This document shows positions 1 to 64,000 of a stretch of DNA of 64,000 nucleotides, one piece after another (position 1 is the first letter of the stretch; the number at the start of each line of letters is the position of its first letter). Under the pieces are notes generated by a model, which saw only the letters and a list, made by a program, of their open reading frames with translations, made no database searches and was not told where the DNA came from. The DNA comes from a virus. Where the stretch lies: IMG/VR virus record IMGVR_UViG_3300018876_000008, positions 96,001-160,000 of that record, one strand, 5' to 3'. The translations under genes were made by a program, and so were the position numbers.

Positions 1-137
1 TTGAAATGGACATTAGAAAAAGTATGGATAAGATAATTGATAACCATAAACATAATTGGGGAAATGACCAATATAATGTTATGGGTGCCATTGAAGAAAT
101 AATGGAAGGTCTATTTCAAAAAGTACAAATAAGGTAA
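1..137 (+). CDS. 3' end of hypothetical protein (starts before window)
   Basis: Frame 3 open from window start (EMDIRKSMDKII...FQKVQIR) to TAA at 135-137, followed by a terminator. Confidence 0.7.
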   Translation, partial: EMDIRKSMDKIIDNHKHNWGNDQYNVMGAIEEIMEGLFQKVQIR

Positions 138-144
138 TAAAAAT

Positions 145-173
145 AAAAACCCAACTTATTGTTGGGTTTTTTT
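145..173. terminator. Bidirectional intrinsic terminator
   Basis: AAAAACCCAAC-TTATT-GTTGGGTTTTTTT between convergent genes. Confidence 0.85.
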
Positions 174-210
174 ATGTAATTAATCTTCGTATTCACCGTT
201 CCACATCATT

Positions 211-531
211 CTATTTTTTAAATTCATCTTCATCAACATCTTTAACTATATCATTAAGTACCATATCTAACGCATGTTCTTCATCCCATTCGTTTTCCTC
301 TTCTTTACAATTTTCGTGAACTTCATTAATTACTCCTTTAAAGTGAACATGTTCTTTAGGTAAGTAGATACTTGCTAAGATTTCAATGACAGTCGCCACA
401 AAAGCTATAACTGCAGTTATGTAAGCTGATTCATAAAGAGCTGAGAAAAATTCAACTACATGAAATAGTGAATGTAACCTTAATCCCCATCTTATGAAAC
501 TTACTAATATTTTATTGTGAGAATCTTTCAC
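211..531 (-). CDS. Hypothetical membrane protein
   Basis: 106 aa ORF with hydrophobic segment and acidic tail. Confidence 0.7.
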   Translation of the reverse strand: MKDSHNKILVSFIRWGLRLHSLFHVVEFFSALYESAYITAVIAFVATVIEILASIYLPKEHVHFKGVINEVHENCKEEENEWDEEHALDMVLNDIVKDVDEDEFKK

Positions 532-796
532 TACCTAACATATATTTTAACACAGATTGAGGTATTCCTGAATTTGTGAATTGGTTTAATTTTGCTAACG
601 CTTGAGTTACATCATAAGCAAGTATAGAAACGGTCTTTTCCACCTTACCGTCAAGGTAAGTACATTGATAAATTAAATTATCTTTTACTTTTGAAGTACC
701 TAATAATTTAATTTCTATTACTACGGCATCTCTACCTAACTCCGTAAGTGACTCACGGAATTCTTGCTCTTCTTTTTTGTATTTTTTTCTAATCAT
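512..796 (-). CDS. Hypothetical protein
   Basis: 94 aa ORF in a tight minus-strand run. Confidence 0.7.
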   Translation of the reverse strand: MIRKKYKKEEQEFRESLTELGRDAVVIEIKLLGTSKVKDNLIYQCTYLDGKVEKTVSILAYDVTQALAKLNQFTNSGIPQSVLKYMLGSERFSQ

Positions 797-950
797 TTTT
801 TTCTCTAATTTTTTTATAGGCTAATTCGTAAACATCTTCTAATAACATATTAGGATGTTTGTCTCTAATATTAGAAACGTTATTAAATAACTCCATACGC
901 TTATTTAAATAATACGCTTCATAAACTAATTCTTCAATTCTATTACTCAT
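789..950 (-). CDS. Small hypothetical protein (53 aa, not in ORF track)
   Basis: MSNRIEELVYEAYYLNKRMELF...KKIREKND*; overlaps the start of the next gene; downstream of TACATTTG at 1162-1169. Confidence 0.6.
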   Translation of the reverse strand: MSNRIEELVYEAYYLNKRMELFNNVSNIRDKHPNMLLEDVYELAYKKIREKND

Positions 951-1225
951 TTTTTTACATTAATGGACCAGCACTACAAGTGTGAATTGCAGCTTTGATT
1001 CTTTGTTCTTCCATCCATTTAATGAACTTCCAAAATTCAACTATCTTTTTGACTATTTTCATCATTTAATTTTTTTTGGTCAGTAAACGTCACAAATAAA
1101 CCTCCGACCATAATACCTACACCGAGACCATACATAAACATTTCCATTATTCTATTTTTTTACAAATGTAATAAAAAGTGTCCTAAATAAAAAGAATATA
1201 CGATATTTTTTTTTATTTGTTTCAA

Positions 1226-1232
1226 TATTTAT
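1226..1232 (+). promoter_or_regulatory. TATTTAT motif (putative phage late promoter), representative copy
   Basis: Exactly 4 nt before ATG here and at 7981, 10200, 11655, 34181, 45102 (+) and 7282-7288, 14693-14699 (-); with longer leaders before many other genes. Confidence 0.75.
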
Positions 1233-1236
1233 AGGT

Positions 1237-2232
1237 ATGAGTTTATATGATGAGATAATAGATTACATTAAAGGGAGAGTTTACCATAGGGAAAATAATC
1301 TTGAATGGGAAGAACACGACATGGAGTATAATCACCCATTAGCAGGTATTGAAAAATCTCATATTTTTAATGCTGATGGAGTCCCTTCTTTCGATATTAA
1401 TAAAATTGGAGAGATGAGTGATGATGAGTTAGAAAATATTCAAAAGTATTTTAACGACTTTGAGACCGCTAATAGATTTAGGGTGAGGACCAATTATGGT
1501 GAGGGTGATGAATTAACTTTTAGGTATTACACAAATAATGACTACATTATACCATTCGCAAGTGTAGCTTACTTTCGTGAAGTACGAAATAATGTAGTTC
1601 AAGAGTTAAGAGAAAGACAAATGAAAAGGCGTAATCAAAATGCTAATGATTTAATCCCTATACTTAATAAATTTATTGAAAAACATAGTAAAAATAATCC
1701 TACATTATATCCTGATTGGTTAACTTTTAATTTTTATGAGGTAAGTTATGGTGATTTGATAGCCCAACCAGTTGTAGATATAGAAAAATTATTAAAATCT
1801 GGAGACAAACTTAGTATTGCAAAAAATACAAGAACTCTTTTAGAGAGAATATGGAATAGACTTTTAAATTCAGACACCTACCGTTCATATCAGGACACTT
1901 CACTTAATCAAGTAAAACCTAAATTACGTTTTACTAACGTTAAGTTTGATGGTTGGAACTCTTATATGAAAAATGTTGTTAATAAAGAGATAAAACCAGC
2001 CATAAAAAACCTTCCGAGAGCGAAAGAATGTGTCCATTCAATAATTTTTAGATTTAGAGGAGGTATCGATTATATAGAAATACAAATTCACCCAAGATTT
2101 AGGAAAGACTGTACTGATAATTATTGGAATCGATTCAATACTTACGATTTTAAAAATCAAATGAGAGAAGTTTTGGATGGTTATGGATGGAAACGAAATA
2201 TAAACTATTCAGATAGTACTTGGAGAGACTAA
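1237..2232 (+). CDS. Hypothetical protein (TATTTAT class)
   Basis: 331 aa ORF, motif directly upstream. Confidence 0.8.
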   Translation: MSLYDEIIDYIKGRVYHRENNLEWEEHDMEYNHPLAGIEKSHIFNADGVPSFDINKIGEMSDDELENIQKYFNDFETANRFRVRTNYGEGDELTFRYYTNNDYIIPFASVAYFREVRNNVVQELRERQMKRRNQNANDLIPILNKFIEKHSKNNPTLYPDWLTFNFYEVSYGDLIAQPVVDIEKLLKSGDKLSIAKNTRTLLERIWNRLLNSDTYRSYQDTSLNQVKPKLRFTNVKFDGWNSYMKNVVNKEIKPAIKNLPRAKECVHSIIFRFRGGIDYIEIQIHPRFRKDCTDNYWNRFNTYDFKNQMREVLDGYGWKRNINYSDSTWRD

Positions 2233-2236
2233 TAGT

Positions 2237-2875
2237 ATGGATTATAAGGACAAAATAGACGCTTTATTGAAATTTTGGGAACGTACAGGTTCTCCAAGGA
2301 TAAAAGATACTCTATTTTTCGGATGGAAATTTGAAAATATGGGACAATATTTAGATGTTTTGGGTAAATATTATGGAATTAGTGATATGAAACAACATAT
2401 GATTAACGAATATAACGAAATCCTTAAAAAATATGACAAATGTGAGTCAAATTTAGCGTTAGAACAGTGGAATGTTGAAGATTATCCCATGAGTGTACCA
2501 TATAATGGATGGGGAGGTAAGCCAACACAACACGTATACTATGATTATGACAAAAATTGGGAATTTCCGACTGAATGGTTTGAACAAAGTATAGAAATAC
2601 TTATTGATGATTCCGAAACTTACTCATCAGACGTAGAAGAGACTTTAGAACACATCGAAGGGGAAGTAACAAATTATATTTATGACTCATATGATGATAT
2701 TTGTGTTTCTGAAGCAATTAATAAAGCTCATCAATACATATATAAAAAATACGGACTATCTAGTAACATGGTAACAGGTCTTAGAGACTATGAGATACTT
2801 GATAAAATCGCTGAAAGAGAATCCGAAAAGGCTAAAAAGAGATTTTTAGAAACATATAACTTAAAGAAACTTTAA
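2237..2875 (+). CDS. Hypothetical protein
   Basis: 212 aa ORF 4 nt after the previous stop. Confidence 0.8.
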   Translation: MDYKDKIDALLKFWERTGSPRIKDTLFFGWKFENMGQYLDVLGKYYGISDMKQHMINEYNEILKKYDKCESNLALEQWNVEDYPMSVPYNGWGGKPTQHVYYDYDKNWEFPTEWFEQSIEILIDDSETYSSDVEETLEHIEGEVTNYIYDSYDDICVSEAINKAHQYIYKKYGLSSNMVTGLRDYEILDKIAERESEKAKKRFLETYNLKKL

Positions 2876-2919
2876 ATTTATATAAAAACACCTAATTTTG
2901 TTCATAAATTACAAATTTT

Positions 2920-3264
2920 ATGAATAAATTACTATTAGGTTTCATTCTTTTCTTTATTGGACAAGCCGCAATATGGTTCCAAACCAACGGACAGTTCGTT
3001 TGGCCTTGGTTTAAGAAAAATCCTCTATTAATATCAATTTTTATGGGTTCAAGTATTAGTTATGTGTTAATCTACGCAACAAGATTCATGGTTGAACACT
3101 TTGATGGTCTATTATGGCCAGGTAGATTCATCGCATTTGGTTCAGGTATCATTTCTTTTACATTTTTAACTTGGTATTTCTTAGGTGAGGGTATTACAAC
3201 CAAAACTATCGTGTCTTTGTTCTTAGCGTGTAGTCTGATAGGTATACAACTTTTTTGGAAATAA
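2920..3264 (+). CDS. Small four-helix membrane protein (SMR/DMT-like)
   Basis: 114 aa, four hydrophobic segments, YFLGEGIT before the last helix; TAATTTTG at 2893-2900. Confidence 0.6.
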   Translation: MNKLLLGFILFFIGQAAIWFQTNGQFVWPWFKKNPLLISIFMGSSISYVLIYATRFMVEHFDGLLWPGRFIAFGSGIISFTFLTWYFLGEGITTKTIVSLFLACSLIGIQLFWK

Positions 3265-3310
3265 GTTTTTAAATGAAAACTTAGATATTTATAGTAAAAC
3301 ACTATAAATT

Positions 3311-3574
3311 ATGAAGAAAATTGTGGATTGGGTCTGTGGACTACTTAAAGATGAGAAAGGAACACCATCATCAAAAAGATTTATTGGTATAATATCAGGA
3401 TTATCACTTTGTGTGGCTTTATTTATCAATTTATACACAGAACAACCCGTTGAACCTACACTTGTACAAGCAGTCGCTGCGATTTGTATTGGTGGATTAG
3501 GATTAGCGTCTGCAGATAAGATATGGGGTAAACATAAGCCTTGGGGTGACAAGAATTCAAACGAACATGAGTAA
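3311..3574 (+). CDS. Small two-TM phage membrane protein (possible holin-like)
   Basis: DEKGTPSSKR followed by two hydrophobic helices; TATTTAT upstream. Confidence 0.55.
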   Translation: MKKIVDWVCGLLKDEKGTPSSKRFIGIISGLSLCVALFINLYTEQPVEPTLVQAVAAICIGGLGLASADKIWGKHKPWGDKNSNEHE

Positions 3575-4886
3575 AAAAATACAATTAACAGAACAAGAAG
3601 TGTCCTCAATTAGAGGATTATACCCATTAGTTAACGAAAAAGTACTTAATGAACAAAGTGTATATGAAAAAATTAAGAAATCTTATAGTGAGCCTTGTAG
3701 TGGTAGTAATGAAATAAAAAAACCTGTAGTAAATGTTAAGGTAGTATTTGATAAAGAGGGTATACCTATCAGGGCTAACTTTTTTTTAAAGGGATATTTT
3801 GGTGCCACTAAGAGTGCCGATGAAGTTTACAAATCAGCATTACTACAAATGAAAGAAAAAATATTCGCAGAACTAAAGGCTAAACGAGTTATAGGTAACT
3901 ATGATTTAGGTTTGGTCTTTATTAAAAAAGTTATAGGTTCTGCAAGTAATTTCTTAAATGGACCACTTCTTCCCACACATAGTTTGTACGGTAAACCTAT
4001 ATCACCTCAAGCTTTAACTCGTGAACCTTATAATAATTTACCTAAAGAAGGTGATTCTAATTGGAATAAAAATAAGGGATATGCTGATAGTAGATGGAAA
4101 AATATGGTTTCTTTTATAAAAAATAATGGAGACTCGATTGGTTTTTCTGTTGGAGAACAATTAAGAGACCCTAAAAATATTGAATCTAGAATCACAGACA
4201 CTGGTGGGTGTACTGACGAAAAAAGAGATATTAATAATTTCCCTAACCCTGGTCAATTTGTTGTCATTGAAGGCGTAATGAAATTAACTCCACAACCAAT
4301 GGACGATGATTTAATACAGCAATTAACCGAATGTGCTGAAGGACTTAAAATTATTGTAGGTTACTTTAATCAATCAATGAGTGCAATGGATACAGGTATT
4401 CGAATGCCACAAAATAGTAGGGGACATAAATGTGATTATGCCACATTTACTGTTTATTGTAACGATATTCCTGTAGGGGTATCAAATATGAATAACGGTG
4501 ACCAAAGAGTAAGAAGTAACAATCCAAAGGCACGTGTTGGAATAGACCAAAGTAACGTTAGATATAGAGCACCAAAAGCAGTCGGTGATACTGTCTACAG
4601 TCTAATAACGGTTGGTACTAAACAATTAGAAGAAATAATTAAAAAGAGTGCTAATGGTAGAGTGAAGATGAGAATTCAAGGAACTCCAAACACTTTATTA
4701 CGTCCGTCAACAAAAGGATATCATGGTGATGCTCCAATGGTATGCGCATATGTTGAAGAAGATAACGGAGATAAGAGAATAGTTTATGGACCTAAAGAAC
4801 CTTTTGGTGGTTCAGGAGATGTTGGACCAGGTAAGTCACAATCACTTGGTTCCTTTAATCCTTGTATAACGATAGATAAAGTTTAA
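3567..4886 (+). CDS. Putative virion protein with OmpA-like peptidoglycan-binding region
   Basis: ATG 3567 overlaps the upstream gene end; leader LTEQE...VNE...LNEQ; VIGSAS...NKGYADSR resembles the OmpA_C GxxS...NxxLSxxRA pattern. Confidence 0.5.
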   Translation: MSKKIQLTEQEVSSIRGLYPLVNEKVLNEQSVYEKIKKSYSEPCSGSNEIKKPVVNVKVVFDKEGIPIRANFFLKGYFGATKSADEVYKSALLQMKEKIFAELKAKRVIGNYDLGLVFIKKVIGSASNFLNGPLLPTHSLYGKPISPQALTREPYNNLPKEGDSNWNKNKGYADSRWKNMVSFIKNNGDSIGFSVGEQLRDPKNIESRITDTGGCTDEKRDINNFPNPGQFVVIEGVMKLTPQPMDDDLIQQLTECAEGLKIIVGYFNQSMSAMDTGIRMPQNSRGHKCDYATFTVYCNDIPVGVSNMNNGDQRVRSNNPKARVGIDQSNVRYRAPKAVGDTVYSLITVGTKQLEEIIKKSANGRVKMRIQGTPNTLLRPSTKGYHGDAPMVCAYVEEDNGDKRIVYGPKEPFGGSGDVGPGKSQSLGSFNPCITIDKV

Positions 4887-5383
4887 GCATCTAACCACAA
4901 TACAAAAGTAGAATACACTACTTTAAAGTCATAGTTATTTTTAGTAAAGATACTATTACCACAGTTCACCGCACCTACAGTAGCTCCTTTATTTAACATT
5001 GCTTTATTGTGACCTTTAGAGACCTTCCAAGAATCTACAATTTTTTCTGCAATATCATCAATAGAATCCTCGATTCCGTTTATGGATACCATAGATACAT
5101 TTTCATTTCCTAAAATATAATCGTTATCGACAAATACCATTAGTCTGTCTGTGAATTTTGGTGTTGTACTATTTTCAGTATGTGACAACCTACCTTCTAC
5201 AATCATATATTTAGTATGAACCTCAACAGATAAAAAGGTTTTTTCACACCAAATTAATTCATTTAGTCCATTCTCAACCCTGTACTCATTGATTTTTTCG
5301 AATACTTTTAAGTCTAACGTTGTTTGTGAATACACATTTAACATTAGTATCGTAAATAATATGGTTAGTATCTTTCTTTTCAT
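4883..5383 (-). CDS. Secreted CAP/SCP domain protein
   Basis: Signal peptide (VYS/Q); INEYRVENGL, HTKYM, LSH, ENV, WKVSKGHNKAML; start at ATG 5383, 4 nt after TATCTTTG. Confidence 0.85.
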   Translation of the reverse strand: MKRKILTILFTILMLNVYSQTTLDLKVFEKINEYRVENGLNELIWCEKTFLSVEVHTKYMIVEGRLSHTENSTTPKFTDRLMVFVDNDYILGNENVSMVSINGIEDSIDDIAEKIVDSWKVSKGHNKAMLNKGATVGAVNCGNSIFTKNNYDFKVVYSTFVLWLDA

Positions 5384-5387
5384 ATTA

Positions 5388-5395
5388 CAAAGATA
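5388..5395 (-). promoter_or_regulatory. Bacteroidota sigma70-type -7 element TAnnTTTG, representative copy
   Basis: TATCTTTG; further copies before genes at 9087, 12010, 33665, 35516 (+) and 15225, 27005, 54619, 56442 (-), among others. Confidence 0.8.
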
Positions 5396-5445
5396 CAAAA
5401 AATATTTGAATTAAACACGATATTTATTATAAAAGAACAAACTCT

Positions 5446-5799
5446 ATGAATTGTTGGACAACAAAATTATTTAAACATTTTCAATCTTATTACGGTAAAG
5501 AAGTTAATAAGTGTCAAATAGCTTTTGAAAGTGGTGAATTTAAAAATATTATAGGTTCTATGTCAAGAACATTTATTATTGAACCTGAAGATTTTTTAAA
5601 TATCCTATTAGTTAAGACTGCACATTTTGGTAAGGAGTGTTTTAAAGATGACAAAATAGAAAGAATAAAACTTTATGATAAATGTGTTTTTATTGCCAAA
5701 AAATATAAAATAGATTTACCTAAAGATGTTGAAATGTTAATAGATGACAGAAAACAAAAAGTAGGATTGTTTAATAAACTAAAATCAATTTTTAAATAA
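5446..5799 (+). CDS. Hypothetical protein
   Basis: 117 aa ORF, TATTTAT at 5421. Confidence 0.7.
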   Translation: MNCWTTKLFKHFQSYYGKEVNKCQIAFESGEFKNIIGSMSRTFIIEPEDFLNILLVKTAHFGKECFKDDKIERIKLYDKCVFIAKKYKIDLPKDVEMLIDDRKQKVGLFNKLKSIFK

Positions 5800-6209
5800 T
5801 GAAAAAACAAGAAAAACAATACATCATTACAGAATCACAATTAAAAACGGTGATTAAAGACGTTATCAAAGAACAAGGTCTTTATGGGAACACTTCTGAC
5901 GTTGTTGATTACGATTTACCTGAATACTTATCCGATGTTATTATTTTAAGTAATTTAGAATCAATGAACGATGTTGAAAATGCGGTTAAAGAATTACATA
6001 AAAGACTTATGAGATTAGAAAAAGGTCTTGACACTGCAGGTTCACACCAAAAAGCTTACGGAACGGGTTTAAATTACGCTGAAAAAAATAAGAAAGATAA
6101 GAGGGATTTAGATAGGGATATCGAAGATAAAGCAGAGTCAGAAGAAAGAGATGAGGAACTAAGAAGAGAAATCGAAGCTCTTCAAAAGATGATTCAAAGT
6201 AATGACTAA
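5799..6209 (+). CDS. Hypothetical protein with ITE/IKE leader
   Basis: MKKQEKQYIITESQLKTVIKDVIKEQ N-terminus; coiled-coil-like tail. Confidence 0.75.
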   Translation: MKKQEKQYIITESQLKTVIKDVIKEQGLYGNTSDVVDYDLPEYLSDVIILSNLESMNDVENAVKELHKRLMRLEKGLDTAGSHQKAYGTGLNYAEKNKKDKRDLDRDIEDKAESEERDEELRREIEALQKMIQSND

Positions 6210-6831
6210 CAAAGAAGATTTTAAAATTGCTACCGAAAAATTATTAAATACTTTAGGTCGTGACATGGGTATTAAATACTATGGGTTTGATACTGAATAT
6301 GAAGTTGCTAGTATTGTCGATTATACTACCGGTAAAGAAATTACAGACTTTGATTTGAATGATTACGAGAATTATACTGTGATAGTTAAATCTAAAAAAC
6401 CACTTCCTGAAATATTTGATGTAAAAATTGAACCGTTATTTAGATATGGTAAGTATGCTCAACCTGAGGACTTAAAATTTAATTTAGAATATCTTACTCA
6501 ATATATAACACCAAATAGGTTAGGTATAGACCTTGTCGGACCTGAGTGGAAATATGGGGATAGTACATACGCTACTTCAAAATCTTTTGAAGAAAAATGG
6601 GGTAGAAGTTTAGAAAGGGACGCGAATGATTTTAAATTAAATCCCGATAATTGGATACTACTAAGTAATGATGTCGTTGTCGATAAATTAACTGGTGATA
6701 GTTTTCCTTTAATGTATAATGGGTTGATTGATAAAACTGAAGTATGGAACATAGCCAGAGTTGATGACGATGAGTGGTGGAATTCTTTAAATGATGAGGA
6801 TAAAGAAAAGTTAAATGATAACTTTAGTTAG
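6202..6831 (+). CDS. Hypothetical protein
   Basis: 209 aa ORF. Confidence 0.75.
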   Translation: MTNKEDFKIATEKLLNTLGRDMGIKYYGFDTEYEVASIVDYTTGKEITDFDLNDYENYTVIVKSKKPLPEIFDVKIEPLFRYGKYAQPEDLKFNLEYLTQYITPNRLGIDLVGPEWKYGDSTYATSKSFEEKWGRSLERDANDFKLNPDNWILLSNDVVVDKLTGDSFPLMYNGLIDKTEVWNIARVDDDEWWNSLNDEDKEKLNDNFS

Positions 6832-7277
6832 TGAAATTGAGAACTAGCGGGTCTACCAAACATATGGTCATTCCAAATAACTTGACCTTCATCACCAATT
6901 ATAGATAATTCAATAGCCACTTTAGGTTGATTCTTACCCTTAGGTAAAATAACATTTAGTATTTGTTCAGGTATTATAATATCCGCCAAATAAAATGGGT
7001 CAATACCGTATTCCCATATTTCATTTTCTATTTCATCATAACCTTCGATTTCACCATTTTTAATCTCTTTATCAAAATTAAGTGGGATGTCAGTGTATAA
7101 TGTTACCTTAAAAATATAGTGTTCGTATTTAGTAGTGAATTGACTATTAGAAGTTTTTTCTACAAATTCAAAATCGATTGCATTAATTTCAAATTTATCT
7201 TTATAGATTGACCTTAATGTAGGGGTATTTAAAAGTACTTTACCTAACTCAACTATTTTATCTATATCTAATTCCAT
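6828..7277 (-). CDS. Hypothetical protein
   Basis: 149 aa ORF, TATTTAT 4 nt before ATG. Confidence 0.75.
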   Translation of the reverse strand: MELDIDKIVELGKVLLNTPTLRSIYKDKFEINAIDFEFVEKTSNSQFTTKYEHYIFKVTLYTDIPLNFDKEIKNGEIEGYDEIENEIWEYGIDPFYLADIIIPEQILNVILPKGKNQPKVAIELSIIGDEGQVIWNDHMFGRPASSQFH

Positions 7278-7304
7278 AACTATAAATATAACTATTTATA
7301 TATA

Positions 7305-7961
7305 ATGAATAGAAGTGAAGAATTAAATAAAAGAAGGGAACAATTAAAAATTGACCACGAAGCTAAGACAAATTTAGAAATGGTTAGAAAGGTCTTAGAT
7401 GGGTTAGCTTTTAAAAATTTAGATGTTAATTATGATATTAAAATTAATAAAAAACATCTAGGTGCAACATTACCATATTACTATGATATTTGGGTGGATG
7501 TTGATGTTGATAAACATTACTCAAAATCCCCTAATTATGACCAACAGTATGTGGATGTGATTTATGACTTAGAACAAAAAATAGAAAATGCATTAAGATA
7601 TGTTAATCTACAAAATTATTTTGGGGGTGTCATATTTGACTACCAAAATGATGAATTAGTAGAATTTGAAATAAATCGATTAAATGACCGATTTAAAAAA
7701 TACATTCAATCACAATTCCCCAATGTAACTGATACAGATTATATTGGTGCTGATATATATTTTTATTTTTATAAAAGTGAAACTGATAATCCATACATGA
7801 GAGTAGAATTTATAGGTAACCCTCCATTCGCCCATGACCCTGAAACGGGTGAAGATTATGATGTATTTAGTTGTGACGAATTATATGAGATGATGAACAA
7901 TTTTTATTTCACTTCTCCACTATCTTCTGAATTCGAATACGAAAACTTTACTTGCTCCTAA
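7305..7961 (+). CDS. Hypothetical protein
   Basis: 218 aa ORF. Confidence 0.75.
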   Translation: MNRSEELNKRREQLKIDHEAKTNLEMVRKVLDGLAFKNLDVNYDIKINKKHLGATLPYYYDIWVDVDVDKHYSKSPNYDQQYVDVIYDLEQKIENALRYVNLQNYFGGVIFDYQNDELVEFEINRLNDRFKKYIQSQFPNVTDTDYIGADIYFYFYKSETDNPYMRVEFIGNPPFAHDPETGEDYDVFSCDELYEMMNNFYFTSPLSSEFEYENFTCS

Positions 7962-7991
7962 TATATTAAGTATTAGTTGATATTTATCTAT

Positions 7992-9071
7992 ATGAAACAG
8001 ATTAAACTTGTCAATGTATTAAAAGAATCGGTACAAGAAATGTACTCACAAGACAAAACATCATCGGGTGTGGGAGAACTTGTATTTGACAAAATTTGGT
8101 ACTCACAACAATATGGTAACTCGGTATACTTTTCAAATTTTGATAAATCCTTAGGTTCAGTTGCTAACAGTAGTAAATTAAAGTTAACTGATAAAAAAAC
8201 GGGTGAGGAATACATTTTTGATTCCGAAGATTTAAGAAGCACTAGAAACGGTAAAACATTATACATTCCTATGGGAGAGATTAAACAACTCTACCCAAGA
8301 TTACTTTCAGATTTATTAGATAAAGAACATAAAAATAAAAATGAAAACTTAAGTGTTAATACACTAAAAACAAAAGCCTCAGGAATACCTCAACTTATAT
8401 TAGATATTTTAAAAGAAGTGTACCCAAATAATTGGGGTAAGATTGACGAACCTGGATGTGAAACATTAGAAGGGGTCATCGATATCTTTCCCGCGATGGA
8501 AGGGGAAAGATGGTCTATACTAAATTTCTTCGATACTAATCCAGGTGTAATCAGATTATTATTAGAAAAATATCAGGACGAAAACGAGGATACTACATTA
8601 GAAGGATTCAAAGATTACCTAAGAGATAATAAGGATGAATTGTTCAGAGCTGACAGTCCATTCTTACAAACATTAGTAAAGAGAAACTTACAATCATTCG
8701 AAAGAGGGTGGAAGACCGAAGCAGAGGTCATAGACATCGTTAAAAGAGAGAATCCCGAACTAACTGATGAAGACTTTGTACAATACTGTTTAGGTTCAAT
8801 ACAAGACCGTGTAAGTGGTGTAGACTTTAAAGTTAAAGGAAAGGGTTACCAAACAAAACCAGCGTCTAAAATGGAAAGATTAAGAAACGGTGGTATAAGA
8901 GTACAAACTTATGGTATGAGAGATTGGTACAAAAGAAAACCTGAGATAGATTACATACTATATTCTAACGGTAAAAACATAGCCGTATTCCCTAACAGTA
9001 ACTATACAGTTTCGAAAGATGGTAAAACAGTAACACATTTCGGACCCATAGTTAAAGATTCATTTGTATAA
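7992..9071 (+). CDS. Protein with C-terminal PD-(D/E)xK nuclease-like domain
   Basis: GWKTEAEV...DRVSGVDFKV..GYQTKP pattern; ATG 7992 is 4 nt after TATTTAT; leader VLKESVQE. Confidence 0.5.
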   Translation: MKQIKLVNVLKESVQEMYSQDKTSSGVGELVFDKIWYSQQYGNSVYFSNFDKSLGSVANSSKLKLTDKKTGEEYIFDSEDLRSTRNGKTLYIPMGEIKQLYPRLLSDLLDKEHKNKNENLSVNTLKTKASGIPQLILDILKEVYPNNWGKIDEPGCETLEGVIDIFPAMEGERWSILNFFDTNPGVIRLLLEKYQDENEDTTLEGFKDYLRDNKDELFRADSPFLQTLVKRNLQSFERGWKTEAEVIDIVKRENPELTDEDFVQYCLGSIQDRVSGVDFKVKGKGYQTKPASKMERLRNGGIRVQTYGMRDWYKRKPEIDYILYSNGKNIAVFPNSNYTVSKDGKTVTHFGPIVKDSFV

Positions 9072-9113
9072 ATAAAATTATTATTCTATATTTGTCCTAT
9101 AACAAAGACAGAT

Positions 9114-9404
9114 ATGAGTAAATACCGAGTAGTTCGAGAAGATTATTATAATGAACGGGGTATCTCTTTTGATACATGTTTCTTTATTCAAAAACAAAAA
9201 TCATTTCTATTTTTTAAAAGATGGGTATATATCACACATAAGGATGTGGGAATTAAAACTCTAAATAAAGTACCTCTACATTTTAAAGGTGGACTACTCG
9301 AAGCTGAAGATTTTATTAAAGATGTTCTCAGTAAAGATATTATGATTAATGGTCATCATCTTTCTGTCCTAAAAGAGTATGACTCTAAGGGTGTCAGTAT
9401 ATAA
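9114..9404 (+). CDS. Hypothetical protein
   Basis: 96 aa ORF; TATATTTG at 9087-9094. Confidence 0.7.
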   Translation: MSKYRVVREDYYNERGISFDTCFFIQKQKSFLFFKRWVYITHKDVGIKTLNKVPLHFKGGLLEAEDFIKDVLSKDIMINGHHLSVLKEYDSKGVSI

Positions 9405-9479
9405 ATTTCTAAATTTTTTTGTGTCTACATTTCTCAGGCGGGGGGTCTTTAAAAAACTTTCTATTGTAAACCTCAAGGT

Positions 9480-10150
9480 TATAACTCCAAAGTTTCTTCA
9501 ATATATTATATAAGAGATTCATTTATATAGAGTCCATAAGATAATACCCACTCTTTACATATACACAGTAAAAGAAAGGGGTATTGTATGGATATACATA
9601 TAAAGGTTAAGAAAAGGGGGTATCTATATGAGTAAACATATAATCCCTAATAAAAGGGTGTGGAGTATAGTCTATTATATAATACACTACCTATAATTCT
9701 CCGTAAGGAGAAGAAAACCAAAGTGTAGTGTGAGTATAGACTCATATAAGAACACCCTCTTAATAGAAAATCACCCAAAATCACGGTTTCATCTACGAAA
9801 CACTCTACAAAACACCACTTAGAACACCATTAACCGATATATAGGGATGGTGCCCACTAGTATTTCTAAATAGGGGATTCCGACAGTAAGGGAGGGGGTT
9901 ATGACCATTAGTGAACATAATCACCTAAAAGTATAACTAAATGGGGATTTCACCGATGAAAACAAAGATTTTTTAGGTATCTGTCGGAATAAACTCTTTG
10001 GAAATATTATTAAATGGTGTAAAACTAATGATTTAATATACTTAATTAATCATTCATATGCCGGAATCGGTTCCTTCGGACCTCTTTCTCGACCTTCGGT
10101 CGGTCTTTTTTCTTCTAAAAAATTTTTTTTTAACGGGTCCTTCGTCCCGT
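9480..10150 (+). ncRNA. Putative large structured non-coding RNA (ends approximate)
   Basis: ORF-free region with many nested helices, e.g. ATTCCGACAG 9877-9886 / CTGTCGGAAT 9981-9990; TTCTCC-GTAA-GGAGAA; G-U pairs and a GNRA loop favour the + strand. Confidence 0.6.
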
Positions 10151-10210
10151 ATTATTTACACCTTTTTAAGAAAGTCTTTAAACATAAAGGGGTCACATAT
10201 ATTTATAGTT

Positions 10211-10732
10211 ATGGATTTTAATTTAATGAGTGACATGTTTAATAGAATAATGCCTAAATCATATGAAGATTTATCTAAGTATTCTAATATGGTTATGGAC
10301 CATACTTTATTAGATGGTAAGATAAAGAATATTGAATTAAAGTTTGAACCTTCTAAAGAACCTATTAAATATGGTGGATGGGAAATGAGACAACCCGGTA
10401 CTTTAGTTGTTAATGTATTTTTAAATACAGAAAATTTTTATGGAATATCTGATAGTATACCAGGGATAGAAAAGACATATGAATTAATGCCTGAACTTGA
10501 AGCCGACACTTTTTTAGAATTTAATGGATACGAATTTATAAAAAACATAATCTTCCCATATATTTCAAAAAAGTTTCTTAGATTATTAGGGTTGTCATTT
10601 AATGATATCCCTTATATAGAATTTAATCTTATTAATCACAAAGGTGATGTTTTAGTTAATTACGAAGAAGATTTGGATACGTATGTTAGACCTTATTTGT
10701 TTGACAAACGTTTGTGGAAAAAAATAGATTAA
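10211..10732 (+). CDS. Hypothetical protein
   Basis: Start moved to ATG 10211, 4 nt after TATTTAT. Confidence 0.75.
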   Translation: MDFNLMSDMFNRIMPKSYEDLSKYSNMVMDHTLLDGKIKNIELKFEPSKEPIKYGGWEMRQPGTLVVNVFLNTENFYGISDSIPGIEKTYELMPELEADTFLEFNGYEFIKNIIFPYISKKFLRLLGLSFNDIPYIEFNLINHKGDVLVNYEEDLDTYVRPYLFDKRLWKKID

Positions 10733-11610
10733 AGTTCGTACTTACCTTTATTGGTTTCTAACCAATTAACAAACATATCTAATACTTCAAAGTCAACGTC
10801 CTCAAGGTATTCACCATAATTTAAATTATTTAAACCATCATAAGATGGTAAAGTAACTTGAATTAATACTGATATATTTTCAGTGAAAATATTATCATAG
10901 ACCATACCTGAATCGTATAGCATATCATAAAATGATGAGAATATATCACCATCAACGTTAAAGTGTCTATCTCTTGATTCTTCAGTAACTAAATTAGATA
11001 TTAATTCAAAAATATAATCAGGAGAAACCTCTTCAGATATACCTTCAACACTCTCTATAAAATCGTTAATAGTTTTACGAGTAAACGGATTACCATTTAA
11101 TTTTAATAATTCAGGATTATTTATTATTGCATCAAAACGAATAAAATCTTCATCCTCTAATTCAAAATAATAATTTATTTTACTATTGTATCCTTCTAAT
11201 AGTAAACTCTTAACAGTAGAGTTTAAAGGGAGTGTAACTTTAAAGTATTTAGTTATGTTTTTATAGTAATCTTGAATATTATTTTTAAGTTTATCACTTA
11301 AAGTTAAATTATTCCCAATTTTTTTACCATTTAAAATCACATTTCTAATATAAAAAGTTTTATTTAGAACTTTAGGTATATTGAAATAGGGTGAGTCTTT
11401 CATAAAAAGAGAAACAAACATATCTGAAAACATGACTTTAGTTAATATTGGTACAGGAAAATCTCCTTCCACAAAGATATCGATTGGTCTCAAACCATTA
11501 TCAGGTTCTTTCTCTCCCAATTCATAAGTTATATCCATACCCATATACTTAGAACGAGTTTGGTTCATAAATTGAATTAACATGTCGAATTTGGTATCCA
11601 TTTCACTCAT
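10729..11610 (-). CDS. Hypothetical protein
   Basis: 293 aa ORF, TATTTAT 5 nt before ATG. Confidence 0.8.
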   Translation of the reverse strand: MSEMDTKFDMLIQFMNQTRSKYMGMDITYELGEKEPDNGLRPIDIFVEGDFPVPILTKVMFSDMFVSLFMKDSPYFNIPKVLNKTFYIRNVILNGKKIGNNLTLSDKLKNNIQDYYKNITKYFKVTLPLNSTVKSLLLEGYNSKINYYFELEDEDFIRFDAIINNPELLKLNGNPFTRKTINDFIESVEGISEEVSPDYIFELISNLVTEESRDRHFNVDGDIFSSFYDMLYDSGMVYDNIFTENISVLIQVTLPSYDGLNNLNYGEYLEDVDFEVLDMFVNWLETNKGKYEL

Positions 11611-11665
11611 AACCTATAAATAGTTACGTAAAACATATTTAACCGAACAACTAATATTTATTAAT

Positions 11666-12028
11666 ATGAGTAACAAAGTTGCATTAGAGTTATTAAGGGA
11701 CTTTTTCATGATGCTTGGGCCCAAGAGACCTACCGAGTTTTATAACTTTGTGGTGACCCCTTATAAGGATTATAAGGAGGGTTCTCACGTTATATCTTTT
11801 AACCTATCAGATAAGTTAAAGGAAGAGTTGAATATTGATATAAATATGTTACCATTAAGTGCCAGTTCTTTAGAGAATTTGATTTTGTCTCACATGACTA
11901 GTGAGACCGGAGTTAATCAAAAATTTATGAATCTAATAGATTTTATTAAATCTTTACCTGATTTTAAAAAAAAGATTGACAACTATTTTGAAAAACAAAA
12001 TATAGATATTATATTTGAGTTCCAATAG
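11666..12028 (+). CDS. Hypothetical protein
   Basis: 120 aa ORF, TATTTAT 4 nt before ATG. Confidence 0.7.
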   Translation: MSNKVALELLRDFFMMLGPKRPTEFYNFVVTPYKDYKEGSHVISFNLSDKLKEELNIDINMLPLSASSLENLILSHMTSETGVNQKFMNLIDFIKSLPDFKKKIDNYFEKQNIDIIFEFQ

Positions 12029-12056
12029 TATTCCATAAATTATTTAAACAGAAAGA

Positions 12057-12272
12057 ATGGGAAATGCAGAGAAAATTAATCAACTTGAAAAACAGATTAA
12101 AGTTTTGGAGGATGAGAAATCAACTATACAAGAACAGTGTAGTCATAAAGAAACTCGTGTCCAATTCGAAAAAGGTACCAGTAATATGAGATTGTACTGC
12201 TGTGAATGTAATAGACAATTAGGTTTTCCTTCACAGAGCGAAATCGATAAATTTTTAAACGTAAAAAAATAA
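12057..12272 (+). CDS. Small coiled-coil plus zinc-ribbon protein
   Basis: CSH...CCEC motif after a coiled coil; TATATTTG at 12010. Confidence 0.65.
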   Translation: MGNAEKINQLEKQIKVLEDEKSTIQEQCSHKETRVQFEKGTSNMRLYCCECNRQLGFPSQSEIDKFLNVKK

Positions 12273-12275
12273 AAT

Positions 12276-12383
12276 ATGGCTTGTGAAAATTGTACGTGTA
12301 ACAAAGACAAATGTCTTAACGAAGGTTGTACTTGCACTAACTGTGAGTGTAAATTTATAGATAATACCTCTGAGGAGGTTTAG
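12276..12383 (+). CDS. Metallothionein-like Cys-rich peptide (35 aa, not in ORF track)
   Basis: MACENCTCNKDKCLNEGCTCTNCECKFIDNTSEEV*; 8 Cys in CxC/CxxC pattern; starts 3 nt after the previous stop. Confidence 0.65.
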   Translation: MACENCTCNKDKCLNEGCTCTNCECKFIDNTSEEV

Positions 12384-12440
12384 GACCGCTTATGTTTATG
12401 GGCGATTTTAAGGGGGAAGGTTCGCTACCGTCTCCCTTTT

Positions 12441-13199
12441 CTATTTTCTAAAACCTTTGATTTCTTTTCTGTTAACCACATCAATTAAACTCTTTAATTG
12501 GTTAACTCTATTAGATATAACTGATTGCATTAATTCTAAGGTTTCAATATCATATTCACCATTAACGAAGTTCATAAAATCCTCCGATTTTATTTCTGGC
12601 TGTACCTCAACATCTTCATTTAATTTTGATGTATCTGAGTTCATCGGTACTTCTTTAATGTCATCTACAATTTGTTCAGTATCCCAAGTGTCACCCCACT
12701 CCTCATATAAAAACTTACCATCAGATACGTCAATTTCACGATAATCAATTTGTTTTTTGATAAACTCTTTTGAATATCCTTCAACAAATAATTTATAATA
12801 ATCGCCTTTTCTACCGGTATATCTTTCTTCAGCTAATACTTCAAATTTTTTAAGAGTTGGTACGACATACTTAGTTTTATCAGTTTCACCATCACGAATT
12901 AGTTCAATATTTTCTAATATGAAATTTCCATATAAATCTTCAATAATTCCATCAAATTTAGGTAAACCAAATAAAGATAAATTTTTAATAATTAAAGGTT
13001 TTAAACTTGTACTGTAATTTGAATCAGTAAAATCGATATCATCAAAATCTTCTACATAATCAAATGGTTCAGGGTTTTTTTCTTTTAAAAATAATAACAT
13101 AGTTATAAGTGCGTCTATATTAATTGAAGGAGCAACAACCTTTTTAAAACTTTGTTCTGTTATCATCATAATATTTTTGATTCTTTTAACTGTAGACAT
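12441..13199 (-). CDS. Hypothetical protein with RIKxIM..ITEQ leader
   Basis: MSTVKRIKNIMMITEQ; internal LNE; TATTTAT upstream. Confidence 0.75.
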   Translation of the reverse strand: MSTVKRIKNIMMITEQSFKKVVAPSINIDALITMLLFLKEKNPEPFDYVEDFDDIDFTDSNYSTSLKPLIIKNLSLFGLPKFDGIIEDLYGNFILENIELIRDGETDKTKYVVPTLKKFEVLAEERYTGRKGDYYKLFVEGYSKEFIKKQIDYREIDVSDGKFLYEEWGDTWDTEQIVDDIKEVPMNSDTSKLNEDVEVQPEIKSEDFMNFVNGEYDIETLELMQSVISNRVNQLKSLIDVVNRKEIKGFRK

Positions 13200-13254
13200 G
13201 TATAGTTTTATTTTTAAATAAATATCTGAATATTTATATTAAAACAATACTAAA

Positions 13255-14109
13255 GTGAATTTTGAACAAATAGTACCCTTAATAAAAAAATTTATCGATA
13301 AGGTAGTTAATCTTGATAAAACATTATCAAAACCAAGCGCCGGATTTATTATTAATAGAATGTTAACACTACCAGGTGCTAGTAGATTAGTTAGGTCTTC
13401 TTTCAATAACAAAGAAATAGTTCAATTAGCATATGCAGTTTATTTCATGTTTAAAGGTAACAGTTTGGAAGCTGCAATATGGAAATCTAAAAATGATTTA
13501 AGTCTCTTAAAATTAAGAGAAGTTGGGGATTCATATACATTAGAAATAGAATGTGAGGAATGTTATGGTGATGGCTATATAGATTGTGATGAATGTGAAG
13601 GTTCAGGTAATGAAGAATGTGAGGAATGTGAAGGTACAGGGTTAGTTTATGACGTAGATGTATCTGATGAGGACATGGAGTGTCAGGAATGCGAGGGTAC
13701 AGGACAACGTCCTTGTTGGACATGTTCGGAAAGTGGGGGACATGTTGATTGTGATAATTGTGTTGGTTCAGGGACTCATGATGATGATGAGGATACCGTA
13801 TTTTATAATGATTCTGTTTGGGTAATCGGAAATCCTGAATTAAGTCAAAAATTAGATTCTTTAGAACAAGGTACATTTATTCCGAATATAGAGGAGTTAT
13901 TAGATGAATATAAAGGGGATATAGTACTTTTATCGTGGGTTGAGGAAGCGGATAGTGAACCGATATATGATTTTGAAAGTACGTATGGAAATTATTCAGA
14001 TTTACACAAAAGTGAATCTATTGAATTCTTAAGAGATTATAAAGAGACTAGTCCATCTAGTTTTATAGAAAAACCCTCAAATAAAAATCTTATAGGTTAT
14101 AGAATCTAA
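13255..14109 (+). CDS. Protein with DnaJ-type CxxCxGxG zinc-finger repeats
   Basis: CEECYGDG, CDECEGSG, CEECEGTG, CQECEGTG, CWTCSESG, CDNCVGSG; no J-domain HPD motif. Confidence 0.75.
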   Translation: MNFEQIVPLIKKFIDKVVNLDKTLSKPSAGFIINRMLTLPGASRLVRSSFNNKEIVQLAYAVYFMFKGNSLEAAIWKSKNDLSLLKLREVGDSYTLEIECEECYGDGYIDCDECEGSGNEECEECEGTGLVYDVDVSDEDMECQECEGTGQRPCWTCSESGGHVDCDNCVGSGTHDDDEDTVFYNDSVWVIGNPELSQKLDSLEQGTFIPNIEELLDEYKGDIVLLSWVEEADSEPIYDFESTYGNYSDLHKSESIEFLRDYKETSPSSFIEKPSNKNLIGYRI

Positions 14110-14114
14110 ATATT

Positions 14115-14396
14115 TTAGATTGAATACTTACTTATAAATCTTTTTATTTTATTAATATTACCAAATGATTTTAATACGATAGTTCCCCCATCTCTAGTTA
14201 TAGATACTGATAAATTATCCATATCGTAAATAATTTTATGTGTATCATTTTCCTTTATTAACTTTTTATTGTTAAACGTACTTAATTTAAATCCTAAATT
14301 AATAAGATATTCTTGTATGTCATCTTTAGGAATAAAAGATGGTTCACTCTTTTTAATTCCAAATAAATTTTTTAAAAAATTAATCATCTCTCTCAT
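14115..14396 (-). CDS. Hypothetical protein
   Basis: 93 aa ORF. Confidence 0.65.
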   Translation of the reverse strand: MREMINFLKNLFGIKKSEPSFIPKDDIQEYLINLGFKLSTFNNKKLIKENDTHKIIYDMDNLSVSITRDGGTIVLKSFGNINKIKRFISKYSI

Positions 14397-14688
14397 CTAT
14401 TAATGGGTATTCTTTATTGATGTGTTTTAGTCTGTTCTCCAACCAACTATTATAGGTTTCATCACTTTCTAAAATACCGTACCTATTTAATGTATCCCTT
14501 AAAATTGAAACTTCATTTCTAATATCATCCATTAATTTCCAAATGTAGGGAGGGGCTTTACTTACATTCTGAATACTTACACTGGTATGGTTTGCGGATT
14601 GCAAATATTTTCTTAATTCAGTATACATTTCGACAATTTTATTGTCGGCTTTAGTTTTATCTAAAAATTTTTCCATTGAAGTACTCAT
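14380..14688 (-). CDS. Hypothetical protein
   Basis: 102 aa ORF, TATTTAT 4 nt before ATG. Confidence 0.7.
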   Translation of the reverse strand: MSTSMEKFLDKTKADNKIVEMYTELRKYLQSANHTSVSIQNVSKAPPYIWKLMDDIRNEVSILRDTLNRYGILESDETYNSWLENRLKHINKEYPLIDERDD

Positions 14689-14708
14689 GACTATAAATAT
14701 AGTCGAGT

Positions 14709-14963
14709 TTATAAAGTATGAAGTATATTTTTATAAACTAATGAAAGATTTTCACCGCCAGTATTATTTTGATAAAATTCTAAATCTCCTGTATGTGTTG
14801 TGTCTTGAGACCAGTAAGTTTCTGTCTCATTTTTGATAGTTTCGATAGTATAAGTTTCTATATTATCAATTTTAAGTACGTTAAATATTTCAGTTAAATC
14901 CTCTTTTGTGAATTTACCGTGTATTTGTATCGTTTTAGTTTTTAAATCTAATGTGAATTTCAT
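14709..14963 (-). CDS. Hypothetical protein
   Basis: 84 aa ORF coupled to the upstream gene (TAATG). Confidence 0.65.
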   Translation of the reverse strand: MKFTLDLKTKTIQIHGKFTKEDLTEIFNVLKIDNIETYTIETIKNETETYWSQDTTHTGDLEFYQNNTGGENLSLVYKNILHTL

Positions 14964-15220
14964 TATTTTTCTTTAGTTTCTTTAGTTTCTATATTTTTAG
15001 TGAAACAATTACCTTCATTGATATTATTCCACAAATAGTATAGTAAAAAAACAGAAAGTAGTAAAGAAATTGATTCTACAATCCAAAATTCTTTGGAGTA
15101 ACCACATTCACTTATAATATAACCTTTAAATGTATCAACCACTGATAGTAGTGATAACCCAATAAAGATTAATATAACTTTTTGATACTTTAGACAAAAT
15201 TTTAAATGTTTGTTAAACAT
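14963..15220 (-). CDS. Two-TM membrane protein
   Basis: Start at ATG 15220, 4 nt after TATATTTG; two hydrophobic helices. Confidence 0.65.
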   Translation of the reverse strand: MFNKHLKFCLKYQKVILIFIGLSLLSVVDTFKGYIISECGYSKEFWIVESISLLLSVFLLYYLWNNINEGNCFTKNIETKETKEK

Positions 15221-15221
15221 G

Positions 15222-15845
15222 TTACAAATATACATCTAATGTGTCAGCATCAGTACTAAATTCGTCTATGAAATCCTGAGTGAATTTACCATCTTTTCTT
15301 AGATATTCAACAGGTATGTTACTAAAAACCCAATCTAAACAAAGTATAGCTACTAAATGCTTGTCTTTATCATATATCGGTACGGCGCAATGTCCTTTAG
15401 TTCCACTAGAATAAGCCAATGACCTCAAACCAATATCATTCATATCTTCGATATTTGGAAAATACATATTATTTTCCATAACATCTTTTATGTAACTAGT
15501 AAAACTAGTGATTAAATGATTTTGATTTTTTTCGGCTTTTCGTTCTAATCCATCAGAACATCTTTCATAAGTAATTGATAATTTTTGCATAGGTGAAGTA
15601 GTATAAAAACTACCACCATTATGAAATTGCCATATATATACTCTATCGGCGTTATATCTTCGCCTAACGTCTCTTATTGCGAGATGTACTATTTCATCTC
15701 TTTTGATTTGTTCCATTAGTTTTTCTTTAGACTTATTTTTTTCTTGTTTTTCTCTCATTTGTCTAAAGAAACCTGCACCAACTAAAGCGACAATAATTGA
15801 TGTTATAGAGGTTATTAAAACTTCCGTTATTCTTATCCAGTCCAT
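15222..15845 (-). CDS. Single-TM protein with GAF-like domain (possible T4 T-type holin)
   Basis: N-terminal TM helix, then NADRVYIWQFHNG...CAVPIYD..HLVAILCLDW; TATTTAT upstream. Confidence 0.55.
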   Translation of the reverse strand: MDWIRITEVLITSITSIIVALVGAGFFRQMREKQEKNKSKEKLMEQIKRDEIVHLAIRDVRRRYNADRVYIWQFHNGGSFYTTSPMQKLSITYERCSDGLERKAEKNQNHLITSFTSYIKDVMENNMYFPNIEDMNDIGLRSLAYSSGTKGHCAVPIYDKDKHLVAILCLDWVFSNIPVEYLRKDGKFTQDFIDEFSTDADTLDVYL

Positions 15846-15878
15846 TAAATCGTAATTTATATCTTATAAATATGTGGT

Positions 15879-16118
15879 TTAGAGGACTTTTTTTGTTTTT
15901 TCAACTCTTTTAGTCCCAAAATTTACTTTGTACCACAATCTCTCGTGTATAAAATAAAGAATCATCTTGGTTACAATCTCAAATGAACCGATAGTTAAAC
16001 CAATTAGTGGGTCACCTGAAACAAACCATCCAATTAACATTGTGTCAATAGTACCTACAATTCTCCATGTTATAGTTTTTAGTAGATGTCTTTTTACTGT
16101 TACTTTTGTTTTTACCAT
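15879..16118 (-). CDS. DUF2061-like membrane protein
   Basis: RHLLKTITWRIVGTIDT...KMILYFIHERLW signature. Confidence 0.85.
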   Translation of the reverse strand: MVKTKVTVKRHLLKTITWRIVGTIDTMLIGWFVSGDPLIGLTIGSFEIVTKMILYFIHERLWYKVNFGTKRVEKTKKVL

Positions 16119-16189
16119 ATAGTATAAGTATCTAAGTAAAAAATACTAAGTAAATAAATCCCCCACAATTAGGTGAGGGATTTAAAAAA

Positions 16190-16861
16190 TTACTTCTTAC
16201 TACGAATCACCTCATCGATAATTCCATACTCTAAAGCCTCTTCCGATGATAACCACAAATCACGGGACGCATCCTGTTTTACTTTTTCGGGGTCTTTATC
16301 ACAAAATTCACCAAGTAGGTTAAATAATGTGTCATTTAGTTTAGTCCATTCTTTCATTGTAATTTCAGCATCTTGAATGTTACCTACCGCACCTCCCGAT
16401 GATTGATGTAACATTGTACGAGAAAATCTAAGTGATGAACGTTTACCTTTAGTTCCCGCTCCCAATAGAATTGAACCCATAGATGCCGCCATACCTGTAT
16501 TTACTGTAACAATATCAGATTTAATGTAGTGCATAACATCGACCATTGAAAGTCCTGATTTAACCGAACCACCAGGTGAATCAATATGCATCGTTATATC
16601 CATATTATCGACAGAATCTAAATACATAAGTTGTGCTTGTACCACTGTTGACATTGCGTCATTAACAGGTCCTGCAACCCATAAAAGACGGTCTCTCATT
16701 AATCTTGAGAAGATATCTAATTGTACTGCCCTCATCTCTCTTTCTTCTAAAATGTAAGGGGTCATAGAACCCTCAAGTTCTTTTTTAATGTGATGCATTG
16801 TTAATGAAGATAAATTATGTTCACTCATTGCATACTTTTGAAAATCTTTTCCGTAATCCAT
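16190..16861 (-). CDS. clpP: ATP-dependent Clp protease proteolytic subunit
   Basis: DIFSRL, IDSPGGSV, GMAASMG (catalytic Ser), MLHQ (His), RDLWLS..EALEYGIID. Confidence 0.97.
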   Translation of the reverse strand: MDYGKDFQKYAMSEHNLSSLTMHHIKKELEGSMTPYILEEREMRAVQLDIFSRLMRDRLLWVAGPVNDAMSTVVQAQLMYLDSVDNMDITMHIDSPGGSVKSGLSMVDVMHYIKSDIVTVNTGMAASMGSILLGAGTKGKRSSLRFSRTMLHQSSGGAVGNIQDAEITMKEWTKLNDTLFNLLGEFCDKDPEKVKQDASRDLWLSSEEALEYGIIDEVIRSKK

Positions 16862-16934
16862 ATTTTTTTAATTTTAGTTCTACCGTTATATTTATAGTAA
16901 CAAAGGTAAGTAAAAAAAACCAAATAGAAAAGAT

Positions 16935-17999
16935 ATGAGTTTAAATTTGAAAGAAGCTGCTGGAGTACCTAAAGGTATTGTTGATGCGGGTGAAAAACTA
17001 TATAATGATTTTAAACAAAAGGTAGTTCCTATGTTAAAGGATGGTCAAACTGAATATGAAGTTAATTTTAAACCATCAGAACCATACAAAATAGGTGATG
17101 AAGAAATTAGTGATGTTGAGATTAATTTAACCCTTAGACCTGATAGCGATAGTTATGGGGAAGCTAACATGCAAGTATTTAGAAAAAATACTTTGAAAAA
17201 AGTTGGTAATGAATATGTTCTAATGAAGGTTAATAAGAATGGTAAAGTTATATTAACTATTGATAAACCTGTACCTGAAGATTGGAATGTAAAAGATGTG
17301 ATAAATTCTATTAATAACTCAAAAGTTCAAACAGTTAGCGCCTTATCACACGAATTAAAACATGAGTATGACGATTTAAAAACACCTCATATGGGAGTTG
17401 AAAAAGTTTCAGAATATCAATCAAATACTGAAATGTTTAACTTTCCAATTGCGCCAATCCAAAGAATGTTTTTTGATTTATATTATTTAGATGAAATAGA
17501 AAATTCAGTTAGACCCACGGAACTTTATGCTAAATTAAAAACTTTAGGTATAGGTAAATCAGGATTTTTAGATTACTTGAAAAAAGAATATTTCATTATT
17601 ATGGAATCTATGAGATTTAGTGTTAATGAAATGATAAAGGAAATATATGGTAATATGAATTCAGTTGATGAGTTATTAAGTCAGGTAGATGGTTTAGGGG
17701 TACCTGTTTCTGAACTTAGTGACGATGAAAAAGTAAATTTAGTTTTGAGGATTGCTTATATATCTGCGTCTAATACTCGAAGACAGAATTATGGAGACTC
17801 ATTAGTTGACAATGATATTGAAACTGAAATAGGGTTTTTCGGAGACAAAGCCGTACAATTTGATAAGTATGAAAAAAGTTTTGGTAAGTACGAAGAAGAT
17901 ATTATGAAATTTTATCAAGACATCGAAAAATACTTAAAAAGAAGTTCCGCAAAAGTTATGAAGAAACTAGGGAAAGTTTATTCTCTACTCCCTGACTAA
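16935..17999 (+). CDS. HExxH zincin-like protein
   Basis: LSHELKHEY with downstream YYLDEIE; leader LKEAAG; TATTTAT at 16889. Confidence 0.55.
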   Translation: MSLNLKEAAGVPKGIVDAGEKLYNDFKQKVVPMLKDGQTEYEVNFKPSEPYKIGDEEISDVEINLTLRPDSDSYGEANMQVFRKNTLKKVGNEYVLMKVNKNGKVILTIDKPVPEDWNVKDVINSINNSKVQTVSALSHELKHEYDDLKTPHMGVEKVSEYQSNTEMFNFPIAPIQRMFFDLYYLDEIENSVRPTELYAKLKTLGIGKSGFLDYLKKEYFIIMESMRFSVNEMIKEIYGNMNSVDELLSQVDGLGVPVSELSDDEKVNLVLRIAYISASNTRRQNYGDSLVDNDIETEIGFFGDKAVQFDKYEKSFGKYEEDIMKFYQDIEKYLKRSSAKVMKKLGKVYSLLPD

Positions 18000-18462
18000 A
18001 CCATTTAGGGGTTTTTCTATTTTTCCATTTAGAAAAATAAGCTTTATCTCCGAGATAATAGTTTCTATAAGATTCTACAACAGATTTAACCTTATATTGG
18101 TTTGGCATTGCTTTAGGTGGTTCAGTAAAACCTTTATCGGAAATGTTAGGTTTATTTACCACACACCATTCAATAACCTCCTGAGATTTGTGCTTACGAC
18201 CATAACGGTAAGTGTATTCATAACATAACTCTAATCCTAATTCGCACAACCACAGATAATTGGTGATACTTTCACGTGCCCAAATAGAACATGGATGATT
18301 CTTATGTGATAATTTATAAGGTATCTCATTACTGATTGATTCTGTCATGTGATGTACTCCGCAAAGTAGTTGGGCGGATTCAAGTATCATTTTAACTACA
18401 TGTTTGTCGTTGTGATATTCGGCACATTTCTTTACGTCTAAATCTAATACAAATATATTCAT
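17956..18462 (-). CDS. Pyrimidine dimer DNA glycosylase-like protein
   Basis: MNIFVLD..DKHVVKMILESAQLL, YKLSHKNHPCSIW, EYTYRYGRKH, AMP, YRNYY. Confidence 0.85.
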   Translation of the reverse strand: MNIFVLDLDVKKCAEYHNDKHVVKMILESAQLLCGVHHMTESISNEIPYKLSHKNHPCSIWARESITNYLWLCELGLELCYEYTYRYGRKHKSQEVIEWCVVNKPNISDKGFTEPPKAMPNQYKVKSVVESYRNYYLGDKAYFSKWKNRKTPKWFSQGVENKLSLVSS

Positions 18463-18499
18463 AGTGTTTATTTATTAATACAAATATAATAAAAAATGT

Positions 18500-18733
18500 T
18501 TAATTAAAGCCTAACTCTATCGACCGAAATGCTATTTTTTCAGAAATTAAATTCCACCTCTCTATTTCATTTACATGTGTTGAGTTAAATAAATCTATAA
18601 CATCACTTGATAAGTCATCATTCATTACAAAGGCGTCCGCATGACCTAAATAAGTTTTTATCTCAGTTATCCCCCCTCTCCTGTATTTTTCAACTAATAC
18701 TTCTTCTGTAATCCATCTTTTATGAAATCCCAT
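18500..18733 (-). CDS. Hypothetical protein
   Basis: 77 aa ORF starting MGFHKRWI. Confidence 0.7.
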   Translation of the reverse strand: MGFHKRWITEEVLVEKYRRGGITEIKTYLGHADAFVMNDDLSSDVIDLFNSTHVNEIERWNLISEKIAFRSIELGFN

Positions 18734-18746
18734 AATTTTTATTTTT

Positions 18747-19286
18747 TTATAATCCTAAACTAAATGTTAATATGTAGTCAATAGTACTATCATTGACTTT
18801 TAAAGTTCGGTAATCTATAGAGTGTTTATCTAAGATACCTTTAATTTTATTGTCGAACTCTAATGACTCTTTATAATCTTGAAATCTACCCTCATCTTGG
18901 AACACTTCAGGTCTATCTAAAAATATATTAATATTTTCGTATTGTTTAAAAATATTTAAAACCATATCGTCAAAAGTAGTATCGTATAATGCAGAGGGGT
19001 AACCATCTTCATAACCGTTTTTATAAGCTAACGACAATAGTAGTGGAGAGTCTAAAATAATATAATCTACTTTACCATAAGACCTTACTATACCACGATG
19101 TTGACTTGCAAAAATAAAAAGTTGGTCATTTATTTGTGACGAGTTTTCTTCCCAAGCTACTTGTTTAGGGAATTCGTATGGATTATCACAGCTAATATTT
19201 CTTTTTTTTAATTCGTAAAATAATCCTGAAGTGATTGTTGATTTTCCTGAACCTGGACCACCGAATAGATTTATTATTTTAGTCAT
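18747..19286 (-). CDS. P-loop kinase/ATPase (NadR/AAA_28-like)
   Basis: INLFGGPGSGKST, IILDSPLL, GRFQ. Confidence 0.8.
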   Translation of the reverse strand: MTKIINLFGGPGSGKSTITSGLFYELKKRNISCDNPYEFPKQVAWEENSSQINDQLFIFASQHRGIVRSYGKVDYIILDSPLLLSLAYKNGYEDGYPSALYDTTFDDMVLNIFKQYENINIFLDRPEVFQDEGRFQDYKESLEFDNKIKGILDKHSIDYRTLKVNDSTIDYILTFSLGL

Positions 19287-19292
19287 CTTTTA

Positions 19293-19499
19293 TTAAAATA
19301 TCTTGGTGAATAAATAAATAAGTCCCATTAAAAACATACCAACAAACCCAACAAATGCACCAATATAACTACTTCTCATCTGTAATTCAGTTTTACCTTG
19401 ATTATCAAAAACACGTTCATCTACCGATTCTTTAGGTAATGGTTGTTTATATCCGTACTCTTTAGTCTGTCTTAATTCATTTATGGTTCTTTTCTTCAT
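19293..19499 (-). CDS. Small membrane-anchored protein
   Basis: 68 aa with C-terminal TM helix. Confidence 0.65.
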   Translation of the reverse strand: MKKRTINELRQTKEYGYKQPLPKESVDERVFDNQGKTELQMRSSYIGAFVGFVGMFLMGLIYLFTKIF

Positions 19500-19504
19500 C
19501 TTTT

Positions 19505-20095
19505 TTATTTTTTTAAGTCTCGTTTAATATCTTTTTTTACTGTCTCTAAATACTTTTTACGTTTTTTGTCGCTCACAAATGGTACTGACCAAAATTGTTT
19601 AGTTTTTCTCCATCTTGATGGGCTCCAACCAAATACAAAAGTATAAACCCCCATTACTAATCTTAATTTAACTGAATTTAAATAAAGGGTAATTACGGGT
19701 AACATTGGAGCTCCATGAGTTATATAAGTCCTCACCTTTTTATCACTTAGAAATGGTTTAGGGTAAGCATACATACCAAATAGGGGTACAAATTTATATG
19801 CGAATCCAGGAGTGAAAACTTCATCAAAAAACGTTTCCATTTTAGGTACCATTCTAAACCACCAAACAGGTGAAATAAAATAGATATGTGTTGACCATGT
19901 AACTAATTCTTGATAATCTTTAATTAAATCCTCTCTGTTCCTATGTAGTTTATCTTCATAAACGTCAATAACTTCATAAGTTTCATTTTTAGAATCTAAT
20001 TCATTAATTATAGTCTTGAATATACCATTATAACAAAAGGATTTATGGTCAGGATGACCAACAACGACTAAATGTTTTTTATTTTTAGAGTTCAT
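19505..20095 (-). CDS. Flavodoxin-like NAD(P)H oxidoreductase (KefF/MdaB-type)
   Basis: GHPD..SF, PVWWFRM..K..FD.VFTPGFAY, THGAP. Confidence 0.85.
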   Translation of the reverse strand: MNSKNKKHLVVVGHPDHKSFCYNGIFKTIINELDSKNETYEVIDVYEDKLHRNREDLIKDYQELVTWSTHIYFISPVWWFRMVPKMETFFDEVFTPGFAYKFVPLFGMYAYPKPFLSDKKVRTYITHGAPMLPVITLYLNSVKLRLVMGVYTFVFGWSPSRWRKTKQFWSVPFVSDKKRKKYLETVKKDIKRDLKK

Positions 20096-20118
20096 AATAC
20101 TTTAATATTAGTAAAATT

Positions 20119-20505
20119 TTAGTTTATATTCAACTTAGATTTAAAATATTTAACCATAATATGTCCACTCCTATAATTTGTAGCAAGCGGTACATCATGA
20201 ACATCACATAATCTCATTAACATTGAAATATCTACATCATGTGGGTGTTTATCTAAAGGGTCCCTGAAAAATATAACCCCATCAATCTCACCGCGAGTTA
20301 CCATAGCACCGATTTCCGCATCACCACCTAATGGTCCGCTATTTACCGCGTCAACTTTATCTATACCAGCATGTGTTATTTTTTTACCTGTAGTTCCTGT
20401 AGTTACTAAAGATACTTTATTATTATTAAAAAATTTTAAACGTTTCATTACAAACGCAACCATATCGGATTTTTTACCATCGTGGGCAATAAGTGCTAAT
20501 TTCAT
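20119..20505 (-). CDS. mgsA: Methylglyoxal synthase
   Basis: ALIAHDGKK, TGTTG, SGPLGGD, FFRDPL..HPHDVD, RLCDVH.VPLATN. Confidence 0.95.
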   Translation of the reverse strand: MKLALIAHDGKKSDMVAFVMKRLKFFNNNKVSLVTTGTTGKKITHAGIDKVDAVNSGPLGGDAEIGAMVTRGEIDGVIFFRDPLDKHPHDVDISMLMRLCDVHDVPLATNYRSGHIMVKYFKSKLNIN

Positions 20506-20567
20506 ACTTTAATTATTTTATACAAATATATTATAAAATATAATATTGATAAAATCAAAAAAATAAA

Positions 20568-20831
20568 TTACTTTAACACATCTACTTTAATAATAATTGA
20601 ATTAGTATCCTTTGGATTTTTTTCAATCCACCATACTCTATTTTGAATATCTACAAATTCTTCCCCGAACTTAACAGGTAAAACCCACTCTTTAACGGGA
20701 TACTCACCATTCCATTGGGTGTCAACTATAATTGGTACTCCCCACATACTTGGATTTTTAATTATTTTTGCGGGTGTTTGATTATAACATCCCGAAAATA
20801 GTATTGAACAAACTATTAATATTTTTTTCAT
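20568..20831 (-). CDS. Putative lipoprotein
   Basis: MKKILIVCSILFSGC lipobox. Confidence 0.6.
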   Translation of the reverse strand: MKKILIVCSILFSGCYNQTPAKIIKNPSMWGVPIIVDTQWNGEYPVKEWVLPVKFGEEFVDIQNRVWWIEKNPKDTNSIIIKVDVLK

Positions 20832-20856
20832 ATCATTTAATTTTTATATAATTTAT

Positions 20857-21747
20857 TTATCTAAATAATGTCACATGTCCGTGAGTTTTTATCCCATAAC
20901 CAGGACGAGTAGCCTCTAATTTCCAAGTATAAACACCATCGGGACAATAATAATCTCCACTATATGGTAAAAACCAACTCAATTCGGGAAGAGGTGCCCC
21001 CGTCCAATTAGCTAAAGGATAGTCAGTTCTCCATACTAAATTGCCCCATCTATCGTAAATTTTCATATCCCACGTTAACCAACAATCAGCTTCAGTTACT
21101 ACCCTAAATGATTCGTTTTTACCATCTCCGTTTGGTGTAAATGCGTTAGGAATATATAAGTCATCATCAACACATGGAACAACTGGTCCGTCATTGGATG
21201 AATTACAATCAGGGTTTGTTAGTGAGAAGGTAACTATGTTATTTAAGGGTTCCACATCAGGATAGTCAAAGTTTCCTAAACCACTATCACTTTCGTATGG
21301 CCAAGTATTACTATCGTTTATTTGAGTTATGGAAAGAATCCAACATTGTTCATCAAAGAATCCATCATTTATTGCCTCCTCCCAACAAAAGCTGGCGTCT
21401 GAACCGGTAACAAATGCGTCTACAATGTTAAAAGTAACTTCATCACCTGTTTGTAACCAAGGACCTGGTGAATTAATATTGACTAAAGGAAAACTTACAG
21501 GGTAGATTAAAAGTGCCCAACCATTATCATAAAAACACGGATATGGGTAGGTATCTAATTGTGGTTCTGTAGTTATACCTAATAAAAATTCACCGATTGA
21601 ATCAGAAGGTGAACCACAATTTACTCCTGAATTCACGTATAAAGTAATATCCATGGTTTGAGGGTCAAATGACACAATTTCCATATCACATTGACCTTTC
21701 ACTATGAATGAAATAAATAATAAAATTAATGTAAGTGGGTTTTTCAT
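20857..21747 (-). CDS. Secreted protein with T9SS type-B (gliding motility-associated) C-terminal domain
   Basis: Signal peptide (VKG/Q); IPNAFTPNGDGKNESF, IYDRWGNLV, DGVYTW, GHVTLFR. Confidence 0.9.
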   Translation of the reverse strand: MKNPLTLILLFISFIVKGQCDMEIVSFDPQTMDITLYVNSGVNCGSPSDSIGEFLLGITTEPQLDTYPYPCFYDNGWALLIYPVSFPLVNINSPGPWLQTGDEVTFNIVDAFVTGSDASFCWEEAINDGFFDEQCWILSITQINDSNTWPYESDSGLGNFDYPDVEPLNNIVTFSLTNPDCNSSNDGPVVPCVDDDLYIPNAFTPNGDGKNESFRVVTEADCWLTWDMKIYDRWGNLVWRTDYPLANWTGAPLPELSWFLPYSGDYYCPDGVYTWKLEATRPGYGIKTHGHVTLFR

Positions 21748-23603
21748 CTGAATATAGTTATATGTCCCCTTTCTTCAATTATCAATGCACTATTTACTTT
21801 CTTACCTGTAACTACATAAACGTATAGCCCGTCAGAAACGTAATGATTTCCTCCATTCACACTTCCATCCCAATAAGGATAGTCGTCAAAATTATCACCA
21901 GTATTGTAATACACTTCATTTCCCCATCGGTTAAAAATTCTAAATTCAACGTTTTCCCAACAGTTTAAATCATAGATTAGTTTCCACACATCGTTAATTC
22001 CATCATTATTTGGTGTAAAAGTATTAGGAATATGGATAGTTGTCCAATCAGGACATATTAAACCTGGTGGGTCTTCATCACAAGGTAATCCCGTTTCACA
22101 GTCAATCCAAATTTCTTGTACAACATACTCGGTAACTGTGTCAGTTAGGTATATGTAATTATCAATAAAGACTGTATCTGTAAGATACTCTGTTATGTAA
22201 AGGGTGTCAGTTATGAATTCTGTTTCAGTTAAATAAATCGTATCTGTAACTACTTCTGTAATATACAGTGTGTCTATAATGTATTCTGTTTCTGTAATAT
22301 AGAGTGTATCTGTGACGTATTCTGTGATATATTCATAAACAGTATCTGTTACATACTCTGTTACATACTCAGTTATATATTCATAAACTGTATCCGTTAA
22401 GTAAATATAATTATCCACATACTCAATTAAAGTATCAGGTGGTGACTCAACATAAAGAGTGTCTATAATAGTATCAGTTATAAAGATAGAATCGATTTCA
22501 TAGATATAAGTTACCGTTTCAATTTCAATAGTATCTGGCTCACAAACCTCAGGACAGATTAAATCTTCTAATTCATCAGGATAGTAAACGGTAGTGTTAT
22601 TGTTACCCGTTACAATCTCATCATTAACATTATCAACAGTCATTGTAAAGAAACTACCTAATGCGTCATATTCAAAGAAAGGTGAGGTGAATTGTTGACC
22701 CTCACCTACAGGAATATCATACCCACCAAACATAGAATCATCAAAGCATTGATAGTAATCTTCATTCCATATCTCAATACAGTAATTTGTGATAGGTTCA
22801 TTACCGTAATTGTAAACGGTATAAGTTATTTGATATGAGGGAATATCACCAATACACCCTATTTCAAATTCTATATTATCAATAACAGCATCAGGGGCAT
22901 CGGGAGGACAATCAAAATCGGGAGAGGCTACTGCCGCACCGGGATTCTCATCTCTACATAGGTACCAAGAATTATTACAATTTTGGTCTTGATATGTATT
23001 TGGTGCGAAATCGGGATTAGTTGACGAACTTGCCCAACCTCCGTTTCCAACATACCAAGAAGAACCATAATTTACCTGCCACACAACAAATTCAATACAC
23101 TCATCTTCAGATAACCAATAATCTATTAAGTCATCACCACACTCGGCAAGTGGATATGGATATGTATCATAATCTCCAGGTGGGTTTAAAGGGATATTTA
23201 CAACATCTCCTGTTACTAAACCGTCTCCCATTATCTCTTCCTGAAAAGTAACAGACGCTGAAGGACTGTACCACCAACCCGGATGATTATTATCGGGATT
23301 CTGACCCAAGTAGTATCCATTAGCATCCCATCCTGGACTACATGGTGGTAATCCAAATGTTTCATTAAAATCTTCAATGACTTCATTATCGGGATTTATA
23401 GGTTCAGGAAGATGATAACCTATCTGTAATTGTGTAACTTTACCGTTTACACCACCAGGACCGTTTGATAAACATCCTAGTGAATTAATTACCTCAATGG
23501 TGACTTCGTATGTGTTAAGGTCAACAGCGGTAATTGCGACATCACATTGTCCTTGTATAAAAAAGGCATGTAGATATGCTATAAGAAATAATAGTCTTTT
23601 CAT
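21744..23603 (-). CDS. Secreted repeat protein with T9SS type-B C-terminal domain
   Basis: Signal peptide (IQG/Q); CARDB-like segment; TDTxYITE repeats; IPNTFTPNNDGINDVW, IFNRWGNEV, WDG, DGLYVY, GHITIFR. Confidence 0.9.
   Translation of the reverse strand: MKRLLFLIAYLHAFFIQGQCDVAITAVDLNTYEVTIEVINSLGCLSNGPGGVNGKVTQLQIGYHLPEPINPDNEVIEDFNETFGLPPCSPGWDANGYYLGQNPDNNHPGWWYSPSASVTFQEEIMGDGLVTGDVVNIPLNPPGDYDTYPYPLAECGDDLIDYWLSEDECIEFVVWQVNYGSSWYVGNGGWASSSTNPDFAPNTYQDQNCNNSWYLCRDENPGAAVASPDFDCPPDAPDAVIDNIEFEIGCIGDIPSYQITYTVYNYGNEPITNYCIEIWNEDYYQCFDDSMFGGYDIPVGEGQQFTSPFFEYDALGSFFTMTVDNVNDEIVTGNNNTTVYYPDELEDLICPEVCEPDTIEIETVTYIYEIDSIFITDTIIDTLYVESPPDTLIEYVDNYIYLTDTVYEYITEYVTEYVTDTVYEYITEYVTDTLYITETEYIIDTLYITEVVTDTIYLTETEFITDTLYITEYLTDTVFIDNYIYLTDTVTEYVVQEIWIDCETGLPCDEDPPGLICPDWTTIHIPNTFTPNNDGINDVWKLIYDLNCWENVEFRIFNRWGNEVYYNTGDNFDDYPYWDGSVNGGNHYVSDGLYVYVVTGKKVNSALIIEERGHITIFR
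22120..22540 (-). repeat. Coding repeat region (DT-V/L/I-Y-I/E-T-E units)
   Basis: About a dozen degenerate TDTVYEYITEYV / TDTLYITE units within the 619 aa ORF. Confidence 0.85.
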
Positions 23604-23755
23604 TAATGGAAAGTTTAGTTGTTTTATATAAGAATCGTATGTCTAATTTTTAATTTGTAGAAGATTATAATTAAAAAGTTAGACAAGTATAACAGTGTTT
23701 CCTATAAATATATAACTAAACTTGTTAATACTATACTTTTTTAACACTAAAAAAG

Positions 23756-24043
23756 TTAAATTGTTAACATAACTAGAGCTCTATCAAAATCTGCAAACTC
23801 TTTATAGGTTTTGGCTCTACGAACGGTATTAGGGTTTACACGAAGACGAACATGTGTAGGGTATTTTTTTTCAGACTCTTTCCTTTCTCTATTAACTTTA
23901 GAAATTGCCTCACGTTTAGTTTTTGCCCAAACATTATTACCCCCTGTGGTTGGTTGGAAGTCTTTATTTCCCGTTGTCCCTGCGGGTGCTTCCAACCAAC
24001 CAAACATATAAAGGTTCTCACCTTTTTGATTCTTGTATGCCAT
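23756..24043 (-). CDS. Hypothetical protein
   Basis: 95 aa basic ORF. Confidence 0.7.
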   Translation of the reverse strand: MAYKNQKGENLYMFGWLEAPAGTTGNKDFQPTTGGNNVWAKTKREAISKVNRERKESEKKYPTHVRLRVNPNTVRRAKTYKEFADFDRALVMLTI

Positions 24044-24051
24044 ATTACTAC

Positions 24052-24231
24052 TTAGTTTAAAATTGATTTACCCAATACCAAAGGAGATGCGTCAGGATGC
24101 GACGATACTAAAAAGCAATTATCTCTTTCAGTAATGTAAAGTGTTTTGTTTTTGAACATTTTGTAGTTGTTGTATGCGTACTCCTCAACTTTTGATTTCA
24201 CTTCCGGTGCGATTGTTTCTTCTTTACCCAT
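24052..24231 (-). CDS. Small hypothetical protein (59 aa, not in ORF track)
   Basis: MGKEETIAPEVKSKVEEYAY...SPLVLGKSILN*; TATATTTG upstream. Confidence 0.65.
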   Translation of the reverse strand: MGKEETIAPEVKSKVEEYAYNNYKMFKNKTLYITERDNCFLVSSHPDASPLVLGKSILN

Positions 24232-24318
24232 GATTTTTAATTTTTAAATGTTTAACTGTTTTGATGATACAAATATAAGTAATAATTCTTTAAGTTTTAC
24301 TAAAAATATTATTTTTTT

Positions 24319-24456
24319 TTAAATTCCTATAACAACTTCTTTATTAATCCAACCTACACATAATTCTAAATCACCATTTAGAAATCTATCGTAAGTTATT
24401 TTGATATATGGTATAATATAAATTTGAGATACTATAGTTGATATTGATATTTTCAT
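24319..24456 (-). CDS. Small hypothetical protein (45 aa, not in ORF track)
   Basis: MKISISTIVSQIYIIPYIKITYDRFLNGDLELCVGWINKEVVIGI*; 4 nt after the previous stop. Confidence 0.55.
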   Translation of the reverse strand: MKISISTIVSQIYIIPYIKITYDRFLNGDLELCVGWINKEVVIGI

Positions 24457-24460
24457 AATT

Positions 24461-24760
24461 TTAAAATAAAAGTGTTAAATAATAAGCTAATTTATATCCT
24501 ACAAACGCCCCTATTGCGGTTGGTACGGGAAATATGATAAATTTACCTAAACTTGTCACGTATTTAGGTCTATTAACTACTCTCCCTAAGAAAAAATAGT
24601 AAATCATATAACCTAATAGTACTAATATATCTACTCTTTCCGCAATAAAAACAACTAATATTGCCCCAAGTAGACCAAATATAAAGTTATCCAAAACAGC
24701 AGTTGTTAATTCGATTGTTGGTGTTTCTCGATACTCTTCTTGTATTTTTTTAAGACTCAT
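24461..24760 (-). CDS. Three-TM membrane protein
   Basis: 99 aa, three hydrophobic helices. Confidence 0.75.
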   Translation of the reverse strand: MSLKKIQEEYRETPTIELTTAVLDNFIFGLLGAILVVFIAERVDILVLLGYMIYYFFLGRVVNRPKYVTSLGKFIIFPVPTAIGAFVGYKLAYYLTLLF

Positions 24761-24775
24761 TATAAATAAATTTTG

Positions 24776-24849
24776 AGCTTCCTGAGGGACTCGAACCCAC
24801 GACCTGCTGATTACAAATCAGCTGCTCTAGCCAACTGAGCTAAGGAAGC
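24776..24849 (-). tRNA. tRNA-Thr(TGT)
   Basis: Cloverleaf; anticodon loop TT-TGT-AA; no encoded CCA. Confidence 0.95.
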
Positions 24850-24852
24850 TTT

Positions 24853-25068
24853 TTATACTAATTTCCATTTTTTGGCAGATTTGACTATCGCCTCTTCATT
24901 TGTTAAATTTGGTTCCTCTCTAATTATATCCATTGCAGTATACATTATTTGACCCTTTAATCCTTTTTTACTTGCTAAGTCTAAAACGTCAACATAATAA
25001 TTAGGGTCAAATTTTGGTAGTGTACCGTCTTCTTCCATGTCTGCAATTTTACTAAGTATATTACCCAT
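24853..25068 (-). CDS. Hypothetical protein
   Basis: Start at MGNILSK (25068), downstream of TATATTTG. Confidence 0.65.
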   Translation of the reverse strand: MGNILSKIADMEEDGTLPKFDPNYYVDVLDLASKKGLKGQIMYTAMDIIREEPNLTNEEAIVKSAKKWKLV

Positions 25069-25199
25069 AAATGTTTTTTTTATTAGAGTACAAATATATG
25101 ATAAATGCATGAAAAAACCAACATTAAGTATAAAAAAGTTACCTAATGATGGTTTTTTACTGCATAATTAAAAAAGTGAATTCTTTAACGGTTTATTGA

Positions 25200-25535
25200 T
25201 TATCCGTTAATGACGGAATTATTGTTTTCATCTAATTGTCTATAAATTTCTGATACGTGTTCGCTCATAATATTTATAGTTTTATCAACTCTACTGTCAA
25301 TATGACTATAAAGTCTCTCATTCTCTTCTTTACAATTACGGTCAATGTTATTCCCAAAATCATAAAGTTCAGAACTTCTTTTCTCCAAATCCATATGGGT
25401 ATATTCCAATTCTTTTTGGAGTAGGTTTATTTCCTCTTTCAAGGACTTTGTTGTCAAATAATTCACAAACGTACCCACAACCATTAATAATACAATGACT
25501 GCACATACACCTAAAATAAATGATGTTATTTCCAT
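25200..25535 (-). CDS. TM plus coiled-coil protein
   Basis: N-terminal TM helix then heptad-like region. Confidence 0.75.
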   Translation of the reverse strand: MEITSFILGVCAVIVLLMVVGTFVNYLTTKSLKEEINLLQKELEYTHMDLEKRSSELYDFGNNIDRNCKEENERLYSHIDSRVDKTINIMSEHVSEIYRQLDENNNSVING

Positions 25536-25562
25536 AATTTCTAATTTTTAATTTAAATTTTA

Positions 25563-25574
25563 TGTCAAAGAACT
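25563..25574 (-). promoter_or_regulatory. boxA-like antitermination site
   Basis: AGTTCTTTGACA just downstream of tRNA-Tyr. Confidence 0.55.
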
Positions 25575-25582
25575 CACCTCGT

Positions 25583-25663
25583 TGGAGAGGAGGGACTCGA
25601 ACCCCCAAGGTCGAAAGACGGCAGATTTACAGTCTGCTGAGCCAACCAATTGCTCAACTCTCC
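25583..25663 (-). tRNA. tRNA-Tyr(GTA)
   Basis: GCAGA-CTGTAAA-TCTGC arm, long variable arm. Confidence 0.95.
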
Positions 25664-25669
25664 ATTTAA

Positions 25670-25792
25670 TTATTTAAATTTTGATTTAATGAACAGGTAG
25701 AGACTTTCGAAGATATGATACAACAATAATCCAACCATCCACGATACTAAACCAAATACTAATGATGCAATAATAAATCTAAATATTTCCAT
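25670..25792 (-). CDS. Small membrane peptide between tRNAs (40 aa)
   Basis: MEIFRFIIASLVFGLVSWMVGLLLY...; the longer ORF-track version runs into tRNA-Ser. Confidence 0.5.
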   Translation of the reverse strand: MEIFRFIIASLVFGLVSWMVGLLLYHIFESLYLFIKSKFK

Positions 25793-25824
25793 GATTTTAT
25801 TTTTTTTATAGTTTAAGAGTTTAG

Positions 25825-25909
25825 CGGAAGATGTAGGATTCGAACCTACGGTACATTGCTGTACGCTGGTTTTCAAGACCAGTGCATTCGACCACTCTGC
25901 CAATCTTCC
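25825..25909 (-). tRNA. tRNA-Ser(TGA)
   Basis: CTGGT-CTTGAAA-ACCAG arm, long variable arm, discriminator G. Confidence 0.95.
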
Positions 25910-25914
25910 GTCTG

Positions 25915-25988
25915 TGGACCTTGTAGGGCTCGAACCTACGACCTACGCATTATGAGTGCGGTGCTCTAACCAACTGAGCTAAAAGTCC
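25915..25988 (-). tRNA. tRNA with CAT anticodon, most likely tRNA-Ile2
   Basis: Loop CT-CAT-AA; paired G1-C72 and no GGG/CCC anticodon stem, so not initiator; Ile2 versus elongator Met is inferred. Confidence 0.85.
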
Positions 25989-26005
25989 GTTATTCAAAAA
26001 TATCT

Positions 26006-26086
26006 ACTCCACTTAGACTCCGTCTTTCGACTTGTAGGCGTGAGATTTGACGCCTCGTTGTTCGGTTGTTAAACCTATCTAAGAGC
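26006..26086 (-). ncRNA. Putative four-way-junction structured RNA in the tRNA array
   Basis: Closing helix CTTAGA/TCTAAG around GGTT-TAAC-AACC, AGGCGT-N8-ACGCCT and GTC-GAAA-GAC. Confidence 0.5.
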
Positions 26087-26203
26087 GGGGGAGTAGGGGA
26101 TTCGAACCCCCACCTCTTCTCAACAAGCCTAATCGTATCTCGTAACTAGTATGATATTTTCGGCCTTATAGTTGGAGCGTCGTACCACTTTGACTAACTC
26201 CCC
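26087..26203 (-). ncRNA. tRNA-like RNA with enlarged anticodon arm (117 nt)
   Basis: Acceptor GGGGAGT/ACTCCCC, D arm GTC-AAAGTGGTAC-GAC, T arm GGGGG-TTCGAAT-CCCCT; 66 nt between D and T arms. Confidence 0.75.
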
Positions 26204-26211
26204 GTATTTAG

Positions 26212-26285
26212 TACACCCATCAGGATTCGAACCTGAGACCGTCTGCTTAGAAGGCAGATGCTCTATCCAGCTGAGCTATGGGTGC
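26212..26285 (-). tRNA. tRNA-Arg(TCT)
   Basis: TCTGC-CTTCTAA-GCAGA arm. Confidence 0.95.
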
Positions 26286-26357
26286 ATGTGAAAAAGATAG
26301 GGTTCTTTTTTAAAGTTACATAGTTCCAACGCGTATTGTGTAACTCCCTATCTATAG

Positions 26358-26443
26358 TACCCGGAGACGGGCTCGAACCGTCACGGACCGTTCGGTCCAA
26401 CAGATTTTAAGTCTGTCGTGTCTACCAATTCCACCATCCGGGC
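26358..26443 (-). tRNA. tRNA-Leu(TAA)
   Basis: ACAGA-CTTAAAA-TCTGT arm, long variable arm. Confidence 0.95.
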
Positions 26444-26549
26444 ATGTGGTACTAATTTATAATTTCAAATAACGTTTTTGTCTTTCAACAATGTAAATGT
26501 ACGATACAAAAGATTAAGTAACAACTATTTTTTTAAAATAATTTAATTG

Positions 26550-26623
26550 TAGGGATGGAGGGACTTGAACCCCCGACCTTGACTATATAAGAGTCCTGCT
26601 CTAACCAACTGAGCTACATCCCC
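26550..26623 (-). tRNA. tRNA-Ile(TAT)
   Basis: GACT-CTTATAT-AGTC arm; anticodon TAT. Confidence 0.9.
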
Positions 26624-26676
26624 ATGTTGAAAACACCTATATTTTATGTAGAGGTGCAAAACTCGATTTGTATTGG

Positions 26677-26752
26677 TGGTGACCCCTCAGGGGTTCGAAC
26701 CCTGGACCCTCACATTAAAAGTGTGATGCTCTACCAGCTGAGCTAAGAGGTC
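26677..26752 (-). tRNA. tRNA-Lys(TTT)
   Basis: TCACA-CTTTTAA-TGTGA arm; encoded CCA. Confidence 0.95.
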
Positions 26753-26787
26753 AATTTACCGAATACTGTGTCGTTACTTAATCCCGA

Positions 26788-26798
26788 TGTCAAAGAAC
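26788..26798 (-). promoter_or_regulatory. boxA-like antitermination site
   Basis: GTTCTTTGACA between the attenuator terminator and the first tRNA. Confidence 0.65.
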
Positions 26799-26809
26799 AC
26801 TACTAATAT

Positions 26810-26846
26810 AAAATAAGAAACCCAAACATTTCTGTTCGGGTCTCTT
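26810..26846 (-). terminator. Intrinsic terminator of the putative tRNA-operon attenuator
   Basis: AAGAGACCCGAACA-GAAA-TGTTTGGGTTTCTTATTTT; G-U pairs and U tract on the minus strand. Confidence 0.85.
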
Positions 26847-26896
26847 CTTCTTCATAGCTTTAAGTCTATTTTTATTATATCATGTTTACCGAACTT

Positions 26897-26968
26897 TTAC
26901 ATAATATTATAGAACCTTATTATTGATAAGCTTCTTAATATTGATATGTATGTTTTCGATTTGTACAT
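26897..26968 (-). CDS. Putative attenuator leader peptide of the tRNA operon (23 aa, not in ORF track)
   Basis: MYKSKTYISILRSLSIIRFYNIM*; 14 of codons 2-18 are exact cognates of the nearby tRNAs. Confidence 0.75.
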   Translation of the reverse strand: MYKSKTYISILRSLSIIRFYNIM

Positions 26969-27004
26969 TTTAAAATAGTCTTTTAATTGTCTGTTTGTAT
27001 ACTA

Positions 27005-27035
27005 CAAATATACTCCATTTATTTCTATTGTCAAA
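27005..27035 (-). promoter_or_regulatory. Bacteroidota-type promoter of the tRNA operon
   Basis: TTTG (27032-27035), 19 nt spacer, TATATTTG (27005-27012). Confidence 0.8.
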
Positions 27036-27036
27036 T

Positions 27037-27417
27037 TTATTTTGAGATATTTCTTCTTCTAAACCAAATTTTTGCACCAAATACTACTAATGTAATAAAC
27101 ACAAGACCGATAAGGAGGAAGAAACCACGATATGAATCTGTAGGTGAAAGTTCGTAAGTTAGTAAAGTCCATCCTGAAATGTAACCAAACCACAAAGTGA
27201 CCCAAATAAAATCAGGAATTCTCTTAGTTTTTTTCTCAATCTTTAAAACTCTTTCATCATGTACTACACGACTAAGTGCGTCCTGTAAATCTTTACCATA
27301 TGCGGGTACGGTCTCAAATGTACCGTCTATATTTTGAATAGTAACTTCATACTTCAACCATCCTTCAAAAGTTTCACTTTCCTTTCTAAGTTCAACTTGA
27401 ACCGCCTTTCTTTTCAT
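27037..27417 (-). CDS. Membrane protein
   Basis: 126 aa, two C-terminal TM helices. Confidence 0.75.
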   Translation of the reverse strand: MKRKAVQVELRKESETFEGWLKYEVTIQNIDGTFETVPAYGKDLQDALSRVVHDERVLKIEKKTKRIPDFIWVTLWFGYISGWTLLTYELSPTDSYRGFFLLIGLVFITLVVFGAKIWFRRRNISK

Positions 27418-27557
27418 AATATTATATTTTTTACTTTAACTTAATCTAAAACCTATAAACCATAAATCAACTCTAAAAAATTTATTTCCTTTATTTAATC
27501 CAAAACCAATACGTAACATACGATTTTGTTTATCTAAAATTATTTTAGTTAGTTTCA

Positions 27558-28172
27558 TTAATTTATGATTCTACCATCTTGAGTATAAATTTCTACCGTT
27601 GCTGCTTTACCCATATTATCCATCCATTCATGAATTTCTAAGAGTTGGTCTTTGAAGAAAATTCTAGAAACAAAATCCCATTCACCGTCAGGTGTGTCAA
27701 TAGAACCTCCCATAACCGAGAAATCCTGTGCAACCGGAATTTGTTCTGATTCAAACATCATTTCGTAAATCCCTCCTTTTTGTTCATCAATAATGAGTAA
27801 AACATGTTCGACACCATCGTCACGATAATGAGGAGATGCTAGAAAAGATTGGTACGGGTACATCTCGTCTACATCTCCAACATTCTCATATTCATCACCT
27901 AAGTCTTTTTCCTCAAATTCGGCAACTACATTATCATTTTCATCTATAACTTTAAAAAAAAGTCTACCGTTATAAAATGGTGCGGACATTTGGAACATAT
28001 CGGGGTCCCACATATCATCTATAATATCATCCTCCATAAGGTGCCTAACTTCCCATAGTTCGTCACTATTATTATCTCTCATAAGGATATCCACCTTTTC
28101 TAATTGTTCATCATTTAAAGAATGTGCCACGGATTCCATAGACCATCCATAAACTTCCAACTTGTACTTCAT
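27558..28172 (-). CDS. Acidic hypothetical protein
   Basis: 204 aa ORF. Confidence 0.8.
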   Translation of the reverse strand: MKYKLEVYGWSMESVAHSLNDEQLEKVDILMRDNNSDELWEVRHLMEDDIIDDMWDPDMFQMSAPFYNGRLFFKVIDENDNVVAEFEEKDLGDEYENVGDVDEMYPYQSFLASPHYRDDGVEHVLLIIDEQKGGIYEMMFESEQIPVAQDFSVMGGSIDTPDGEWDFVSRIFFKDQLLEIHEWMDNMGKAATVEIYTQDGRIIN

Positions 28173-28184
28173 TTTGATTTACTG

Positions 28185-28877
28185 TTAATTTAAAAATTTA
28201 ATTTGATTTGTATTTGGGTCCCAATCCACTGTTAAGGGTTTGTTTTTAAAAATATAATCTTCACCCAATACTGAAGCGTTAATGTAATGGGTTCCATTAT
28301 CGAACTTATAACCGTATCCGCTATGAATATGGCCAAAAACGTGTATCTTAGGTTTAACGACCTTTAAACGTTCTGCCAATAGTTCACAACCAAGATTATC
28401 ATATCGACCTACTACAGTATCTAAACATCCTTTAGGGGGTCCATGAGTGATAAGAATATCAATATCATTAGGTATGATACTCCATTTATGTTTTAATTCT
28501 TCACTGTTACGTGGTAGATTAAAAGCCCAATTGTAGAACTCAGGTTGCCATGGAGTTCCCCATACTTTTACTGATGACTGATAATCGTCCCCAATAATTT
28601 GTAAGTCATCTTCAAGATAACTTACATTAAGGTAATTAGAAACAATTTCTTTAGCCAATTTAGGGTTATCCTCAAACATAAGGTCATGATTACCTGCAAT
28701 AACAATTTTATTTGTGTAATTCTCTAAATCATTAAACCAATCCATAAAACCATCAACCTCATGTTCATAACCTCGTGAAGTAAAATCACCCGCATGGATT
28801 AGTAAATCACCACCTGGTAATTGAGATGTCACTTGACGATGTTTCGTGTGTGTATCGGATATGAATGTGATTTTCAT
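28185..28877 (-). CDS. Metallophosphoesterase (calcineurin-like)
   Basis: ISDTH, HAGD, AGNHD, ITHGPP, FGHIH; start at MKITFISDTH. Confidence 0.95.
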   Translation of the reverse strand: MKITFISDTHTKHRQVTSQLPGGDLLIHAGDFTSRGYEHEVDGFMDWFNDLENYTNKIVIAGNHDLMFEDNPKLAKEIVSNYLNVSYLEDDLQIIGDDYQSSVKVWGTPWQPEFYNWAFNLPRNSEELKHKWSIIPNDIDILITHGPPKGCLDTVVGRYDNLGCELLAERLKVVKPKIHVFGHIHSGYGYKFDNGTHYINASVLGEDYIFKNKPLTVDWDPNTNQIKFLN

Positions 28878-28914
28878 TTTATTTCTTTTGGCTAATATAA
28901 ACATAGAATTTTAA

Positions 28915-29514
28915 TTAATAAAACTTTTCTTTTAATTTTTGTTTTTTCACCATAGATTTTAAAAGGTTAACATAATTATCCGCTTCAGCATATGATTTAT
29001 CTAAGTATATATAATATTCTTCTTCAGTTTTTATTGTGGAAAGATACCTACATTGATAAAAGGCGTAGTCGTAGACAGATTCTCTCCAGTGAACATAAAA
29101 TGCGTGATTATATTGTGTTCCTTTTGATGTGTGTACTCTAACTTTAGCTTCTTTCATACCGAATAGATTGTGGTTCTCTAAAAAGATTTTAGACTTATAG
29201 TGTCCACTCTCCAACTGAGCTTGGGCTAAAACAATATGAGGAAATTTAACGTTTAGGGATTTTAATAATAAAATTAATTTTTCTTCAGAAAAATCATTTA
29301 GAGTGTCTTTAACATTAAGGACAACAATATCAGATTCTATATTATCTAAATTGTTTAAGTTGGTAGGTGTACTACATTTATTATTAGTTAAAAAATATAC
29401 AGATAACAAGAATAATATACTTAATATTGGTATTAAAAATTTAAATGTATTAATTTTTTTGAATTGTAATGTTTTACTACAATAATAGTATAATTCTTTT
29501 TTATTTAATTTCAT
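28915..29514 (-). CDS. Membrane-anchored glucosaminidase (GH73-like)
   Basis: LAQAQLESG, HNLFGMK, YAEA..Y. Confidence 0.85.
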   Translation of the reverse strand: MKLNKKELYYYCSKTLQFKKINTFKFLIPILSILFLLSVYFLTNNKCSTPTNLNNLDNIESDIVVLNVKDTLNDFSEEKLILLLKSLNVKFPHIVLAQAQLESGHYKSKIFLENHNLFGMKEAKVRVHTSKGTQYNHAFYVHWRESVYDYAFYQCRYLSTIKTEEEYYIYLDKSYAEADNYVNLLKSMVKKQKLKEKFY

Positions 29515-29580
29515 ATTTTTAGCTCATTAATTTTAAAAATAAGGCCCATTTAAATTAATAAATGAGCCGTAATGTTTAAT

Positions 29581-29973
29581 TTAAAGACCCATTTCTTTAC
29601 GAATCTTAGTTGCCGAGATATCTCCGATATCAGAAGGTGGGGTATGTTCAATAATATCATATCCAACACCTCTTCCAAACTCTATTGAACAAATATCAGG
29701 TATAATTGTTACTGCTATTTTACCTGACTCAACTTCAGTTTCATAATGGTTGATAATATTCTCCTTAACTTCTGAAGCGGTAAACGGATTCTTTTCATTG
29801 GGTTTACCGTCCCTAATACAAATTAAGACATTCTTACCTTTATCCAAAGCTTGTTTGAATAACTCTTGATGGCCTTTGTGTAAAGGTTGCCATCGACCTA
29901 CAAACATCGCGTACTGACCTTCTCTAGCCGGCATCGATGACTCTACATGAAATTTACTATTCCATTCACTCAT
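29581..29973 (-). CDS. HIGH-motif cytidyltransferase-like nucleotidyltransferase
   Basis: FVGRWQPLHKGH, NPF, GRGVGY, ISATKIR. Confidence 0.85.
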   Translation of the reverse strand: MSEWNSKFHVESSMPAREGQYAMFVGRWQPLHKGHQELFKQALDKGKNVLICIRDGKPNEKNPFTASEVKENIINHYETEVESGKIAVTIIPDICSIEFGRGVGYDIIEHTPPSDIGDISATKIRKEMGL

Positions 29974-29982
29974 AATTTATAA

Positions 29983-30354
29983 TTAAAAATATTTAGACCA
30001 ATCGATACTTTTAAAACCCTCGTCCCTATTAAGGTTTACTCCAAAAGCTCTTTGACCTGGTTTATTAGGGTCCATATCATTTATTAATATTCTAGGACCT
30101 CTCTCGATTCCTGTGATTAGACGGTCATATACAATTCCATTTTCTTTTAGTTCTTTAACCGTATGGTCATGGAGATAATCAGGTCTTGCAGTTGTTAATA
30201 TAACCATATGACCTTCTTTACTCCATAACTCTAACCTTTCTTTAACCTCAGGTAAGACCTCAACAGATGAGGTTTCATACGTTTCAAACTTTCTATATTT
30301 AAATAGTGTACCGTCAATATCACAGAATATTGTTGATTTTTTTTCTACCATCAA
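29983..30354 (-). CDS. HAD-superfamily phosphatase-like protein
   Basis: FCDIDGTL, LTTAR, LIND. Confidence 0.85.
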   Translation of the reverse strand: MMVEKKSTIFCDIDGTLFKYRKFETYETSSVEVLPEVKERLELWSKEGHMVILTTARPDYLHDHTVKELKENGIVYDRLITGIERGPRILINDMDPNKPGQRAFGVNLNRDEGFKSIDWSKYF

Positions 30355-30791
30355 GATAAATTTAACTGTTTTACTAATTTATCGATTGACTCCTCCGGTG
30401 TGTCAATTGTGGTATCAATATCAATAAAGTTTTCTTTAGGTGCAACATACGCTTCTGACCTAAAATGGTCTCTTTCTCTTGGTTCAGAGGTATGGACGTA
30501 TACTTCAACTAAATCTTCCCCTAATAATTTTTTAAATTCTTCTCTTTGGTCCACGTAAGGTGAAACTAAAGATACTATTACATCTTTTCCTTGGTTGTGT
30601 AAATAATGTGATATTTTTTGAGCTGCATCTACATTAGTTACTCTACCTTTAATTGAATAGTCTTTATTGGTAAATAATTCTCTCATTTCATCACCATCAA
30701 TTCTAAACGCTTTTGGGAGAAATCTTTCTTTAAACATATTAGCCAACACGGTCTTACCGTGAGAAGGCTGTCCTGTAAACCAATATACCAT
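30351..30791 (-). CDS. cysC: Adenylyl-sulfate (APS) kinase
   Basis: WFTGQPSHGKT, IDGDEMR, N.DYS..GR..N, SLVSPY..QR. Confidence 0.85.
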   Translation of the reverse strand: MVYWFTGQPSHGKTVLANMFKERFLPKAFRIDGDEMRELFTNKDYSIKGRVTNVDAAQKISHYLHNQGKDVIVSLVSPYVDQREEFKKLLGEDLVEVYVHTSEPRERDHFRSEAYVAPKENFIDIDTTIDTPEESIDKLVKQLNLS

Positions 30792-30793
30792 TA

Positions 30794-31222
30794 CTATCCG
30801 ATTTCTACTAATTCGATATTAAAGTTTAGTGACTTACCAGCTAAAGGGTGGTTCATATCTAAAATAAGGTTTTCCTCATCTTCACCAATAATAGTTGCTT
30901 GAATTGGCATACCTTGTTCGGTTTGTCCTTGAACCATTCCTCCGATTTCAACTTTAAAATCTTCAGGAAAGTTTTTACGACTTACCGGCATAACCGCCTC
31001 TTCTTTTCTCTCCCCATAAGCTTGAGTTGAGTCAAGAGTAATATCTTTTACTTCACCAACAGTCATACCTTCTACCGCCGAGTCAAAACCTGGAATCATT
31101 TGACCTGTTCCTACTGTGAAATTTAATGTTTCACCTCTTTTACGTGAACTGTCAAATTCTTGACCATCTTCTAAAGTTCCTGTATAATGAACTTTTACAT
31201 TATTTCCTTTTTCTACTTTCAT
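30794..31222 (-). CDS. FKBP-type peptidyl-prolyl isomerase (SlyD/FkpB-like)
   Basis: VKVHYTGTL..G..FDSS, GQMIPGFD, AYG, DMNHPLAGK.LNF. Confidence 0.95.
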   Translation of the reverse strand: MKVEKGNNVKVHYTGTLEDGQEFDSSRKRGETLNFTVGTGQMIPGFDSAVEGMTVGEVKDITLDSTQAYGERKEEAVMPVSRKNFPEDFKVEIGGMVQGQTEQGMPIQATIIGEDEENLILDMNHPLAGKSLNFNIELVEIG

Positions 31223-31240
31223 TTTTTTTTGTTATTTAAT

Positions 31241-31642
31241 TTATTTAATGTACTTATTTTTAACCCTTTGTGAAATTGGGATAGGGTCCCCAGATTCGTC
31301 AATCCTAACAAATGTTATGTTAGTTGATAATATAATAGTTTGATTACCTGAATAAACATTATGTGAACGTGCCTCCATGTAAATAGTTAATGACGTACTT
31401 CCAATACTTTCAACCTCACCATAAATTTTGATTAGTTGACCTTCTTTAGCGGGTTTTTTAAAGGTACATTCATCTATTTTTAATGTCACCATTCTTGGTG
31501 TGTCTGCAACTTGCATAGCAAATGCTGCCGCACTTGCATCTAACCACGCCAATAGTTTACCACCGAACAAATTTCCGTGAAATCCTAAATCACTTTTCTT
31601 TATTGGATGAGTATTTAAAAGTTCCATTGGTTTTAACTCCAT
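31241..31642 (-). CDS. Hotdog-fold acyl-CoA thioesterase
   Basis: DLGFHGNLFGGKLLAWLD, TFVRID..G.P. Confidence 0.9.
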   Translation of the reverse strand: MELKPMELLNTHPIKKSDLGFHGNLFGGKLLAWLDASAAAFAMQVADTPRMVTLKIDECTFKKPAKEGQLIKIYGEVESIGSTSLTIYMEARSHNVYSGNQTIILSTNITFVRIDESGDPIPISQRVKNKYIK

Positions 31643-31646
31643 ATTA

Positions 31647-32228
31647 TTATTCTATTATTTTAAAATGTCCCCAGTCTTGTCCCGAAACATTTGTATTAGG
31701 AAAGTAGAACATTATTTCATTATTGTCAAATTTTATTTTCTTTTTAAACCCTGAGGGTATAGTTGCCCCTCCTATAACTTTCTGTAAGTCACCATCAAAA
31801 CAAACTGTAATCTCTACAATGACATCTTCAAAAACTTTAGCGAGACCCACTTCAAAACGTTCTAATTCTTTCCACGGACCCCTATTAAGTCCTTCGTGTT
31901 GTAAAACACAATTTAAATAGGTAAATGTCTTTTTCAATGTTTCCCTATCACAATTAAATGCGGAAGCAGGGGCTAAATGACCTTTATCCCATACATTATC
32001 AACGTAGTCATAATTGTCCGATGTTTGTATACTATCTACCACACGGAAATCTAAACCGTCTCTTGATTCTTCCCCTAAAGGGCACTTAACTTCATATTTA
32101 ATCCATAATGGTTGTTCTAATTCTTCGGAATAAATAACCTCAAAAATATCAGTTTTAATTGTTTTTGTTTGAGCTAAAGTGGTATGTGTAAAAAACACAC
32201 ACACCACTATTTGTAATAATTTTATCAT
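31647..32228 (-). CDS. Secreted DNA/RNA non-specific endonuclease
   Basis: Signal peptide (TLA/Q); DKGHLAP, TF.YLN..LQ..LNRG.W..LE. Confidence 0.92.
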   Translation of the reverse strand: MIKLLQIVVCVFFTHTTLAQTKTIKTDIFEVIYSEELEQPLWIKYEVKCPLGEESRDGLDFRVVDSIQTSDNYDYVDNVWDKGHLAPASAFNCDRETLKKTFTYLNCVLQHEGLNRGPWKELERFEVGLAKVFEDVIVEITVCFDGDLQKVIGGATIPSGFKKKIKFDNNEIMFYFPNTNVSGQDWGHFKIIE

Positions 32229-32656
32229 AGTTTAATGTTATAAATTTGACTGAACAAATCCTTAGTTTCATCTAAAACTCTAGATTTAGGCCACACTTTA
32301 GGGTTATCACCAGAATGAGAAGTATCAAATCCTACCCAATGACCTTCAGGCCATTTATCACCGTTAGGGATAACTTCTGAAAATGTTAATCCTCCGTGTA
32401 CACTTACATCAATATCATCATAATGTTTTCCGTAGTCTTTATGTGATGGAATAATTTTTACATATCCATTGCCCCATCCTGTAGGGTAACTATCATTGGC
32501 CCATGTATTTTTTCTAAGCATAATTGGTGACTGTAATCCGCTAATATCATAAGCGAGTAAAACATCATCTACTGTTAAATTTAAGTACATCGCCTCTTTA
32601 AGTGCCTCATCACCTATTGTGTTTAACCTATCCGAAAAAAAATTAATATTGTCCAT
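32225..32656 (-). CDS. Conserved phage-type hypothetical protein
   Basis: GYV..H..YG..Y..VHGGLTF..WVGFD.H motif; start at MDNINFF. Confidence 0.7.
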   Translation of the reverse strand: MDNINFFSDRLNTIGDEALKEAMYLNLTVDDVLLAYDISGLQSPIMLRKNTWANDSYPTGWGNGYVKIIPSHKDYGKHYDDIDVSVHGGLTFSEVIPNGDKWPEGHWVGFDTSHSGDNPKVWPKSRVLDETKDLFSQIYNIKL

Positions 32657-32692
32657 AGTTATATTTATTATTATATAATAGACTACAAAGAT

Positions 32693-33544
32693 ATGAAAAA
32701 AATTGAGATAAAAAAGCAATATTTAGAGGGGGATGAATATTATTCAGATAAAACAGATAAAAAAACAATAGTTCTACACCATACAGCAGGAAGTCATAGA
32801 CCTGATTGGGTTGTTAGTTCATGGGATAGAGATAGAACTAAAGGTGGAAGACCTTTAAGGGTTGCTACACAATTTGTTATTGGAGGTAAATCCACAAGGG
32901 ACGGTAATACAGATTGGGACGGAGTTATAATAGAGTGTTTACCTGTAGACATGTGGGCTCATCACTTAGGAACTAAGAATTCTAATAATGTCATGTTAAA
33001 TAAACAATCGATAGGTATTGAGATATGTAATTACGGTCCACTTACTAAATCTGCAAAAGGTGAATATTTTACATATGTTAATAGTAAGGTACCTGAAGAA
33101 GATGTTATCGATTTAGGTAAAAATTGGAGAGGATATAGATACTATCAAAGATACACAAACAAACAAATAGAATCAGTTAAATATATAATTGAAAAATATA
33201 GTTCAGAATATAATATTGATGTTTGTAAGGGAATGGTCGAGTTATTTGATAGTAAACAATCAATAGACAAGTTAGATACCTTAGAAAAACAACGGTTTTT
33301 AAATGATAAAGGTTATTTGGGATTAAACGGTAAAATACTAACTGAAGACGGTATCATGGGTGGTAATACAAAATATGCTGAAAGAACATATAACGACGCT
33401 AAAAGAGGTAAATGGGGCGCTTTTGAATATAATAAATTGGCTAATCACGGTGGTGTTGGAATATGGTCACACACTAACTATCGGAAGGATAAGTTTGATG
33501 TGTATCCTTATCCTCCGTTGATTGAGATGTTAAAGACTCTTTAA
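32693..33544 (+). CDS. N-acetylmuramoyl-L-alanine amidase (endolysin candidate)
   Basis: IVLHHTAG, WAHHLG, SIGIEI, SH...K.D; short PG-binding-like insert DGIMGGNT; TATTTAT at 32662. Confidence 0.88.
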   Translation: MKKIEIKKQYLEGDEYYSDKTDKKTIVLHHTAGSHRPDWVVSSWDRDRTKGGRPLRVATQFVIGGKSTRDGNTDWDGVIIECLPVDMWAHHLGTKNSNNVMLNKQSIGIEICNYGPLTKSAKGEYFTYVNSKVPEEDVIDLGKNWRGYRYYQRYTNKQIESVKYIIEKYSSEYNIDVCKGMVELFDSKQSIDKLDTLEKQRFLNDKGYLGLNGKILTEDGIMGGNTKYAERTYNDAKRGKWGAFEYNKLANHGGVGIWSHTNYRKDKFDVYPYPPLIEMLKTL

Positions 33545-33695
33545 TTTCGTATTCTTGTGATTCATAGAATAAATGATATGCTATTTCATTTATTTCTTCA
33601 TCTGTTAAGTTGTTAAGTCTATATTCTTTTAATTTACCCATTTGTTTATTTAAATTATTACACTTATATTTGTTATAATAAAATAAAAAACAATT

Positions 33696-34178
33696 ATGAG
33701 AGTATCAACATTAATCATTACATTATTTATTTCTATAAATTCTGTTTTTTCACAATCATCTACAGTTGGTGTGTTATTCAGTAGTGGAGACTTATTTCTT
33801 TCAACTGATAACATTAACACTTCAGTAATTAATAGTCGTAATCCATATGCCCCATGGGGGATATATACCACAGGTCAATTAAACATAATTAATACTGGTG
33901 GGGTACCGATAATTAATCAAACGGGGGCGTACCCAAATAGGTTAGGGATTAATTATGGTTTTTTAAGGAATGGTTTAAATTTAGGTGTCGGAGGTAAGAT
34001 GGTACTATATAATACTGAACCTGCAGATTTTTATCCTGATTTGATGATAAGATTACACCCAATAAAACTACTATCTCAAAATCCTCGTGCTATTGATATT
34101 GCAATTATATTTAATGTATCAAATACTGTAGAATTTGGTGCGGGATTGTCAATACCTTTTCTACTTAATAGATACTGA
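33696..34178 (+). CDS. Secreted, probably outer-membrane beta-barrel-like protein
   Basis: Signal peptide (VFS/Q); alternating beta strands; ends FGAGLSIPF; TATATTTG at 33665. Confidence 0.55.
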   Translation: MRVSTLIITLFISINSVFSQSSTVGVLFSSGDLFLSTDNINTSVINSRNPYAPWGIYTTGQLNIINTGGVPIINQTGAYPNRLGINYGFLRNGLNLGVGGKMVLYNTEPADFYPDLMIRLHPIKLLSQNPRAIDIAIIFNVSNTVEFGAGLSIPFLLNRY

Positions 34179-34191
34179 TATATTTATTAGT

Positions 34192-35049
34192 ATGTTAAGT
34201 AATGAGTTTGAAGATTATTACAATGGTATAATAGAAACCATATCACAAAATACAGGTTCAAGTTCCTATGCTAAAAACTTAGGTAAAAAAAACTATTTCA
34301 GAATTAAAACAGGATTTTATGAAGATGAAAATCCAAAAAATATTTCAGACGAATTACTATTAACTGTAAAAGAAAGTATAACAGAATCAAAGTTATTAAC
34401 CGAAGCCAAAGGTATAAATGAACCCATAAGACGAATAGTTAGAGATATTACTAACATAGTTAAAAGTCAAAATTATGGAGAATATAATTTACCTGAAGAT
34501 GTAACGTCAACTAACGAAATCGAATATGATTTTGATGTAGACTTTAAAAAGTTAAATGTTAGTAGGTCATATAATATACCCCCATTTTCAATAGAGTTAA
34601 ATTATGATGCAAATTTCAATATGGATGAACCATATATGATTAATGGGGCTTTAATGTCTGATGGTGATACAATTTCTATAGTTATTATTATTAACCCCAA
34701 TTATTATCCTTCATTGATGTATGATTTGATTGCTGATATTAATGATATTGTGGCTCATGAGATAGAGCATGTATTTCAAGAAAACTTTATGAGACCTGAT
34801 GAAGAAACTCATTGGGAGGAAGAAGGATGGGAAGCACCTAAAGATAAAAATTATTATAAGCAACCACATGAAGTACCTGCAGAACTTAAAGGTATAATCC
34901 GAATGGCCAAACTACGTAAACAACCAATTAAACAGGTAATTGGTGATTGGTTTAAAAGAAGTAAATATGCTCACCAATTAAATGACAAGGATGTAGAAGA
35001 ATTGGTATTATTTTTAACTAACGAATACGAAAAAAGATATGGTATTTAA
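34192..35049 (+). CDS. HExxH zincin-like protein
   Basis: VAHEIEH..Q, YYKQPHEVPA; VKESITESKLLTEA linker; ATG 4 nt after TATTTAT. Confidence 0.6.
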   Translation: MLSNEFEDYYNGIIETISQNTGSSSYAKNLGKKNYFRIKTGFYEDENPKNISDELLLTVKESITESKLLTEAKGINEPIRRIVRDITNIVKSQNYGEYNLPEDVTSTNEIEYDFDVDFKKLNVSRSYNIPPFSIELNYDANFNMDEPYMINGALMSDGDTISIVIIINPNYYPSLMYDLIADINDIVAHEIEHVFQENFMRPDEETHWEEEGWEAPKDKNYYKQPHEVPAELKGIIRMAKLRKQPIKQVIGDWFKRSKYAHQLNDKDVEELVLFLTNEYEKRYGI

Positions 35050-35482
35050 AGATAAACAAGAATTTGATAAAGTAGCAAAAAGAGCGGTACAGATATTATT
35101 ATTTATTGCCGAGACTAAATCTGAAATTTTTAGAGGAGCGAAAGCTAGTAATTTTATAACTTATTTAGATAACAATCCTAAATCTAGTATCAACCAACAA
35201 ACAGGAAGTGTTTATTTTGAGATTACAGTATATTTTATGAATGATGACCCCGACCACGGACCATTTTGTAAAAAGTTAGATGATATATTGACAGCAATTC
35301 TTAACACATTTGGAGGATTTTATTTAAACTCTAATTTAGAGTTTGTTGATAAAAAAGAAGAGGGGGACGATATGGTTGGGTTCTTTAAGTCTTGTTCTTA
35401 TGATTGGAATAACCATGAAGAATCCAATAATTCACAAGCAACTTATGGGTTTGAATACTACTGGTATTCAGACGAAGATTAG
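35039..35482 (+). CDS. Hypothetical protein
   Basis: 147 aa ORF. Confidence 0.7.
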   Translation: MVFKDKQEFDKVAKRAVQILLFIAETKSEIFRGAKASNFITYLDNNPKSSINQQTGSVYFEITVYFMNDDPDHGPFCKKLDDILTAILNTFGGFYLNSNLEFVDKKEEGDDMVGFFKSCSYDWNNHEESNNSQATYGFEYYWYSDED

Positions 35483-35527
35483 TAACGTACATTTTTTTAT
35501 TTAATAAAAAATCCTTATCTTTGTTGT

Positions 35528-35860
35528 ATGGAACATACAAGAGAAAATTTAAATAAATTATCATTAGTTGAAATTAAGCTTATATGTAAAGAATATAATT
35601 TACATAGAACAGGGACTAAATCGGTTTTGATAAAACGAATCTTAGATTTTATAAAACCTATTCCTATTACAATTAATATACCTACCGAATATAAACCACC
35701 AAAAGGACAAAAAGTAATTGGGGTTTTATTAACTGATAGTGAAAAACACAAACAGATAGGTAAGTTGAGAGAAAAAAATAAAGTAAAAGATTTATATTAC
35801 TCTATGGGGGCACACTATTATTTGGTAGATAAAGAGTTTCAATTTGTAGATAATGGTTGA
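35528..35860 (+). CDS. SAP-domain DNA-binding protein
   Basis: LNKLSLVEIKLICKEYNL..TGTKSVLIKRI; ATG 4 nt after TATCTTTG. Confidence 0.75.
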   Translation: MEHTRENLNKLSLVEIKLICKEYNLHRTGTKSVLIKRILDFIKPIPITINIPTEYKPPKGQKVIGVLLTDSEKHKQIGKLREKNKVKDLYYSMGAHYYLVDKEFQFVDNG

Positions 35861-36167
35861 TTTTAGTGATTTACCTGAAAAAATATTAAAAGAATTTATT
35901 ATTTTAGAGGATAGACATTCTGATGGTAATCGATTATTCATAATTAAAAGAAAAGTACCTTTCAATAAAAGAGGAATGTTAAAGAAAAAATATACCTCAA
36001 AAAATATACCTCACAAATATCAACAAAATAATACCCTTGAGGAGGCCAATTTATCAATAAGAAATTATTTGATTGAAGTTGAAGGTATTGTACCTTCAGA
36101 TACATATGGTAAAAGTATATCTATTTTTTCGAGATTGTCTTTGCTATTTTTTGGACCACGTCTCTAA
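35853..36167 (+). CDS. Hypothetical protein
   Basis: 104 aa ORF. Confidence 0.6.
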   Translation: MVDFSDLPEKILKEFIILEDRHSDGNRLFIIKRKVPFNKRGMLKKKYTSKNIPHKYQQNNTLEEANLSIRNYLIEVEGIVPSDTYGKSISIFSRLSLLFFGPRL

Positions 36168-36744
36168 ATACTACAGAAGAAACCGTTATAAGTCCTGAGG
36201 AAAGTAATGTCTGCATTAACTTATTAAATTCTACAGACTCAACACCAAACGTATTAACTACATTAATCAACATACCTAAGATAGGTAATAGGAAAGTATA
36301 TGCTAGTATGTCACCAGCCCTATAGACACTTACACCTAAAACATTTAACATGTCTGAAAATTTTACTTTAAGTTGGTTGACCTTGTCAATGGCGGATTTT
36401 AACTCATCAGATAACCCTTGATTATCGATATCTTTTTTCATTTTATCGTACTCTTTACCTTCAAAGTAAACTATTGATAACGCCGCAATAACTAAAGAAG
36501 AAACTTGCCAAGGTTCTAAACCAGTAAACTCACTGTTAAGATATTTTTCAACGGGTTCCATCAGAGCTCCAATACCCGCACCGTAAGTCAGTGCGAATTT
36601 TGTACTAATACCAAACTGTTTATTAACATCTGATATTATCTTCTTTGCTAATGAATCTAATCTTTTTAAAATTGAATTAATTTTATCTCCAATCCTTTCA
36701 TTTAAAATTATTTGATATTGTTCTTCTGTAATTAAAACTTTCAC
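36121..36744 (-). CDS. Hydrophobic protein with ITE/LNE leader
   Basis: MKVLITEEQYQIILNE; several hydrophobic helices; TATTTAT upstream. Confidence 0.75.
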   Translation of the reverse strand: MKVLITEEQYQIILNERIGDKINSILKRLDSLAKKIISDVNKQFGISTKFALTYGAGIGALMEPVEKYLNSEFTGLEPWQVSSLVIAALSIVYFEGKEYDKMKKDIDNQGLSDELKSAIDKVNQLKVKFSDMLNVLGVSVYRAGDILAYTFLLPILGMLINVVNTFGVESVEFNKLMQTLLSSGLITVSSVVFRDVVQKIAKTISKK

Positions 36745-36818
36745 TTTTAATGTTTTATTATAAATATGCGGTTTAACCTAAACTGTTATTGTATATATTT
36801 ATCTTAAAAGAGTTTAAT

Positions 36819-38444
36819 ATGAATCCTAAGTTAAAAGGTGGAGACAATATTGTTTTAATTTATATGAAAGACCCTTATTCCCCTATTGCAGGTGGAACTA
36901 AAGGAGTTGTTAATTATGTCACTAAAGACCCATTTGATAAAAATGAGGAAATAATATCTGTTGATTGGGAGAATGGTAGAAGTCTTAATTTGGTTTCTTC
37001 AGAGGATATATGGATAAAGGCGGAGGATATTGATAAGCCAATAAATGAAAGTCTTGAAAAGTTGGTAAATAGATTAGATGATAATAATTTAAATCCTGAA
37101 GATTTTGAGGATTTAATTTCACAATTAGACGATATTAATGTCACCGATTCTTTTTTAAGAAATTTAGATAGAAAGTTACTAAAGTCAGGAGATAAAAATG
37201 AAAATGTCAGGAAATACCTCAACAAATACTTGGACTCCCTCGGAAAAAGAGGAGAGGTTGAATCGGACCCATCGGATGATTTCGATGTTGAAGATGAATT
37301 TTTATATGGAGGAGTTGAACCAGAAAAATCGAAAATAGGTAGGAAACAATTTAAAAAAGAGTTACTACCACTTCAAGTAGAACTATTAAAATTACAGGAA
37401 CACGTAAAGGATAGTAATATACCTGTGGCAATTGTTATGGAAGGGAGAGACTCTGCCGGTAAGGGTTCCACAATACGTAAGATGACCGAATACTTAGACC
37501 CTAAATATTACAAAGTAGTCGCGTTGGGTATACCAACAAAAGAAGAAAGAAAAAATTGGTTTAAGAGATATGAACAATATATTGAACCAGGTAAAATTAC
37601 ATTTTTTGACCGTAGTTGGTATAACAGAGGAATTGTTGAACCTGTTATGGGTTATGGTAGTGAGGAAGAATATTTTAACTTTATGAATAATGTTAATGAC
37701 TTTGAACAGTCTTTAATTGACAGAGGAGTATTATTATTCAAATTTTGGTTATCTATAACTTCTGATACTCAGAAGAGAAGGTTTGAACTTAGAAAAAATT
37801 CACCATTAAAGTATTGGAAATTCTCACCTAATGATGAAAAGTCTATTGATAAGTGGGATGACTATACGGAGTATAAAGAAAAAGTACTAACTCAAACTAA
37901 AGAAGCCCAACCGTGGACTGTGGTTGATACTAATGATAAAAGAGTTGGTACACTTAACCTTTTAAGACATATATTAAAAAATGTAAACTATAAAGATAAG
38001 GATGAAAGTAACTTCGGTATGGGATTTCCTGAAGTTGTAACAACTGTAAATGAAAATAAAAACCCTGAATTAGACAGTCTAATAGCACTTAAAGATATTT
38101 TCAAATATTCTAATGAAAAAATATTTTTTGACTTCTTAAGTAAAATTAGAGAATCAGGAATTGTTAATATGTTTGAATCTGGTCAATTTTTATTCTCAGG
38201 TCCGCAATATTTAAAAAAGTTTTTAGAGTTCGAAGAATTAAAAAGAGGGGAAGAATACGATGAAGATATGGTTGAGGAGTTATTAGACTTATCACAAAAA
38301 ACACGAGACGAATTTATTAGAATGGCCATGAAAATGGTACAAGACGAAGGTAGTGAAGACTATTCTAATAGAAATTTAGAGACAAAAATAAGAGCCCTCA
38401 CAAGGAAGGCTCTTTTGTACTACATACAAATGTTCGGGAGATAA
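36819..38444 (+). CDS. ppk2: Polyphosphate kinase 2 fused between DUF4314-like and DUF5049-like domains
   Basis: EGRDSAGKG, FDRSWYNR, RF..R..SPLKYWKFSP.D; N-terminal MKDPY..G..G..V.W.NGRSL.L..ED; C-terminal IRESGIVNMF. Confidence 0.85.
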   Translation: MNPKLKGGDNIVLIYMKDPYSPIAGGTKGVVNYVTKDPFDKNEEIISVDWENGRSLNLVSSEDIWIKAEDIDKPINESLEKLVNRLDDNNLNPEDFEDLISQLDDINVTDSFLRNLDRKLLKSGDKNENVRKYLNKYLDSLGKRGEVESDPSDDFDVEDEFLYGGVEPEKSKIGRKQFKKELLPLQVELLKLQEHVKDSNIPVAIVMEGRDSAGKGSTIRKMTEYLDPKYYKVVALGIPTKEERKNWFKRYEQYIEPGKITFFDRSWYNRGIVEPVMGYGSEEEYFNFMNNVNDFEQSLIDRGVLLFKFWLSITSDTQKRRFELRKNSPLKYWKFSPNDEKSIDKWDDYTEYKEKVLTQTKEAQPWTVVDTNDKRVGTLNLLRHILKNVNYKDKDESNFGMGFPEVVTTVNENKNPELDSLIALKDIFKYSNEKIFFDFLSKIRESGIVNMFESGQFLFSGPQYLKKFLEFEELKRGEEYDEDMVEELLDLSQKTRDEFIRMAMKMVQDEGSEDYSNRNLETKIRALTRKALLYYIQMFGR

Positions 38445-38837
38445 TTAAATTGAATCTTTAATATTCAACTTACCGATGTTAACTTTCCACTTCTCAACAC
38501 CATAAAGTACGAGTTCACGTGCGACTGATTTTTCGATAAGACGCCGAATTTCTCGGTTTCGATAGATAGCACTTCGGAAATTCCTATCATCATCAATTCG
38601 ACACAACCCATCCGAATCGGTTCTCCAACCCCAACCCTTCATTCTTCCTGAGATATTAACATTTACCTTAAGTGTACTACTATACTCACAATCTTTTTTA
38701 ATGTGAGTAATTTTAAAATCAAGGTCATGAGAATCATACCTCCAAGTCGCAATCAGGTTTTTTGAGTTAAACGTTTTACGTTTAATCAAATCTCTAACTT
38801 TTTTATCATTTTGGTACTGTTCGATGAAGTTGGACAT
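38445..38837 (-). CDS. Hypothetical protein
   Basis: 130 aa ORF; TATATTTG upstream. Confidence 0.7.
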   Translation of the reverse strand: MSNFIEQYQNDKKVRDLIKRKTFNSKNLIATWRYDSHDLDFKITHIKKDCEYSSTLKVNVNISGRMKGWGWRTDSDGLCRIDDDRNFRSAIYRNREIRRLIEKSVARELVLYGVEKWKVNIGKLNIKDSI

Positions 38838-38878
38838 ATTTCCTTTGTTTTGTGTTATACAAATATAAGGATAAACTT

Positions 38879-39136
38879 TTAAACTGCCATAGATGTAGTC
38901 AAAAAAATAGGATTTCTTTCACCAAAATATCCACCAACCATATTAAAATAATAATAGTCCACAGCTTCTTCTTCTGTCATATGACCAGTTTTAACTAGTT
39001 TTTGTATAATTCTTTGTTTTGAGTATGCGATACAGGTTTCATGTCCAAATGATTCACTTATACCTATAATACAATCATCAAAACCATCTAACACTATTGC
39101 CCCTTCCGCAATTTCATCAATATCTTCTCTATTCAT
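38879..39136 (-). CDS. Conserved phage-type hypothetical protein
   Basis: GFDDCIIG..YS..EEA.DY..FN..GGY.GE.NP.F. Confidence 0.75.
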   Translation of the reverse strand: MNREDIDEIAEGAIVLDGFDDCIIGISESFGHETCIAYSKQRIIQKLVKTGHMTEEEAVDYYYFNMVGGYFGERNPIFLTTSMAV

Positions 39137-39222
39137 AATTTTTATTTAAAATATAATTTATTCTACATACATAGTCAAATGAGAAATGATAATTACGGTA
39201 TATTTATAGTAAAAACAAGATT

Positions 39223-40200
39223 ATGAGAAATTATATGACTATATCAGACGAAGAAAAAAATTCAATACTTCAATCACATTCATCTTTTTATAATGGATAT
39301 GCCACAGGTAATGTACCGACAAACGTACAACCTTTGAGAGTTGATAAGAGTATTAATGATAGTAACGGTATTACTGTTGATAACAAAGGAAATGTAAAAA
39401 CATACAAAAACCATAAGATTAATGAATCTGTAATATCTGAACAAGAAGGTAAAGGATGTGCAGAATCTGAAGGTGGTTCAGGATGTATTAAGAAAAAAGA
39501 TGGTGAATGGGTTATTATGAATAATAAAAAAGGTGGTATTTTTAAAAAATGTTCATCTAAAAAAGATTGTGAAGAAATATTGGCAGGATATCACGCTAGT
39601 GTTAATGAAGTACAACATAATGGGCCTGAAGAAAGAGACGAATTTGACGGTAGACCAGGGGAAGTTATTGGTGTTGATTCTAACATTAAAAAACAACGTA
39701 AAGAAATGGGTGAAATGGAAGCTAACGATATGGACGTATCTGATGTTGATTCAGCTTATGATTTTGACTCAGGAGGTCCTGAACAATTTGATAGTTCTTA
39801 CACAGACGACTCATACGGTTTAGATATTGATTCAATAATGAAAATGTTTGGTACTGATATGTCACCCGCACAATATCATGATGAAGAAGATATGATGAAT
39901 GGTAGTTTAGATGGTAAAGAAAAGTTTAACGATGAAGATTCAGCTTATGAATTTGATTCACAAGGTGGAAATGCGGCAGTTTACTACGAAGAAGAACAAT
40001 GTGAAGGATGTGGTGAAAAGTACGAAGAAGAAGTAAAAGAGAAAGAAGTATGTGAAGGTTGTGGAAGTGAAATGTATGAAGGAGAATGTGTAGAATGTGG
40101 TTCTTTATATGAAGAGATTGACGAGGAAATTCACGAATCTTTTACACAAAATAGAAAAATGATAAAAGAAATGTTTAATAGAATAGGAAGATTTAATTAA
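39223..40200 (+). CDS. Acidic low-complexity protein, possible head scaffold or internal protein
   Basis: INES, ISEQ, VNE, IHES sites; SAY(D/E)FDS repeats; CxxCG x3; TATTTAT upstream. Confidence 0.6.
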   Translation: MRNYMTISDEEKNSILQSHSSFYNGYATGNVPTNVQPLRVDKSINDSNGITVDNKGNVKTYKNHKINESVISEQEGKGCAESEGGSGCIKKKDGEWVIMNNKKGGIFKKCSSKKDCEEILAGYHASVNEVQHNGPEERDEFDGRPGEVIGVDSNIKKQRKEMGEMEANDMDVSDVDSAYDFDSGGPEQFDSSYTDDSYGLDIDSIMKMFGTDMSPAQYHDEEDMMNGSLDGKEKFNDEDSAYEFDSQGGNAAVYYEEEQCEGCGEKYEEEVKEKEVCEGCGSEMYEGECVECGSLYEEIDEEIHESFTQNRKMIKEMFNRIGRFN

Positions 40201-40218
40201 ACAAAAGTATAACCAAAC

Positions 40219-40247
40219 AAAAAACCCATGTTATCATGGGTTTTTTT
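40219..40247. terminator. Bidirectional intrinsic terminator
   Basis: AAAAAACCCATG-TTAT-CATGGGTTTTTTT. Confidence 0.85.
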
Positions 40248-41922
40248 ATATATTCTTATATAGAATACCTTCCTCAACCAACCTTCGATTTTTTGGAAAA
40301 TAATCCCAATCTAAAGTTACCATTTTTTCACCGTCAAATAGGTAACCCTCATTAATCATTTTCTTTAGTTCATTTTCAGTTGTATGTGATAGTTCTTGAT
40401 GTGCGAAATTTCTTAATTTATGTAAATTAAATTCCACATTACCAAACCAAGATAAATGCCAACCATTAATGTCATTTAAATGTGTTGACTGTTCATATCT
40501 TTGATTTCTAATTTCTTGAGGTGTTGTTGTTTTTAAATATGACCATCTACTACAGGCGGGACCTGGCCATCTTAAATTCTTAAAGTCCCAATTAAAATTC
40601 CAATACATCCATCTCTGTAGTATTGTTCTAAAGGTTTTAAATTCTATGTGATTATTCTTTAGTCTATGTAAGATATCATCATCCCATATTTCATCGACAT
40701 CTGATATGAGTACTATATCATTATCGTGAGGGTTAATTTTTTCTAAGACAGTTTTAATACTATTTCTATGATAGTTTTCTCTAAACCAATTTATCCTGTC
40801 ATCTTCATTTTTTGGTTCAGGATTGGGCTCGTACAGTACTTCATTTGGTAAATCAACAACAACATGTTCTATTTTATGTAAAAATTTATCAAATAAATGT
40901 CTATTTTTTTGAAATATTAGTTCTTTATCTTTTCCTGTATGTGTATTTCTTGACTCAATTAATACAAAACGGTCAACATGATGATTCATTTCATGTAGTC
41001 TTAAATTTAACATATCTAATTCATGGTCAAATAAAAAACAGTCGTATATCATTGATGATTTATTTCTAATTCCTAAACCTGATATTCTATCCCATACTTT
41101 AGGTTTATCATAACCTTCATAATCTGCTATTTTTAATTTACCTGTAACTCCATTCTTATCTAATCCATTTGATGCGTACCCATCATTTATTAAACTAATT
41201 ATATTGTCATTACTCTTCCAAAAATCAGTTGCAATTTCACTATGTGCGAAAGAATAAACTTTATCACGAATAAAATCAAAATCACCAAACCAAGAAAAGT
41301 GGTATCCTCCATTGTCTTTTATATAAAATTCAGTTGATTTCTCATCCCACCTTTTATCTCTAATAGTTTGAAAAATCCTATTATCATTTATGTAATGAGA
41401 ATAGTAAAAAGCGGAGCTACCCATCCAATGATGCATTTTTTCTAACGAACTATTCCATACCAACCATTTTTGTTTAAAAATAACAGGAGAAAATGGTAAG
41501 TTACGATTCAGTTCATCAATGTTATCTAAGTTAGGAAATTCGTCAACATCTGATACTATAATAATATCGTCAAAATTTAAATCTAATGTTTTTAAAGCTT
41601 TACCGATAGATAATCTTTGGTGGTTTTCTCTAACCCAATTCATTGTCCTTAAATCGGGTACCTTAACTAATTTAGTTATCTCTTCTTGAGATAAATTATT
41701 TGGCATATCATCAACAACACATATGTGTATTTTATCAAACCATTTTTTAAATCTATCAATATTATTACTAAAAAACAGTTCTTTTTTTACACCAGTAAAT
41801 GTTTTAGTTGATTCCACAATCACAAACTTATCTACTTGTTCATAGTACTCTTCAAGTCTAAGTTCTAACAAATCTAACTCATTAAAAAAAAGTACAGTAT
41901 CTATTATTTTTTGTTTAATCAT
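40246..41922 (-). CDS. Tandem GT17-like (beta-1,4-GlcNAc transferase) glycosyltransferase
   Basis: Two copies of D..LF..ELD.L.LRL.E..VD.FV..ES..T.TG..K, RENxxR, SDVDE, G.H.SWFG..FAH.E. Confidence 0.85.
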   Translation of the reverse strand: MIKQKIIDTVLFFNELDLLELRLEEYYEQVDKFVIVESTKTFTGVKKELFFSNNIDRFKKWFDKIHICVVDDMPNNLSQEEITKLVKVPDLRTMNWVRENHQRLSIGKALKTLDLNFDDIIIVSDVDEFPNLDNIDELNRNLPFSPVIFKQKWLVWNSSLEKMHHWMGSSAFYYSHYINDNRIFQTIRDKRWDEKSTEFYIKDNGGYHFSWFGDFDFIRDKVYSFAHSEIATDFWKSNDNIISLINDGYASNGLDKNGVTGKLKIADYEGYDKPKVWDRISGLGIRNKSSMIYDCFLFDHELDMLNLRLHEMNHHVDRFVLIESRNTHTGKDKELIFQKNRHLFDKFLHKIEHVVVDLPNEVLYEPNPEPKNEDDRINWFRENYHRNSIKTVLEKINPHDNDIVLISDVDEIWDDDILHRLKNNHIEFKTFRTILQRWMYWNFNWDFKNLRWPGPACSRWSYLKTTTPQEIRNQRYEQSTHLNDINGWHLSWFGNVEFNLHKLRNFAHQELSHTTENELKKMINEGYLFDGEKMVTLDWDYFPKNRRLVEEGILYKNI

Positions 41923-42109
41923 CTAAACTAAGTTCGTAATATAGTTTATTATATTTTCTAAGAAGTATCTCATATCCACAGTAGTCACCACTTAATTTAT
42001 AATAAAGTTTAATATAGTTTAAAGAGTTATTTAGTTGTAATATGTCATTACATGACATTAATACTGATTCCGCTCGAAAATAATAATTTGTTATGTTGAT
42101 ATCTTTCAT
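41915..42109 (-). CDS. Small hypothetical protein
   Basis: 64 aa; TATATTTG upstream. Confidence 0.6.
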   Translation of the reverse strand: MKDINITNYYFRAESVLMSCNDILQLNNSLNYIKLYYKLSGDYCGYEILLRKYNKLYYELSLDD

Positions 42110-42161
42110 ATGTTTATTACTTTTATATTCTACAAATATAATAAAAAAAACCTAAAAGAAT

Positions 42162-42743
42162 ATGTCTGAAATTGAAATACCATCATCTTTAAAAGAATCT
42201 AAAGTAGATATGTTAAATTACTATTACTTTACTGATGTTTTTACATCTGAAGAAATCAACGAAATAATAAATTTATGTGAAGATTTAAAATTAAATGATG
42301 TTATTGAGGAGGATAGTTTACGTAGAAGTAAAGTAGGGTATTTATCACCACAAGAAGAAACATTGTGGATTTACGAAAAAATATTTTTATTATCAGAAAC
42401 CGCGAACGAGGAAATGGGTTGGGATTTTCAGATTGACGGAATATATGATGATATAGAATACTCAATTTATGAAAATGGTTCAGGTCAGTACATATGGTAT
42501 GCCGACATTAATAGTTCCCCTAATAATAAATTACATATAACTATAAATCTTTCGACAGATAAAGAGTACAGTGGTGGTGAGTTAGAATTTAATCTCGGTG
42601 GTGATGAGTCCTTAGTGAATCCTTCTAGTGAGGTGGGAAGTATGGTTGTAGTACCATCATATATATTAGGTAGAACTACACCAATATTATCAGGAGTAAA
42701 AAGAACATTAAAATTATCAATATCAGGAATTAAATTTAGATAA
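42162..42743 (+). CDS. 2OG-Fe(II) oxygenase-like protein with degenerate metal ligands
   Basis: RRSKV, LS...EYSGGELEF, G..VV.PSY, TPI.SG.KR.L; HxD replaced by YAD, distal His replaced by G. Confidence 0.75.
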   Translation: MSEIEIPSSLKESKVDMLNYYYFTDVFTSEEINEIINLCEDLKLNDVIEEDSLRRSKVGYLSPQEETLWIYEKIFLLSETANEEMGWDFQIDGIYDDIEYSIYENGSGQYIWYADINSSPNNKLHITINLSTDKEYSGGELEFNLGGDESLVNPSSEVGSMVVVPSYILGRTTPILSGVKRTLKLSISGIKFR

Positions 42744-43135
42744 TGACACACATTATAAACGAAGATAATTTAACAGAATATATTTTAAAATATGATAGAA
42801 TCATATGGTTTATGTTTTTTGATGGTCAAGATAACCGTTCACTCTCTATAAAACCAAATTCTGATTTACTAAATGAAGTACTCACAGAATTTCCTGACGT
42901 TACGTTTTTTGAAACAAATTTAACTCATAATCCTAAAATAATAGAACATTTTAAATTAACCGATAAATTTATATGGGATTATAATGAGAATAGGTTTAAC
43001 CCTAGAATAATAACAGTAAAAGATGGTAAAAAAATATATGACCAATCAGGTACGGAATGTTATTGTTTAGAAACTTTATTAAAAATGATTTTTGATTTAC
43101 ATCCTGAATTAATTCCTGTACCACCCAGTGAGTGA
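42743..43135 (+). CDS. Thioredoxin-fold-like protein lacking the active-site CxxC
   Basis: EFPDVTFFETNL..NPKI..HF, PRII..KDGK. Confidence 0.45.
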   Translation: MTHIINEDNLTEYILKYDRIIWFMFFDGQDNRSLSIKPNSDLLNEVLTEFPDVTFFETNLTHNPKIIEHFKLTDKFIWDYNENRFNPRIITVKDGKKIYDQSGTECYCLETLLKMIFDLHPELIPVPPSE

Positions 43136-43825
43136 TAACCTAATTTCAGGTGTTCCGGGGTTAACGTGAGATACGTAATGTAATTTACCTTTATCTTCAG
43201 GTAGTAAAAATAACGTTAAACTATTAAATGTCGGTACTTCAATATTTTCAACAACATTACCATCATCATTAAGAAAATGTAATAACCCTCCATACTCAGG
43301 TTTCCAATCTTTTGTTAATTGTAATACAAATCCTACAATACCATTAGGACTATCTTGATGTGGAGATAAAAAATCACCAGGAACGTAACAAGCCGCAAAT
43401 ACTTCATTAGAACCTGTTATTTTTAAATCGGTGACTTTGGAAACCAAATCGTGAGATTCTTTATCGTTTAAATAATTTCTAATTTGACACTCTGTACAGT
43501 CACAATCATCGTAGTGATTATCTAATGTTCTATGAAAAGAATAGGAAAATTCATTATTACCAAAAGATTCGGTAGAGAACTGTCTGGCTCTTTCTATATT
43601 ACTATATTCTTGAGGTGTATTTCTAAAATAACTAACACCGTCAATATTTTCTGAAGGATAAGTTGCGACAGACCACCAATCACTTGGCATCTCATAACTA
43701 AAAAAGTTATGTAAATTTTCAGCTACATCTTCTTTTAAGTAATTATCAATAACAACATAACCTTTTTCTTTAAAGGTTTCATTAAGTTTAGTTAAATCTA
43801 AATTAGGGTTAATTAAATCTTTCAT
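43109..43825 (-). CDS. 2OG-Fe(II) oxygenase
   Basis: Y.PGDFLSPHQD, W.PEYGGLL, PTFNSL..F, HYVS.V, RLSLTGW. Confidence 0.9.
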   Translation of the reverse strand: MKDLINPNLDLTKLNETFKEKGYVVIDNYLKEDVAENLHNFFSYEMPSDWWSVATYPSENIDGVSYFRNTPQEYSNIERARQFSTESFGNNEFSYSFHRTLDNHYDDCDCTECQIRNYLNDKESHDLVSKVTDLKITGSNEVFAACYVPGDFLSPHQDSPNGIVGFVLQLTKDWKPEYGGLLHFLNDDGNVVENIEVPTFNSLTLFLLPEDKGKLHYVSHVNPGTPEIRLSLTGWYRN

Positions 43826-43847
43826 ATGTTATATATTAATAAAATGT

Positions 43848-44426
43848 TTAATAATCTGTAGTAAAAAAGAAAACTTGGAACAACCTACCGTCATACATAT
43901 CTTGACCAAAATAGTCCATAGATACATGATAGTTATCTGACCTATACATCACCAAACGATTAAATTTATTACCTAAACGGTCAACTAACTCCCATTTAGT
44001 ATAATCTCTGGGTTCAATCATATGAGGAGCTTTGAGAGTCTCTTCTTCACTGTGTAAATTATTATCCCACCCACAAAGACCTGTTTCTTTATGTTTATAT
44101 AAACCAGTTCCCGAACTTACAGGTGCGTCAGGAGTTAAATATAAAACTGCTGCCCAACCTGTAGTACTGTCAGAATGAATCCATGACCTATCATAAGCTG
44201 TAGTGTATTGGTAAGAACCTGAATAATCTCCACCCCAATGTGTTACCTCACCGGCAAAAGGTCTAATTATTTCTTGAATAGACTTTTTTAAGTCATCAGT
44301 TAAAAAAGATACTGTACGGTGACCAGGATAATTACCGTCCACATTGAAATCTTGAGAAAGAGCGAACTCTCTCACTTCTTCAGGGTTACGATAAAAGTCA
44401 TCAATTATTAAAGTGTTAACTCTCAT
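43848..44426 (-). CDS. DUF6445-like 2OG-Fe(II) oxygenase-fold protein
   Basis: IIDDFY.NP..VR, YPG.RT, WIHSD, VLYL.P, GT.LY, NRLV.Y, RLFQVFF. Confidence 0.8.
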   Translation of the reverse strand: MRVNTLIIDDFYRNPEEVREFALSQDFNVDGNYPGHRTVSFLTDDLKKSIQEIIRPFAGEVTHWGGDYSGSYQYTTAYDRSWIHSDSTTGWAAVLYLTPDAPVSSGTGLYKHKETGLCGWDNNLHSEEETLKAPHMIEPRDYTKWELVDRLGNKFNRLVMYRSDNYHVSMDYFGQDMYDGRLFQVFFFTTDY

Positions 44427-44427
44427 A

Positions 44428-44745
44428 TTATTCTTCTGTTAATTTTGGATAATCTTTATCTGAAAAGTAATCATAAATAAAATCTAGTAAATCACTACTC
44501 TCTAAATAATCTTCAATATATTCATCGGCACTTATAACCCAATCTTTAGTGTAGTGACTTTCGGTGGCGTAGTCCCACTCATCGCTAAACATTTCTAAAT
44601 GGCCACCATTTTCTAAATATTCGTGAAAAACATCTTCACAAATTTCTAAATCTCTGTATCCTTCTTCATTATTAACGGAAAAACTAATACTTAATTCACC
44701 GTTAAAAAAGATATAATCAAGTATCTCTATTTGGTCTTTACTCAT
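44428..44745 (-). CDS. Small very acidic protein
   Basis: 105 aa, D/E and aromatic rich. Confidence 0.7.
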   Translation of the reverse strand: MSKDQIEILDYIFFNGELSISFSVNNEEGYRDLEICEDVFHEYLENGGHLEMFSDEWDYATESHYTKDWVISADEYIEDYLESSDLLDFIYDYFSDKDYPKLTEE

Positions 44746-44792
44746 TTTTTAGATATTTGTATATAAAATAAAACATTTATTTAATTAAGGAA

Positions 44793-45098
44793 ATGGAAAT
44801 TAGAGAAATAATATCCTCATATATAAACAAAGATAGTAACATTTTAAGGGTTGAGTTCCAAATGTTAGAGGACGAAGGTACTAGAACCGATGTAATCGAA
44901 TATGAATATATTGTGGAGTTCGGTTATGATACTGAAAGTACTATGGATGTGTTTGAGGATTATGATACAGATTATGATGAATGGGAAACTTGGGATGACG
45001 ATGGTGAGGTCTTTATTGATGACGAAACACTTATTTTATTTTTAAATGAATATTATGTTGTTTTTCCTGATAGAATTCCTGACGAAGAATACAATTAA
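44793..45098 (+). CDS. Small very acidic protein (apparent paralog of the divergent neighbour)
   Basis: 101 aa, D/E and aromatic rich. Confidence 0.7.
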   Translation: MEIREIISSYINKDSNILRVEFQMLEDEGTRTDVIEYEYIVEFGYDTESTMDVFEDYDTDYDEWETWDDDGEVFIDDETLILFLNEYYVVFPDRIPDEEYN

Positions 45099-45112
45099 GA
45101 CTATTTATTGAT

Positions 45113-45622
45113 ATGTCAGGTATGATTCCACAAAATAATAATAATAGTGAAGAAAACGAAAAAGTTTACTCACCTATGGTTAGGTTAATGACCCAACTAT
45201 TAGGTAAGATATTTTTAACTAAACCCGTATTCTTCGGTATCGATGAGCAAAAAATAACTGTTGTAGTTAGTCCAAGCTTAAAGGTATTTGGTATCTACGC
45301 TTCACCTAATAGACTTATGAAAAAGTTTCCGTTTGAGGAAAAGAAAATATTAAGTCTTAGAGAGTTAAAGAGATGGGCGGAAGAAAATGATTTTGAAATA
45401 TCATTTACTGCAGAAACGGGAAAACTTAAAAGAGACTTACTTATGGGATTAGGTGATGTTATGGTCGAATCTAAGAAACCTAAAGAAAGAGAACTTAACG
45501 TTGTGGTAATGGAAGAATTGAACAAATCTAAATTACCTGAGTCTATTAAAGAGTGGGCTAAAGACAATCCTGAAAAATTTATAAAGAATATAAGACACGT
45601 TCAAAACTTACTTAAAAAATAA
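45113..45622 (+). CDS. Hypothetical protein
   Basis: 169 aa; TATTTAT 4 nt before ATG. Confidence 0.75.
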   Translation: MSGMIPQNNNNSEENEKVYSPMVRLMTQLLGKIFLTKPVFFGIDEQKITVVVSPSLKVFGIYASPNRLMKKFPFEEKKILSLRELKRWAEENDFEISFTAETGKLKRDLLMGLGDVMVESKKPKERELNVVVMEELNKSKLPESIKEWAKDNPEKFIKNIRHVQNLLKK

Positions 45623-45647
45623 AAAGTGGTCGATTGACCACTTTTTT
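45621..45647. terminator. Bidirectional intrinsic terminator
   Basis: AAAAAGTGGTC-GATT-GACCACTTTTTT. Confidence 0.85.
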
Positions 45648-45655
45648 AGTATATA

Positions 45656-46222
45656 TTAAAGTCTATGTAAGGTGATTTCTAAATGCGATACAATCGCCTT
45701 ATCATATTGATTATTATTAACCATTATGTTTGTATAAAATGTTTGAGAAGTTAATTTCAAAACATTAGATGGCATCGCTCCATAAGTGTCAATTGAAAAT
45801 GTATACCTATTATCATTACCTCCGATGTACATTACTGTAGATTCGGTACAGTAAGTACAAGGAAAATCAACTGTAGTAGTTTGGTCACCTAAACTATCTG
45901 TAATTCTGAGACTACCGTAATCAAACTCCCATTGAGTATAATCAATATCAAATCGTCTTTTGATATCGGTACCTTCAAAATTTTGAGTGAGCAATAGGTT
46001 ACCACTTGAATCTTGTCCTGTAACTACAAATGCCGATACGGATGCTTGGTCTTCAGACAGTACCTCGATTTCACTATCATAGTTAACCTCATCGATTACA
46101 ACATTAATATCTACAACATCCCACCATCCATTAAGGTTAAGTTGAGGGTCACTAGTTAGTTCGTATTTCTCACATCCAACGAGAATTAGGGCTAAAGATA
46201 AAAGGTATAGTATATTTTTCAT
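45656..46222 (-). CDS. Lipoprotein, lipocalin-like
   Basis: Lipobox LVGC; LNGWW resembles the lipocalin GxW motif; TATATTTG upstream. Confidence 0.65.
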   Translation of the reverse strand: MKNILYLLSLALILVGCEKYELTSDPQLNLNGWWDVVDINVVIDEVNYDSEIEVLSEDQASVSAFVVTGQDSSGNLLLTQNFEGTDIKRRFDIDYTQWEFDYGSLRITDSLGDQTTTVDFPCTYCTESTVMYIGGNDNRYTFSIDTYGAMPSNVLKLTSQTFYTNIMVNNNQYDKAIVSHLEITLHRL

Positions 46223-46312
46223 AATGTTTATGTATTTTATTTAGTACAAATATAAGCCTTTTTATTTAACCACAAAAGAAAGATAATGCTTTTTTATAAT
46301 ATTTATTGAATT

Positions 46313-46993
46313 ATGGGTCAGTTAATAAACGAAATATCACGTATTAAAGGAATAATGGGTCTTATTAATGAGGGAGAGTCACAGTTTGATTCTTCTGAAA
46401 AAAAGACTATTGATGACTTTGTAGACTTTGTTAAAAAAGAACTTAAAATCGATAATGATGTTGAAATAAAACTTCAAAACGATAAAGATGGAATAAAGAC
46501 AACTGCGGTATACAAATACGAAGATGGTGACGATAAAGAAATAGAAAACTCAGAAATAAGAGTATTCACTTTAGGGAGAGCATTAGTTGATGTACTTCGT
46601 TCAATTGCACATGAGTTAGTACACCATAAACAAAATGAAGATGGTGACCTTGAGGGAAAACATTCTAATGTTGGTGGACCTATTGAGGATGAAGCAAATT
46701 CAGTTGCTGGTGAGATGATTAAAAAGTATGGGATAAAAGACCCTGAAATTTATGGTGACGACAATAAAGAAGAAATGGGTGAACAAGAAGATGGAGGGGG
46801 AACTGGAGGTGATTCAGATTCTGCTAACTCAACAGTTACCACATGGGAAACGGGATTAACAAGAGGACCTGCAAATACCTTAACAATAAGTGTATGGAAC
46901 ACAGGTGTTAACAGAGGTAAAGCCAATCATATTGATTCTACAGGTACGTGGGAGTCAGGATTATCAAGAGGTAAGGCAAATCCTCTTAACTAA
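46313..46993 (+). CDS. HExxH zincin-like protein with C-terminal repeats
   Basis: Leader INEISRIKGIMGLINE; AHELVH..Q, EDEAN..AG; three WxxGxxRGxAN repeats. Confidence 0.65.
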   Translation: MGQLINEISRIKGIMGLINEGESQFDSSEKKTIDDFVDFVKKELKIDNDVEIKLQNDKDGIKTTAVYKYEDGDDKEIENSEIRVFTLGRALVDVLRSIAHELVHHKQNEDGDLEGKHSNVGGPIEDEANSVAGEMIKKYGIKDPEIYGDDNKEEMGEQEDGGGTGGDSDSANSTVTTWETGLTRGPANTLTISVWNTGVNRGKANHIDSTGTWESGLSRGKANPLN

Positions 46994-47017
46994 CATATTT
47001 ATATATAAAACCTACAA

Positions 47018-48334
47018 ATGAGAAATAATGATATCATATTAGAGCAGGAACTTAAAAAAATAGGTTCTTTAATTGATTATGATAGGTCCAAAACCTTGAT
47101 GGAACAAGACCCAGCTTGGACACGTAATATTGGTAGACCCGGCACTACATCAATAACAGGAACAAAGATTCCTGGTAATTTAGGTGATGATAATATATTT
47201 AAAAATGTAGATATAGATTTACACGACATATTAATGGGTGTAGAAATTGCTTCAATGATAATCGCACCTTTTACAGGTCCATTAGCTCCGGTCTTTTTAG
47301 GTGTTAGTGTTGCTGCGGGTTTAGCGGACTCTGCAGTTTATTATTTTGTAGATGATGACCCACATTCAGCCCTTATCGCGGCGGCTTTGACTGTGATACC
47401 TCAAGCTAAATTAGGTAAAGTATTTAAAAATAGTAAATGGTTTATAAATAAATACGGTAGAAAGGCAACTGGTGAATTATTAGAAAAATACAATAAATAT
47501 AAAAAAGGTAATACCTCAATAAAGTTTACTGATGATGAAATTAAATTTTTAAAAGAGGCGGGTAAAGATGTTGTTTCAGAATCTTCACAACAAATTATTA
47601 AACAAGAAACTAAAGCGATGGTCAAAAAAGGTTTATTAAAGAATCTGTCTGAAAAATCACTTAAAGTATTAGTTGCTATGGTTTATAATATATTAAAGTA
47701 TTCAGGTAAAACAGCTAAATTTATAGGTACTTTAGGATTACAGGTGGGTGGAATTTATATCTCATTTGACAAACTATATCTTTTCTTGTGGGGAGATGAC
47801 GAGGATAGACAAAAATCCGAATTTAAACAAATTGCAGATTTAGTTGTAGAATTTAGTGGTGATATTAAGAAATGGTTAATTGGTTTATATGGTGATACCG
47901 TAGATGAAATGTCGGACGAACAGTTAACTGATTATCAAGAAAAAATTGCATCTGTTGATGAGGCAATTATTACACCATCGGAGTATGAAGAAATGGAAAG
48001 AAGAGAATACGAATACAGACAGGAAAATTTACCAGGTAAAAAAATAACTTTAGACGATATTAGAAAAGGTAAAGCAGATTTACACTACGGAGACCAAGGA
48101 ACATCTGTTAAACAGATACAAAACATGTTACTTAAAATTGGTCTAAATTTAGGTGAAGGAGGTGCTGACGGATTTTTTGGTGACGATACTAAAGAAGCTG
48201 TAGAAGATTTTCAAACATATCCTGATGATTATGGTGTTGAAGATATTATCATGTTAAAAAAAGTTGACGGAATTATCGGTAGAGAAACTTTAAAAGCAAT
48301 TGAAAAAGCAGTTAAAAACAAAAACAATGAGTAA
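47018..48334 (+). CDS. Putative virion protein with hydrophobic region and C-terminal peptidoglycan-binding domain
   Basis: L..GD.G..VK.IQ..L, ADG.FG..T..AV..FQ, VDGIIG..T; leader ILEQ...LMEQ. Confidence 0.75.
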   Translation: MRNNDIILEQELKKIGSLIDYDRSKTLMEQDPAWTRNIGRPGTTSITGTKIPGNLGDDNIFKNVDIDLHDILMGVEIASMIIAPFTGPLAPVFLGVSVAAGLADSAVYYFVDDDPHSALIAAALTVIPQAKLGKVFKNSKWFINKYGRKATGELLEKYNKYKKGNTSIKFTDDEIKFLKEAGKDVVSESSQQIIKQETKAMVKKGLLKNLSEKSLKVLVAMVYNILKYSGKTAKFIGTLGLQVGGIYISFDKLYLFLWGDDEDRQKSEFKQIADLVVEFSGDIKKWLIGLYGDTVDEMSDEQLTDYQEKIASVDEAIITPSEYEEMERREYEYRQENLPGKKITLDDIRKGKADLHYGDQGTSVKQIQNMLLKIGLNLGEGGADGFFGDDTKEAVEDFQTYPDDYGVEDIIMLKKVDGIIGRETLKAIEKAVKNKNNE

Positions 48335-50246
48335 TAAAAAAGTATTAAACGAAGTAGATAGAATAAAAGAGGTTATGGGTTTGTTAAATGAACAATCCCG
48401 TCCTAAGATAGTCAAAGGACTTATTAGTGTTATTGATGATTTATTAGGTATTAGCGCTAAAAATGTTGATGTTTTAGCGAGAGAATATGGTGATGATGGT
48501 GCTAAACTATTGAAAGAATTATCTGAAAGTAACCGTGGTGTAGGTGACATTTTAGATGACATGAGAAAATTATCAAACCAAAAAGCCTTTAGTGACACTT
48601 TTGAAGGTTTAAAATCTGCGTTCGATGAGGTTGTAGATGATAGTGGAATAAGTATAACTGAAAAAATTAATACTGTAAGGAGGGGAGTAAAAGAGTTATT
48701 AGATAAAGGTCAAAAAACAAAAGCTGCTGAATATTTTAAAAATGAATCTAAAAAGATTGCTGAGTTTGGGGACGAAACCATAGAAAGATTTATGAAAGAC
48801 GAATTCTTTTTTAATGACATTCCTAATTTTTCAAGGGCAGATTATAACTCAGCTTTAAAATTAGGTTCTGAAACCGTTAGAGGTAAGGGTACTGTCGGAG
48901 GTAAGGTTGGTAGGTTTATGGACACATTAAAAAGTTATTTTAAATCAGTTAAAAAAATAGAAGCAAAAATAGTTGATGATACCGATAATTATTTAAAATT
49001 AAAAGATGAGGTAAGTAAATTACCTATAGATGACCCTACAAGAATGGAGTTAATAAAAAGAGCGAATAGATACTTAGACCGAGTAGATTTTAATCTTGGA
49101 GTTTTAAAAAGAAAGAATAGAGAAACTTTAGACGCTTTAATTGAAGAAATTACTCAAAAAAGAAATTCATTACCTAGAACTTCACCCGAAAGAGCAAAAC
49201 TAAATGATTTAATACAAAGGGCATCTAAAGAGGATGCGGATGTTGTTAGTGTATGGAATTACCTACCACAAGGAGGTTATAAACCTGAAGGTAGTATGTA
49301 CCAAGAACTGAAAAAATTAAGACAAGATAGGGTAGATGCAATAAGAAAATTAATTATGCCTAGAAAGTGGATGAAACCTGAAACGTTAAACAGAATTTCT
49401 AAACTAAGTTATGGAGGTTCTGCAGGAAGATTCCTAACAGGTAATGTAGGACCTCCACTTAAAAAGTTATTTACAGACCCTAAAAAGGCGCCTCGTATTT
49501 TAGCTACTGAAATTGGTTCTAGATTATTCAGTATACCATTGGTATTCGGTGCTACTGAAACTCTTATGGATTGGATAGCCTCGATGGTACTACAAGATTC
49601 TGAGTTCATGTCCGAAGAATGGATTAAAGAACACCCTGATTTGGCAAATGTCATTGCAGGTTTTGGTTTTGACTATAAAGATTATGAAGATAGTTATTGG
49701 GCGACAGATTTCGTCATTAATACTGTTGAAAATACTTTACAAAATTTTGGTATTACGATACCTGCTTTGGCAATTAAAAATTGGATGGACGATAACTCAA
49801 AACCAGGAGGTGGTTACGCATGGTGGAATCAACAATTCAATAAATTAGAAGAGATGCAAAAAAGTGAAAGCTTTAAAAATGCAAGTGAAGAAGAGAAATT
49901 AAAGATTCTTGAGGACATTATAGAGGAAACAGATACTTGGGTGACAAAAACATCCTCTTGGTGGTATGATGGTTTACCACCAACGGTGGACAGTGAAATT
50001 AATAAAGTACTAGCTCAAATAGAATCAGAAACAACAACGGATGATACTGAGGTATCACCTTCACCTAATGGAGTAGAGGGTGATAACCAACAAGATGACT
50101 CATCCTCTTCAAGTTCAGGAGAACCTGGTAGTTTATCACATGCAAATGAAGTGTTTGGTGGTGGGGTTACTCAAGAAGGGGAACTATTTATATATGAGGG
50201 TGATAAATTTAAATTTAATGGTACTGACTACGAATGGGTACCTTAA
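48327..50246 (+). CDS. Large helical protein with LNE leader (putative internal virion protein)
   Basis: MSNKKVLNEVDRIKEVMGLLNEQ; ATG 48327 overlaps the upstream gene end. Confidence 0.7.
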   Translation: MSNKKVLNEVDRIKEVMGLLNEQSRPKIVKGLISVIDDLLGISAKNVDVLAREYGDDGAKLLKELSESNRGVGDILDDMRKLSNQKAFSDTFEGLKSAFDEVVDDSGISITEKINTVRRGVKELLDKGQKTKAAEYFKNESKKIAEFGDETIERFMKDEFFFNDIPNFSRADYNSALKLGSETVRGKGTVGGKVGRFMDTLKSYFKSVKKIEAKIVDDTDNYLKLKDEVSKLPIDDPTRMELIKRANRYLDRVDFNLGVLKRKNRETLDALIEEITQKRNSLPRTSPERAKLNDLIQRASKEDADVVSVWNYLPQGGYKPEGSMYQELKKLRQDRVDAIRKLIMPRKWMKPETLNRISKLSYGGSAGRFLTGNVGPPLKKLFTDPKKAPRILATEIGSRLFSIPLVFGATETLMDWIASMVLQDSEFMSEEWIKEHPDLANVIAGFGFDYKDYEDSYWATDFVINTVENTLQNFGITIPALAIKNWMDDNSKPGGGYAWWNQQFNKLEEMQKSESFKNASEEEKLKILEDIIEETDTWVTKTSSWWYDGLPPTVDSEINKVLAQIESETTTDDTEVSPSPNGVEGDNQQDDSSSSSSGEPGSLSHANEVFGGGVTQEGELFIYEGDKFKFNGTDYEWVP

Positions 50247-50261
50247 TAAATAACAAATAAT

Positions 50262-51329
50262 ATGGAACAATATAAATTTTGTAAAAAATGTAAATTAGAC
50301 TCAGGAGAGGAAAAAGAAGTTGCCGCATTATGTCATGCAAGATGTAGTCAGGGAAAGGCTGAATGTCTTGAATATGATTTATCGCAAGTGGTAAGTGACT
50401 TTCCAGAAATAAAAAAGAAAGACGGTGAAACAGTTACACCAAAGAAAAAAATGATAAAGTTTGATAACGGTAAACTATATCTTAAAGGTGAAAGTAGAAC
50501 TACCGATGGTACAGATAAAGACTTTGAATTGAAAAAAGAAAACGGTGAATGGTCTTTTTATGATGATGAAAAAGACGGTGGTGCAGGATGGATTAAACTA
50601 TCAGAATACTTCACAACATCTTTACATGAAAATAAATTATTTGAACAAAAAGAAATGAAATCATTATCAGACAAAATAAAAGATAAATTAAGAGACATAT
50701 ATTTTTATACTGTTTCTGAAAAAGGAAAAGAGAGAGTTATCTTTGATATGGAAGACTCTAAAAACATAGAACAACATTTAAAAGATTTACATAGCCAAAA
50801 TATTACAGGTGACCAAGGATTTGTCATGGCAGTTGTAAGGGCTAAAGGTTCTGATAAAGAAGACGGACAACTAATTAAATTAGGTTCTTATCCTAAAAAC
50901 TCTAATGTTGATTTAGGATTTGGAGAAGAAAAAGGGTTAGGTAGTCTCATAGGTACACAATATTTTTCAATAAAAAATAATGATGGTCCTGATGATAGAG
51001 ACTTCGAAATTGTAAAGGGAGATATTCATGGTGATATTGATTTTAAGAAAGAAGTTGAAGTGGAAGAACCTAAAGAAGCTGTAAATCAACCTGTTAAAGA
51101 AGAACCATATGAAGAGGTAATGAAACAAAAAGAATCTAAAGGATTAGCATCATTATTGGACACAAATGAGGTTGGTAATGATTTTACAAAAAAACAAAAA
51201 GAAATATTGGAAAAACTCAAGAGTCAGGGATATTTATTTAAGAGACCTGTTGAAAACTCGGAGTATAATCGAAAAAAAGTGAAAAGTTCAGAATTCTTAG
51301 AATCCTTTCACGTATGGAAAAAAAAGTAA
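50262..51329 (+). CDS. Hypothetical protein
   Basis: 355 aa; internal LHENKLFEQ. Confidence 0.75.
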   Translation: MEQYKFCKKCKLDSGEEKEVAALCHARCSQGKAECLEYDLSQVVSDFPEIKKKDGETVTPKKKMIKFDNGKLYLKGESRTTDGTDKDFELKKENGEWSFYDDEKDGGAGWIKLSEYFTTSLHENKLFEQKEMKSLSDKIKDKLRDIYFYTVSEKGKERVIFDMEDSKNIEQHLKDLHSQNITGDQGFVMAVVRAKGSDKEDGQLIKLGSYPKNSNVDLGFGEEKGLGSLIGTQYFSIKNNDGPDDRDFEIVKGDIHGDIDFKKEVEVEEPKEAVNQPVKEEPYEEVMKQKESKGLASLLDTNEVGNDFTKKQKEILEKLKSQGYLFKRPVENSEYNRKKVKSSEFLESFHVWKKK

Positions 51330-51334
51330 TAAGA

Positions 51335-51937
51335 ATGGGTATTAAGACTTCAATAATAAAAAACATTAAAATCTTACAAGAAGAGAAGAAAGTATCTTTA
51401 ACTGAAGAAAAAATAGTTAAGGGTAGATTCTCTGTTGTACCCACAAAAATAAACAAATACTCTACAATACAAAATAATAAAACGTTTAATGTACTGTTTA
51501 ATGAAGTGAGAACATTAAAAACTCATGGAATTAATCAAAAACTAATTAATGAAAATTTAGTTCAAGTTTTAAGTCAAATGTTTGATGAGGAAGGTCCTCG
51601 TTTTCTTGACGTAGTTAAAGAAAAGTTAGCAGAATACTTAAAAAGTAAGTTACAACTTACAGATATTGAACAAGAGATTTTAGTTAGTGCAATAGGTAAC
51701 ACTGAAATGGATGATGTTCCTGAGTTATTTAATGACCCAAGATTTTTGGCTCAAAAGATATCTCAAGCATACTCCGAAGATATGGGTAGTAAGTATTCTA
51801 TGGTGAATACTGATAACTCAGAGATGGTTAAGAAACTTGAAGACACATTTGTCGATAAGTTAAAGCCTGTAATCGGGGACGTTAATTCCAAAATGGAATT
51901 GAAGTTGAAAGACATTAGAGATAATATGCTTTCATAA
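51335..51937 (+). CDS. Hypothetical protein
   Basis: LQEE, LTEE, INEN sites; start at MGIKTS after the upstream stop. Confidence 0.7.
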   Translation: MGIKTSIIKNIKILQEEKKVSLTEEKIVKGRFSVVPTKINKYSTIQNNKTFNVLFNEVRTLKTHGINQKLINENLVQVLSQMFDEEGPRFLDVVKEKLAEYLKSKLQLTDIEQEILVSAIGNTEMDDVPELFNDPRFLAQKISQAYSEDMGSKYSMVNTDNSEMVKKLEDTFVDKLKPVIGDVNSKMELKLKDIRDNMLS

Positions 51938-51971
51938 ACTTTTAAAGAAAAAGGGGGTAAGACAATCTAAT

Positions 51972-52000
51972 AAAAGGTATCGGAAACGGTACCTTTTTTT
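51972..52000. terminator. Bidirectional intrinsic terminator
   Basis: AAAAGGTATCG-GAAA-CGGTACCTTTTTTT. Confidence 0.85.
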
Positions 52001-52493
52001 ATTTATAGAGTTTTTTAACAAAATCATCCCATATAGTTTCTACCTCTTCATTTATTATATGTGAGAATATATTTGGAACATAAGGTTTGGTTTTAAGTTT
52101 CATACCCGCTTCCGAAAGTGTTTTATCACCCTTTTTAGAGTTACATCTAAAACAAGAGGTCACCAAGTTACCCCATGTATTCTTACCCCCTTTAGAACGA
52201 GGTATAACGTGGTCTATAGTAAGATTTCTTTTAGAACCACAGTACTGACATGTATTTCTATCTCTTTTTAAAATTTTTTTCCTATTAACTTTAATCGTTT
52301 TAGGTCTAAATTTTATATAATTTAATAGTCGGATAATAATTGGACGTGCGAAATTACCTATAGTGGTTATAATATCGTTTTCTCCTTTTTTAATAATTTC
52401 AGCTTTACCCTTATCGACCAAAACGAACCCTCGTTTTAGGGATGTTACGTTAAGTGGAGAGTAATCTGAGTTTAATACTAGTACGGAACTCAT
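51999..52493 (-). CDS. HNH endonuclease (McrA-like)
   Basis: VLVLN..Y.PL, RD..TCQYCG, TIDHVIPRSKGG..W.NLV..C..CN.KK. Confidence 0.93.
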   Translation of the reverse strand: MSSVLVLNSDYSPLNVTSLKRGFVLVDKGKAEIIKKGENDIITTIGNFARPIIIRLLNYIKFRPKTIKVNRKKILKRDRNTCQYCGSKRNLTIDHVIPRSKGGKNTWGNLVTSCFRCNSKKGDKTLSEAGMKLKTKPYVPNIFSHIINEEVETIWDDFVKKLYK

Positions 52494-52567
52494 TAAAATG
52501 TTATTTTGTGTAAACTAATTATTGAATTTAATAATAAGTAATATATTTTATAAGAAAAAGTATTTTT

Positions 52568-53317
52568 ATGAAATTTGACCAAGTTTATGTTATTTCACTA
52601 GACCATAGTGAAGAATATATAAAAGATTTATATAATAGGTTAAGTAAAATTCCTTTACCTTACAATACTCCTGTTTTTATTATTGATGCGTTTTTAGGTA
52701 CTCGTTTAAAAAATGAAACCGATTTAGGTTATGAGTTATATAATAATTGGAATATTTCAGATTTAAACCCTAATTGGCATTGGTGGGAAAGACCTACAAC
52801 TTATGGTGAAGCAGGTGGGATGATATCTCATACTATGTGTTGGGAAGATGCGTATTTAAACGGATATGAAAATATTATGATACTTGAAGATGATTTTGAC
52901 ACAGACGGTACTTTAGATTGGAATATTTTTGAAGAGTTAGACGGTTATGATTGGGATTTATGTTTAATGTCACATAACCCATTACACGGAAACTTTTCAA
53001 ATATACACGGTTCATATGAAATTGGTAAAGAACATTTTTTAAGACCTTCTTATTTTTACAATACACATACTTACATTTTACAAAAAGATGGAATTAGGAA
53101 GTTGGTTGAGGACCATTTAGATACTCTAAAAAAGAATATAATAGTGTCTGACGAGTTTTTATCTGCCGTTACGACTACTCACCCCCGAAAAGATTTAAGA
53201 GAGCTCTACACATCTAATTTGAACGCTATAGCAACTAAAGAGGATTATACTTATCAGACTCGTTACATGAGTGCGGGGAATTCCTTAACTGAACCTACTG
53301 AAGATGATTTAAAATAA
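52568..53317 (+). CDS. GT25-like glycosyltransferase
   Basis: YVISL, GE.G...SH...W, ILEDD, THTYIL...G..KL. Confidence 0.8.
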   Translation: MKFDQVYVISLDHSEEYIKDLYNRLSKIPLPYNTPVFIIDAFLGTRLKNETDLGYELYNNWNISDLNPNWHWWERPTTYGEAGGMISHTMCWEDAYLNGYENIMILEDDFDTDGTLDWNIFEELDGYDWDLCLMSHNPLHGNFSNIHGSYEIGKEHFLRPSYFYNTHTYILQKDGIRKLVEDHLDTLKKNIIVSDEFLSAVTTTHPRKDLRELYTSNLNAIATKEDYTYQTRYMSAGNSLTEPTEDDLK

Positions 53318-53347
53318 AATGGGGGGTCATCACTCCCCCCATTCATC

Positions 53348-54097
53348 TTACCATCTTAACATTACTCCTGCCGTTCCTTTCCACTCGATGATTGCTCGTT
53401 TTGGAATCCAAAATTCGAATTCTCCGATTTCATCGATTTTAGAAGACATGTCTTCTTTGAACTTGGCAACTTCGTCAGAGTTCTTTGGGTGTTTAATACC
53501 CACGTACCCTGCACATACTGGTCCGATACCTGTTATTTGGGACATCTCATCAGTAAGAGTTCGTCCACAACAACGGCAGATACCAGCGTTGTCTTTTGTG
53601 AGTTTCGCTTTCAATTTGAAAGCTTTGTTAGAGATAGTCATCACTTCGGTAACATCAACCAAGATTGGGTGGAAATCTAGGTCGTAGTTTTCTTTGATAC
53701 CTAAAGCGACCTTACGACCGAGTTTAATAGTGTTACCTACCAATTTCAAGTTCAACTCTTTCTGAGAGTCTTTTTGAATTTCACGGTCGATTGCTTTGTA
53801 ACCTGCAGAAACCTGTTTTTCAGTCAACTGACGGTATTTCTTGTATTTCATCTTTAAGTCATTTACGAATTTAGACTCACCTGTGTATTCTACAATTGCT
53901 TTGAGTTCAGTTGGTAGTTCTTCTACCTTTAACTCACTGTTACGTACTTCTTGCATGATAAGTTTCTCTGCCACTGCGTATTGTTTTGGTGTTAAGCGAC
54001 CCCACTTATTAAGTGATGGTTGTAGTTTTTTAATGAATGAATTTACTCCTTCGTAGTTTCTTACTTTTTCTTCGATGTTGATACCTGTTACTGTCAT
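53348..54097 (-). CDS. Protein with DUF6011-like zinc-binding domain
   Basis: CRCCGRTLTD..S...GIGPVCA; duplicated F...L......LT.KQ unit; start at MTVTG. Confidence 0.75.
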   Translation of the reverse strand: MTVTGINIEEKVRNYEGVNSFIKKLQPSLNKWGRLTPKQYAVAEKLIMQEVRNSELKVEELPTELKAIVEYTGESKFVNDLKMKYKKYRQLTEKQVSAGYKAIDREIQKDSQKELNLKLVGNTIKLGRKVALGIKENYDLDFHPILVDVTEVMTISNKAFKLKAKLTKDNAGICRCCGRTLTDEMSQITGIGPVCAGYVGIKHPKNSDEVAKFKEDMSSKIDEIGEFEFWIPKRAIIEWKGTAGVMLRW

Positions 54098-54205
54098 GAT
54101 GATTTTTTTTTTTAGTTTCTTACTGATGATTACAATACAAAGATAAGCCAATTTTTTAGATATCAAAAAAAAATGCCAATTAAAATTAATTTAATTGGCA
54201 CTTAT

Positions 54206-54589
54206 TGGTGGAGGTGGCGGGATTCGAACCCGCGTCTTGCTCGTATTACCCTATAAAGGACTACACGTTTAGGACAATATTGATTCTCAATATTCCGAAA
54301 TATGTGATTGAATTTTTACATCCTCCATCACCAATAGATGTACGACTCGATTTAAGGTTCGGTCGTTTTTCCACCTTTGTAAGACTTCTGTTCCTAGGTT
54401 ATATGTCCCGACCCGTTGTGGTGTAACGTCTTACGCTACAGCCACTTCTTCAGTACGAACAAGTCCGATAGCCTGAAGTTTTGCGATAGTTTCGCCAGAT
54501 AAAAATTGCGTCCATAGATTTAAGTGATAGGATACATCTCACTACGTGCCCCGTATAACTAATTCCGCCAATCAATTCCATTCACCCCC
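54206..54589 (-). ncRNA. ssrA: tmRNA
   Basis: 5' GGGGGTG pairs with 3' CACCTCC-A-CCA including the G3-U Ala determinant; T arm GCGGG-TTCGAAT-CCCGC; tag frame 54431-54496 GETIAKLQAIGLVRTEEVAVA*. Confidence 0.93.
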
Positions 54590-54592
54590 ATA

Positions 54593-54626
54593 TTTTCAAA
54601 GAACTTACTTTATAGGTACAAATATA
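54593..54626 (-). promoter_or_regulatory. tmRNA promoter (-7 element) and boxA-like site
   Basis: TATATTTG at 54619-54626, then AGTTCTTTGAAAA at 54593-54605. Confidence 0.7.
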
Positions 54627-54674
54627 AATACTTTTTTTCTTATAAGAAACTATTTATAGTAAAAATACACGGAA

Positions 54675-55916
54675 ATGGGTAAAAATATTATTAAATTAAC
54701 TGGAGAAGATATTGAAAATATTGTAAGAACTGTTATTGAAGAACAGAAAAGAGGAGATTTAGGTCGAGGTAAAAAGAAAAAAAGAAAAAAGGACAAAACT
54801 GACCGTAACTCATCGGATTGGAATGGTGGTGATTCAGGTACACTTAATTTCGATGTAATGGAACAAGAAATGACTCCATTAGCCATAAACGTCACTGAGT
54901 ATGATTTTGACGTTAGACTTTCCGTTAATTTAACACGAACAGGTAGGTCTGTCACACCAACAGAAACCCCTCCGACTCCACCTCCACCTGTAACAATACC
55001 ACAATATACTATACAGGGAAGTGGATTACCTTACGCAGATAATATGGTTATGCCTTACTTTGATAAGTATCCTGAGTCTAATGAGCAGTTTACAAATATA
55101 GTTAAAAGTTTCGTCGCATATATTAAAGCGGGTGGTGGAGACCAACTTGATAATATCACAATTAAAGGTAGTGCGGATTCAGGAAGACCAACACTAAAAG
55201 TGCCAAGTGGTTATTCTAAATTAGACCATCCCGATACTGAACCTTATGGAGGAAAAACAGACCCAAAAGAGATGAATCAATATTTGGCTGACATGAGAGC
55301 CAAGCAATACGCAAGAGCATTAATAAGTGAAGTTAAAAAACAAACAGGACTTGTACTAAACATAAATGTACTAAAAGGTGATAACTTCTATGGTCAAGGT
55401 GACACTAAAAGAGGTCAAGAATTTAGAAAGATAACTTTATCGCCAAACGCACCTACATTCCAACCTGAAGTTGAAGGTGGTGAGGGAACTGCCGGTACTA
55501 AGACACCAGGAAAATTAGTTAAAGGTGGTGGTATACCTTATGACGTAGCGGTTTATTGGGACGGAAAAGGTAGATATGTTGAAGGATTTAGAGTTTTAGA
55601 TTTTTATAATAATAAAAGATTATCCGTTAGTAAGGAGGTTGCAGAAAAATTAGACCTACCTACAAAATATTTAAAAGGTAAAATAAATTCTGAAATAAAA
55701 GGTCAAGATTTTTATGTGAATGGTAAATTAATTGGTCCAATAAGACCAATAGGTGAGAGTCCTGTAAAATTTACTACAATGAATTATAATGTTATAGGTA
55801 GACCGAGATATTTCGCTGGACCAATAACCACTATAGATGCTTATAGAACACATAAAATTGGTAATGAAGAGCTAACCGTAGCGTATTTATCTGAAAATTA
55901 CTTCACTTTTACTTAA
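54675..55916 (+). CDS. Putative virion protein with OmpA-like peptidoglycan-binding region
   Basis: Leader LTGEDIENIVRTVIEEQ; Pro-rich linker; ITIKGSAD...NQYLADMRA...RKI; TATTTAT at 54651. Confidence 0.6.
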   Translation: MGKNIIKLTGEDIENIVRTVIEEQKRGDLGRGKKKKRKKDKTDRNSSDWNGGDSGTLNFDVMEQEMTPLAINVTEYDFDVRLSVNLTRTGRSVTPTETPPTPPPPVTIPQYTIQGSGLPYADNMVMPYFDKYPESNEQFTNIVKSFVAYIKAGGGDQLDNITIKGSADSGRPTLKVPSGYSKLDHPDTEPYGGKTDPKEMNQYLADMRAKQYARALISEVKKQTGLVLNINVLKGDNFYGQGDTKRGQEFRKITLSPNAPTFQPEVEGGEGTAGTKTPGKLVKGGGIPYDVAVYWDGKGRYVEGFRVLDFYNNKRLSVSKEVAEKLDLPTKYLKGKINSEIKGQDFYVNGKLIGPIRPIGESPVKFTTMNYNVIGRPRYFAGPITTIDAYRTHKIGNEELTVAYLSENYFTFT

Positions 55917-56437
55917 TAGTCGTATTTTAAAATAGGGAACATCTGAACTGCCATTATGTAGTTTAATTTTTTATTATATGTCACATAATGTCCATAGTAT
56001 GATGGAAAAGTAATTGTTCCATCTGAAACTTCGTTTAGTAAATTCATTCGATGATATTTAGAATTCATAAAATTATTATGAATTTCTTTTGCAATTTCTA
56101 AATCTGATTTACTACTGTCATAAAAAAATGCTGTTATATTCTCAGATGATACATCATATTTTAAATTACTACCTACTCTAATTCTATCAGTTGCATTTCT
56201 ATACTTTAACTTAGGGTTTGTGTGTTTTACTTCTGAAATATTAGTGATTAAACTTAAATAGTCAGCTTGTATTTTTGAACTTTTATTAATTAATGGGTCC
56301 GTCACAAAAGTACTCAGACCTCTACTACTTCTTTCTTCATTTACTAAATTTAACAAATGTCTTTGTATTTCACCTAAGTTTTGTGAGTAACCTACGCTAC
56401 AAATAAGAGTTAGTAATATTAATAGTATATTTTTCAT
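55913..56437 (-). CDS. Secreted CAP/SCP domain protein
   Basis: Signal peptide (GYS/Q); LVNEERSSRGL, ENI, FMNSKYHRMNLL; ATG 4 nt after TATATTTG. Confidence 0.85.
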   Translation of the reverse strand: MKNILLILLTLICSVGYSQNLGEIQRHLLNLVNEERSSRGLSTFVTDPLINKSSKIQADYLSLITNISEVKHTNPKLKYRNATDRIRVGSNLKYDVSSENITAFFYDSSKSDLEIAKEIHNNFMNSKYHRMNLLNEVSDGTITFPSYYGHYVTYNKKLNYIMAVQMFPILKYDY

Positions 56438-56502
56438 ATAACAAATATAAGGAATAAAAATTAATTATACAAACAATCAACTATTTATTATAAAAGTTTT
56501 AA

Positions 56503-58407
56503 ATGAAATTTAGTACAATATTAAACGAAGGTAAAAAGGAAAATCTTATTTCTAAGTATGGTGATGAGCCAATATTCAAAGATAATGATTTTATTTCAAC
56601 TATAGTTGATAGTGACCCATCTAGTACTAAGAAGTATTCTGAATGGACCATTAAACAAGTAATTGATTTCATGAAAGTTAATGATGGGGCATCACTTCCA
56701 GATGTCGTTATCCAAATTACCGATTTAATTAAGAATTTTCACGACTTATCACTAACGATTACTGATGAGGATATTGATTTTGCCAAAAAATTACACTCAA
56801 GTATTAATGACACATATATAAAGGGAGCGCCTAAAGATATACACAGATATAAATCATATTGGGAACTACAAACAGTCTTATCTGCACTTGAAAAAAAGAA
56901 AAAAGATAGAGAACAAGAAAAAGAAGCTTTAAAAGATGTGGATAAACTTTATGAGGACAGTAGATTTTTAGTGGTGAGACCTTATAGTCATGATGCTTCG
57001 TGTTATTACGGTTCAAATACTAAATGGTGTACCGCATCTAAAAATAATCGAGGATATTTTAATCGTTATGTAGATTCGGGAATATTAATTTATGTAATTG
57101 ATAAAAAGTCCAATGATGAAACTTTAGGTAAAATGGCCATCAATATTAATGAAAATGGTAATATTTGGATTTACGACCAAAAAGATAATCAAAGGAGTGA
57201 AGACTTTTTACTTGATAGATTTGAACCTATTTCTGAGGTGATTAAAAAAATACTCAAAGGTGACACCGATTATGAGAAATTAATTAGAATAAAAGAAGGT
57301 AAAATAAGGGCTTCACAACAAAAACTTACTGCCCCGTATTTTGAAGATATGAATGAAAATGATATTTTTTTACGTTTTGATGATGTGAGAGAATATCTTT
57401 CATTAATGAATGAGGCTTTAGAAGATTATGAAATAGATGCTTATGCGAACGGTATTGAGTTACCTTATGGTATGGACAATTATTACTACGATTCATACAA
57501 TTTTGATGAGGATTTGAAAGAAGGATACCCTCTTTATAAATTAAATTCAGACCAGTTAAAAATTCTTAAAGATATATTAACTATTATTTCCCCTGACAAA
57601 CTAAAAGGATTATTTAAAACTACCCCTAATGTATCTAGAGAGAAATTAAATAAATTTAAATCTATGGATAAGGGGTCACAAGATTATTTTGATTTATACA
57701 ACTTATCAATTGTTGACAATAATAATTTACTCCCTGATATTGGTAAGTTTTTATTAGGATTTGACGATAAATTTATAGAAGATTTTGGATATGCCTATGG
57801 GACTGCCGAAGATGAGTCAATGAAAAAAGGTGTTCAAGACGTATTAGAGGATGAATTGTGTAACTTCTATGAACCAATAGGGTTTGAATTAGTAGGTTCC
57901 GATTGTTTTTATAAGTATTCAGTATCAGTAGATAAGGTTATCAGTATGTATGAATCAAATATAGAATACTCAAAAAATTTATCTTTAAAAGAATTATTTG
58001 AATGGTTTGCCGAAGAAAACTTAGCATGGAGTCTTGATGAACCTCATAATATGGCCTATGAGAATGCAGACGAAGAAACGTTTAATTACTATTTTAATTC
58101 AGATATGGAAAGTGCTTTGGAATCGTTACTTGAAAAAATAGAAAGTGACGAAACATATGAAGATATTGAAGAATATAATAAAATAGTAAAATTAATTAGT
58201 AATAAGTACGGGTTTGATAAAAAAGTTGATATTCCAACTACAGACGGTACTCAAATTACAATACAAAAAGTAAATCCACTAAATAATAAAGTTGAGTTTA
58301 TGTTAAATAAAAAAGGTGATTGGAGAGGTAAAAAGGGTATAGCTAAACTATCCACAATCGAAAAAATGTTTACAAACTACCAACTATTTGACCCGTTCGA
58401 AGATTAA
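56503..58407 (+). CDS. Large phage protein with ASCYYG.NT.WCT motif (PcfJ-related, tentative)
   Basis: Leader MKFSTILNEG; DPS..KKY..W, KDI..Y, ASCYYGSNTKWCTA; TATTTAT upstream. Confidence 0.6.
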   Translation: MKFSTILNEGKKENLISKYGDEPIFKDNDFISTIVDSDPSSTKKYSEWTIKQVIDFMKVNDGASLPDVVIQITDLIKNFHDLSLTITDEDIDFAKKLHSSINDTYIKGAPKDIHRYKSYWELQTVLSALEKKKKDREQEKEALKDVDKLYEDSRFLVVRPYSHDASCYYGSNTKWCTASKNNRGYFNRYVDSGILIYVIDKKSNDETLGKMAININENGNIWIYDQKDNQRSEDFLLDRFEPISEVIKKILKGDTDYEKLIRIKEGKIRASQQKLTAPYFEDMNENDIFLRFDDVREYLSLMNEALEDYEIDAYANGIELPYGMDNYYYDSYNFDEDLKEGYPLYKLNSDQLKILKDILTIISPDKLKGLFKTTPNVSREKLNKFKSMDKGSQDYFDLYNLSIVDNNNLLPDIGKFLLGFDDKFIEDFGYAYGTAEDESMKKGVQDVLEDELCNFYEPIGFELVGSDCFYKYSVSVDKVISMYESNIEYSKNLSLKELFEWFAEENLAWSLDEPHNMAYENADEETFNYYFNSDMESALESLLEKIESDETYEDIEEYNKIVKLISNKYGFDKKVDIPTTDGTQITIQKVNPLNNKVEFMLNKKGDWRGKKGIAKLSTIEKMFTNYQLFDPFED

Positions 58408-59504
58408 TAAAAATAATCGTTTGATTCAGTCATACCTGAAAGTAATTTCTCTCTCAGTATTTCATACAACTCCCCAATCTCACTTTCATCCATGTAAACT
58501 ACATCACCTGTAAATTTAGATTCAATGGAGATACCTTCTTTAGTATCAGTAACAATTACATTTTCCAATTCGTAACTTTCCTCATCGTAATCAATATCAT
58601 CTACATCAGATTCCCAACCATCTAAAGTGTCATCAGTAACATCGAATAATGTACCATAATTGTTCCAATTAGGTTTTACATAATCATATACGTACTTTTG
58701 ATTACCTAACTCATCTACCAATTTAATAGAAAACTCAATAGCCTTAGATACGTCATCCACAACTACAAATTCATTAGCGGTATGCATGTTATAATATCCA
58801 CATGAAAAATTAATACAACTAAAATCACCCTTACGTTTAATTTGAGAAACGTCAGTGTAAGGATGAGACTGAGGGTCGGCATTTACACCCATAATTTCAT
58901 TAAATAGTGGAAGTGTTTTATTAATGAACTCACCACCTTTTTCATATAGTCTTGTCCCTGAACAAACTTCAGTAATTAAATTATTGCCAGGAGCATCGAA
59001 TTGTACTGCATAACCCACATCGTTCAAGAAGTTGATGTCACATTTACTTGAACCATGACACCCTGTTTCTTCAGATACAAATAACCCTACTTTTACTTTA
59101 GAAAGGGTCCTGAGAAGTTCAAGTGCAATAAAGACACCACACTTATCATCACCACCAATACCAGTTGGAATACCATCAGGTGTATAACCTTTAAGGGATA
59201 GAAATTCTTCATCTCCATAGGTATGACCAAAAGTATTTGGTTTAACAAGTGATTCTTCTTGAACGATTATTTTATCGACCAGTTGATGTACTGTGTCGGT
59301 ATGGGCAATAAACATTGGATAATACTCTCCTTCGTCTAATGTACCTTTAGTGGCGTAAACATTATCCATTTCATCCGTATAATACTCAACATCGGGCATT
59401 GCCTCCAATACGTCGCGTAGGTATTGTACCATATTATCTTCTTGATATGTTTTGGTTGGTACCGACAGTACTTCTTTTAGTCTATTGAGTTGTGTATTAT
59501 CCAT
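58404..59504 (-). CDS. M20/M28-family metallopeptidase
   Basis: AHTDTV, GGDDKCG, EETG, GYYNMHT..E. Confidence 0.88.
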   Translation of the reverse strand: MDNTQLNRLKEVLSVPTKTYQEDNMVQYLRDVLEAMPDVEYYTDEMDNVYATKGTLDEGEYYPMFIAHTDTVHQLVDKIIVQEESLVKPNTFGHTYGDEEFLSLKGYTPDGIPTGIGGDDKCGVFIALELLRTLSKVKVGLFVSEETGCHGSSKCDINFLNDVGYAVQFDAPGNNLITEVCSGTRLYEKGGEFINKTLPLFNEIMGVNADPQSHPYTDVSQIKRKGDFSCINFSCGYYNMHTANEFVVVDDVSKAIEFSIKLVDELGNQKYVYDYVKPNWNNYGTLFDVTDDTLDGWESDVDDIDYDEESYELENVIVTDTKEGISIESKFTGDVVYMDESEIGELYEILREKLLSGMTESNDYFY

Positions 59505-59566
59505 TTGTTTATTATTTAGAATACAAATATACTACTTTTTTTTAGAATAAAGAAAAAAAGGGAAAA

Positions 59567-61588
59567 TTAATTTCCCTTTTTAATGATTAATTCTTCATCG
59601 TTTTTCATTTCTACAGTAAAAGGTTTGTTTACTACAATAGTACCTCTAAGAACTTCTTCAGAAATTAAATCTTCAATTTTTTCCTGTATTGCTCTTTTAA
59701 TAGGTCTCGCCCCGTACTTTTCATCAAATCCAACTTTAGAAATAAATTCTTTAACTGAATCACTAAAATTAATATTATATTCCATTTCTTCTAAACGATT
59801 AGTTAATTTAAGTAATTCAATATCCACAATCTCAGAAACTTCTTTTTCTTTTAGAGGGTTAAATACAACAACCTCATCTACACGATTTAAGAATTCAGGG
59901 GTAAAATGATTCTTTAATTCTTTTTGAAGTAACGCCTTTTTCATCTCTTCATTATTTGACATTCTATTAGAAGTCTCAAAACCAACACCTGTACCAAAAT
60001 CTTGAAGTTTCTTAACCCCTAAATTAGATGTCATAATAATCAAACAGTTCTTAAAATTAATTTTACGACCAAAACTATCGGTTAAGTGTCCATCATCCAT
60101 CATTTGAAGTAATAATGAAAAAATATCTTTGTTAGCCTTCTCAATTTCATCGAACAAAACAACAGAATAAGGTTTGTTCTTAACCGCTTCAGTTAATTGA
60201 CCTCCTTGGTCGTGACCAACATATCCTGGAGGAGAACCAATTAATCTTGACATAGTGTACTTCTCTTGATATTCTGACATATCTACTCTAATTAAAGCGT
60301 CTTCAGCCCCAAATATCTCTTTTGCCAATTGTTTAGCTAAATGGGTTTTACCGATACCTGTAGAACCTAAGAATATAAAAGAACCGATAGGTCGATTAGG
60401 GTCTTTAATCCCAACTCTATTTCTACGAATAGCTTTAGAGATTTTTTCTACTGCAACTTTTTGACCGATTACAGAGCTATTAAGATTACCTTCTAAATTA
60501 AGTAGGGATTCTTTATCGTCAGAATTAAGTCTTGTAACAGGTATTTTAGTCATAGTTGAAACAACCTCAAATACCATATCTTCAGTAATTGGTTTACGTT
60601 TTTGGTCTTTAGATAACTCAAACTTTTCTTTTTCATTATCTAATTTTTTTAAGATTTTCTTCTCTTTATCACGTAATTCTGCTGCCTTTTCGTACTGCTG
60701 AGATTTTACTACTTCAATTTTTTCTTCTTTAATTTTAACCGCATCTTCCTTTAACTTTTCAATTATTTCAGGAAGTTTGACGTTGATTTGAGCGCGGGCA
60801 CCAACCTCATCCATAATATCGATAGCCTTATCAGGAAATTCACGGTCAGTAATATATCTATCAGCAAGTGTTACACATGCTTTAAGTGAATTTTCACTAT
60901 AAGTTACTTTATGATGTGATTCATAACGAGACTTTAAATTTTCAAGAATGATTAAGGTTTCTGATGGAGTGGCACCATCAACAACAACTTTTTGGAACCT
61001 ACGTTCAAGTGCACCATCTTTTTCTATGTTTTCACGGTATTCGTCAAGTGTTGTAGCTCCAATACATTGTAGTTCACCTCTTGCTAGTGCGGGTTTAAAA
61101 ATATTAGAAGCGTCTAATGAACCTGAAGAATTACCTGCACCTATAATTGTGTGTATCTCATCAATAAAGACGATAATATCAGGATTCTCATAAAGTTCAT
61201 CTAAAATAACTTTTAATCTTTCCTCAAATTGACCTCTATATTTTGTACCTGCAACGATTGATGTCATATCCAAAGAGACGATACGTTTATCACATAAATT
61301 TTGGGGACAATCACCTTCGAAGATTTTCATTGCCAATCCCTCTACAATTGCAGTTTTACCTGCACCTGGCTCACCTATAATAATTGGGTTATTCTTCTTT
61401 CTACGAGAAAGAATTTGAGCGATTCTATTAATTTCATTTTCACGACCAACAACAGGGTCAAGTTTACCTTGTTCCGCATGTCTAATAAGGTCACGAGAAA
61501 AATTGTCTAAAACAGGTGTTTTAGAGTTACTCATTTCTTTAGGAGCTCTTCCTCCATCTTTTTCATTAGGGTCTAATGGTTCTATCAT
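59567..61588 (-). CDS. clpC: ClpC-like AAA+ ATPase lacking the N-terminal Clp repeat domain
   Basis: Two Walker A motifs (GEPGAGKT, GSTGIGKT), UVR-type M domain (QQYEKAAELRD), VGF ClpP-docking loop. Confidence 0.9.
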   Translation of the reverse strand: MIEPLDPNEKDGGRAPKEMSNSKTPVLDNFSRDLIRHAEQGKLDPVVGRENEINRIAQILSRRKKNNPIIIGEPGAGKTAIVEGLAMKIFEGDCPQNLCDKRIVSLDMTSIVAGTKYRGQFEERLKVILDELYENPDIIVFIDEIHTIIGAGNSSGSLDASNIFKPALARGELQCIGATTLDEYRENIEKDGALERRFQKVVVDGATPSETLIILENLKSRYESHHKVTYSENSLKACVTLADRYITDREFPDKAIDIMDEVGARAQINVKLPEIIEKLKEDAVKIKEEKIEVVKSQQYEKAAELRDKEKKILKKLDNEKEKFELSKDQKRKPITEDMVFEVVSTMTKIPVTRLNSDDKESLLNLEGNLNSSVIGQKVAVEKISKAIRRNRVGIKDPNRPIGSFIFLGSTGIGKTHLAKQLAKEIFGAEDALIRVDMSEYQEKYTMSRLIGSPPGYVGHDQGGQLTEAVKNKPYSVVLFDEIEKANKDIFSLLLQMMDDGHLTDSFGRKINFKNCLIIMTSNLGVKKLQDFGTGVGFETSNRMSNNEEMKKALLQKELKNHFTPEFLNRVDEVVVFNPLKEKEVSEIVDIELLKLTNRLEEMEYNINFSDSVKEFISKVGFDEKYGARPIKRAIQEKIEDLISEEVLRGTIVVNKPFTVEMKNDEELIIKKGN

Positions 61589-61647
61589 ATTCTTTTAATT
61601 AATTTATAGTTACAAAGATAACAAAAATTATGTAGTTATCAACTACT

Positions 61648-61740
61648 TGACATTTTGTCATACTAATTTTATTTTAAGTGTCATAATGTCATACTATAGG
61701 TTTTATAACCGTAATAAAGACAGTATTTAATTGATGGCAC
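61648..61740 (+). promoter_or_regulatory. TG(A/T)CA-N3-TGTCA boxes and TGGCAC element in the clpC / UVR-gene intergenic region
   Basis: TGACA-TTT-TGTCA 61648-61660; TGTCA-TAA-TGTCA 61679-61691; TGGCAC 61735-61740. Confidence 0.5.
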
Positions 61741-61797
61741 ATTTTTCGTCAATGGTTAAGTACAAAGATAAACAATAAATTTTAAAAAAGTAATAAT

Positions 61798-62169
61798 ATG
61801 TTTGGAAAAAGAAAATTTAACAACTTGTTCGGTGAATTTGATTCTATGTTTAATGAATTCGATTCTTTATTTAATAATATGAAACCAACCTATTATAGAG
61901 TAGGTCCTAATGGTTACGTTTTATATTATGGTTCTGAAACCGATAAAAATACCACTGATGAAATAACAACACTTAAAGATGAGTTAGAGATTTGTGTTGA
62001 AAATCAAGACTTTGAAAAAGCTGTTGAACTTAGGGATAAAATTAAATCCTTAGAGGAGAACGGTGAAAAAATAAATAAACTTAGAAAGGATTTAAAAAAA
62101 TCTATCGATGAACAGAATTTTGAAGAATCTATTAAATTAAGAGATAAACTAAATAAGTTGACAAAGTAA
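61798..62169 (+). CDS. Tandem UVR (UvrB/UvrC motif) protein
   Basis: LEICVENQDFEKAVELRDKI and LKKSIDEQNFEESIKLRDKL; Phe-rich N-terminus. Confidence 0.85.
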   Translation: MFGKRKFNNLFGEFDSMFNEFDSLFNNMKPTYYRVGPNGYVLYYGSETDKNTTDEITTLKDELEICVENQDFEKAVELRDKIKSLEENGEKINKLRKDLKKSIDEQNFEESIKLRDKLNKLTK

Positions 62170-62173
62170 TTTT

Positions 62174-62199
62174 AAACCCTCCCATACGGAGGGTTTTTT
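62174..62199 (+). terminator. Intrinsic terminator
   Basis: AAACCCTCC-CATAC-GGAGGGTTTTTT. Confidence 0.85.
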
Positions 62200-62237
62200 A
62201 TTTATTAAACTTTTATATACTTATAAAAAAATGTATT

Positions 62238-62486
62238 ATGGGAATTAAAAGTGAAAAAATAAAAGGTAAACTCATTATAAATGAGATTGAGTCATCTAAC
62301 TTAAAAAAGACAGTATATGATACTGGTAATGAAAAGTTAGTAGTAACATTTAACAACGGTATGGAGTATGAATATGAAAAAGTTCCACACTCAATGTACA
62401 CTAAATTTAGAATGGCGGAATCGCAAGGTAGTTTCTTTAATAAAGAGATAGGGAGGAAATACAAATACAAAAAAATCACAAAGTAA
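62238..62486 (+). CDS. KTSC domain protein
   Basis: SSNL....YD....L.V.F.NG..YEY..VP...Y..F..A.S.G.FFN..I. Confidence 0.92.
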   Translation: MGIKSEKIKGKLIINEIESSNLKKTVYDTGNEKLVVTFNNGMEYEYEKVPHSMYTKFRMAESQGSFFNKEIGRKYKYKKITK

Positions 62487-62508
62487 AAAACTTAACTATT
62501 TATTATTG

Positions 62509-63261
62509 ATGGAAACATTTAATAACATTATTTCTAGCTTCGATGTTAAGGACGAATTAAATCCCGTTATATGGGATAACCCTGATGACCCTTCAAGTGC
62601 CGTAATGAAAGAGGATATAAGATTACAACTAATTGAGATTGCAAATAAATTCATAGATTTTTTAGGTTACGATATCTTTGTACAAGATATTACAATGACG
62701 GGTTCTTTGTCTAATTACAATTGGTCTAAATTTTCTGATATCGATTTACATGTAATGTATGACTTTAATGAATCAGGAGATGAAAAAGAGTTATACCAAG
62801 ATTTATTTAAATTAAAAAAGACTTTATTTAATTCTACACACGATATTACTGTCAAAGGATATGAGGTGGAATTATATGTTCAAGACACTAATGAACCACA
62901 CATATCTACAGGCGTATATTCAGTTTTATTTAATGAATGGTTAGTTGAACCATCAAAAGAAGAAGTTACTATTGACCAAAAAATAATCAAAGATAAAGTG
63001 GAACAATGGCAAGATATAATCGATATAGTCATTGAGGATATTGAAAGTGGTGATGAAGAATTAGAAATAGGTTTAGAGAAAATTAGTAAAGTAAAAGATA
63101 AATTAAAAAAATATCGAGGTTGTGGATTAGAAAGGGAAGGTGAATATTCTTATGAAAATTTAGTATTTAAATTTTTAAGAAGAAATGGATACATACAAAA
63201 ACTTTTTGATTTTCAAAATAATTTAATTGATAACCGTCTTTCTTTAGCCGAACAAAAATAA
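62509..63261 (+). CDS. Pol beta-type nucleotidyltransferase domain protein
   Basis: TGSLSNYNW...SDIDLH, VELYVQ; TATTTAT upstream. Confidence 0.75.
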   Translation: METFNNIISSFDVKDELNPVIWDNPDDPSSAVMKEDIRLQLIEIANKFIDFLGYDIFVQDITMTGSLSNYNWSKFSDIDLHVMYDFNESGDEKELYQDLFKLKKTLFNSTHDITVKGYEVELYVQDTNEPHISTGVYSVLFNEWLVEPSKEEVTIDQKIIKDKVEQWQDIIDIVIEDIESGDEELEIGLEKISKVKDKLKKYRGCGLEREGEYSYENLVFKFLRRNGYIQKLFDFQNNLIDNRLSLAEQK

Positions 63262-63334
63262 ACTATAATTATATCGTAAGATAAGAAAAAGTGGAAATTC
63301 TTAACTTATCGTATATTTATTATAAAAAACTATT

Positions 63335-63490
63335 ATGGCGCAAACTGGATGTACATCGACACAATACGTAATTCCTGTGTCAGGAACTACAGGATTTACA
63401 CCGTATCATGCTGTTTATACAGGTGATAACGGAAAGGATAAAGTACAATGTACTACTGTAAGACTTGGTGGTAATGGTTTATATAGTTAA
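63335..63490 (+). CDS. Small hypothetical protein (51 aa, not in ORF track)
   Basis: MAQTGCTSTQYVIPVSG...VRLGGNGLYS*; TATTTAT at 63314. Confidence 0.65.
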   Translation: MAQTGCTSTQYVIPVSGTTGFTPYHAVYTGDNGKDKVQCTTVRLGGNGLYS

Positions 63491-63519
63491 AACTAAAAAA
63501 ATATTAAAAATATAGAGAT

Positions 63520-64000
63520 ATGGCAGATTTAAAACCTCTAGGTAGTGAAAAATTAGAAGGTCAAGAAAAAATTAGTAGAATTCTTGAGATAGCTAATTAT
63601 GGTTCCAAACCATCTACCGTGAATGAAAGTAAAAACTCCGCAGCCGAATATTCAATTCAATTGGCGGATGGAAATTATTATGGGATTGTAAAAGAAAAAT
63701 TAGGATACATCGTTAAAAAAGGAATTAACGAATCAGAACTTGATTATATCGAACCAATGCAAAACCGTAAATATCATAAATCTTTTTCACAAGCAATGAA
63801 AAAAGTTAATTTAACCGCAGGTGAATTAAATAGATTACATGAAAATGAAGAAGGGTTAAACCTAATAGGTGAACAAAAAAAGTTTGTTTTAAAAACACCT
63901 AAACCTGAAGTTGAGGTTGATGTTGAAGAACCTGTAGTTGAACCTGAATTAGATATGGATGTTGATGCTGATTTAGACCTTGATTTAGACGCTGATGAAC
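63520..64000 (+). CDS. 5' part of an acidic protein with repeated xNE/xxE sites (runs off window)
   Basis: MADLKPLGSEKLEGQEKISRILEIA...VNES...INES...LHEN...IGEQ; frame open to window end. Confidence 0.75.
   Translation, partial: MADLKPLGSEKLEGQEKISRILEIANYGSKPSTVNESKNSAAEYSIQLADGNYYGIVKEKLGYIVKKGINESELDYIEPMQNRKYHKSFSQAMKKVNLTAGELNRLHENEEGLNLIGEQKKFVLKTPKPEVEVDVEEPVVEPELDMDVDADLDLDLDADE

Follow-up and report, generated by a model that had tools for sequence, protein, structure and literature searches.

What is encoded by a ~750 base stretch of phage DNA that contains no gene? The locus in question lies at 9412-10155 of the window, a 64,000-nucleotide stretch of DNA from an uncultured marine giant phage with an A+T-rich genome (bases 96001-160000 of a 169 kb IMG/VR record, estimated to be 56% complete), and is located between an open reading frame (ORF) at 9114-9404 and another at 10211-10732, both on the plus strand. 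An initial annotation, made from the letters alone, had called it the largest gap without a gene, described it as full of helices, and proposed that it folds into one multi-domain plus-strand RNA, possibly of a new class. The first of these points is correct, as the region is the longest stretch of the window without an ORF of at least 80 aa, the tRNA array and the tmRNA apart. Large ornate RNAs of phages and bacteria are represented by the Rfam families GOLLD and ROOL, to which the locus had been likened. Here, we report that the locus is truly non-coding and slowly evolving, but that it is a patchwork of four modules and not one large ornate RNA. The reading that we favor, with a probability of roughly one half, is that the locus yields a non-coding plus-strand transcript in which double-stranded RNA elements are under selection, part of its sequence having been taken over from a dead gene.

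Close relatives were collected through the downstream protein, by which three contigs of IMG/VR and 25 loci of marine metagenomes were identified, and more were added through a conserved 149-aa protein. Exact-pattern scans of IMG/VR returned the same three contigs and chance matches only, and blastn with the region found no match in GenBank phages. Among 185,579 bacterial and archaeal genomes, one exact-pattern scan yielded nothing and a second a single 25-mer; this 25-mer, in Undibacterium terreum, has no similarity around it and was taken as chance. Homologs of the locus are thus confined, across GenBank, IMG/VR and the bacterial and archaeal scans, to one narrow group of marine phages. Examination of the whole window with Rfam 15 at gathering score detected only one tmRNA, which is full-length (54206-54589, minus strand, 77.7 bits), and eight tRNAs that form an array (24776-26752, minus strand), all outside the region. 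Within 9300-10300, matches with E up to 10 had a best E of 4.4 and all were far under gathering scores, in line with the earlier statement that the locus could not be matched to a known class. None of the eight neighboring proteins has a Pfam or PHROG family match.

In total, ~30 homologous copies were gathered from marine metagenomes, including 24 distinct copies of the region in the close set. The window copy is 87-89% identical to the other close copies, which are 92-100% identical among themselves. The region is better conserved than its flanks, with a divergence of 11.3% over 744 sites compared to 19-64% at fourfold sites of six neighboring genes, and it is still 87-89% identical where the best-conserved neighboring protein falls to 73% identity. 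Codon periodicity is absent (149 variable columns, p 0.61), and the alignment of region copies contains 12 indel sites of 1-2 nt. Given the lack of periodicity, the short indels and the low divergence relative to fourfold sites, the region is both non-coding and constrained, and its description as ORF-free was well founded. A protein-coding gene in the standard or an alternative code was rejected on the basis of no open frame, no periodicity and the 1-2 nt indels. Two mini-ORFs located behind G-rich motifs at 9588 and 9628 were also rejected, as none of the changes in them is synonymous and an inserted G shifts the frame in one copy.

More distant relatives were sought among contigs found through homologs of a 364-aa protein encoded two genes upstream (7977-9071, plus strand), whose homologs in marine viromes are graded from 99% down to 36% identity. 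A language-model search hints at a TaqI/MjaI-type restriction-endonuclease-like family for this protein (score 0.91), which we treat as a lead only. Parts of the region that we refer to below as modules C and D are found in contigs L046, L047, L050/L051 and L055 at 65-81% identity, and invariant blocks of 10-25 nt persist among the ORF-less lineages. The region is missing from L049, L053, L058 and L062-L064, and likewise from three nearly complete giant phage records. In L018 (2829-3000) and L023, the downstream 173-aa gene is kept (72% identity), the whole region is absent and the upstream genes differ. These differences mark the locus as variable within the phage group. In addition, 414 extra nt separate the upstream operon from the non-coding region in the main-clade contig L045 and include a called ORF of 123 aa (L045:3159-3530).

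Module A (9412-9497, plus strand) is a conserved segment right after the upstream operon. It is found in all lineages that have any part of the element, at 76-89% identity, even where the remainder differs. Its predicted stem of 7 bp (AAACUUU 9454-9460 / AAAGUUU 9489-9495) surrounds a hairpin (AACC 9469-9472 / GGUU 9477-9480), and a 15-nt insertion in L050 and L055, in which module A lies between convergent genes, is placed exactly in the loop of this inner hairpin. Module B (9498-9752, plus strand) is a lineage-specific non-coding insert that is restricted to the phage of the window, the main clade and L046. It includes most of a long hairpin described below as well as three loose direct repeats of ~39 nt (9556-9665, 74-76% identity). 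In five other contigs, module B is replaced by a real gene on the minus strand, which encodes 110-131 aa and whose copies are 33-63% identical (L047:5732-6064, L048:5727-6068, L050:4838-5233, L052:4650-4991 and L055:4512-4889); this protein family has no Pfam match. We considered module B as a relic of the replacing gene and rejected this, as there is no detectable homology between them.

Module C (9753-10060, plus strand) is ORF-less, and its left edge is marked in all lineages by the motif AGAC[CT]C[AC]T[AT]T. Its homolog in sister phages is the 5' half of a lipoprotein gene of 187 aa. An nhmmer profile of module C matches inside L048:6228-6791 (E 1.9e-7) and L052:5152-5715 (E 5.6e-6), and the match is colinear, at the same genomic position, with the same terminators located directly after the stop codon of the gene. 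By several signatures the 187-aa ORF of L048 and L052 is a real gene: the protein has a lipoprotein signal peptide and the lipobox LISC, the 41 nt differences between the two contigs are distributed 12/4/25 over codon positions 1/2/3, six further homologs with 62-94% identity are each 187 aa long, and structure prediction returns a beta-rich domain (pTM 0.63). The lipoprotein belongs to no Pfam family, and its model has no PDB fold match at E 0.001 or better. The nucleotide blocks shared by module C and the gene encode the protein's invariant motifs EFPIEDSDS, DGP, GWGCDT and TTVGIFAWEINYL. All ORF-less lineages lack the same parts, namely the signal-peptide region and ~240 nt of the C-terminal half, and this form with the same losses is common to at least six lineages. 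In the frame of module C that is homologous to the lipoprotein gene, TAA, TAG and TGA are all present, and there are stops in every frame. The phage's own record, 56% complete, contains neither a paralog of the region nor an intact copy of the lipoprotein gene. At the level of homology, then, module C and the terminators are shown to descend from the same locus as the intact lipoprotein gene of sister phages. We infer that the gene is the ancestral state and that a single loss of coding capacity was followed by divergence; the reverse, the birth of the gene from non-coding sequence, seems far less probable given that the lipoprotein is conserved and folded.

With its homology to an intact gene and its disabling lesions, module C has two of the attributes of a pseudogene. 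However, divergence is not that of a neutral sequence, at 0.11 for the whole region compared to 0.19-0.64 at fourfold sites among close copies and, in alignable columns of the deep ORF-less lineages, 19-35% (0.19-0.35) compared to 36-62% (0.36-0.62) at fourfold sites of the 364-aa gene. This bears directly on whether the locus is mostly debris, consisting of remnants of lost genes and ordinary terminators, with conservation that reflects recent shared ancestry or recombination and not function. That module C is gene-homologous, truncated and full of stops is what debris would look like, and its conserved nucleotide blocks coincide with the conserved protein motifs of the coding homolog. Neighboring segments also differ widely in age (fourfold divergence of 0.19 and 0.64 in two adjacent genes), the whole region is absent from L018 and L023, module B is lineage-specific, and the folding statistics are weak beyond two stems. 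Nevertheless, we regard debris as quite unlikely: the same truncated ORF-less form is carried by at least six lineages that are now 65-81% identical and yet share invariant blocks of 10-25 nt, divergence is 2.5 to 5 times below that of fourfold sites in both close and distant comparisons, and two stem arms within module C remain complementary in all lineages.

These arms form a long-range stem on the plus strand. The 5' arm (9861-9886) is made up of 9861-9870 and 9877-9886 with a 6-nt internal loop between them, and the 3' arm (9981-10006) of 9981-9990 and 9997-10006, giving 20 bp interrupted by a 6-by-6 internal loop, with an outer helix (9861-9870/9997-10006) and an inner helix (9877-9886/9981-9990). 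All 26 distinct copies, coding or not, retain the stem: 98.7% of cells are paired, compared to at most 54% when the partners are shifted against each other. In L048 and L052, the outer helix is composed of AAUUUCCCA/UGGGAAAUU in place of UAUUUCUAAA/UUUGGAAAUA, so that two pairs are changed on both sides and one pair on one side. The covariation score of the stem is reached by 0 of 500 shuffles, but both doubly changed pairs come from this single lineage and depend on a 1-nt realignment. Further changes include A-U to G-U in L042, L046 and L047, as well as U-G to U-A in L047. The U-G pair of most lineages is possible on the plus strand only, and the G-U/A-U exchanges fit that strand alone. In an alignment of eight lineages, conserved stacks of at least 6 bp hold 54 pairs compared to 0.1 in column shuffles, a lenient null that breaks conserved blocks. 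When three more distant giant phage records (233-297 kb) were searched with a covariance model of the stem, the matches of 15-19 bits lacked the inner helix and no homolog was found.

In the coding homolog, the 5' arm encodes the invariant motif EFPIEDSDS and the 3' arm encodes TTVGIFAWEI. Over the ~70 nt of the two arms, L048 and L052 have 0 differences, where ~3 third-position changes would be expected. Tentatively, we suggest that the lipoprotein gene already carried the RNA stem in frame, within its EFPIEDSDS and TTVGIFAWEI codons, and that coding was lost and the stem, blocks and terminators were kept in several lineages; this specific history may be correct but is held with less than even confidence. 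The inner 10-bp helix is invariant in every lineage with no compensatory change, and an element that never varies fits sequence-specific recognition as well as it fits pairing. The conserved parts, inverted repeats and sequence blocks, could conceivably act as DNA to which proteins of the phage or host bind, be it as operators or as a site of replication, partition or recombination, and the invariance of both inner arms is the first point in favor of such a site. In the outer helix, however, the U-G, G-U and A-U exchanges spoil a DNA repeat yet keep the RNA pairs, and the stem is kept within a coding gene, far from any promoter.

The second substantial element is a long irregular hairpin of 120 nt (9647-9766, plus strand) with ~30 bp in four segments, capped by the GUAA tetraloop 9703-9706. 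At pair 9661/9752 the window has U-A where the main clade has G-C, a compensatory change, and pair 9690/9725 is C-G, U-G (L017) or U-A (L046). The bulged base at 9724 varies freely among copies. The tetraloop is GUAA or, in L025 and L044, GCAA, and this retention of a GNRA loop is again not anticipated of a DNA site. Nonetheless, the hairpin folds to a similar degree on both strands (z -6.07 plus and -5.64 minus), as do several other parts, a point in favor of a protein-bound DNA element.

Covariation among homologs had been put forward as a check on the RNA reading, and the outcome was divided, with two compensatory pairs in each of the two stems and none in the consensus fold of diverged copies. 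At close-clade depth covariation power is small, as an unbiased scan gave 58 'covarying' stacks on the minus strand and 51 on the plus strand; the fold of the close-clade alignment has equal consensus energy on both strands. An alignment-wide search returned 1 covarying pair, and there too the two strands gave similar results. The consensus fold of nine diverged module C sequences contains 0 doubly compensated pairs and has a positive, that is unfavorable, covariation term. In the same fold, 12 pairs show one-sided changes that keep pairing and 25 pairs show breaks, which is no excess over chance.

Every helix named in the initial annotation could be located base by base, at 9543-9549/9579-9585, 9554-9558/9568-9572, 9655-9661/9752-9758, 9669-9675/9736-9742, 9684-9690/9725-9731, 9697-9702/GUAA/9707-9712, 9786-9790/9797-9801, 9825-9830/9847-9852, 9877-9886/9981-9990, 9897-9903/9916-9922, 9923-9931/9970-9978 and 9948-9952/9957-9961. 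Several of these are at odds with the relatives: in 23 of 24 copies the upper part of GGUUAUG/CAUAAUC places A opposite A, G or C, five copies break AAUACCC/GGGUAUU, and in 21 of 24 an A-A mismatch interrupts AGUCUAU/AUAGACU. Two small plus-strand hairpins, GUUUC/GAAAC (9786-9801) and CACCAU/AUGGUG (9825-9852), have conserved stems and variable loops with zero compensatory changes, and are neither supported nor refuted. When 9480-10150 is folded whole, z is -4.53 on the plus strand (0 of 20 shuffles) and -1.89 on the minus strand. The 3' part, 9767-10060, also folds better than dinucleotide shuffles on the plus strand (z -3.17, 0 of 100 shuffles; minus -0.97), whereas 9415-9646 does not (z -0.43 plus and -1.37 minus). 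Hence the description of the region as full of helices is appropriate for the long hairpin and the long-range stem of the 3' part but not for the 5' third. Module C from five other lineages folds weakly, with z of -0.35 to -1.9 on the plus strand and +0.3 to -2.2 on the minus strand.

The whole-region plus-strand z of -4.5 is one of the points in favor of the original proposal, a single large ornate RNA of a new class that spans ~9430-10110 as one multi-domain molecule. A second is that the close-clade fold pairs modules A and C, for example at 9477-9488/9895-9906, a helix in which pairing survives each of the five one-sided changes. With two A-U pairs swapped to U-A, L050 seems to retain it, as judged by eye and not by statistics. 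However, the modules are found apart from one another, the partner of the A-C helix is missing in L046 and L047, a minus-strand gene lies in the middle in L047, L050 and L055, and a coding gene takes the place of module C in L048 and L052. Moreover, the 5' third folds no better than chance, and there is no homolog outside one narrow phage group. Given this modular and mixed origin, with ~300 nt that are homologous to a gene, a molecule resembling GOLLD or ROOL is very unlikely, and this part of the initial annotation is not borne out. The locus does share with GOLLD and ROOL a length of several hundred nt, the lack of an ORF, a location in phage DNA and stems capped by GNRA loops. Unlike them, it is modular and partly gene-derived, has no covariance-model match up to E 10, has a very narrow distribution and no strong covariation, and is not beside tRNA genes. 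In this respect, the locus opens no new RNA class of the GOLLD/ROOL type.

Module D (10061-10155, plus strand) consists of tandem terminator-like hairpins at 10069-10082, 10089-10103, which is followed by a U run, and 10133-10150. Three terminator-like sites were found, all on the plus strand, compared to 0.6 expected from shuffles, and the G+C-rich hairpin followed by a U run on the plus strand that characterizes an intrinsic (Rho-independent) terminator is present at 10069-10150. No lineage departs from the sequence of the middle terminator, CGACCUUCGGUCG followed by a T run, which in L048 and L052 lies directly after the lipoprotein stop codon. Along with at least two stems whose compensatory changes fit a plus-strand RNA, the terminators at the end of the region agree with the plus-strand orientation originally proposed. 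Neither a sigma-70-like plus-strand promoter nor a TAnnTTTG motif was found in the region, and the motifs ACATATAW and AAAGGGGK are not enriched genome-wide.

A replication origin had been named, beside a packaging site, as the alternative should the RNA reading fail. The three ~39-nt direct repeats are consistent with this and with a DNA site in general, but DnaA-type boxes are absent from 9412-10155 and are found elsewhere. A second ORF-poor region, L039:3990-5640 (G000:C1 ~89990-91640), lies ~4.3 kb before the window and contains repeated AAAGTTATCAACA-like (DnaA-box-like) motifs and G/C tracts, with the boxes clustered at L039:4490-5330. It is probably a replication origin or control region, and is a likelier origin than 9412-10155. 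The 16-nt hairpin GATTTCACCGATGAAA (9946-9961) recurs inverted in this second region, a further point in favor of a DNA site, and nothing else is shared between the two. With three conserved plus-strand terminators at its end, no DnaA-type box and a likelier origin elsewhere, the locus is in our view unlikely to act primarily as DNA.

We therefore return to the favored reading of a plus-strand non-coding transcript. The transcription unit of the lipoprotein would have been kept after its coding capacity was lost, and selection would maintain double-stranded RNA elements, first among them the 20-bp interrupted stem that was already inside the coding version. To this, the lineage of the window's phage would have added the 120-nt GNRA-capped hairpin at 9647-9766, and the putative transcript would end at the three intrinsic terminators. 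It would most likely act as a stable, structured transcript, made as a non-coding RNA in its own right or as a structured 3' tail of the upstream operon. The long imperfect duplexes may serve as processing, stability or protein-binding sites, for which a double-strand site of the RNase III type is the obvious candidate.

RNase III processing hairpins and structured 3' ends are features of phage transcripts, such as the R sites of the T7 early region. Like the elements described here, RNase III sites are imperfect duplexes of ~20-30 bp with internal loops, located at the ends of transcription units and followed by terminators. In contrast, one of the duplexes in the locus is long-range, closing ~95 nt, and is not a simple hairpin, and the sequence of its stem is invariant, which RNase III sites do not need. 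Non-coding RNAs derived from genes or pseudogenes and dual-function mRNAs are also known, examples being SgrS and RNAIII. The resemblance here is that a coding locus and its ORF-less homolog share sequence, terminators and an RNA stem, with the stem in frame in the coding version, whereas the direction proposed here is from gene to non-coding locus. Finally, a catalogue of candidate structured RNAs predicted from viral intergenic regions has been published (PMC10690425). The locus resembles these candidates in being a conserved, ORF-free, folding-prone intergenic region of an uncultured virus, and differs from them in being composite.

If the RNA reading is correct, versions with an intact gene and ORF-less versions exist side by side in related phages and share an RNA stem, which would be a rare natural series for the passage of a coding transcript into a non-coding RNA. 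If that transition is real, it would be a documented one in which sister phages still carry the dual-purpose mRNA. A functional transcript would also add a non-coding element to marine giant phages whose neighboring genes almost all lack a known family. More generally, the locus illustrates that a long, conserved, ORF-free and helix-rich stretch can prove to be a mosaic assembled from relics of genes, insertions and terminators, and such stretches call for caution.

Two observations concern the surroundings of the locus. Comparison of window 5773-10776 with L002 indicates that adjacent genes diverge very unequally, with fourfold divergence of 0.19 in the 149-aa gene and 0.64 in the next gene, a mosaic pattern that suggests recombination among these phages. 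Elsewhere in the window, a 673-aa protein (59567-61588, minus strand) matches the PHROG annotation 'ATP-dependent protease' (E 1.3e-240), and a peptidase gene adjoins it.

Follow-up and report, generated by a model that had tools for sequence, protein, structure and literature searches.

Phage T5 encodes the tRNA-like RNAs I and II, and in eukaryotes the gammaherpesvirus TMERs and mascRNA/menRNA are tRNA-like processing cassettes that carry a functional RNA at the RNase Z site. The tRNA cluster of phage T4 contains two non-decoding small RNAs, RNA C (species 1, 139 nt) and RNA D (species 2, 119 nt), whose roles are unknown (PMC3014915). Theta ribozymes are minimal HDV-like ribozymes found behind phage tRNAs, where their G1 immediately follows the tRNA 3' end (PMC10879173), and the YrlA-type Y RNAs of bacteria and phages have tRNA-like D and T arms and a conserved Levitt pair and do not decode (PMC4201824). 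In Lak megaphages, tRNAs with 'enigmatic introns' have been reported, with the anticodon and intron-less versions identified (PMC6784885). Oligomerizing RNAs such as GOLLD, ROOL, OLE and the phi29 prohead RNA assemble by kissing loops and palindromic pairing (PMC12990946).

We analysed a 64,000-nt stretch of viral DNA, here called the window (positions 96,001 to 160,000 of IMG/VR record IMGVR_UViG_3300018876_000008), which carries on its minus strand an element of two adjoining domains. Domain A (26087..26203) is a 117-nt tRNA-shaped RNA without an anticodon, recognized by its fold, by Rfam and by homologue comparison, and domain B (26006..26086) is an 81-nt four-way junction delimited by homologue comparison. 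A preliminary description made from the window's letters alone had reported the 117-nt element, which is real but turned out to be half of a larger unit, with domain B abutting its 3' end; the palindromic tip and loop-E-like internal loop of the arm described below are, like B, additions to that account.

A+B resembles the T4 RNAs in being a non-decoding small RNA within a phage tRNA cluster, and A shares with them a position directly downstream of tRNA-Arg, though only in its close clade. RNA C is also like A in keeping a T arm, with long hairpins where the other arms would be; its fold, though, shows no D arm, and RNA D, unlike A, has no T loop. A model of B found no match in the T4 region, blastn of B found no cultured phage, and no homology to the T4 RNAs was found. 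As a separate observation, T4 rnaD (L021:2554-2672, minus strand) contains the words CUGAUGG and GAAAC, which resemble a hammerhead core and stand on either side of a long stem. With YrlA, A has in common the D and T arms, the Levitt pair and the absence of decoding, but the acceptor-like stem of YrlA forms a closed loop that lies between T arm and D arm, whereas A keeps the normal, unpermuted tRNA order. No TROVE/Ro60 gene was found in the record of the window (G000), in 23 related records, all of them fragments, or among the shared neighbours, and the Ro60-binding motif is absent from A and appears in B only as variable tetraloop hairpins.

The Lak tRNAs and A are alike as oversized tRNA-like genes of large Bacteroidota phages (for the window, a probable host assignment), but no excision from A yields a tRNA and its insert covaries as structure. 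Both theta ribozymes and B place a G immediately after a tRNA or tRNA-like 3' end; B differs in having no nested double pseudoknot with a catalytic C in J4/2 and in following non-decoding mimics, not real tRNAs. GOLLD and ROOL often lie near tRNA arrays, as A+B does in the clade of the window, but together with OLE they measure 550-830 nt against about 200 nt for A+B, whose oligomerization is a prediction. The TMERs and mascRNA/menRNA also join an RNA to a tRNA fold, but they are eukaryotic and have no dimerization arm. No Rfam 15 family, GOLLD, ROOL and OLE included, matched A+B beyond the tRNA frame; cultured phages gave only generic tRNA matches and plasmids none. The literature searched holds no description of A+B, while B may be among the unnamed candidates of a viral structured-RNA survey (PMC10690425). 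As far as searched, A+B appears to be a conserved, undescribed phage tRNA mimic with a second domain and a predicted function, and it is probably a kissing-loop oligomer as well.

The tRNA-shaped body and its extended arm

Domain A has an acceptor stem with all seven pairs formed (26197-26203/26088-26094), a C discriminator (26087), a D arm of three pairs plus an A13.C22 mismatch with G18G19 present (26179-26194), and a T arm with a complete five-pair stem and a canonical T loop (26095-26111), confirming the three arms originally reported. The 66-nt insert was confirmed too: it lies between G26 and the T stem, where about 22 nt are expected. The Rfam tRNA model (RF00005) matched A at 38.1 bits (E 8.5e-6), leaving 58 nt of the anticodon arm unaligned, and A has the acceptor, D and T arms and the elbow tertiary pairs of that canonical family, with no 5-bp anticodon stem bearing a 7-nt loop and U33. 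ARAGORN, which had been proposed as a check, left A itself uncalled with the intron option on or off, and at low threshold returned noise. Since single-sequence folding of A was no better than that of shuffles (z -0.4 to -0.7), its structure rests on homologues.

Pattern scans gave eight distinct close homologues, most of them directly after tRNA-Arg(UCU). Across these, 96.3% of the cells of the combined cloverleaf and long-arm structure are paired and five pairs show two-sided changes (two acceptor-stem pairs and three pairs of the new arm), figures matched by 0/500 and 3/500 shuffles, respectively, in a control that is inflated by sequence relatedness; when the structure was slid along the alignment, the paired cells fell to 41-54%. 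The insert is thus a structure under selection. A wider survey of 32 distinct A domains (71-161 nt) found U8:A14 in 31, the D-loop GG in 30 and U54:A58 in every one, while the Levitt pair 15:48 was A15:U48 in 23 and G15:C48 in six, the three exceptions being sequences that the parser probably set out of register. The same 32 domains have 19 different acceptor-stem sequences and A, U or C as discriminator. From these comparisons, the elbow and the acceptor/T helix of A are conserved as a shape while amino-acid identity elements drift, and A is best read as an RNA that is shaped like a tRNA and under selection but has no codon-reading capacity. The idea of a selected tRNA mimic was thus borne out by covariation and elbow conservation.

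In place of the anticodon arm, A has an extended arm (26116..26177) built from three helices, all short, together with a bulge of 4 nt, an internal loop and an apical loop of 13 nt; two-sided changes occur in helices 5 and 6. Among the pairings initially suggested for the insert, the two inner stems covary, and the outermost held only in part (a 2-bp base and a 3-4-bp next helix). The internal loop (26130..26161) sets GAA (26159-26161) opposite AUUA (26130-26133) and is similar to a loop-E/S-turn, of which an AGUA strand is typical; in a sister group the corresponding loop has the canonical AGUA strand facing GAA or GGA, and we infer that the arm contains this three-dimensional motif.

The apical loop carries the self-complementary hexamer ACUAGU (26145..26150), a candidate kissing-loop dimerization site, and homologues have ACUAGU, GCUAGC or GAUAUC at the same place. 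Only 9 of the 135 two-change neighbours of such a hexamer retain the palindrome, which gives two such steps a chance of about 0.004. In a blind test of 22 representative arms, which are not independent sequences and in which misfolding hid several known cases, 13 had an apical palindrome against 5 expected (P ~3e-4). Some relatives are two-armed, and in all five of those inspected, with the loops chosen by eye, loop 1 is the exact complement of loop 2; across three of them (L029, L049 and L035) the hexamer pair co-changes. Departures from this pattern are L037, with a normal-sized arm, and L065, without a clear palindrome. The kept palindromes and complementary loops show that selection acts on loop-loop pairing, which in the single-armed RNA of the window would mean the pairing of two molecules. 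A therefore shows the feature by which kissing-loop dimer RNAs are recognized, loop complementarity that is retained despite sequence change. In the two-armed variants the kiss may be intramolecular, and the palindrome could also pair partly inside its own loop.

The junction behind the discriminator

Domain B starts at position 74, a G, the base after the discriminator. Helix P1 brings the two ends of B together, the hairpins P2 and P4 vary, and the core of J2/3, P3 and J3/4 (26032-26063) is nearly invariant. P1 and P4 covary, two-sided changes occur in 9 of the 18 pairs, and P2 is optional, a third sequence group being without it. Scans for the B core, after removal of duplicates and chance matches, gave 37 distinct viral loci, and in 34 of them B lies directly behind a tRNA-like domain; B stands without one in L030, L075 and L079, while L007, L012 and L015 have A without B. 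Strong copies of B occur once per record.

All 34 A domains continue with G74-C75, as against C74 in 110 of the 112 canonical tRNAs of the same loci, so that the A domains stand systematically apart from the way in which the real tRNAs of these phages are built at the 3' end. Among those canonical tRNA genes, which almost all have C74, the full CCA is encoded in just 20, which suggests that phage tRNAs share a 3'-maturation route that needs the first C alone.

Several matches and resemblances of B were rejected. Exact core matches in four bacterial genomes (L050-L053) have no surrounding structure and were dropped as chance, as were those in L022-L027, L033, L038, L070, L074, L077 and L081. 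The resemblance of the core to 16S helix 34, or to the complement of the 23S peptidyl-transferase loop, was equalled by shuffles (99-297 of 300, E. coli rRNA), and a pairing of the 3' tail of B with the acceptor strand of A showed no covariation by inspection. A T-box-like UGG bulge in P1 of B is possible, with the GG alone conserved.

Other elements were seen at these loci. In eight loci of the third group (L065, L066, L069, L071-L073, L080 and L082), another conserved non-coding stretch, which also appears to be structured, lies about 130-240 nt upstream of B; it shares a short motif with the 3' end of B and had no Rfam match in L065 or L071. Two tRNA-like genes, at L037:5265-5335 (minus strand) and L079:3111-3183, have a UUA triplet at the anticodon position and are possible ochre readers; the one in L037 is the A domain before B, and its T loop is degenerate.

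Genomic setting and a candidate attenuator

The virus record that contains the window is linear, 169 kb long and an estimated 56% complete, which implies a phage of jumbo size. Two genes close to the tRNA array have a type IX secretion C-terminal domain (PF13585), from which a Bacteroidota host is probable. These two adjacent phage proteins (20857-23603, minus strand) are in themselves unusual phage cargo. ARAGORN found eight tRNAs on the minus strand of the window, including tRNA-Arg(UCU) (26211..26285), which is the upstream neighbour of A in the close clade, and a tRNA with a CAU anticodon (25914..25988) downstream of A+B, both on the same strand as A+B. A phage-encoded tmRNA with its CCA encoded (54206-54589, minus strand) was found by Rfam and missed by ARAGORN.

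The link to tRNA arrays is particular to some clades: at 13 of the 37 B loci a real tRNA lies no more than about 700 nt away, and the remaining 24 lie outside tRNA arrays. Comparison of the neighbours gave no protein family next to A+B that is common to all sequence groups, which argues against a cis-acting leader and against a dedicated adjacent partner, and no partner protein for A+B was found. The 56% of the phage genome in hand contains no gene for Ro60, RtcB, a CCA enzyme or RNase Z. Twelve RNA-labelled marine and salt-marsh runs contain 27-43% of the words of 25900-26300, but since that stretch includes two real tRNAs this overlap does not count as a sign of expression.

Further irregular elements were noted in related arrays. 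In L001 a 120-nt hairpin-rich insertion (9540-9660), without a counterpart in the window, lies between tRNA-Leu and tRNA-Arg. L001 (9950-10185) and L018 (9195-9390) have a tRNA-like 5' half, formed by a D arm and a stem-loop with a GUU triplet, that is followed by an insert of about 150 nt with no T loop; its 3' part is present in L018 too, and the element is possibly another RNA or a decaying gene. Within the 25-tRNA array of L009 (7375-7700 and 8036-8540, minus strand) there are more T-arm elements uncalled by ARAGORN, some of them with long or altered anticodon arms.

Upstream of the tRNA operon that contains A+B we identified a candidate attenuator (26815..27034, minus strand), made up of a promoter-like site (27007-27034), a 23-codon leader ORF (26897-26968) and a terminator (26815-26846). 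The array's own tRNAs read 14 of the 22 leader codons against a background of 23% (p 5e-5), a hexamer after the leader stop is complementary to the 5' arm of the terminator, and this organization is preserved in L001 and, in part, also in L018. This arrangement suggests that in this phage A+B is made when the array's tRNAs run short. The co-induction with real tRNAs initially envisaged is therefore plausible in the clade of the window, where the attenuator precedes the array, but 24 of the 37 loci have no real tRNA nearby.

Possible functions of the two-domain RNA

We consider it somewhat more probable than all else that A+B is a single uncharged phage non-coding RNA of about 200 nt, a tRNA mimic that dimerizes by kissing loops and presents B. 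Under this proposal the tRNA shape would serve as a scaffold and not for decoding: RNase P would cut the 5' end of A+B, and the tRNA fold would stabilize the RNA. The first helix of B would stack below the acceptor stem and cap that end, so that no CCA is added and the RNA is never charged. Two molecules would then join tip to tip through the kissing loop, in an orientation set by the loop-E kink, and the dimer would offer two elbows and two B cores to a host protein, itself dimeric or oligomeric, that takes part in handling tRNA or in the surveillance of translation; this is the weakest step. A+B might in this way resist nucleases and serve as a decoy or inhibitor at a time when tRNA is being depleted by host defences, an anti-defence role that is suggested by context and belongs to the same weakest step.

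A more tentative proposal, which we hold possible, keeps the tRNA chassis that dimerizes via the former anticodon arm and has B, with a fold not yet described, act as a catalyst or bind a ligand, for instance as a novel class of self-cleaving ribozyme or by binding the 3' ends of host tRNAs; A+B would then be a new kind of RNA device with which the phage counters defences or controls translation.

It is rather unlikely that A serves as a processing cassette, directing host RNase P and RNase Z so that a cut at 73/74 frees the ~81-nt B with a defined 5' end, after which A may gain CCA and a job of its own. The fixed G74 register without CCA would suit this, RNase Z is known to cleave CCA-less precursors 3' of the discriminator (PMC1874595), a Bacteroides control genome has an RNase Z-family match where the 56% of the phage genome has none, and A alone and B alone each occur in a few loci. 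However, the conserved extras of A (loop E and the complementary loops) would be superfluous for processing, P1 of B begins 1-3 nt from the cut site, and in these phages C74 is what the real CCA-less tRNAs carry, which means that host processing does not require G74.

Unlikely, too, is that B would be a self-cleaving ribozyme of undescribed fold that cuts at 73/74 and leaves A with a 2',3'-cyclic phosphate, unchargeable. The G at +1 in 34/34 has the geometry of theta ribozymes (PMC10879173), and the invariant unpaired core of B, with peripheral hairpins that are variable or missing, also speaks for this reading. Against this, B has no HDV-like nested pseudoknot, its P1 pairs with the far 3' end, a descriptor search gave 0 matches (with the start mis-set in ~10/32), no Rfam ribozyme matched at E up to 10, and B, unlike a general 3'-end maker, is not found directly behind canonical tRNAs.

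We regard it as improbable that A is simply a decoy, acting as a monomer, for anticodon nucleases or for toxins that modify tRNA. The appeal of this reading lies in the intact elbow and in the location within an operon whose predicted trigger is a shortage of tRNA, but A offers such enzymes no anticodon stem-loop, the arm sequences differ widely across relatives, and neither B nor the loop complementarity would be explained. As a pure decoy for anticodon nucleases, a role the preliminary description had put forward, A is unlikely, with the anticodon loop gone and the most conserved part, B, lying outside the element then described.

The other early suggestion, a tRNA with a short protein-spliced intron, is very improbable: although unexplained introns are reported in Lak phage tRNAs (PMC6784885) and the intron mode of ARAGORN forces calls on some homologues, those forced calls disagree among near-identical RNAs (Ile, Val and Trp), and no excision restores an anticodon arm, any single excision from the window RNA and its closest homologues giving at most 3/5 anticodon-stem pairs and no U33, while the 5-bp stem present in a sister group simply continues into a longer helix; in addition, G74 replaces C74 and 10 records, all fragments, have no RtcB.

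That A is a tRNA pseudogene in decay, with an insert acquired by chance, can be given almost no credence, for despite the unremarkable single-sequence folding energy and the absence of the element from some close relatives (L018 and L019, which have other sequence there and not the normal tRNA that decay would predict), the reading fails on the covariation, with compensatory changes in the acceptor, the arm, the Levitt pair and B, and the element is found in at least three divergent sequence groups.

The A+B family adds a small, covariation-defined example to the stable non-decoding phage RNAs represented by T4 RNA C and D, for which a role has been missing for decades. Three of its features are separable: the acceptor end with its proposed cap, the putative kissing loop, which can be swapped, and the core, which is invariant. 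For annotation, it shows that the oversized phage "tRNAs with introns" returned by annotation tools can be another class of RNA. Should B prove to be catalytic or to bind a defence protein, it would bring both a new fold of RNA and a new way in which aquatic jumbo phages use RNA against host defences.

Follow-up and report, generated by a model that had tools for sequence, protein, structure and literature searches.

A putative codon-matched leader attenuator upstream of the tRNA array of a probable Bacteroidota phage

Introduction

Attenuators of the thrL, ilvGMEDA leader, trpL, hisL, leuL and pheST type consist of a short translated leader with matched control codons and of RNA segments that pair as 1:2, 2:3 or 3:4 helices, the position of the ribosome deciding kinetically which helix forms. 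In Bacteroidota, leader-peptide attenuators have been inferred upstream of amino-acid biosynthesis operons of Flavobacterium psychrophilum (PMC9723704), and Bacteroides 5' UTRs contain sORFs (PMC7366714). The trn operon of Anabaena, a tRNA array on a cyanobacterial megaplasmid, has a repressor, TrcR, and is induced by translational stress (PMC10272220). Among phages, T5-like SP15 expresses anti-defence tRNAs from a very strong promoter, and demand sensing is not described in the accessible parts of the two reports (PMC11464382, PMC11555353). It has long been asked whether phage tRNA arrays answer to codon bias or replace the tRNAs that a host destroys.

Here we analyze a viral locus for which a sequence-only reading had proposed a leader-peptide attenuator that senses tRNA depletion and switches on a phage tRNA array, a kind of control for which it knew no precedent in phages. 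A literature search, with most subscription papers outside its reach, likewise found no published attenuator of tRNA genes; leader-peptide attenuation as such is known, and what appears new, probably, is its trp-operon-style use on tRNA genes. We consider it likely, from sequence and comparative data, that the locus encodes a multivalent ribosome-mediated attenuator, which would set phage tRNA output by the decoding speed of the cognate codons.

Results

The window, that is the whole stretch of 64,000 nt analyzed here, belongs to a linear record of 169,337 bp with 31.7% GC, about 56% complete. The host of the phage is probably a member of the Bacteroidota, since intergenic promoters follow the consensus TTTG...TAnnTTTG and two tandem ORFs nearby (20857-23603, minus strand) end in a type IX secretion signal domain (PF13585). 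In Bacteroidota the promoter consensus is TAnnTTTG at -7 and TTTG at -33 (PMC7366714). Counted genome-wide, 15 of 24 TAnnTTTG promoters are intergenic, as are 9 of 33 of the TAnnTTTA form.

On the minus strand we confirmed the predicted order of promoter, 23-codon leader, GTTCGG antiterminator, terminator, boxA-like motif and tRNA array, every element named by the sequence-only reading being present at its place. The promoter P1 (27005-27035), of Bacteroidota sigma-A type, reads TTTG-N19-TATATTTG, with TTTG at 27035-27032 and, 19 nt on, TATATTTG at 27012-27005; it is conserved in relatives L115, L002 and L001. The predicted leader ORF (26897-26968, 23 codons plus TAA) has a start context rich in A and lacks an obvious SD, and we infer that it is translated. 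Its codons 4-7 (26948-26959) form segment 1, the putative anti-antiterminator arm, and 2 nt past its stop lies segment 2, the antiterminator core GTTCGG (26889-26894), unchanged in 4/4 aligned cassettes. In the models, a conserved CATGATA segment (26874-26885) can form a helix with 26910-26899 at the leader 3' end; GTTCGG then lies in a 13-nt loop, and the helix may be a competitor or a pseudoknot stem. Segments 3:4 (26810-26846) constitute an intrinsic terminator with a T-rich tail, recognized by sequence and fold (core at 26840-26821; 14 pairs at 26846-26815), and the boxA-like motif GTTCTTTGAC (26789-26798) stands ahead of the first tRNA; its function we presume from its likeness to rRNA boxA. 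Neither an Rfam family nor T-box features (stem I with specifier loop, T-box antiterminator bulge) matched the leader in Rfam searches of 23500-28500 at E<=5 and of the whole window.

The boxA-like motif of the tRNA array also lies ahead of the phage tmRNA (region 54206-54604, minus strand; tmRNA at 54206-54589 by Rfam search of the window). Outside the window, at about 73014-73130 (G000 C1, plus strand), another promoter with a boxA-like motif has no tRNA called downstream, and may possibly precede an unannotated structured RNA.

Folding was modelled with ViennaRNA, which treats nested structures and leaves pseudoknots outside its scope. In the ribosome-free RNA, the partners of segment 1 are the leader 3' end and GTTCGG, and this long 1:2 hairpin (-19.5 kcal/mol) sequesters GTTCGG (P=0.94) and leaves 3:4 free; analogous 1:2 hairpins are predicted in many relatives. 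Such ribosome-free RNA predicts termination here and readthrough in several relatives. The duplex of GTTCGG with the terminator 5' arm reaches -9.6 kcal/mol, while the whole 2:3 hairpin reaches -5.5 and the terminator -20.2 kcal/mol. An earlier caveat that the antiterminator helix is short is borne out, 2:3 being a weak helix of 6 bp here. As the terminator would always win at equilibrium and 2:3 is weak, control must, on these models, be kinetic.

We then placed a modelled ribosome on the leader. With the ribosome at codons 1-5 or at about 17-21, GTTCGG pairs with the terminator arm with P of about 0.8-0.97 in nested folding. With a stall at about codons 8-15, the ATA/TTA/AGA region, a competing hairpin of the leader 3' end and CATGATA forms, 2:3 has P of about 0.01-0.36 in the nested models, and GTTCGG stays unpaired in the 13-nt loop, from which a pseudoknot with the terminator arm could rescue 2:3. 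Among the modelled cassettes, the antiterminator is lost in 19/20 when a ribosome occupies the stop, with a residual of about 0.3 in L222, and a mid-leader ribosome allows 2:3 in most; in L115 and L002, 2:3 is at 0.44-0.85 across mid-leader positions and is lost at the stop. The models suggest that the relatives switch more cleanly than the present genome does.

The codon content of the leader was compared with the array that it precedes. Exact cognates of the phage tRNAs make up 14 of the 22 internal codons, against a background of 22.9% in phage ORFs, and the binomial comparison with phage codon usage that the sequence-only reading had proposed gives P=5e-5 (p=0.229, all 22 internal codons). 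The enrichment has P=7e-4 against stop-free nucleotide shuffles of the leader and P=0.008 when conditioned on the peptide sequence. We also recovered its tally for codons 2-18 (14 exact cognates, plus TCG, AGG and AGC); as that range was picked post hoc, the statistics are on all 22 internal codons. Stop-free windows of 22 codons with at least 14 cognates occur elsewhere in this AT-rich genome, so that the count alone is not decisive and the case is carried by position and by the comparative evidence given below. In the folding models, some leader codons are moreover constrained by RNA structure.

Eight tRNAs, the same eight that had been listed before, were found by ARAGORN, and all lie in this cluster on the minus strand, the only ones in the 169,337-bp record (about 56% complete). 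tRNA-Lys(TTT) (26677-26752), the first gene, and tRNA-Ile(TAT) (26549-26623) are placed strictly behind the attenuator. Ahead of tRNA-Leu(TAA) (26357-26443) we find the internal promoter P2, GTTG-N20-TACATTTA (26525-26494), with a boxA variant at 26473-26464, the two together spanning 26464-26525. Then follow tRNA-Arg(TCT) (26211-26285), tRNA(CAT) (25914-25988), tRNA-Ser(TGA) (25824-25909) and tRNA-Tyr(GTA) (25581-25664). The tRNA(CAT) is labelled Met by ARAGORN and other automatic labels; from its identity features we take it to be probably Ile2. With tRNA-Ile(TAT) (26549-26623) and the Ile2-like tRNA (25914-25988), the array thus holds two possible AUA decoders.

P2, which the sequence-only reading had mentioned as a caveat, proved to be conserved in 5/5 compared (the window, L115, L002, L116 and L136), with the boxA variant here and in two relatives and with a full consensus, TACATTTG, in the more distant L136. 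TAnnTTTA promoters show no clear excess in intergenic DNA genome-wide, so that the case for P2 is made by this conservation, and it may be weak. The stretch from tRNA-Ile to P2 yielded no terminator, and the promoter scan gave no other promoter for tRNA-Lys and tRNA-Ile. By their position, only tRNA-Lys and tRNA-Ile(UAU) look strictly gated, and five of the seven array tRNAs, from Leu to Tyr, are probably also transcribed from P2 independently of the attenuator. The proposal that replacement tRNAs appear solely upon cleavage or scarcity of host tRNAs is thus not supported as it was worded. Leaders here and in L136 nevertheless carry codons for tRNAs after P2, which suggests that the share contributed by readthrough matters.

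tRNA-Thr(TGT) (24775-24849) lies behind its own promoter (25098-25091), as had been suspected, and a small ORF, and is probably outside the attenuated operon. We rejected it as a member: in addition to that promoter, the leader of L002 also has an ACA codon, and tRNA-Thr is absent from the L002 record, which is 52% complete. The ACA codon of the present leader sits in a structural arm.

Three further features of the array region were observed. A tRNA-like RNA (26087-26203, minus strand; Rfam tRNA, 38.1 bits), absent from the earlier list, has its acceptor, D and T arms intact and carries, where the anticodon arm would be, a segment of 58 nt; it is conserved in L115 (9748-9864) and is not found in L002 or L116, and might represent a decoy or an intron-like insertion. 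L115 (9950-10185), L002 (6195-6390) and L116 (185-410) have another conserved non-coding stretch, some 200 nt long, that separates tRNA-Arg from the CAT tRNA; its beginning in L115 resembles the 5' half of a tRNA whose anticodon loop has GTT. Just past tRNA-Tyr, a 14-bp inverted repeat (25564-25577 and 25176-25189, minus strand) flanks a 111-aa ORF (25200-25535); its upstream arm includes a boxA-like motif, and a G-U pair here is G-C in L002 and L115. Judged by its sequence, the repeat may serve as a processing stem of RNase III type, freeing the mRNA from the tRNA precursor.

In the close relatives L115, L002 and L116 the arrays share a core of Lys(TTT), Ile(TAT), Leu(TAA), Arg(TCT) and CAT tRNAs, and tRNA-Ser and tRNA-Tyr are absent. 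What these relatives keep in common is the promoter, the start context, GTTCGG, the terminator and the boxA-like motif; the leader body and the spacers drift. The L115 leader also has 23 codons and its stop at the same position, and is identical to ours in 10/23 codons. At 13 sense codons the two differ, and six of these are Tyr or Ser in the present leader (positions 2, 4, 7, 9, 13 and 20), including one AGC that tRNA-Ser(TGA) does not read; L115 lacks both tRNAs, and most Ser/Tyr codons of the present leader are missing from its own. This comparison, a single one with the predicted direction, points to leader Ser/Tyr codons that follow the presence of tRNA-Ser/Tyr. The leader of L002 extends through GTTCGG and stops 17 nt past the GTTCGG start, so that a terminating ribosome would still be over GTTCGG.

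These data bear on whether the element regulates at all. It might be vestigial or constitutive, giving a short terminated RNA, with tRNAs supplied by leaky termination and by P2, as the conserved P2, the weakness of the antiterminator and a terminator stem with a G-U substitution in this genome would allow. We regard this as very unlikely: close relatives keep the ORF, GTTCGG and the terminator although their spacers diverge, Ser/Tyr codons entered the leader in the lineage that has tRNA-Ser/Tyr, and tRNA-Lys and tRNA-Ile have no other promoter in the scan. Alternatively, the leader would act in trans through its peptide or through the terminated RNA, as a small protein or an sRNA, with cis-attenuation incidental. 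The leader region, and with it the attenuated RNA, is strongly structured relative to shuffles (z=-5.5), and attenuator-derived sRNAs and peptides exist (PMC6614838, PMC7968998); yet the peptide is unconserved, as the 10/23 codons shared with L115 and the unrelated peptides across classes indicate, whereas the cis geometry is conserved, and we give a trans role hardly any weight.

For a family-wide comparison, pattern scans yielded 82 boxA-linked terminators and 65 cassettes whose leader was chosen by position and not by codon content. Cassettes were clustered to 18 leader classes for a permutation test, which left out L146 and one L159 cassette (mis-picked ORFs) as well as arrays with <3 tRNAs; several arrays in the set are incomplete or under-called. 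Over the 18 classes, the fraction of leader codons decoded by the own array is 0.44, against 0.23 when permuted, and 0/100,000 permutations reached 0.44; the covariation of leaders and arrays expected from the sequence-only reading is thus seen. The match at amino-acid level (0.51 against 0.29 permuted) and the exact-cognate share (0.24 against 0.12) were likewise reached by 0/100,000 permutations, and the leader of the same cassette contains a codon for 95% of array anticodons, compared with 59% when permuted (p printed as 0). Among 49 leaders scored on the array under study, its own comes first (0.76; next 0.50).

The choice between isoacceptors follows the arrays as well. Ile codons are ATA versus ATY in a ratio of 10:3 with Ile(TAT) arrays and of 1:10 with Ile(GAT) arrays (P=0.001), and Arg AGR versus CGN tracks the isoacceptor (P=0.013), both values being inflated by kinship, as three rows are related; Ser and Leu tests on the same leader/array set were not significant. 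Related arrays cover nearly all amino acids, and other classes have Pro/Gln/His, Asp/Glu or Cys/Trp leaders. In the attenuated arrays of L180 and L234, ARAGORN at a lowered threshold calls, between Gly and Trp, a tRNA with anticodon TTA, which would read UAA.

An upstream complement of at least 6 nt to the own 5' arm accompanies 70/76 terminators, compared with 3% for the arms of other classes and 4.5% for shuffles; GTTCGG search patterns selected part of this terminator set, and among arm types outside that selection 29/35 also have an own-arm complement. The predicted antiterminator would be mutually exclusive with the terminator, and is conserved by covariation. A loose pattern, GTTCGG-N-CATGATATA, gave mostly chance matches in viral contigs, only L001 and L002/L086 being real.

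Similar leaders are found in bacterial genomes. In Weeksella (L324), a near-identical terminator with GTTCGG and a Tyr-Tyr leader stand before TyrRS; a Cytophagaceae genome (L314) has a leader of the same design before an operon with RtcB; and in Microscillaceae and related genomes (L330/L331/L347/L348), leaders before TROVE/Ro60 sample most amino acids, suggesting, by their sequence, translation-sensing control of RNA repair in Bacteroidota. The phage device was probably drawn from this kit of Bacteroidota host leaders. In the phage record itself (about 56% complete), no TilS or RtcB gene was found.

A cultured phage also carries the design. In Cellulophaga phage phi4:1 (KC821632; L361 5400-9300), three promoter-leader-terminator cassettes partition the tRNA array, and their leaders match 7/7, 7/8 and 7/7 anticodons of their own tRNA block and 1-5 of other blocks. 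The antiterminator duplexes have -11.8 to -14.3 kcal/mol, and the second leader starts at GTG within the annotated gp075 (hypothetical). By blastn, the present leader found no match in cultured phages, where only tRNA bodies matched, and no such cassette was seen before the tRNAs examined in Bacteroides phage DAC19 and huge phage LR745206.

With these comparisons we can weigh a sensor of translation stress or coupling in general, in which any ribosome reaching the stop in time would count and the codon match would be secondary tuning or a by-product of AT-richness and of the hairpin. Such a sensor would suit the broad host leaders of Cytophagales before RtcB/Ro60, which hold most amino acids, the folding model, which gives readthrough only from early or late stalls here, and the base composition of the leader, from which about a third of its codons are expected to be cognate. 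Leader codons, however, track the array between classes, within phi4:1 and between close relatives, and composition does not explain the Pro/Gln/His, Asp/Glu and Cys/Trp leaders of other classes, which makes this alternative improbable in our judgment.

Discussion

In our preferred reading, that of a codon-matched attenuator, RNA polymerase would start at P1 and a ribosome would load on the leader. During normal decoding the ribosome would reach TAA and cover GTTCGG, or, after its release, segment 1 would re-pair with GTTCGG; with GTTCGG masked, the 3:4 terminator would form and transcription would stop before tRNA-Lys. Should charged tRNA for AAA, AUA, UUA, AGA, UCA or UAC be short, the ribosome would lag within the leader, GTTCGG would pair with the nascent CCGAAC arm, and polymerase would read on past the boxA-like motif to transcribe the array. 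This readthrough would be needed for tRNA-Lys and tRNA-Ile(UAU), and Leu, Arg, Ile2/Met, Ser and Tyr would have a basal supply from P2 boosted by readthrough. The trigger, we infer, would be a lack of functional tRNA from any cause, be it cleavage, under-modification or the drain by the A-ending codon bias of the phage. The sequence-only reading is accordingly upheld in its translation-coupled, tRNA-matched leader, through covariation, host copies and phi4:1, and is given up in its exclusive gating and in the membership of tRNA-Thr.

What the device is for is a separate matter. It could be a dedicated inducible counter-defence, a switch that detects the cleavage of tRNAs by anticodon nucleases and replaces the cut tRNAs. 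With phage-encoded tRNA-Lys and tRNA-Tyr, infection is rescued from PARIS, PrrC and retron Eco7/Ec78 PtuAB (PMC11464382, PMC11555353), host copies of the leader precede the RNA-repair genes RtcB and Ro60, and tRNA-Lys(TTT) is the first and strictly gated gene, so that such a purpose is plausible. Demand would fit equally, as five of the six non-CAT array tRNAs, and tRNA-Thr, read A-ending codons common in a 31.7% GC genome; related arrays span nearly all amino acids, and tRNA-Tyr sits behind P2. A general supply-demand sensor fits the same data as nuclease sensing, and we regard a role dedicated to counter-defence as possible though rather unlikely.

Returning to the codon-matched attenuator, we propose tentatively, as a serious possibility that may well not hold in full, that large Bacteroidota phages possess a feedback device auditing, codon by codon, the functional tRNA pool of the infected cell and resupplying missing isoacceptors, that its leader is rewritten as tRNAs are gained and lost, of which the Ser/Tyr difference from L115 is an instance, that it was co-opted from host leaders of synthetases and RNA-repair enzymes, and that it gives an inducible answer to tRNA-cleaving immunity. 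As the leader spells out the tRNAs that are monitored, readthrough would report when, and for which codon, an infected cell runs short. Attenuation would be extended from enzyme genes to tRNA genes, and phage arrays would be linked to the host control of RtcB/Ro60, the cassette being a natural multi-codon biosensor. phi4:1 on Cellulophaga baltica is a cultured phage-host pair with the device, which makes it experimentally testable.

The cassette is closest in design to the enterobacterial multivalent attenuators (thrL, ilvL), with which it shares, as seen from sequence, a leader, matched codons, alternative helices and an intrinsic terminator. It differs from them in its output, phage tRNA genes rather than enzymes, in sampling six isoacceptors by scattered codons without tandem runs, in its short 2:3 helix, and in the boxA-like motif after the terminator. 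With the leader attenuators of Bacteroidota it has the promoter type in common, and the targets of those attenuators are protein-coding, as far as the accessible texts of PMC9723704 and PMC7366714 go, whereas the phage cassette targets tRNA genes. In resemblance to the Anabaena trn operon, a quiet tRNA array would be switched on by translational stress; there a DNA-binding RHH repressor acts without codon specificity (PMC10272220), in place of a codon-matched leader. Like T-box riboswitches, the cassette would be a termination/antitermination switch reading tRNA charging, yet T-boxes bind tRNA directly and have no translated leader, and the cassette has no T-box match. Finally, as in the phages that counter PARIS, PrrC or retron Eco7, the array holds tRNA-Lys and tRNA-Tyr, potential substitutes for host tRNAs that have been cleaved.
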